Positions 1 to 20,000 of a stretch of 20,000 nucleotides of DNA are shown one piece after another. The stretch is taken from positions 113,944 to 133,943 of IMG/VR virus record IMGVR_UViG_3300035181_001618; one strand, written 5' to 3'. Every line of letters starts with the position of its first letter. The first letter of the stretch is position 1. Made by a program: the position numbers and the translations under genes. This DNA is from an uncultured virus (IMG/VR IMGVR_UViG_3300035181_001618) (lineage: Duplodnaviria > Heunggongvirae > Uroviricota > Caudoviricetes). Below the pieces are notes generated by a model. It was not told the DNA's origin. It searched no databases and saw only the letters and a program-made list of their open reading frames with translations.

Positions 1-104
1 TGCCTGTCAAGCGGCTCAACATGCTTGACGTTTTCGCTTACGAGCAAAGCCTCGCCGACACCTGTGCTTTTCAAGAGCCACTGAGGCTTCAATTTGATGA
101 TCAT
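1..104 (-). CDS. 5' part of a hypothetical protein, running off the left edge of the window (MIIKLKPQWLLKSTGVGEALLVSENVKHVEPLDR...)
   Basis: Manual translation: ATG at 102-104, open to base 1, same strand as all other genes, just after the hairpin at 124-139. Not in the ORF track because it is truncated. Confidence 0.5.
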   Translation of the reverse strand, partial: MIIKLKPQWLLKSTGVGEALLVSENVKHVEPLDR

Positions 105-117
105 ATGCTATGTGATG

Positions 118-144
118 AAAGAGGGGCCGAATTCGGCCCATCTT
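118..144 (-). terminator. Putative intrinsic terminator or processing hairpin after the 523-aa fibre gene
   Basis: Perfect palindrome GGGCCGAATTCGGCCC (124-139), extendable by AAGA/TCTT and followed on the minus strand by CTCTTTC. It starts a few nt after the TAA at 147-149. The U-tract is weak. Confidence 0.6.
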
Positions 145-146
145 GT

Positions 147-1718
147 TTACTCAAACGAGCCAGAACCGTTGACGTAACCGTCGATACCCTGGTTGTACAT
201 GGTAGAGGTGATAGTAGCCGTGGTCCATGCGTGATGATCATTGCCGTTAGTAACGGCAAAGTCGTGAGCGTTACCGCACATGTAGAAGTACATGGTGATA
301 GTTCCTGCTGAATTCATCGTTGCCGTGATGATGTTAGCGCGACCTGAGTAGCTGATCGGATACAGGTGACCCGTTACGGATGCATCTGCATGTACCGGAA
401 TCGAGTTGTTGCCCGTGCCTGGATCGTAGTCATATGCAATGCCACCGTCAGTACCGAAATGCACGGTTCCGTTAGGAGCGAGCGTGACGGTGTCACCTGT
501 GTAGAGGTTTTGGATATTGACAGTGTTAACACCCGATGCCAAGCTGATCCTAGCAGCTTCGCCGTAGAACGTGCTTTGGTAGTAGGCATTGATGTGGACC
601 ACGCCGCCCGGAACGCCAGACACGCTAACGCTCGCTGACCGTGGTTGCAGGAGCGAGAGCGCGTTAAGCGTCAGCGTGCCAGTTCCTGTTGTCGCGTACG
701 TGAAGTCTACAACGCCAACGCCGCTCGAGTTCATCGAGACCGTAGTAGCTGTAATGCCTGACGGACCGCTCAAGCCAGAGCCAGGAGCCAGGTTGACGTT
801 GACAGGCAAGCTCGTAGCGTTCGGCGTGCCCGTGAAGGTCAGGTGGAAGACCACGTTTGTGCCAAGCGTGGTCGAAGTCGGCGTAGCAGACATAGCCGTG
901 AAGCCTGTCAACGTAGGTGCCGGGCTTGGAACTGGAGTTCCTGGCGACGGAGTCGGCGTTGGCGTGCCCTTGCCTGGTGGGCTTGGAGACGGGGTAGGCG
1001 TCGGTGTCGGCGTTGGGCTAGGCGCCGGAGCGTTGACTGTGATGTTGGCCGATTGGGTTGCGCCCACGGTCATGTTGGTGCCGCTATTGACAACGGCCTG
1101 CACGGTCTTGACGCCCGCTGCTGAGCTGCCAATTGTGTACGTGATGTGGCCGACACCGCTCGAGATGATCAGTGATTGCGAGACCGAACCACCAAACGTT
1201 CCGGTTAAGCCGCCCGTTGTGTTGTTGAGCGTGATGCCGGTCGTGACTGACTGGTCAACCGCAGACGTGAAGGTCAGGGTCAGGGTCGAGCTAGAGCCGG
1301 TGGTAACGCTCGACGGCGCGAACGAAGCACCAGAGAAGATGATGGCCGGCGACGGGCCTGGAGTCGGGGTAGGCGTAGGCGATGGGCCCGGAGTCGGGGT
1401 AGGCGATGGCGACGGCGACGGACCGGCTGTCGGGTGAGGCCACACTACAACCCAGTTGCCGCTGATTGTGTAGAGCAGCATCTGATTGTCAGTGCTGTTG
1501 TACCAAAGCTGACCGGTGGTCGGGTGCGGCGGAGCGCTTGAGCTGGCAAAGTGCTCAAGCAGCCTGATCAGGTTCTCCTGCACGCGCTCACCCCAGTTCG
1601 GCGCTGCTTTGCCTGTCAAGGCTAAGGACGTGGATGAGGTATCAATGCTGCCTGCTGGCAGCGTAAACGGAGTCTTTAACGAGTCATTAGACCAGTTAAG
1701 CGTGTAGTTGAATGTCAT
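147..1718 (-). CDS. Tail fibre / baseplate-attached virion protein (523 aa): anchor domain, Ser/Thr-Pro linkers, Ig-like beta modules, distinct C-terminal domain
   Basis: N-terminus DTSSTSLALTG..NWGE..ENLIRLLEHFA..PP.PT.GQLWYN resembles the fibre anchor domain of jumbo myoviruses. It has two PT/PS linkers and T/S/G/V-rich beta repeats. RBS GGAG is 5 nt before the ATG. Paralogous to 16749..18638. Confidence 0.8.
   Translation of the reverse strand: MTFNYTLNWSNDSLKTPFTLPAGSIDTSSTSLALTGKAAPNWGERVQENLIRLLEHFASSSAPPHPTTGQLWYNSTDNQMLLYTISGNWVVVWPHPTAGPSPSPSPTPTPGPSPTPTPTPGPSPAIIFSGASFAPSSVTTGSSSTLTLTFTSAVDQSVTTGITLNNTTGGLTGTFGGSVSQSLIISSGVGHITYTIGSSAAGVKTVQAVVNSGTNMTVGATQSANITVNAPAPSPTPTPTPTPSPSPPGKGTPTPTPSPGTPVPSPAPTLTGFTAMSATPTSTTLGTNVVFHLTFTGTPNATSLPVNVNLAPGSGLSGPSGITATTVSMNSSGVGVVDFTYATTGTGTLTLNALSLLQPRSASVSVSGVPGGVVHINAYYQSTFYGEAARISLASGVNTVNIQNLYTGDTVTLAPNGTVHFGTDGGIAYDYDPGTGNNSIPVHADASVTGHLYPISYSGRANIITATMNSAGTITMYFYMCGNAHDFAVTNGNDHHAWTTATITSTMYNQGIDGYVNGSGSFE
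915..1032 (-). repeat. Low-complexity (Pro-Thr/Pro-Ser)n linker 2 of the 523-aa fibre
   Basis: Encodes APAPSPTPTPTPTPSPSPPGKGTPTPTPSPGTPVPSPAP. Confidence 0.85.
1347..1440 (-). repeat. Low-complexity (Pro-Thr/Pro-Ser)n linker 1 of the 523-aa fibre
   Basis: Encodes PHPTAGPSPSPSPTPTPGPSPTPTPTPGPSP. Confidence 0.85.
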
Positions 1719-1787
1719 GTTGTCTCCGATGCCGGCTCATCGAGCGCCCACAACATTCCGGTCTTGCCGTTGCGAACGGCTTATTTA
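1717..1787 (-). promoter_or_regulatory. T4-like late promoter box TAAATA (1782-1787) with a structured 5' leader for the 523-aa fibre gene
   Basis: TTAAATAA overlaps the oxygenase stop. Hairpin GCCGTT-CGC-AACGGC lies at 1766-1780. ATGTTGT (1750-1756) is complementary to ACAACAT (1717-1723), which covers the start codon. Confidence 0.65.
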
Positions 1788-2419
1788 ACGCTGAACCAAC
1801 CGACTACGGAGTAGCGCTTACCCTTAGTCAAGGGCGTGACCTCATGCAGGAAGCGGATGTCGGATGGGAAGAGGACCATGCCTCCCGTAGCAGGGTGCAG
1901 CTTGACAATCGAGCCATCGCTGTGATGCACCGAATGCAGCACTAGGTCGCCGCCTTCATAGTCCTCATTGAGGTACATGATGCAGGTCAGCTGCCGATGC
2001 GGCGAGGTGTACCTGAAGACGCCTTTTGCGTCGTAGTATGCGTTGTCTGTATGAGCGAGAAAGTGCCCTTTGTCAACGTCAGCGTATGACAAGAACTGAA
2101 GAGGCTCTGAGAGGAACGCCGGCTTACCAAGCAGCGCGGTCGTGTGATGGGTGACAGCCGCTGTCATGCGCTGAGCGACCTGGGCATAAAGCTCAGGCTC
2201 AAGCTGCATGGCTTTTGAGGACCGATGGTAGGTGTCAACCACCTGCTTGTGAAGCGTCACTTCACTGTCATACACGCCCGAAGCTTGAGGGTTGCTCAAG
2301 CTTGCAATCACGCGCTGGCAAAACTCGCCGTCGAGGGTGACGGCGGTAATCACAGGTGGGTGGAACTGTGGCACGAAGTTCGCGCCGTACGGCTCTAACG
2401 AGCGGTAGTCGACGTACAT
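1781..2419 (-). CDS. 2OG-Fe(II) oxygenase, prolyl 4-hydroxylase-like (212 aa)
   Basis: HxD (GHFLAHTD), R.LT.I.YLNEDYEGG.L, distal His (FLHEVTP) and 2-oxoglutarate-binding R-x-S (GKRYSVVGWF). The ATG overlaps the upstream TAA (TAATG). Confidence 0.9.
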   Translation of the reverse strand: MYVDYRSLEPYGANFVPQFHPPVITAVTLDGEFCQRVIASLSNPQASGVYDSEVTLHKQVVDTYHRSSKAMQLEPELYAQVAQRMTAAVTHHTTALLGKPAFLSEPLQFLSYADVDKGHFLAHTDNAYYDAKGVFRYTSPHRQLTCIMYLNEDYEGGDLVLHSVHHSDGSIVKLHPATGGMVLFPSDIRFLHEVTPLTKGKRYSVVGWFSVK

Positions 2420-2640
2420 TAGCGACGCGTTGCTGTGGTCAGTGACCTGATCTCGCCGTTGAGAGCTTTTGGTTCGATCAGCGCGTTGCCTAAGTCATAC
2501 TCTTCAAGAATCATAGCAGGCACAACCTCAAAGACAAATGTGCCCCGATTGCCATTGCGCACGATGTTCTGCAGCTTGTAGCCCTTAACCTTCAGGTAAG
2601 CGGCGAGAATGATGTCTACTGTAGAGAAATTATTTTGCAT
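2419..2640 (-). CDS. Small DUF5659-like protein (73 aa)
   Basis: Pattern T.D..LAAYL...GY.L......G.F.F...........IEP recalled as DUF5659. RBS-like GAGGTG lies inside the 3' end of the HNH gene. Translationally coupled to the oxygenase. Confidence 0.7.
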   Translation of the reverse strand: MQNNFSTVDIILAAYLKVKGYKLQNIVRNGNRGTFVFEVVPAMILEEYDLGNALIEPKALNGEIRSLTTATRR

Positions 2641-3277
2641 GATGCTTTTCCCACCTCAGCTTTGCGCTTTCGCGCATTCTTTGTCGCGTCTCTTCTGACG
2701 CGCTAGAACCGGCATTCCATGCAGGAACGCCTGTTCTCTTTCCTTTGTTAGCCGGCTCTTTGCCTAATCGAGCTTTACTGATATTTGCTTTATGCTCTTC
2801 AGTAAATGTACGCGATGATCCAACTCTGTTGCCCATCATGAGTTGCCTCAAGATCGGATCTTGCCAAACAGCTTTAAGCTTCTCTGACCTTTTAGCTTTA
2901 TTGGCTGGGTCGAGATTTGCAGATTGGAGCCCTGCTAGAATTTTATTCCGATACTGATCATCTTGCCAACGTATCAGCATCTGATCACGCGTAATGTTTG
3001 CATGCTGTCTACGCAGCCAACCATAAGCTTTATTTGAAGCAAATGATCGCGTGATGCTCATCATATGAGCAGCGTGAATCAACTTTGTAGATGGATGAAT
3101 CTTAGCCAGCAAGATATGAGCTAAAAAATGCTCTTCTGGCGTTAACGCAGCAATGTTGGAAGCATCATCGAGCCCGCCCATACATGACGGAACAATATGA
3201 TGACGTTCTACATACCCTTCAATTGACCGAGATTTTGCTCGATCGATGAGGCTCTGATATATGCGTTTGTAATCCAC
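2630..3277 (-). CDS. Free-standing HNH homing endonuclease, T4 MobE-like N-terminus with NUMOD3-like DNA-binding repeats (215 aa, GTG start)
   Basis: MDYKRIY..LI.RAK.R...GY.ERHHIVP.CMGG.D..SN...LTPEEHFLAH.LL.KI.P nuclease domain. NUMOD3-like FTEEHKANISKARLGK and SEETRQRMRES. Visibly more AT-rich than its flanks. Confidence 0.9.
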   Translation of the reverse strand: MDYKRIYQSLIDRAKSRSIEGYVERHHIVPSCMGGLDDASNIAALTPEEHFLAHILLAKIHPSTKLIHAAHMMSITRSFASNKAYGWLRRQHANITRDQMLIRWQDDQYRNKILAGLQSANLDPANKAKRSEKLKAVWQDPILRQLMMGNRVGSSRTFTEEHKANISKARLGKEPANKGKRTGVPAWNAGSSASEETRQRMRESAKLRWEKHHAK

Positions 3278-3281
3278 GTCA

Positions 3282-3287
3282 TATTTA
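3282..3287 (-). promoter_or_regulatory. T4-like late promoter box TAAATA, 4 nt before the HNH GTG start
   Basis: Minus strand reads CATAAATA-TGAC-GTG. Confidence 0.65.
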
Positions 3288-3329
3288 TGAGAGCACTGGT
3301 CACTTGAGGGGTATTCTCAATGAAACTTG

Positions 3330-3854
3330 TCAGTAATCATTGATGAACTTGGCCGCATCCTCCGTTGACTTAAACGACTTGCGCTTGTCAGCATAGCGAA
3401 TCACGATCTTGCCAAGCTCCCACGAGCATTCAAGATGATCACCGAATTCGATGATCAAGGTAAGCGCCTTCAAGGTGATCAAGGCAGGCAAAGCTACCGA
3501 AGACGCAACCCTGAGCTTTAAGCTATAGCCTCTACCGTCAAAGGCTGATGCGAGTGAAGTCAAGACGGCAAGCTTAAGCATCCAGTCAACGTCGGCTTGG
3601 TCATTGACGCTGTTGGTGTAAAATTCACCATGCTTGATCGGATCAGGCAGCTTGAGCGTGTTGTTGTGCACCGTAAACAAGAGGTACGTGTCAACGCACG
3701 GATGCTTGAGCTGGAGCCGCATCTCTTTATCATAGCGGCCATGCTTGATTTTTACATCGAGGTCCGGGACCTCATCGCTCTCGACGATTAGCTGTTGAAG
3801 CTTCAATGTCCACTTACGAATTTGCGTGTGGTCAATGGCTTCGGCTATTGTCAT
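3330..3854 (-). CDS. Hypothetical protein (174 aa), possible capsid-internal protein
   Basis: ATGA overlap with the stop of the 189-aa gene. N-terminal I-A-E and LKLQQLIVE motifs. No recognisable domain. Confidence 0.65.
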   Translation of the reverse strand: MTIAEAIDHTQIRKWTLKLQQLIVESDEVPDLDVKIKHGRYDKEMRLQLKHPCVDTYLLFTVHNNTLKLPDPIKHGEFYTNSVNDQADVDWMLKLAVLTSLASAFDGRGYSLKLRVASSVALPALITLKALTLIIEFGDHLECSWELGKIVIRYADKRKSFKSTEDAAKFINDY

Positions 3855-4420
3855 GCAGCAGAGACAGTGATGGTGTAGGTGATGAGCCAGGCGCGGTTCG
3901 CTGTCTTCTCGATCGGGTTGAAAACCAGGTGAGACAGCAGGAGGCCGTCTGCAGATTTTAACCCAATTTCGTCAAAGGTGAACGAGCTTTCAGGGTCGGT
4001 TGTGAGATTATCTGCTACGGCTTGCCCTAACGGCTCGAGAGCGGACAGCTGAGCGGTTACTACAACGAGCGAAGTCAGCGCAGGAGCCGGCGATGGTAGC
4101 GCTTGCACCGAGTTGCTGGTCGGAGTGCCTGAAGTCAGGTCATCGACTTGGACCGCATAGGTCTGGTTGTACAAGGAAGCGCCTGAGCCGATGATGTTCG
4201 GTGACTTGTACACCAGCGAGCTGCTTGTGTTATAGAACGTGCCGCCGTTGCCAAAGGCTAGCTCGAACACGTAGCCGTTGTCCTCGCGGGCCAAGGCACG
4301 TGCAACGATCAGAGCCATGTTCTGTGGATGGATGGCGTTCTGCTTCTTGACAACCAAGTTACCTTGGTCATCATGGATCATCACCGTGCCGATGAAGTTG
4401 AGGTGTGCGTTAGTGTCCAT
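3851..4420 (-). CDS. Conserved virion structural protein, baseplate / tail-fibre attachment type (189 aa)
   Basis: Motifs K.NAIH..NM...A.ALA, AFGNGG, LYNQTY, L...EP.GQ...D and F.FDEIGL....LL.H..F.PIEK..NR...I.YTI.V are recalled from jumbo myovirus baseplate clusters. Confidence 0.75.
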   Translation of the reverse strand: MDTNAHLNFIGTVMIHDDQGNLVVKKQNAIHPQNMALIVARALAREDNGYVFELAFGNGGTFYNTSSSLVYKSPNIIGSGASLYNQTYAVQVDDLTSGTPTSNSVQALPSPAPALTSLVVVTAQLSALEPLGQAVADNLTTDPESSFTFDEIGLKSADGLLLSHLVFNPIEKTANRAWLITYTITVSAA

Positions 4421-4426
4421 AGGAGC

Positions 4427-4432
4427 TATTTA
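4427..4432 (-). promoter_or_regulatory. T4-like late promoter box TAAATA, 6 nt before the ATG of the 189-aa gene
   Basis: Minus strand reads CTTAAATA-GCTCCT-ATG with no Shine-Dalgarno in between. Nearly identical to the box at 18644-18649. Confidence 0.75.
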
Positions 4433-4860
4433 AGGTGCTACAGTCTTGTAGGGGTGGCTGGGAGCGAGCTCTGCAGGCCCCACTGCCAAGCAAGGTAGCC
4501 TTCAAGCTTCCTGCGTGCTACGTCGTTAAGGGCCGCGTTTAGAACATAGCCGCTTCGGCGTAATCCCCTAAAGCGCTCGCGCTAGATTCGTAACTGTTGC
4601 GTTGCTGTGACAGAGCGACCGTATCCTGACGAGTCTGAGATCAGCACAGATTGGAAATTCAAGCTTGCTGTGTTAAACTTGAAATCGCTCGTGGTTAATG
4701 CGACATTGCCTATAACTGATTCAGGTGCGAGGGCATTAGGCCCAGGTCGTTGCCGTATCTGCGCCGTTTGCGTGAAGCAATAGAAGCACTTGGCTATAGA
4801 ACGGGTCTCCGTTCAGCGCTTGGCGCCCTAAAGCCGAAGAGAGCAGTGCTGTAAGAGCAT
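4430..4860 (-). pseudogene. Deleted and frameshifted remnant of a LamG/concanavalin-A-like tail-fibre tip gene
   Basis: Manual translation gives ordered fragments in shifting frames: ATG at 4858-4860; LTALLSSALGRQALNGDPFYSQVLLLLHANGADTATTW; GPNALAPESVIGNVALTTSDFKFNTASLNF..ISDSSGYGRSVT; VLNAALNDVARRKLEGYLAWQWGLQSSLP; HPYKTVAP-TAA (4430-4432). Confidence 0.8.
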
Positions 4861-4861
4861 A

Positions 4862-6019
<1,158 letters not shown>

Positions 6020-6022
6020 GAG

Positions 6023-7798
6023 TTATTCCAAGATGCGGATGTCGCCTAGCTCCGTCTCGCGGTTGTCGCCTGTTTCGGTGATCAAGTACACATACGGCGC
6101 AGCAGGAGCTGTAGCCCCGCCTGCAGTGATTGTGTAGCCAGAATACACTTCGGTGTCATAGATCGTCGTGGTCGAACCGCTCGAACCTGCCATCTGAATG
6201 ATGTTAAGCCGTTCGCGCATGCCAAGTTGCAGCCGAGGGTTAAGCTGCTTAGCTTGCTCGATGCGAAGCTCAACAAACGTGCCTTGCGGAGGCACGTCAA
6301 AGAGCTGGAAGATGTACTGTGGCTGACCGTTAATTTCACGCTGTTTCAGCTCACCCACCGCAATGAACTGCACAGGAGCGTGCAGCGGTGGCAGCGGGTC
6401 ATACGGCTGACCCAGCTTTGTCTTGATAGCAGGGTCTGGCCAGATGTCAGCTTCGTCAGCAGGTCGGTCATACTCTTCGTCGTCATACAGCGACATGTCG
6501 AAGGCGACATAGCTGCCTACGCCATGAGTTAGGTAGTACTCGACCCAAGGGGCCCGAAGCGTAAAGCTAATGTAGCCGTTTGAGTACGGCTCGTTGACAT
6601 ACACGTACTCGATCGGGCCTACTGTAGGTGTTTGACGTTGAACAGCAAGGGTGAACAAGTTGGCGGCTGTCAGCTTCCATGACATGCCGTCGGGCGCGGC
6701 GGATGAAACAACAAGCTCCTGCAAGATCGCTTTACGAACACCTAGCTCCGACGTGTGGAAGCTAACCGCACGGCGACCGGGCGCAGCGTTTGAGACCGTG
6801 AGGGTAAAGTAGTCGGGGTTGCTGCCTTCATAGATGAACGGCGCCGCTTTCGCGATGTACATGCGGTCGGCGTTCATCAAGTTGATGTCGATCTTCGCCG
6901 ACGAGCTTGGATGCTGCCCAGCGAGGAACTGGATGTAGTTTCGATCCGGACCTGTTACCCATTCAGCGTTGTTCCCAAAGTCCTTGGGGATGTTGTTTAC
7001 GCGTACATGAGCGGCATTGTGCCATGGCACAGCATAGCGCCCTGTGTTGCTGACAGCCCAAACTTCAAAGCCCTGCTTATAGATGTAGGCTGTTGCGACC
7101 GACGCGTCCGAGAATGGCAGCAGAGTACCGTTGACTGGGAAGAAGCCTTGACTATAAGTGCCTGAGATGGTCACGTTGAACGTGCCGCCCTGTGCATCGA
7201 TGACGGTTGTTGGGCCGTTCGCCATCCTAAGCTCAACCGCTCCGAGCGGGATGCCGGTGACTGTTGCATAGCCTGTGGCGATTCCACCTGTTACGGTAGC
7301 TGTATACGTGCTAGCTGTTGCGCTCGTAACCGTCACATTGAGCGATGTCAAGGCTAAGCGAACCGGGATGAAGTCAGCACCTGACTGGTGCGAGCTTGAC
7401 GCTTGGCCCGCCCATGGGTAGCCCGCGTTAGGAACGCCGTCACCGTTCGTGTCTGTCAAATTTGACAAGGCTTGGTCATCGCCTAATGGTGACTGACCGT
7501 AATTGAGCGAGTCAGTGACGCTGAAGCGCGGCATGACTGTCGGCGGCACTACAAAAGTCTGGCTTTCGCTTGTGCCGTCAGAGACCAGTGAAAGCGACGG
7601 GATGTCCCGAGCGGTCCACACGTTTTGGTGGTGAACTGTGTGATGCGGCTGGCTGTCAACAAGGGTCAGGTCAAGCGAATCGCTGAAGCTGAGCTCGGAT
7701 GTAAAGCCGAGCAGCTTCGTGTGGTACGGCTTGATGTCGAGAATGTACTTGACAAGCGAGCTGACCCGCTTGTCAAGGCTGTTGTTGCTGATCGCCAT
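6023..7798 (-). CDS. Baseplate wedge-associated structural protein (591 aa)
   Basis: N-terminal YILDIKPYHTKL baseplate-type motif, acidic-aromatic FDMSLYDDEEYD, and C-terminal LITETGDNRETELGDIRILE peptide. RBS AAGGA, start 1 nt after the upstream stop. Confidence 0.7.
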   Translation of the reverse strand: MAISNNSLDKRVSSLVKYILDIKPYHTKLLGFTSELSFSDSLDLTLVDSQPHHTVHHQNVWTARDIPSLSLVSDGTSESQTFVVPPTVMPRFSVTDSLNYGQSPLGDDQALSNLTDTNGDGVPNAGYPWAGQASSSHQSGADFIPVRLALTSLNVTVTSATASTYTATVTGGIATGYATVTGIPLGAVELRMANGPTTVIDAQGGTFNVTISGTYSQGFFPVNGTLLPFSDASVATAYIYKQGFEVWAVSNTGRYAVPWHNAAHVRVNNIPKDFGNNAEWVTGPDRNYIQFLAGQHPSSSAKIDINLMNADRMYIAKAAPFIYEGSNPDYFTLTVSNAAPGRRAVSFHTSELGVRKAILQELVVSSAAPDGMSWKLTAANLFTLAVQRQTPTVGPIEYVYVNEPYSNGYISFTLRAPWVEYYLTHGVGSYVAFDMSLYDDEEYDRPADEADIWPDPAIKTKLGQPYDPLPPLHAPVQFIAVGELKQREINGQPQYIFQLFDVPPQGTFVELRIEQAKQLNPRLQLGMRERLNIIQMAGSSGSTTTIYDTEVYSGYTITAGGATAPAAPYVYLITETGDNRETELGDIRILE

Positions 7799-7799
7799 G

Positions 7800-10700
7800 T
7801 TATCCTTCGACCACTACCGTGCGCACTTCGTCAAGCGTGATGAACGAGGTCTTGATGATGTCTGCTAGCTCATATGAAGCCGACAGCGCATCTTCGAGCA
7901 CCTCGAAGAACAGCTCATTGACGTTGCGCGTGTCCGCATAGTTCCAGAGGCTCGCCATGAACTCCCGAATCGCGGTAGGTGTCGCTAAGTATGTATCCAG
8001 CATTGCGGAGTCATACCCAAAGAAGCTCACCGGTGACAGCTTGAACGAGCTGGTGACCACGTCGTAGGTTACAACCTGCGTGTTAAGCAGGGCACCCTTG
8101 ACGGTAGCAACAGCCGCGGCGCTGTCAGACAGCACTTGACCTTGCTTGAGGCCGATGCGCGACGTGGTGCCATTGCGCGAGTCGTACTCAGAGTACAACG
8201 CAAACGGCAGCATCTGGCCTGTAGCCGTTTGACCGCACATCGTGTCAACAAGCTTGTCCCAGAGATCCTTGGGGATTCGAGTTGGCTGGTTCCGACGAAT
8301 GAGCTTCCACTCGGTGTGGGTCGGGCGCAAGGACATGTCGCGGTCATCGTCGCGCATCGAGCCGTTCTCGGTGATCCGCAGCTTATACTGGTTGTCCTTC
8401 CGAACGAAGCGGGTCATGTTGACCACAGACAACAGCGCGTAACGGTTAGGGCGACCGTCAAGCTGGTTGAACCGCTTCATGACTTGAGGCACAGCGTAAG
8501 GACCTGGATGTTGAGCAAGTTGTTGAGCCGCCAGTTTAACGCTAAGCTTCTTACCTGCCGCAGCGGTCTCCTTGTTCTTGACCCAGTAGAAGTAGCTAGT
8601 CTTGCTGACACGGCCAAACTCGTTGCGTTCTTCAAGCTTTGAGTGCGGGGTGTCGAGCTTGTACTCGGTCAGCTTAGCAGGATCTACCGCGGTGCCTTCA
8701 AGCTGGAGCTTCAGCTCGTCACCTGTCGGCACCTTGAACGGCAGCTCGAACCGCAGCTTTGAGCCTTGGTCAATGTTCGACCGGCTAGGGTAGTACCCGT
8801 TAAGGCCCTTTGCTATCTGGTAGCCTCGCACTTGACGGACGCCGTTGATGTAAAATGCGAGACGCGCCGAGTCAGCGGCAGTCACGTTCAGGCTCAGGCT
8901 TTCAAGCACCTGCAAGTGCGTCTGTTCTCCCACGAAGTAGGTAGCTGTTGCGACCGTTGAGGTCAGACGCTTCCACGGGCTCCAGCGCTCGTCATAGGCT
9001 CGCACAGGCTGTGGGCTGTTTAGCTCGTCCTGAATGTCCGTCTTGATGTCATTGAGCTCAGTGCCAACGGCTGTGTAGTCGCCGACCATTGCGGCCCACG
9101 AGCCGAACGAATCGTCAAGGTCATCGGCTCCTAGGGTGTAGGTGGGCATGCTCCACGAGACCCAGCCGGTTGGGCCTGGGATTAGCGAGCCGTTAAGCGT
9201 TGTCACCTGCGGCTCGATGAGAACCCGAGCGGCAACTTGCTGACGAACAACGATGTCGTGAGCTGAATTGCCAAACTCAATGCCGACACGCGCAGCACGT
9301 TGCTCTTGCGTCAGCGTTCCTAAGCCGCCCCAGGCCTCGCTGTGACTGTACTTGGTCTTAGCCGTCAGCTTGATGCCGAGCAAGTCAAGGTTTAGCTCGA
9401 CCAGCGTGGCTGACTTAGGCGGCGTGTCATCGACCAGCACGCGCTGAGTTTGACCGCTTGCAAACGTGACACGCACGTATGTTAGCGACCCAACCTGCTC
9501 ATAGTCGATGACCACAGCGCCGTGAGGCAGAGAGGTTGAGGTCTCATAGATCTCAAACTTGAAGTCCGTGAAGCTGGCTGTGGCGGCATATGTTGGCGAG
9601 CCAAGGGCGTTGGACGCTCCCGCAAGCTGGCTCACATCGCCGGTCAGCACTTCAATGCAGCCGTACGGCTTGAGCATCGTATTACGAGAGCCGTTGGTGT
9701 AGGTCATGCCGGCGATGCGCTCCAGCGCGCTAAACGCCGGCATCGCGCCGTCAAGAGCCAGCACGCTGTCTCCGAAGACTTCGAGCGTTGTGGTCTGCCG
9801 CTTCAGCGGAGCCTTAGGCGAAACCTGTGGGTTCTTTGAGTAGAGCCACACGACCGGGCGTTGATGCCAAGTGCGAGTCCTGCTAAGGTAGTTCTTGACC
9901 GCTAGCTCGCCTGTGCCTGTGTAAGACAGGGGTGGCACGTCGGACTCGATCCACTCAAACACGTCAATGCTCGCCCAGTCAGCAAGCGAACCCCACTGTG
10001 TCAGCCGGTCATTGTGGCTTGGGTAGAGCGCCACGTCGGAGTAGTTCATCCAGCCAGCGTTGGCGGTGTTCCACCAGACCTTGCCTACCTGCTCTCGACC
10101 CCAAGTACGAGAGCCGTCGGCTGTCAACGCCTTGTACTTGAGAGAGGTGACATTGTAGCGAGCAGGGTCATGACCTGCGGCGTAATCAACGGTTGCGTAT
10201 GCCTGTGGGCTGTGAACGCCGCGAGCCGGGTCCCACCAGATGACATTGTTGTTGATCGGCGTGTCACGGCCGCCGTCATCACGATACAGCTGGCTCGGTG
10301 AGAATCTTGCTAGCGGAGGACCATAGGCGATGATCAGCAGCGGCCTGTTGAACAGCGCCGTGTCGGTGATCACTAGCTGGCCAGAGTTCACGCGATTGAA
10401 CTTAGCGGTGCTATACTCAGGTGGGTTAGTGCCTGTGACATAATCGCCCGTTTCGCGGTAGACCTTCGAGCCGCTCTTCATGTAGGACGTGATGTCCAAG
10501 ACCGGGGTCTGGTACACGTTTGCGCCGCTCGTTACGCCGATGTCTACGATCTCAAATGCGTCAGCCAGCACCTCTCGGCCGTCAGCATCGCGCACAGTTA
10601 GCAGCTCAGAGCCGGTGACCTGCACCTGCATGGTTGCAACGATTTGCGCCTTCAGGTAGCTGATGGAGCCCAAGTCGCTAAAACTGTTCCAACGATCCTC

Positions 10701-13700
10701 ATCGTCAGGCTTAATGATGATGCAGCCACGCGGATCGAGCAGGTCCATGTTAACAATCTGCTCATGCGAGTACAGCGTGAACATGTCAAACGGGATCTGG
10801 TCGTAGATCGTCATGTCATAGCCGCCGATGGCAGCGAGCTCGTTGACATAGGCCAGCTCGTCGGCTTCGAGCAGCAGGTAGTTAGCGCGCTCGCTCACCA
10901 TGTCATTGGTCCGAACATTCAGCTCGACCTTAACGGCGCGGCGCAGGTCACCGTACTCAGAGACCTTGTACGCCCAAAGCTCGTCGATCAGAGCCGAACG
11001 GAACAGCGAAGAGTTGACGAAGGAGCTGACGGCACGGTTGGTGCCCTTGCTCTTCAGCATGCCCCGCCAGAACTGCAGCTGCGTCGGCAGGGTGGTGCCA
11101 AGGTCTGAGTGATAGTCTTTGCGGTCAAAGCTGACCAGCGAGCTTGCACGGTCAAACAGCTCTTCGCTCTTCAGCGCGCCGATGTCATAGAGGTTACCCA
11201 GCTGTTGAACGGAGCCCTCCATGTTGGTGCGCATCTTATTGCCCACCAAGTACTTGCCCCCATAGACCGGACGGCCTGTAGGCGTGGCTTGCTTGAAGCC
11301 TTCAAAGAACAGGCGCGAGACATGCTGATTGAGGAACGGCTCGTTAAGAAGCACGTCGCCGACCACATTTTCAAACACGATCACGTGCTCGAACACACTT
11401 GTCGCTACCATAGCGCCGGCCAACGGCACGTCGCTGGTGACCGATGCGTTGCCGTCATCACGGAAGACGCGGAACGAACCCTTCGGAGCGCGTTGGCCGT
11501 CAACCGTGTACAAGCCTGGGATCAGGTTCTGCGCGCCTGGCTTAGACAGGTCAGAGATATAGCCGTACTTAGCCTTGAACCAGAAGCGGCGCTCAAACGG
11601 CGCGAGCACAAAGGCCATGCCGTTGGTCGGACTGTTGAACTGTGCGTCAATCAGCTGTTCAACCAGGAGCTGCCAGCCGATCAAGCGGCCGTTTGTCGGG
11701 TCGATGACCGGGTCCTGCTCGTCATTGAAGACATAGCCGAGCTCAGCCAGCCGGTCAGCTACGCCGAAGATGAACGTGGTCAGAGCTTGCAGCCCCTTAA
11801 CCATGAACGGGCCATAAACGGTACGAAGTGTGGTACGTTGGGTATAACGCTTCCACTCATCCAGGCTTCCCTTGCCTCCTAGAGCATAGAAGGTCTCGTA
11901 GGTAGCCGAGTCATACTCGTACCACTGTAGAGCCGGATGCTTCGGGTTGGTCAGGTCAACGCGGTAGACCCAGTCATCACCGCGAGAGCCCGTAGGGAGT
12001 TTTGCAGGGACGATCCGACCGTTGACGATCTGCGTGCTGCCTGCTTGCAGCAGGGTAACCTTCAAGCCTGTAAGCCACGCCACAGACTGAAGCTCGGTCT
12101 CTTTCAGGTACACGTTATAACCTGATGAGTCAACAACCGCGGTCTCGGCTTTGACGCTCAGCTCATCAGTGTCGACAAGCGTGTTGAAGCGGTATGCAAG
12201 CTTAGGTGTCCAAGCGGCCAGGCGAGCGCGGTCAGCCGAGTAGCTCAGCTCGAGCGAGTTGGCGGCGTGGTAGTGCGCATACAGCTGGCTCAAGCCTTCG
12301 AGCTTGAACGGAGCGTGAGCCAGGGTAACAGTCGCGACTGCAAGCTCGCTGATGGCCACAGTTAGCGTGTCGCCTAGGTTCAAGCCGTCACGCGGCACAA
12401 CGAGCTGGCATGTGGCATAGCCGTCGAGGTGGATTGCATTTGCTGGGTAGAAAGCAAAGGCGAACGAGCCAACTTGCGAAACTCGCACGATGCTATTACG
12501 TGCGCTGGCGACCTCAATGAGGTAGGTTACCGGCGTTGGTGGCGGCGCGATCATGGTGACCGTCAGGGATGTCGGCGTCAACGTCGTCCGATTGATGGGC
12601 TCGCCGTGAATCAGCGCGTCAACAATGTGAGCCTTGCGGCCGAGAGGCCTGACAAGCTCGTAGCCGTCAACCTTGTCAAGCGGGTCACCCCAGCACAAGC
12701 TGATGAACTTCAGTGGGCTAAGCCTGAAGTAGGTCTTGAGCTTTGACGTGACATACTCGAGAGTGTCTGTCCACATGGCCTCAATCGGGCCAAGCTCGCC
12801 GTAGTAGTAGCGGCGGTTAGGCGTCGGCGGAGGAGCGATCATGAGCTGCTCGGCGTTGCCAAAAGCGTACGGCGGCAGCAGCTTACCATTGGTCGTGTCA
12901 ACCGACAGCTGCACAGGCTTGCCCAGCGAGTTAAGCTTCGCCTTGACATTGTCTTGCACGTCGATGCTTGTCCAGTAGCTGATGTCCCAGGTAGTCGTGC
13001 CTGGCGGAACGAAGCCTGCAACCACCAGGTCATTCATAAAAGCGGCTTCAGACTCTTCAACCGAGATGTACGGGTAGAGGTCAGGACGCGACGTGCCGTA
13101 GACATACTGGTAGACGCCTTGCCAAGCCGAGGCTGGACCCCAACCCGAGTTGTAGTAGGACCACGTGAACGGGTCTGCCGGGTTGTAGAGCGGATCGTAT
13201 GGGTCAGGAATGCCGTACTTCGAGCAGAAGCCCAAGAACTCCTTCTCCATCAACGGCATCCAACGCGATGAGCTTTCCAGCGGCGTGTAGCTGAAGGCTG
13301 TGCTGCTTGCCGGGCACGCATTGTAGAGCTCTGTCTCGAGCTCGAGCAACAACGCGGTCAAGGTCGACGCGAGGTCGAGCAGGCGCCATGGCGCCTCTTG
13401 CGCGTGCTGCTCTGAACCCAGGGCTACCCAAGAGCCGTTCCACTGCCAGGTCTCACCCGTCAGCCGATTGTAGGAGAACTGTCCATTGAGCGCGGTAGCA
13501 GGCAGATCGCCGATGTCAGAGACCACGTCGAACAGGTAGAGATTCTCAGCTGACAGGTCGAGCCATAGCTGACGAGCAAACGGAGCTTGCGGCGGAACGG
13601 GACCACCCACAAATCCAGGCGTTTCTTGGCCGTTCGACCGCTTAAAACGCTTCGTTACCAGGCCCTTAAGCACCGAAAAGTCAATCGTTGGAAGGCTCGA

Positions 13701-16331
13701 CTTGTGACCGTCATGATGCACTAACATAGCCCTGTTCTGGTCAGGCTCTACGAGCACGCCAGGCGCTACTTTCGGCGCCAAGCCCAGGTACGGCGCTGTC
13801 AGCGTCAAGGCTTTCAGGCTCATGCTGTTAGTCATGAACGGCGAGTTAACCTCATCGTCCACGAGCGATTCGCTCGCATCTACCACGCTTGACCTGCGCT
13901 CGAGGTAAGCGCGCAGCTGCTTGTAAGTGTCGATGTCAACTGGGCCTGGAGCTGACAAGAAAGCGGCTGAACCTGCCGTCACACGGCTGATGAGCTCCTG
14001 CTCGACAAACTCACGAGTCCGGTTGAGCACGTTGACGTAAGCGTCGCGGCCAAAGTCAAGCAACGCAATAGGATCAGCCGAATCTTGGCACAGCATGCCC
14101 AAGAGGAGCTGAAGCCTGTCATTGAAGATCTTCAGCAAGCCACCCTTGCTATAGTCCTTTGACAGGTTGCGCCAGTTGTTTCGGCTTGAAGCCAGACCTT
14201 CAAGGCCGGGTTGGGCTCCGATGATCGAGACAAAGTGCGAGTACAAGTCACCTTGCTTGAAGCTAGTCGAGAGCGTCGAGTCGAGGTTACCGAACATCGG
14301 CATCGGGCACTTCCAAGCGCCCGAGGCGCTTGCCGGGCTCACGCTTACTTGCCGATCCTCAAGAGCTGAGTTTGACAGGTAGCCAAGCGGGTCTGTCACG
14401 GTACGGTATGAGTCGCCCAGCTTGACATACAAGCTAGCGCGCTTGAAAGCGCTCGACTTGATATCGAAGCTGAAGCGCGAGGTGGCGTCAAAGGCTGTGG
14501 TGCCCGAGACTACCGAGAAGGTCGTGCCGCCAACGGTGTACGGTGTGTCCACCGTCAATGTAGGCAGGGCTCCTAGCACGGTGCTGTACACGTCAAAGGT
14601 CGTGCCGCCAGCATGGCCGGTTAGCTGAATAACTTGCGGGAGCGCATTAGCGTCAACGTTGAGCGTCGAGAGCTGACCGTTGCCAGCGCCAATGTTCTCG
14701 TACTCGCGGATGAAGTACGGGAACGAGGTGCCGTCTGTAGCGTTGTCGTAGTAGCCTGTCAGCAGAGTCTGAGCGAAGCGGACGCCCCGCACCGTGCCAA
14801 GCAGGCTTGCTTGCTCAGCAGCCGTAGTCATGGCTCCCTTAGTCAGCTCGAGCTGATCAAGGTTAACAAACAGCGTGCCGCCTGTGTAAGCGTCCGTCAG
14901 CTTGTCATTGATGGTTGACGGTGGCATGTACAAGCCGGTGCTCTCATCGTGAGCATATGTTCGGAAAGTAGGCAGCTGGCCGAGCGCCGTCTTCGCTCCT
15001 AGGAGCTGAGACTCTAGCTCAGCATTGAACTCGATGATGGGCCGTTGGGCTTGCAAGTAGTTGAGGCGCTCTGCCGTTGTCAGCTGGCTTGAGTGCTTCC
15101 ACCGGTTGTCGAGCGACCAGCCGCTCGTTCCGCCAGCTTCGATGACCGTATATTCGGCTTGCCCGATAGGGTTGTAAGCCGGCAACGCACCGTCGGCAAC
15201 GCCTGTCCAATAGTAGCTCTCGAAGTTTTGCAGCTTGTCAGCGTTGATTAGCGCGCCGGCTGTCTCATACTTGACGTACTCTTGGCCGATCAGCGCGGCC
15301 CCACGCCAGACGGAAGCCAGGCTAAATGAGCCGCTAGCGTAACGCTTGAAGAACAGCGGACGGTCTTCGGTCGGCGAGGTGAAACTGTGGCCAAATGTCA
15401 GGTCGGCGGCAGCGTCTCGCACGATCCGCCTACCCAGGGCTGCGTCAATCGGCTGATCAGCGGCCTCCTTGTAGAAGAAGCCGCTCGAGATGTAAGCAGA
15501 GTGATCGCCGTTAGCGTAGTAGAGGTCGAACAACGGCGGTTGGTTAGGCGCGGTCTTGACTTGCGGACTAGGCGTACCGCTGTCGGCAGGCTCGCCCGTA
15601 GAGGTTGCGTAGAGGTTAAGCTTGAGGTTGCTCTCAAACTCGAGGATCGGCCGTAAAGCCTGCACGATGTCATTCGAGCTAAGGACCGGGTACGCCAGCT
15701 GGAAAGCCTGAGCGTCAGCCTTGTGGAGCCACATGTTGCCCAGAGCCCAGTCAGACCAGGCGCCCAGACCTGGGTAAGGGGCCACCGGCGTGTTGCCTGA
15801 AAGAGCCGAGCGAGCGATAACATAGTAGTCAGCAGCTTGTGTCGGGTTTGCGGCTTGCAAGGAGGCTACAGAGGCCGTAGTGAAGCCGATGTCGTTCCAA
15901 GGCAGCTCTGGGTGAGCAACCAACCACTTGCCTACCCACACATACTCGTCAAAGTTAGCAAACTTGTCAAGGTCGATGAACGGGACAAAGTTGAGGCTCT
16001 CGACCGTCAGCCAGTCAGCGACGCTGTCATAGGGCACGTCTAACGTGACGAGGCGTTGCACGAGCTCGCGCCATGTAGTCAGGCGCTCTTCGGTGCCTTG
16101 CTTGCTGTAGAGGACAGGTGCGAGCTGATTGACCTGCCGCTCGAGGTCAGCTTCGCGGATGTAGATGTCTGAGGACTGTGCTGCAGCTTCGCTGCCGACA
16201 AAGCCGTGGAGGATGACAGACTCGTCCTTGCTCAGGTGATTGTTGAACAAGGCCCTCATGAGGGTCGTGATCGTGCGGTTCTGGTACTGCTTAGGGAGCA
16301 GCGTTGCTAGATCAAGGTTCTTGTTTGCCAT
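7800..16331 (-). CDS. Giant baseplate / virion structural protein (2843 aa)
   Basis: Uninterrupted 8.5-kb ORF. Motifs LLP..YQ, R...QL.P, IDLDKF.NF..Y.W, RPI.EF, QFWRGM..KGT, I.E.WA..V.EYG, WDPARG, WG..QVG.VWW, WG.L...ASIDV.EWIES..PP, YFYWVKNK and KTSFI are recalled from jumbo myovirus baseplate proteins. Confidence 0.8.
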   Translation of the reverse strand: MANKNLDLATLLPKQYQNRTITTLMRALFNNHLSKDESVILHGFVGSEAAAQSSDIYIREADLERQVNQLAPVLYSKQGTEERLTTWRELVQRLVTLDVPYDSVADWLTVESLNFVPFIDLDKFANFDEYVWVGKWLVAHPELPWNDIGFTTASVASLQAANPTQAADYYVIARSALSGNTPVAPYPGLGAWSDWALGNMWLHKADAQAFQLAYPVLSSNDIVQALRPILEFESNLKLNLYATSTGEPADSGTPSPQVKTAPNQPPLFDLYYANGDHSAYISSGFFYKEAADQPIDAALGRRIVRDAAADLTFGHSFTSPTEDRPLFFKRYASGSFSLASVWRGAALIGQEYVKYETAGALINADKLQNFESYYWTGVADGALPAYNPIGQAEYTVIEAGGTSGWSLDNRWKHSSQLTTAERLNYLQAQRPIIEFNAELESQLLGAKTALGQLPTFRTYAHDESTGLYMPPSTINDKLTDAYTGGTLFVNLDQLELTKGAMTTAAEQASLLGTVRGVRFAQTLLTGYYDNATDGTSFPYFIREYENIGAGNGQLSTLNVDANALPQVIQLTGHAGGTTFDVYSTVLGALPTLTVDTPYTVGGTTFSVVSGTTAFDATSRFSFDIKSSAFKRASLYVKLGDSYRTVTDPLGYLSNSALEDRQVSVSPASASGAWKCPMPMFGNLDSTLSTSFKQGDLYSHFVSIIGAQPGLEGLASSRNNWRNLSKDYSKGGLLKIFNDRLQLLLGMLCQDSADPIALLDFGRDAYVNVLNRTREFVEQELISRVTAGSAAFLSAPGPVDIDTYKQLRAYLERRSSVVDASESLVDDEVNSPFMTNSMSLKALTLTAPYLGLAPKVAPGVLVEPDQNRAMLVHHDGHKSSLPTIDFSVLKGLVTKRFKRSNGQETPGFVGGPVPPQAPFARQLWLDLSAENLYLFDVVSDIGDLPATALNGQFSYNRLTGETWQWNGSWVALGSEQHAQEAPWRLLDLASTLTALLLELETELYNACPASSTAFSYTPLESSSRWMPLMEKEFLGFCSKYGIPDPYDPLYNPADPFTWSYYNSGWGPASAWQGVYQYVYGTSRPDLYPYISVEESEAAFMNDLVVAGFVPPGTTTWDISYWTSIDVQDNVKAKLNSLGKPVQLSVDTTNGKLLPPYAFGNAEQLMIAPPPTPNRRYYYGELGPIEAMWTDTLEYVTSKLKTYFRLSPLKFISLCWGDPLDKVDGYELVRPLGRKAHIVDALIHGEPINRTTLTPTSLTVTMIAPPPTPVTYLIEVASARNSIVRVSQVGSFAFAFYPANAIHLDGYATCQLVVPRDGLNLGDTLTVAISELAVATVTLAHAPFKLEGLSQLYAHYHAANSLELSYSADRARLAAWTPKLAYRFNTLVDTDELSVKAETAVVDSSGYNVYLKETELQSVAWLTGLKVTLLQAGSTQIVNGRIVPAKLPTGSRGDDWVYRVDLTNPKHPALQWYEYDSATYETFYALGGKGSLDEWKRYTQRTTLRTVYGPFMVKGLQALTTFIFGVADRLAELGYVFNDEQDPVIDPTNGRLIGWQLLVEQLIDAQFNSPTNGMAFVLAPFERRFWFKAKYGYISDLSKPGAQNLIPGLYTVDGQRAPKGSFRVFRDDGNASVTSDVPLAGAMVATSVFEHVIVFENVVGDVLLNEPFLNQHVSRLFFEGFKQATPTGRPVYGGKYLVGNKMRTNMEGSVQQLGNLYDIGALKSEELFDRASSLVSFDRKDYHSDLGTTLPTQLQFWRGMLKSKGTNRAVSSFVNSSLFRSALIDELWAYKVSEYGDLRRAVKVELNVRTNDMVSERANYLLLEADELAYVNELAAIGGYDMTIYDQIPFDMFTLYSHEQIVNMDLLDPRGCIIIKPDDEDRWNSFSDLGSISYLKAQIVATMQVQVTGSELLTVRDADGREVLADAFEIVDIGVTSGANVYQTPVLDITSYMKSGSKVYRETGDYVTGTNPPEYSTAKFNRVNSGQLVITDTALFNRPLLIIAYGPPLARFSPSQLYRDDGGRDTPINNNVIWWDPARGVHSPQAYATVDYAAGHDPARYNVTSLKYKALTADGSRTWGREQVGKVWWNTANAGWMNYSDVALYPSHNDRLTQWGSLADWASIDVFEWIESDVPPLSYTGTGELAVKNYLSRTRTWHQRPVVWLYSKNPQVSPKAPLKRQTTTLEVFGDSVLALDGAMPAFSALERIAGMTYTNGSRNTMLKPYGCIEVLTGDVSQLAGASNALGSPTYAATASFTDFKFEIYETSTSLPHGAVVIDYEQVGSLTYVRVTFASGQTQRVLVDDTPPKSATLVELNLDLLGIKLTAKTKYSHSEAWGGLGTLTQEQRAARVGIEFGNSAHDIVVRQQVAARVLIEPQVTTLNGSLIPGPTGWVSWSMPTYTLGADDLDDSFGSWAAMVGDYTAVGTELNDIKTDIQDELNSPQPVRAYDERWSPWKRLTSTVATATYFVGEQTHLQVLESLSLNVTAADSARLAFYINGVRQVRGYQIAKGLNGYYPSRSNIDQGSKLRFELPFKVPTGDELKLQLEGTAVDPAKLTEYKLDTPHSKLEERNEFGRVSKTSYFYWVKNKETAAAGKKLSVKLAAQQLAQHPGPYAVPQVMKRFNQLDGRPNRYALLSVVNMTRFVRKDNQYKLRITENGSMRDDDRDMSLRPTHTEWKLIRRNQPTRIPKDLWDKLVDTMCGQTATGQMLPFALYSEYDSRNGTTSRIGLKQGQVLSDSAAAVATVKGALLNTQVVTYDVVTSSFKLSPVSFFGYDSAMLDTYLATPTAIREFMASLWNYADTRNVNELFFEVLEDALSASYELADIIKTSFITLDEVRTVVVEG

Positions 16332-16334
16332 CGT

Positions 16335-16359
16335 GAGGATCTTGTGGATCCTCTATTTA
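16335..16359 (-). promoter_or_regulatory. T4-like late promoter box TAAATA (16354-16359) followed directly by a 7-bp hairpin ahead of the giant gene
   Basis: Minus strand reads GTAAATA-GAGGATC-CACAA-GATCCTC-ACG-ATG. Confidence 0.7.
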
Positions 16360-16386
16360 CCTAGTGCACCCATGGCTTGGAAAGCC

Positions 16387-16752
16387 TCAGTCAAACTCCC
16401 ACTGGTCAACTTCGGTCTCGATCCACTTAGCGATGGCATCCTCGTCATCACCATGGACTACCGCGGGCAGCATCGTTGCGCCGCGGTGCTCGCTCTCGTT
16501 GCTGATCGCCCACTTGACGCCATGCTCAGCCACTATATCATGGTTGATATAGTACATGTAGTTGTCATTCGGTTGCAGCACGACTGTGTTTGCAACGGCC
16601 ATGTCGGTTGATTGCAATGCAGGCGCCCAGCCGATGTAGCACCCATCTTGAGAGTAGACCTTGAACTCATGGTCTCGCTCAGCGATGTCTTGCTGGAACA
16701 TCAGCATGAGCTTTTTCATGCTGATGTTCTCTAGCAGCGGCTGAATCCTCAC
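16387..16752 (-). CDS. Hypothetical protein (121 aa from GTG 16752; alternative ATG 16719), possible capsid-internal protein
   Basis: GTGA overlap with the stop of the 629-aa gene gives MRIQPLLENISMKK. The track start at 16851 would overlap the Hint coding region by about 100 nt. Confidence 0.65.
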   Translation of the reverse strand: MRIQPLLENISMKKLMLMFQQDIAERDHEFKVYSQDGCYIGWAPALQSTDMAVANTVVLQPNDNYMYYINHDIVAEHGVKWAISNESEHRGATMLPAVVHGDDEDAIAKWIETEVDQWEFD

Positions 16753-18638
16753 TCCTTCACCACCATGAAGTTGTGCGTGAAGATGTACCGGCCCGGCTCG
16801 TCGCCTGCGGCATAGCACTGGTTTAAGCAGTAGATCGTTGCTACCAACCAACGCCCTTGCGGCTCAACAGAAGTGATGGTCTCCCAGCGGAAGCCGCTGT
16901 TGTCCTGCACCGGCAGCTGCTTGCCTAGCACGTCGGTCGAGTTGCACATTGAGCCGTCGCGCAGAGTCATCGGCGTGTTGTCCGAGCAAGTCAACGTGAT
17001 GCCAGACTCAGAGGTCAGCTTTAGCACGTTTTGCTCGCTGATACGGTTCGTGACAACCTGCCCTGCCATAGAGGACTCGCGCTGGTTCGGTTCGAGCAGC
17101 ATGAGCGGGTCACCAGCTTGGAGGTTGCCTGCTTGCTTCTCGGTGAACGGCATGTAGGCTGTCACCTTGACAGATCCGCCGCCACCCCCGCCACCTGGGC
17201 TTGGTGAGCCTCCGCCGAATGCGCCGTTGTAGTTGACTTGCACTTGGTTGCTGAGCGTGTAGCCGAAGTTGTTCCAGACAGCGGCTTGGTAATAGTAACC
17301 CGACCCGATTTGAGGGCCGCCGTTCATGCTAGTGCTGCCGCCCGTAGCCGCGGAGCCAGCCGGGAAGCTGATGGCTGAGCTGTTGTACGCTGGCACCCAC
17401 CATTGACCGCCACCCAAGCCTGACGGCCTGACATTGGTCTGTAGGCCATTAAGGTCAGCGCCTGCAAAAATCGGTGCGCCGGTAAGCGGGCCGTTAGACC
17501 AGCCGTAGCTGATCGGGCCTATGCCCGTAGCGGTCAGCGACAGCGTAACCGGAGTCGTCCAGTTGGTGCTGACGGAGGTTGGCTGCACCGTGATGACCGG
17601 CGCCGTACCTGACGTGCTGACAACGATGGAGTCTGAGCGGATCGTGCCGGCCGGCGTGATGCCATAGACCTGTGCGGATAGCGAGTGCGTGCCAGTCGAA
17701 GTTGCGGTCACGTTGAACGCCAAGGTACCCACGCCGCCTGTGATATTGAGCGAGCCTACAATCGCGTTGTCAAAGTCGCCCGAGAGCCCACCGCCTGGGT
17801 TAGTCAGGATAGTGTTGACGGTAACAGTTTGGTCAACAGCTGATGTGAAGTGCAGCGTGATGACAGCATTCTGACCCACGGAGTACGGGCCTGCTGCAAA
17901 GGTCGCCGACGTGTACGTGATAGCAGAACCAACAGGAGTGCCTGGGGTCGGCGACGGCGTGGAGGCAACGACGGTGACATTAGCTGTACGTGAACCGCCG
18001 ACGATGTTGCTGCCCGTAGCGGTCGCTAGCATCGGGTGGAAGCCCGTTGTGACCGTGTTGACCGTGTAGTTCAGATAGCCGATGCCACCAATGATCTGCA
18101 CTACAGTAGAGTGAGGGCCGCCGGCTCCCGAGTTGAGACCACCGTCATTGTTGACCAGCGTGACGGTGACCGGCGCAACTTGATCCGTCGGCGACGTGAA
18201 TGTCAGGGTCAGGGTCGTGCTGCCCCCGATAGTGACGGATGTAGGTGAAAACTCAAGCGCGGCGTAGGTCACGTCGGTGCTTGGAGATGGGGTAGGTGTT
18301 GGGGTAGGGCTTGGAGTCGGGCTCGGGCTCGGCGTGCTGAACTCAGGGTGTGGCCACATCACAACCCATTGAGCCCCTGTAGTGAACATCTTCAGCTCAT
18401 CATTCACCGGATTATACCACACCTGGCCAGCTGTCGGGTGTGCAGGCGCAACGCCGCTCGAGAAACTCTCCAAGAGCTTCATCAGGTTTTCGACCAGATG
18501 CTCGCCCCAGTTCTCAACACCCCTGCCTGTCAATGCCAGCGAAGTGGTCGAGGTATCGATTGACCCAGCGGACAAGGTAAACGGCGCCTTAAGGGAGTCG
18601 TTTGACCAGTTGATGGTGTAGTTATTGAGAGTCGCCAT
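16749..18638 (-). CDS. Tail fibre / virion protein (629 aa): anchor domain, PT/PS linker, Ig-like modules, Gly7 linker, C-terminal Hint domain
   Basis: Same anchor domain as 147..1718. Ig-type motif APVITVQPTSV....PVTLSLTATG.GPISY.W...YY....N..G...S..V.V. Ends GGGGGGG-SV...IFTHN-FMVVKE. Confidence 0.85.
   Translation of the reverse strand: MATLNNYTINWSNDSLKAPFTLSAGSIDTSTTSLALTGRGVENWGEHLVENLMKLLESFSSGVAPAHPTAGQVWYNPVNDELKMFTTGAQWVVMWPHPEFSTPSPSPTPSPTPTPTPSPSTDVTYAALEFSPTSVTIGGSTTLTLTFTSPTDQVAPVTVTLVNNDGGLNSGAGGPHSTVVQIIGGIGYLNYTVNTVTTGFHPMLATATGSNIVGGSRTANVTVVASTPSPTPGTPVGSAITYTSATFAAGPYSVGQNAVITLHFTSAVDQTVTVNTILTNPGGGLSGDFDNAIVGSLNITGGVGTLAFNVTATSTGTHSLSAQVYGITPAGTIRSDSIVVSTSGTAPVITVQPTSVSTNWTTPVTLSLTATGIGPISYGWSNGPLTGAPIFAGADLNGLQTNVRPSGLGGGQWWVPAYNSSAISFPAGSAATGGSTSMNGGPQIGSGYYYQAAVWNNFGYTLSNQVQVNYNGAFGGGSPSPGGGGGGGSVKVTAYMPFTEKQAGNLQAGDPLMLLEPNQRESSMAGQVVTNRISEQNVLKLTSESGITLTCSDNTPMTLRDGSMCNSTDVLGKQLPVQDNSGFRWETITSVEPQGRWLVATIYCLNQCYAAGDEPGRYIFTHNFMVVKE
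16770..17174 (-). other. Hint (Hedgehog/intein, bacterial intein-like) domain, 135 aa, no endonuclease
   Basis: Ser1 after the Gly7 linker; K.AGNLQAGD.L (block A region); LKLTSESGITLTCSDNTPM (block B); WETITSVE...V.TI.....YAAG (block F); IFTHN (block G). Confidence 0.8.
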
Positions 18639-18643
18639 AGAGC

Positions 18644-18649
18644 TATTTA
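18644..18649 (-). promoter_or_regulatory. T4-like late promoter box TAAATA, 5 nt before the ATG of the 629-aa gene
   Basis: Minus strand reads CTTAAATA-GCTCT-ATG with no Shine-Dalgarno. Confidence 0.75.
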
Positions 18650-18861
18650 AGAGTTCCAGTTGTCCACAAACCCCTCAGCCCAACCTTTTACGTCACCGTG
18701 GCTTGTATCGGTTGAATACAAGTCATCACATTTGACAAAGCGAGCGCACTGAAGCCATGAACAATCATCAGCTTTACGTCAGTTCCGTCTTCGATGAAGG
18801 CTTGTTGTAAAGCCAAAGCGAGCTTACGGGTCATTGACTCAAGGAGATGTTGGAGCTTCAT
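18647..18861 (-). pseudogene. Small ORF (57 aa, 18688..18861, MKLQHLLES...) or frameshifted remnant continuing to the TAA at 18647-18649
   Basis: ATGA overlap with the upstream stop. A second frame reads FVKCDDLYSTDTSHGDVKGWAEGFVDNWNS and ends at the TAA of the TAAATA box. Below the ORF-track size cut-off. Confidence 0.5.
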
Positions 18862-19199
18862 AGCTTGCTAATGCCTCGTTTGGCTAGCTGTTGATTGCGG
18901 TCCGCGAGCATTAGGTTTTCGCTGAGGGTCTTAAGAATGTCAAACACCTCAGCAAGCGTGTGAGTAAACGTACCCATTGGCGGAGCCTTAGACGTGCCGA
19001 GCACGAAGAGGTAAACCTTGGGGTCATCCTGGTCTTTAGGCTTCAGCACTTCTACTAGCTTGAGACGACAGTCAAGCAGCTTGATAGTCGAGCTCGTTAG
19101 CTGAAGCGTGAGGTTAAGCAGCATCTTGACATCGAGGTAGTCAAGACGCTCAATGAGCTCCTGCTGTACCTCGAGCAAGTCACGCCTGGTCGCTGTCAT
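18858..19199 (-). CDS. Hypothetical protein (113 aa), possible capsid-internal protein
   Basis: Starts 2 nt after the baseplate gene stop. N-terminus MTATRRDLLE. No recognisable domain. Confidence 0.65.
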   Translation of the reverse strand: MTATRRDLLEVQQELIERLDYLDVKMLLNLTLQLTSSTIKLLDCRLKLVEVLKPKDQDDPKVYLFVLGTSKAPPMGTFTHTLAEVFDILKTLSENLMLADRNQQLAKRGISKL

Positions 19200-19201
19200 G
19201 C

Positions 19202-20000
19202 TTACTTCTGCCTCAGCGTTGCACGGTCAAGGCCCTCTACAACGACAACGTCCTTCAGCTCAAGAGCCGAGACGAGAACCTCATCCTCGCCGGCCGAGAT
19301 CTGCTGCAGGTCGCCGTAGTAGTTGGTCGGGAACTCAGGCACCAACACCGCAGCCGCAACATCAAGCGGCAGCTCCTTATGGATGACCGAAATCAGGCTC
19401 GTGGCGTAGAAGCTCGAGCTGAAGTCCAGGTTGTCGATCGAGAAGAAGTTGTTGACGATGTCGAGCACCTTTAGACGTAGCTGGTCATTTGCCAAGCGCG
19501 AGCTTGCCGTCTTGACTAGCTTGACCTTTGCGCGAAGCTCAGGCAGCGCCTTCGAGCCGAACAGCAGCTTGACCTTAGCTGGGTGAAGGATCGTCGTATC
19601 CGAGATCATCTTGTTTGTCAGCAGGCCGCGGTAGGTAGCGCGCAGCTCGAACGGAGTTGGCGGTACCGGCTCTACGGTTGACGTGCCTCGCACATAGTCC
19701 ACAAGGCGCGAGTAGTAGCCACGCGTCAGCACAAACATGTCGATGATGTTGGACGGCGCTGGGTCAATCAAGCTCTCTTGAGCCGCATAGTGGATCCAGA
19801 CAAAGTCGAGAGCCTCACGGCCGCGCTTCCGCACGATGCTGCCTGCGGTGTCATTGACGTACGTCAGGCTCTGCAGGTAAGCGGTCTTCGGTGCAGGCGT
19901 AAGCTTGCCGGTCACGCTGTCCGCGGTGAAGTACACGTAGCTGTTGTCCGCAACGAAGTCGAGGAAGAGGAAGGACGCATACGGCCTGCCGTCCGCAGCT
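19202..20000 (-). CDS. C-terminal part of a baseplate wedge subunit (T4 gp6-like); gene begins beyond the window
   Basis: Frame stays open from 19936 to the edge (AADGRPYASFLFLDFVADNSYV). Motifs GR..L.F...H.A.....IDP..SNIID.FVLT..Y, P.PPT..EL, K.ISD.....P.K.K.LFG.KA...L.A and FF.I.N.DF...FY. Confidence 0.75.
   Translation of the reverse strand, partial: AADGRPYASFLFLDFVADNSYVYFTADSVTGKLTPAPKTAYLQSLTYVNDTAGSIVRKRGREALDFVWIHYAAQESLIDPAPSNIIDMFVLTRGYYSRLVDYVRGTSTVEPVPPTPFELRATYRGLLTNKMISDTTILHPAKVKLLFGSKALPELRAKVKLVKTASSRLANDQLRLKVLDIVNNFFSIDNLDFSSSFYATSLISVIHKELPLDVAAAVLVPEFPTNYYGDLQQISAGEDEVLVSALELKDVVVVEGLDRATLRQK

What the first reader, a model, noticed from the sequence alone, without database searches (positions are those of the whole stretch)
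16749..17195. Tail fibre ending in an atypical Hint (intein-like) autoprocessing domain
Seen: after a Gly7 linker the fibre ends in a 135-aa domain with Hint block patterns and terminal His-Asn, followed only by FMVVKE. Catalytic positions are non-canonical: Ser1 instead of the more usual Cys, block-B TxxH replaced by SDNT (no His), Thr at the usual block-F Asp position, and Phe at +1 rather than Cys/Ser/Thr. Known: canonical splicing needs a +1 nucleophile, while bacterial intein-like domains cleave or ligate instead. Inference: this is not a selfish intein but a domesticated module. It could be a self-removing folding chaperone (analogous to peptidase S74 tailspike chaperones), a way to ligate the fibre C-terminus to another molecule as Hedgehog does, or a device that trims the last hexapeptide. 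The 523-aa paralogue lacks it.
Basis: partly seen in the sequence, partly recalled or inferred. Interest (0 to 1): 0.8.

Follow-up and report, generated by a model that had tools for sequence, protein, structure and literature searches.

The report
Self-processing Hint cap on phage fibre
A tail-fibre protein of an uncultured giant bacterial virus ends in a genuine intein-like (Hint) domain that probably cuts itself off the fibre, and it belongs to a large, seemingly undescribed family that always keeps one lysine in the tiny tail behind it.

Summary

It is one member of a large family: 700 representatives at E<=1e-3. The domain sits at the C-terminus of unrelated phage fibres, behind a poly-Gly linker.

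Over 180 domain copies, position 1 is Cys in 118 and Ser in 48, His-Asn is near-invariant, and the block-B His is Thr or Ala throughout. No +1 Cys occurs (0 of 177). All 159 short tails carry a Lys, against about 26 expected.

It works most like a type-A bacterial intein-like domain: a self-removing cap. The tail lysine may accept the fibre's C-terminus. No chemistry is shown here. I found no paper describing the family, and Pfam, NCBIfam and PHROGs do not recognise the window's domain. I rate it a new variant of a known kind.

The parts
16749..18638 (-). Fibre gene, 629 aa (P0001). It has an N-terminal virion-attachment region shared with the paralogue, a Pro/Thr/Ser linker, Ig-like repeats, and the Gly7-Hint-tail cassette.
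   Evidence: ORF list and translation. N-terminus matches phrog_15511 and phrog_14394 'virion structural protein'. 50% identity to the paralogue over aa 6-223. The body, aa 120-481, has no other homologue at E<=1e-3.
17175..17195 (-). Gly7 linker (aa 482-488); Gly488 is the -1 residue of the N-terminal junction.
   Evidence: Translation and DNA. A poly-Gly run precedes position 1 in most relatives.
16770..17174 (-). Hint domain proper, Ser489 to Asn623 (135 aa).
17172..17174 (-). Ser489 (codon TCT), the position-1 nucleophile candidate.
   Evidence: Aligns with intein residue 1 and Hedgehog Cys258. Family tally: Cys 118, Ser 48, Gly 3, gap 11 of 180. The 48 Ser tips form one clade.
16971..16985 (-). 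Block-B equivalent S552-D-N-T555-P556; Thr555 stands where inteins have the catalytic His.
   Evidence: HMM alignments to the gp41-1 intein (SEEH) and a CDC21 intein (TPTH). Family tally: Ser 165, Thr 157 / Ala 22, Pro 178 of 180.
16836..16838 (-). Thr601, at the block-F Asp position.
   Evidence: Alignment to gp41-1 'LIDIEV'. The position varies in the family: T51, H42, R29, L20 of 180.
16770..16778 (-). Thr621-His622-Asn623, the block-G end of the domain.
   Evidence: His 173 and Asn 169 of 180, the rest gaps. Aligned to the terminal Asn of inteins.
16752..16769 (-). C-extein hexapeptide FMVVKE, with Lys628 (16755-16757) in the penultimate position.
   Evidence: All 159 short tails hold a Lys, 116 of them as the penultimate residue.
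16387..16719 (-). Small 110-aa ORF directly downstream of the fibre gene. Function unknown; it is not shown to belong to the module.
   Evidence: Read from the DNA. No Pfam or PHROG match. One homologue at 78% identity. AF2 pLDDT 43.9, unusable. No similarity to neighbours of the Hint genes in the 14 other related loci.
147..1718 (-). 523-aa paralogous fibre without the Hint cassette.

Best explanation
The last 141 residues are a single-turnover, self-removing Hint cap. It works like a type-A bacterial intein-like (BIL) domain.

Inferred sequence of events:
1. Ser489 attacks the Gly488 carbonyl (N-to-O acyl shift). The fibre then hangs on the domain by an ester.
2. Asn623, helped by His622, cyclises and cuts the bond to Phe624.
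3. The ester is resolved by an amine of the tail, or by water. The amine is most likely the epsilon-amine of the invariant Lys628, as in the Tetrahymena BUBL BIL2 domain; alternatively it is the freed alpha-amine of Phe624.

The 15-kDa domain therefore leaves. The mature fibre ends either in its Gly run or in the Gly run joined to the short Lys peptide.

Shown here: the fold, the domain boundaries, the family-wide conservation pattern, and the modular distribution on phage fibres.

Inferred, not shown: every chemical step, and the benefit to the phage. That benefit is presumably a transient C-terminal cap during folding or assembly of the distal fibre tip.

My odds: about 0.55 that the domain removes itself, and within that about 0.3 overall that the lysine is the acyl acceptor.
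For: Fold and register:
- AF2 pLDDT 92.6.
- Ser489 lies on intein Cys1 and Hedgehog Cys258; Asn623 lies on the terminal Asn.

Selection on both junctions, over 180 domain copies from 171 proteins:
- Position 1 is only Cys (118), Ser (48) or Gly (3), plus 11 gaps.
- His is present in 173 and Asn in 169; the rest are gaps.
- The Cys-to-Ser switch happened once and was then kept in all 48 tips of a clade whose members are only about 50-64% identical to the query.

The tail:
- Cys at +1 in 0 of 177 copies, Ser in 11, Thr in 7.
- All 159 tails of 30 aa or fewer (150 distinct) hold Lys, against 25.5 expected at the 2.5% background.
- 151 tails hold exactly one Lys.
- Arg never replaces it.

Co-loss: the 3 representatives with Gly at position 1 have also lost the poly-Gly linker, the His-Asn (TQR/TQH) and the tail Lys.

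Precedent, from passages read:
- Type-A BILs have Cys1 and His-Asn, lack a +1 nucleophile, and cleave or splice by aminolysis (PMC4031507).
- BIL2 of Tetrahymena forms a Lys isopeptide (PMC8616854).

Modularity:
- The same cassette sits on unrelated bodies of 133-4560 aa, including proteins with tail-fibre domains (Gp53-like_C, Phage_Tail_Tip, Mtd_N, collagen).
- It occurs in Xanthomonas jumbo phages and in a 969-aa repeat-rich, PHROG-matching protein of Sphingomonas populi that looks like a prophage or GTA fibre.
- No neighbouring gene is conserved across 15 related viral loci, so the module appears self-contained.
Against: - No chemistry was observed; everything rests on sequence and predicted structure.
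- The block-B His and the block-F Asp, which promote the acyl shift in canonical inteins, are absent from the whole family. Ser is a poorer nucleophile than Cys. The N-terminal reaction could therefore be slow or absent.
- The tail is modelled with low confidence (last block pLDDT 63), and I could not read model coordinates. Nothing places Lys628 near Ser489.
- The lysine is fixed relative to the C-terminus (penultimate in 116 of 159) rather than relative to His-Asn (first Lys at +1 to +14). That would also fit a recognition or anchoring role.
- The co-loss clade is probably a single evolutionary event.
- Pfam finds no Hint family in the window's domain at E<=1.
Confidence: 0.55

Rival explanations
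1. N-terminal cleavage only. The domain is a pro-domain or intramolecular helper, functionally analogous to the peptidase S74 chaperone of tailspikes. It is hydrolysed off at Gly488|Ser489, so the fibre ends in poly-Gly. His-Asn and the Lys tail would serve only fold stability or regulation.
For: - Cleavage products dominate for BIL domains (PMC4031507 and PMC7664689, passages).
- C-terminal self-cleaving helpers are a known theme in phage fibres (PMC7824862, passage).
- A Gly at -1 and a flexible linker suit an exposed scissile bond.
- The second domains of tandem forms keep Cys1 but lack Asn and any tail. So an N-junction-only mode exists in the family.
Against: - If only the N-junction mattered, His-Asn and a Lys-bearing tail should drift. 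They are as conserved as position 1.
- A Gly7 tether decouples the domain from the fibre body, which is a poor design for nucleating trimer folding.
Confidence: 0.2
2. Trans-ligation. The ester at the fibre's distal end is resolved by an outside nucleophile, such as another virion protein or a host-surface amine or hydroxyl. The fibre tip becomes covalently coupled, much as Hedgehog couples to cholesterol.
For: - Hint chemistry allows it. Hedgehog uses only the first acyl shift (PMC7664689), and BIL2 transfers its N-extein to lysines of other proteins (PMC8616854).
- The module sits at the distal, receptor-facing end of fibres and adhesin-like proteins.
Against: - No adduct-recognition region follows the Hint domain; there are only 3-8 residues.
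- No conserved partner gene lies nearby.
- The invariant cis lysine offers a simpler acceptor.
Confidence: 0.1
3. Non-catalytic relic. The Hint fold is retained as a structural or receptor-binding tip domain, and no processing occurs.
For: - The block-B His and block-F Asp are missing family-wide.
- A small subclade has lost position 1, His-Asn and the tail Lys while keeping the fold-defining residues. So the domain can persist without them.
Against: - Only Cys or Ser is tolerated at position 1 outside that subclade.
- His-Asn lies exactly at the domain end, and a Lys is always present behind it. That pattern is hard to explain by structure alone.
- Natural inteins lacking the block-B His still splice (PMC7664689, passage).
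Confidence: 0.15

Closest known systems
Type-A bacterial intein-like (BIL) domains, e.g. the Clostridium thermocellum BIL (PDB 2lwy)
   Same: - Cys/Ser at position 1, C-terminal His-Asn, and no +1 nucleophile.
- Found in variable surface-type proteins rather than in conserved enzymes (definition from PMC4031507).
   Different: - The block-B His is replaced by Thr/Ala family-wide, and there is no block-F Asp.
- It always sits at the extreme C-terminus, with a 3-8-residue tail bearing one invariant Lys.
- It is preceded by a poly-Gly linker.
- Its carriers are phage tail fibres.
- Pfam's Hint-type models miss the window's domain.
BIL2 of the Tetrahymena thermophila BUBL1 locus (PDB 6y75/6tmm)
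   Same: - No +1 nucleophile.
- The published reaction joins the N-extein's C-terminus to a lysine epsilon-amine (PMC8616854, passage). This is the chemistry that the invariant tail Lys suggests here.
   Different: - BIL2 keeps the block-B His (H69) and sits between two ubiquitin-like domains.
- Its acceptor lysine lies in a folded domain. Here the possible acceptor is in a 6-residue tail, and nothing has been shown.
Class 1 mini-inteins, e.g. the gp41-1 intein (6qaz) and the NpuDnaB intein (4o1r)
   Same: - Same T-H-N ending as gp41-1.
   Different: - No +1 Cys/Ser/Thr and no TxxH.
- Not inserted in a conserved host protein.
- The N-exteins are unrelated to each other, and the C-extein is a hexapeptide.
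Hedgehog/Hog autoprocessing domain (1at0)
   Same: - The Gly-nucleophile junction aligns with Gly257-Cys258.
- It sits C-terminal to the functional part of the protein.
   Different: - Hedgehog lacks the terminal His-Asn and carries a sterol-recognition region.
- Here His-Asn is invariant and only a short tail follows.
Peptidase S74 intramolecular chaperone of tailspikes and fibres
   Same: The position and presumed logic match: a C-terminal, self-removing module on phage fibres (PMC7824862, passage).
   Different: The fold and chemistry are unrelated (a Ser-Lys dyad in a trimeric domain). There is no Pfam match, and the model is a Hint fold.

Membership tests
Hint (Hedgehog/intein) fold superfamily | The Hint beta-fold, with N- and C-terminal junctions brought together | tested here: met
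   [not shown]
Hint (Hedgehog/intein) fold superfamily | Recognised by curated sequence models (Pfam Hint, Intein_splicing, PT-HINT, Vint) | tested here: not met
   The window's domain matches 0 families at E<=1. Of 49 family members, 1 hit each to Intein_splicing (1.3e-5), PT-HINT (4.1e-5), Hint (0.017) and Vint (0.03). 0 of 64 further representatives match at E<=0.01.
Canonical class 1 intein | Cys/Ser at position 1 and a terminal (His-)Asn | tested here: met
   Ser489 and His622-Asn623; the register is confirmed by the structural alignment.
Canonical class 1 intein | Cys/Ser/Thr nucleophile at +1 | tested here: not met
   Phe624 here. In the family: Cys 0, Ser 11, Thr 7 of 177.
Canonical class 1 intein | Block-B TxxH | tested here: not met
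   SDNT here. The His position is Thr 157 / Ala 22 of 180.
Canonical class 1 intein | Insertion inside a conserved host protein whose two exteins form the mature product | tested here: not met
   The C-extein is 6 aa. The N-exteins are unrelated proteins of 133-4560 aa, and the fibre body has no homologue.
Type-A BIL domain | Position-1 nucleophile, C-terminal His-Asn, no +1 nucleophile (PMC4031507) | tested here: met
Type-A BIL domain | Sequence membership in the described BIL-A family, including its intein-like block B | tested here: inconclusive
   No BIL-A profile was available. Structural Z to 2lwy is 14.8, lower than to several inteins. The block-B His is absent.
Type-A BIL domain | Demonstrated auto-cleavage or splicing | not testable with these tools
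   This needs expression and mass spectrometry.
Hedgehog/Hog domain | Hint domain without a terminal Asn, followed by an adduct-recognition region | tested here: not met
   His-Asn is present and only FMVVKE follows.
Peptidase S74 intramolecular chaperone | S74 fold with a Ser-Lys dyad | tested here: not met
   No Pfam match. The model is a Hint fold.
BUBL-type lysine-directed BIL | A lysine in the C-extein that accepts the N-extein | tested here: inconclusive
   A Lys is present in 159 of 159 short tails and is never replaced by Arg. Its role cannot be tested here.

The most novel reading that the evidence does not exclude
The cassette performs lysine-directed 'isopeptide splicing' on phage fibres. 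The Hint domain converts the fibre's last glycine into an ester or thioester. It hands that acyl group to the epsilon-amine of the single invariant tail lysine, in the same chain or in a neighbouring chain of the trimer, and then cuts itself out by Asn cyclisation. The distal fibre tip is left capped or stapled by an isopeptide-linked peptide. In passages I read, this chemistry is described only for the ciliate BUBL BIL2 domain, not for viruses.
Probability: 0.3. Interest if true: 0.8.

Novelty: new variant of a known kind. Interest (0 to 1): 0.6.

Why it matters
Tail fibres decide which hosts a phage can infect. The only self-cleaving fibre-end module I found named in the passages I read is the S74 chaperone domain. 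This would be a second, unrelated kind: an intein-like cap, spread over hundreds of sequence clusters from jumbo phages and phage-like loci in Alphaproteobacteria. Current family libraries do not name it.

For people who study inteins it offers two things. It is a natural Hint lineage that has dispensed with the block-B histidine. It also keeps a lysine instead of a +1 nucleophile, which makes aminolysis or isopeptide routes of protein ligation directly testable.

For phage annotation and engineering, the predicted and mature fibre ends would differ by about 15 kDa.

Tried and rejected
Searches with no useful result:
- Single-sequence searches of the domain against Pfam, PHROGs, NCBIfam and PDB sequences gave nothing.
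- The first PDB profile search (A1) was dominated by spurious scFv linker hits caused by the poly-Gly run. I repeated it with trimmed domains.
- The search for related loci with the diverse alignment A2 failed for lack of a conserved stretch. The single-protein query found only an identical copy. The closer alignments A3 and A4 worked.

Trimer test: complex prediction with three copies of the domain, to test an S74-like trimerising role, returned 'no answer' (score 0.00). This is no evidence either way.

Partner-gene lead from earlier scan notes:
- No neighbouring gene is shared across the 15 related viral loci, except among near-identical phages.
- The 110-aa ORF downstream of this fibre has no family match, one close homologue, an unusable AF2 model (pLDDT 43.9) and no informative Atlas neighbours. 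A mini-SET or any other partner role could therefore be neither supported nor excluded.

Pre-spliced alleles: I searched for relatives of the fibre body that might show a 'pre-spliced' allele. None exists at E<=1e-3.

Class 3 intein, rejected: position 1 is a conserved nucleophile, and the block-F:4 position is Thr/His/Arg/Leu, not Cys.

Literature (searchable library only):
- 'Hint domain' + 'tail fiber' gave 4 papers. I opened two, and those concern terminase or RNR inteins, or state that no Hint domain was found.
- 'intein-like' + 'tail fib' gave 0 papers.
- 'BIL domain' + lysine + isopeptide gave 0 papers.
- 'HINT' + 'tail fibre' gave 15 papers. I judged 12 from the listing and opened one.
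- 'intein' + 'tail fiber' + 'autoproteoly' gave 1 paper, which mentions only S74.
- The XacN1 paper does not mention ORF231 in its main text. I did not read its supplements.
Full report
**Observation.** The finding lies on the minus strand. The ORF at 16749-18638 encodes a 629-aa protein. Its end reads seven glycines (aa 482-488), then Ser489 to Asn623 (135 aa), then FMVVKE and a stop codon.

**Fold.**
- Single-sequence searches of the last 148 aa against Pfam, PHROGs, NCBIfam and PDB sequences found nothing.
- With an alignment of 49 relatives, AlphaFold2 gave a confident all-beta model (pLDDT 92.6, pTM 0.88).
- Foldseek against the PDB returned 54 matches at E<=1e-3. Every row listed is an intein, a BIL domain or Hedgehog.
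- VIA-align re-scoring of Foldseek's matches gave these values:

|---|---|---|
| NpuDnaB intein (4o1r) | 18.5 | 1.8 A / 131 aa |
| Hedgehog (1at0) | 17.4 | 1.9 A / 129 aa |
| gp41-1 intein (6qaz) | 16.8 | 1.8 A / 122 aa |
| Tetrahymena BUBL BIL2 (6tmm) | 15.5 | 2.2 A / 132 aa |
| C. thermocellum BIL (2lwy) | 14.8 | 2.4 A / 130 aa |

- The aligned ranges put model residue 8 (Ser489) on residue 1 of inteins and on Cys258 of Hedgehog. They put residue 142 (Asn623) on the terminal Asn.
- A language-model feature search also placed the domain nearest to viral clusters carrying Intein_splicing, PT-HINT or Vint (score 0.91, a lead only).

**Catalytic positions.**
- A profile of 30 trimmed domains hit PDB inteins below significance but consistently: gp41-1 E 0.042, a CDC21 intein 0.1, KlbA 0.23, NpuDnaB 0.34.
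- These alignments place S552-D-N-T555-P on 'SEEH' (gp41-1) and 'TPTH' (CDC21). Thr555 therefore occupies the block-B His position.
- Thr601 falls on the block-F Asp, and T-H-N on T-H-N.
- A five-residue insertion (GDEPGR) separates blocks F and G.

**The family.**
- An exhaustive HMMER search found 700 cluster representatives at E<=1e-3, 291 at E<=1e-10 and 30 at E<=1e-30.
- In nearly all of the 150 listed, the domain ends 3-10 residues before the protein's C-terminus. Protein lengths run from 90 to 4560 aa.
- Over 180 domain copies from 171 proteins:
  - position 1 is Cys 118, Ser 48, Gly 3, gap 11;
  - the block-B Ser is kept in 165, the Thr in 157 (Ala in 22) and the Pro in 178;
  - His is present in 173 and Asn in 169, the rest being gaps;
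  - the block-F Asp position is variable.
- The 'atypical' active site is therefore a family trait, not a defect of this copy.
- On a FastTree of 177 domains, the 48 Ser1 tips form one clade of 49 tips (support 0.72). The 49th tip is a fragment lacking that position. So Cys-to-Ser (TGT to TCT is one base) happened once and was then kept.
- A poly-Gly run precedes position 1 in most members.

**The tail.**
- The +1 residue is never Cys: A32, P31, I20, V19, K17, L13, S11, T7 and others, n=177.
- Of 168 proteins with the end motif, 159 have tails of 30 aa or fewer (mode 6 aa, 150 distinct sequences).
- Every one of the 159 contains lysine. About 25.5 would be expected at the 2.5% lysine content of these proteins, and 53.7 even at 6%.
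- 151 tails contain exactly one lysine. It is the penultimate residue in 116 and the last residue in 15.
- Its distance from His-Asn varies from +1 to +14.
- Arginine never stands in for it.
- I reached this before consulting earlier scan notes, which report the same pattern. Those notes are not independent evidence.

**Natural variants.**
- Three representatives with Gly at position 1 have also lost the poly-Gly linker, the His-Asn (TQR/TQH) and the tail lysine. This is probably one event, but it ties the four features together.
- Nine representatives have tandem domains, and four of the seven scanned carry pilin-like N-termini (N_methyl, PilS). In eight, the first domain ends HHN-KK and the second keeps Cys1 but ends without Asn or a tail; one (P0053) keeps His-Asn and a Lys tail.
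- Tandem forms also occur in the Ser clade: SHN-K..GGG-S.

**Distribution and context.**
- The window is the end of a 133,943-bp viral record, judged 37% complete.
- Its baseplate wedge protein is closest to jumbo myoviruses: RsoM2USA 44%, Stenotrophomonas CM1 and RAS14, and XacN1.
- Neighbouring genes are a baseplate wedge subunit, a 2843-aa virion structural protein and a collagen-like tail fibre.
- The Hint domain occurs once in the record. The 523-aa paralogue shares only the N-terminal 225 aa.
- The fibre body (aa 120-481) has no other homologue. The cassette, not the fibre, is the conserved unit.
- Among GenBank phages, 9 records carry the domain: 7 Xanthomonas phages (PhiXhv-12/15/16, Ep026, XacN1 ORF231, LucasX, RTH11), one Erwinia phage (Ep032) and Stenotrophomonas phage DLP_6. 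The gene is annotated as hypothetical in 6, is called 'VlrC protein' in one, and two records have no annotation.
- Ten loci in alphaproteobacterial genomes carry it. One is a 969-aa repeat-rich protein of Sphingomonas populi that matches PHROGs of unknown function and that I read as a prophage or GTA fibre; it ends G13-FG-C...THN-KSIE.
- In 15 related viral loci, no neighbouring gene is conserved beyond near-identical phages.

**Mechanism.**
- By the published definition, type-A BILs have Cys1 and His-Asn, lack a +1 nucleophile, mostly cleave, and can splice by aminolysis of the N-terminal thioester after Asn cyclisation (PMC4031507, passages).
- BIL2 of Tetrahymena joins its N-extein to a lysine epsilon-amine (PMC8616854, passages).
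- Inteins lacking the block-B His can still splice (PMC7664689, passage).
- The pattern here fits a self-removing cap in which the tail takes part: a nucleophile at position 1, an invariant His-Asn, no +1 nucleophile, and an invariant lysine that arginine never replaces.
- I put about 0.55 on self-removal and about 0.3 on the lysine being the acyl acceptor.
- The rivals are hydrolytic N-cleavage only (0.2), trans-ligation (0.1) and a non-catalytic relic (0.15).

**Weak points.**
- No chemistry was observed.
- The block-B His and block-F Asp are absent.
- Ser is a weaker nucleophile than Cys.
- The tail is modelled poorly.
- I had no access to model coordinates.

**Leads that went nowhere.**
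- The homotrimer prediction gave no verdict.
- The 110-aa ORF just downstream (16387-16719) stayed uncharacterised.

**Novelty.**
- In the searchable library I found no paper describing a Hint domain on phage tail fibres.
- Most subscription-journal papers are not in that library, and I read no supplements.
- The kind of module (Hint/BIL autoprocessing) is known. The family, its fibre context, its histidine-less block B and its lysine tail appear to be undescribed.
- I rate it a new variant of a known kind, interest 0.6.

Noticed in passing
window 1781-2419 (-); also L015 3393-3968: A 2OG-Fe(II) oxygenase (PF13640, E 7e-19; phrog_61) lies next to the paralogous fibre with long Pro/Thr/Ser linkers, about 2.4 kb from a collagen-like fibre. 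A 191-aa ORF in the fibre cluster of related locus L015 looked similar by eye. It may be a fibre-modifying hydroxylase.
   Followed up: no
window 2630-3277 (-): An HNH/NUMOD3 homing endonuclease gene (phrog_655, E 6.5e-50) sits inside the tail-fibre gene cluster.
   Followed up: no
window 4862-6019 (-): A collagen-like (G-P-T repeat) tail-fibre gene. The long antisense and out-of-frame ORFs listed over it (5157-5900 +, 5233-5748 -) are most likely by-products of the repeat.
   Followed up: no
window 16387-16719 (-): A 110-aa ORF lies directly behind the Hint-ending fibre. It has one homologue (78% identity), no family match and no usable model. An earlier scan note reports a mini-SET lysine methyltransferase in this position in other phages; that could be neither confirmed nor excluded here.
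   Followed up: partly
P0055, P0066, P0068, P0130, P0133, P0142, P0145 (search results): These proteins carry two Hint domains in tandem; four of them (P0055, P0066, P0130, P0145) matched pilin N-terminal families (N_methyl, PilS), P0068 and P0142 matched none, and P0133 was not scanned. The first domain ends HHN-KK-x-G-x. The second keeps Cys1 but ends in HHD, HHS and the like, with no Asn and no tail. The arrangement (Hint, short Lys peptide, Hint) recalls the BIL-Ubl-BIL layout of BUBL.
   Followed up: partly
P0069, P0107, P0143 (search results): A degenerate subclade has lost four features together: the poly-Gly linker, the position-1 nucleophile (Gly instead), His-Asn (TQR/TQH instead) and the tail lysine.
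   Followed up: yes
window 7800-16331 (-): A 2843-aa virion structural protein (phrog_10938, E 1e-78) lies immediately downstream of the fibre and the small ORF.
   Followed up: no
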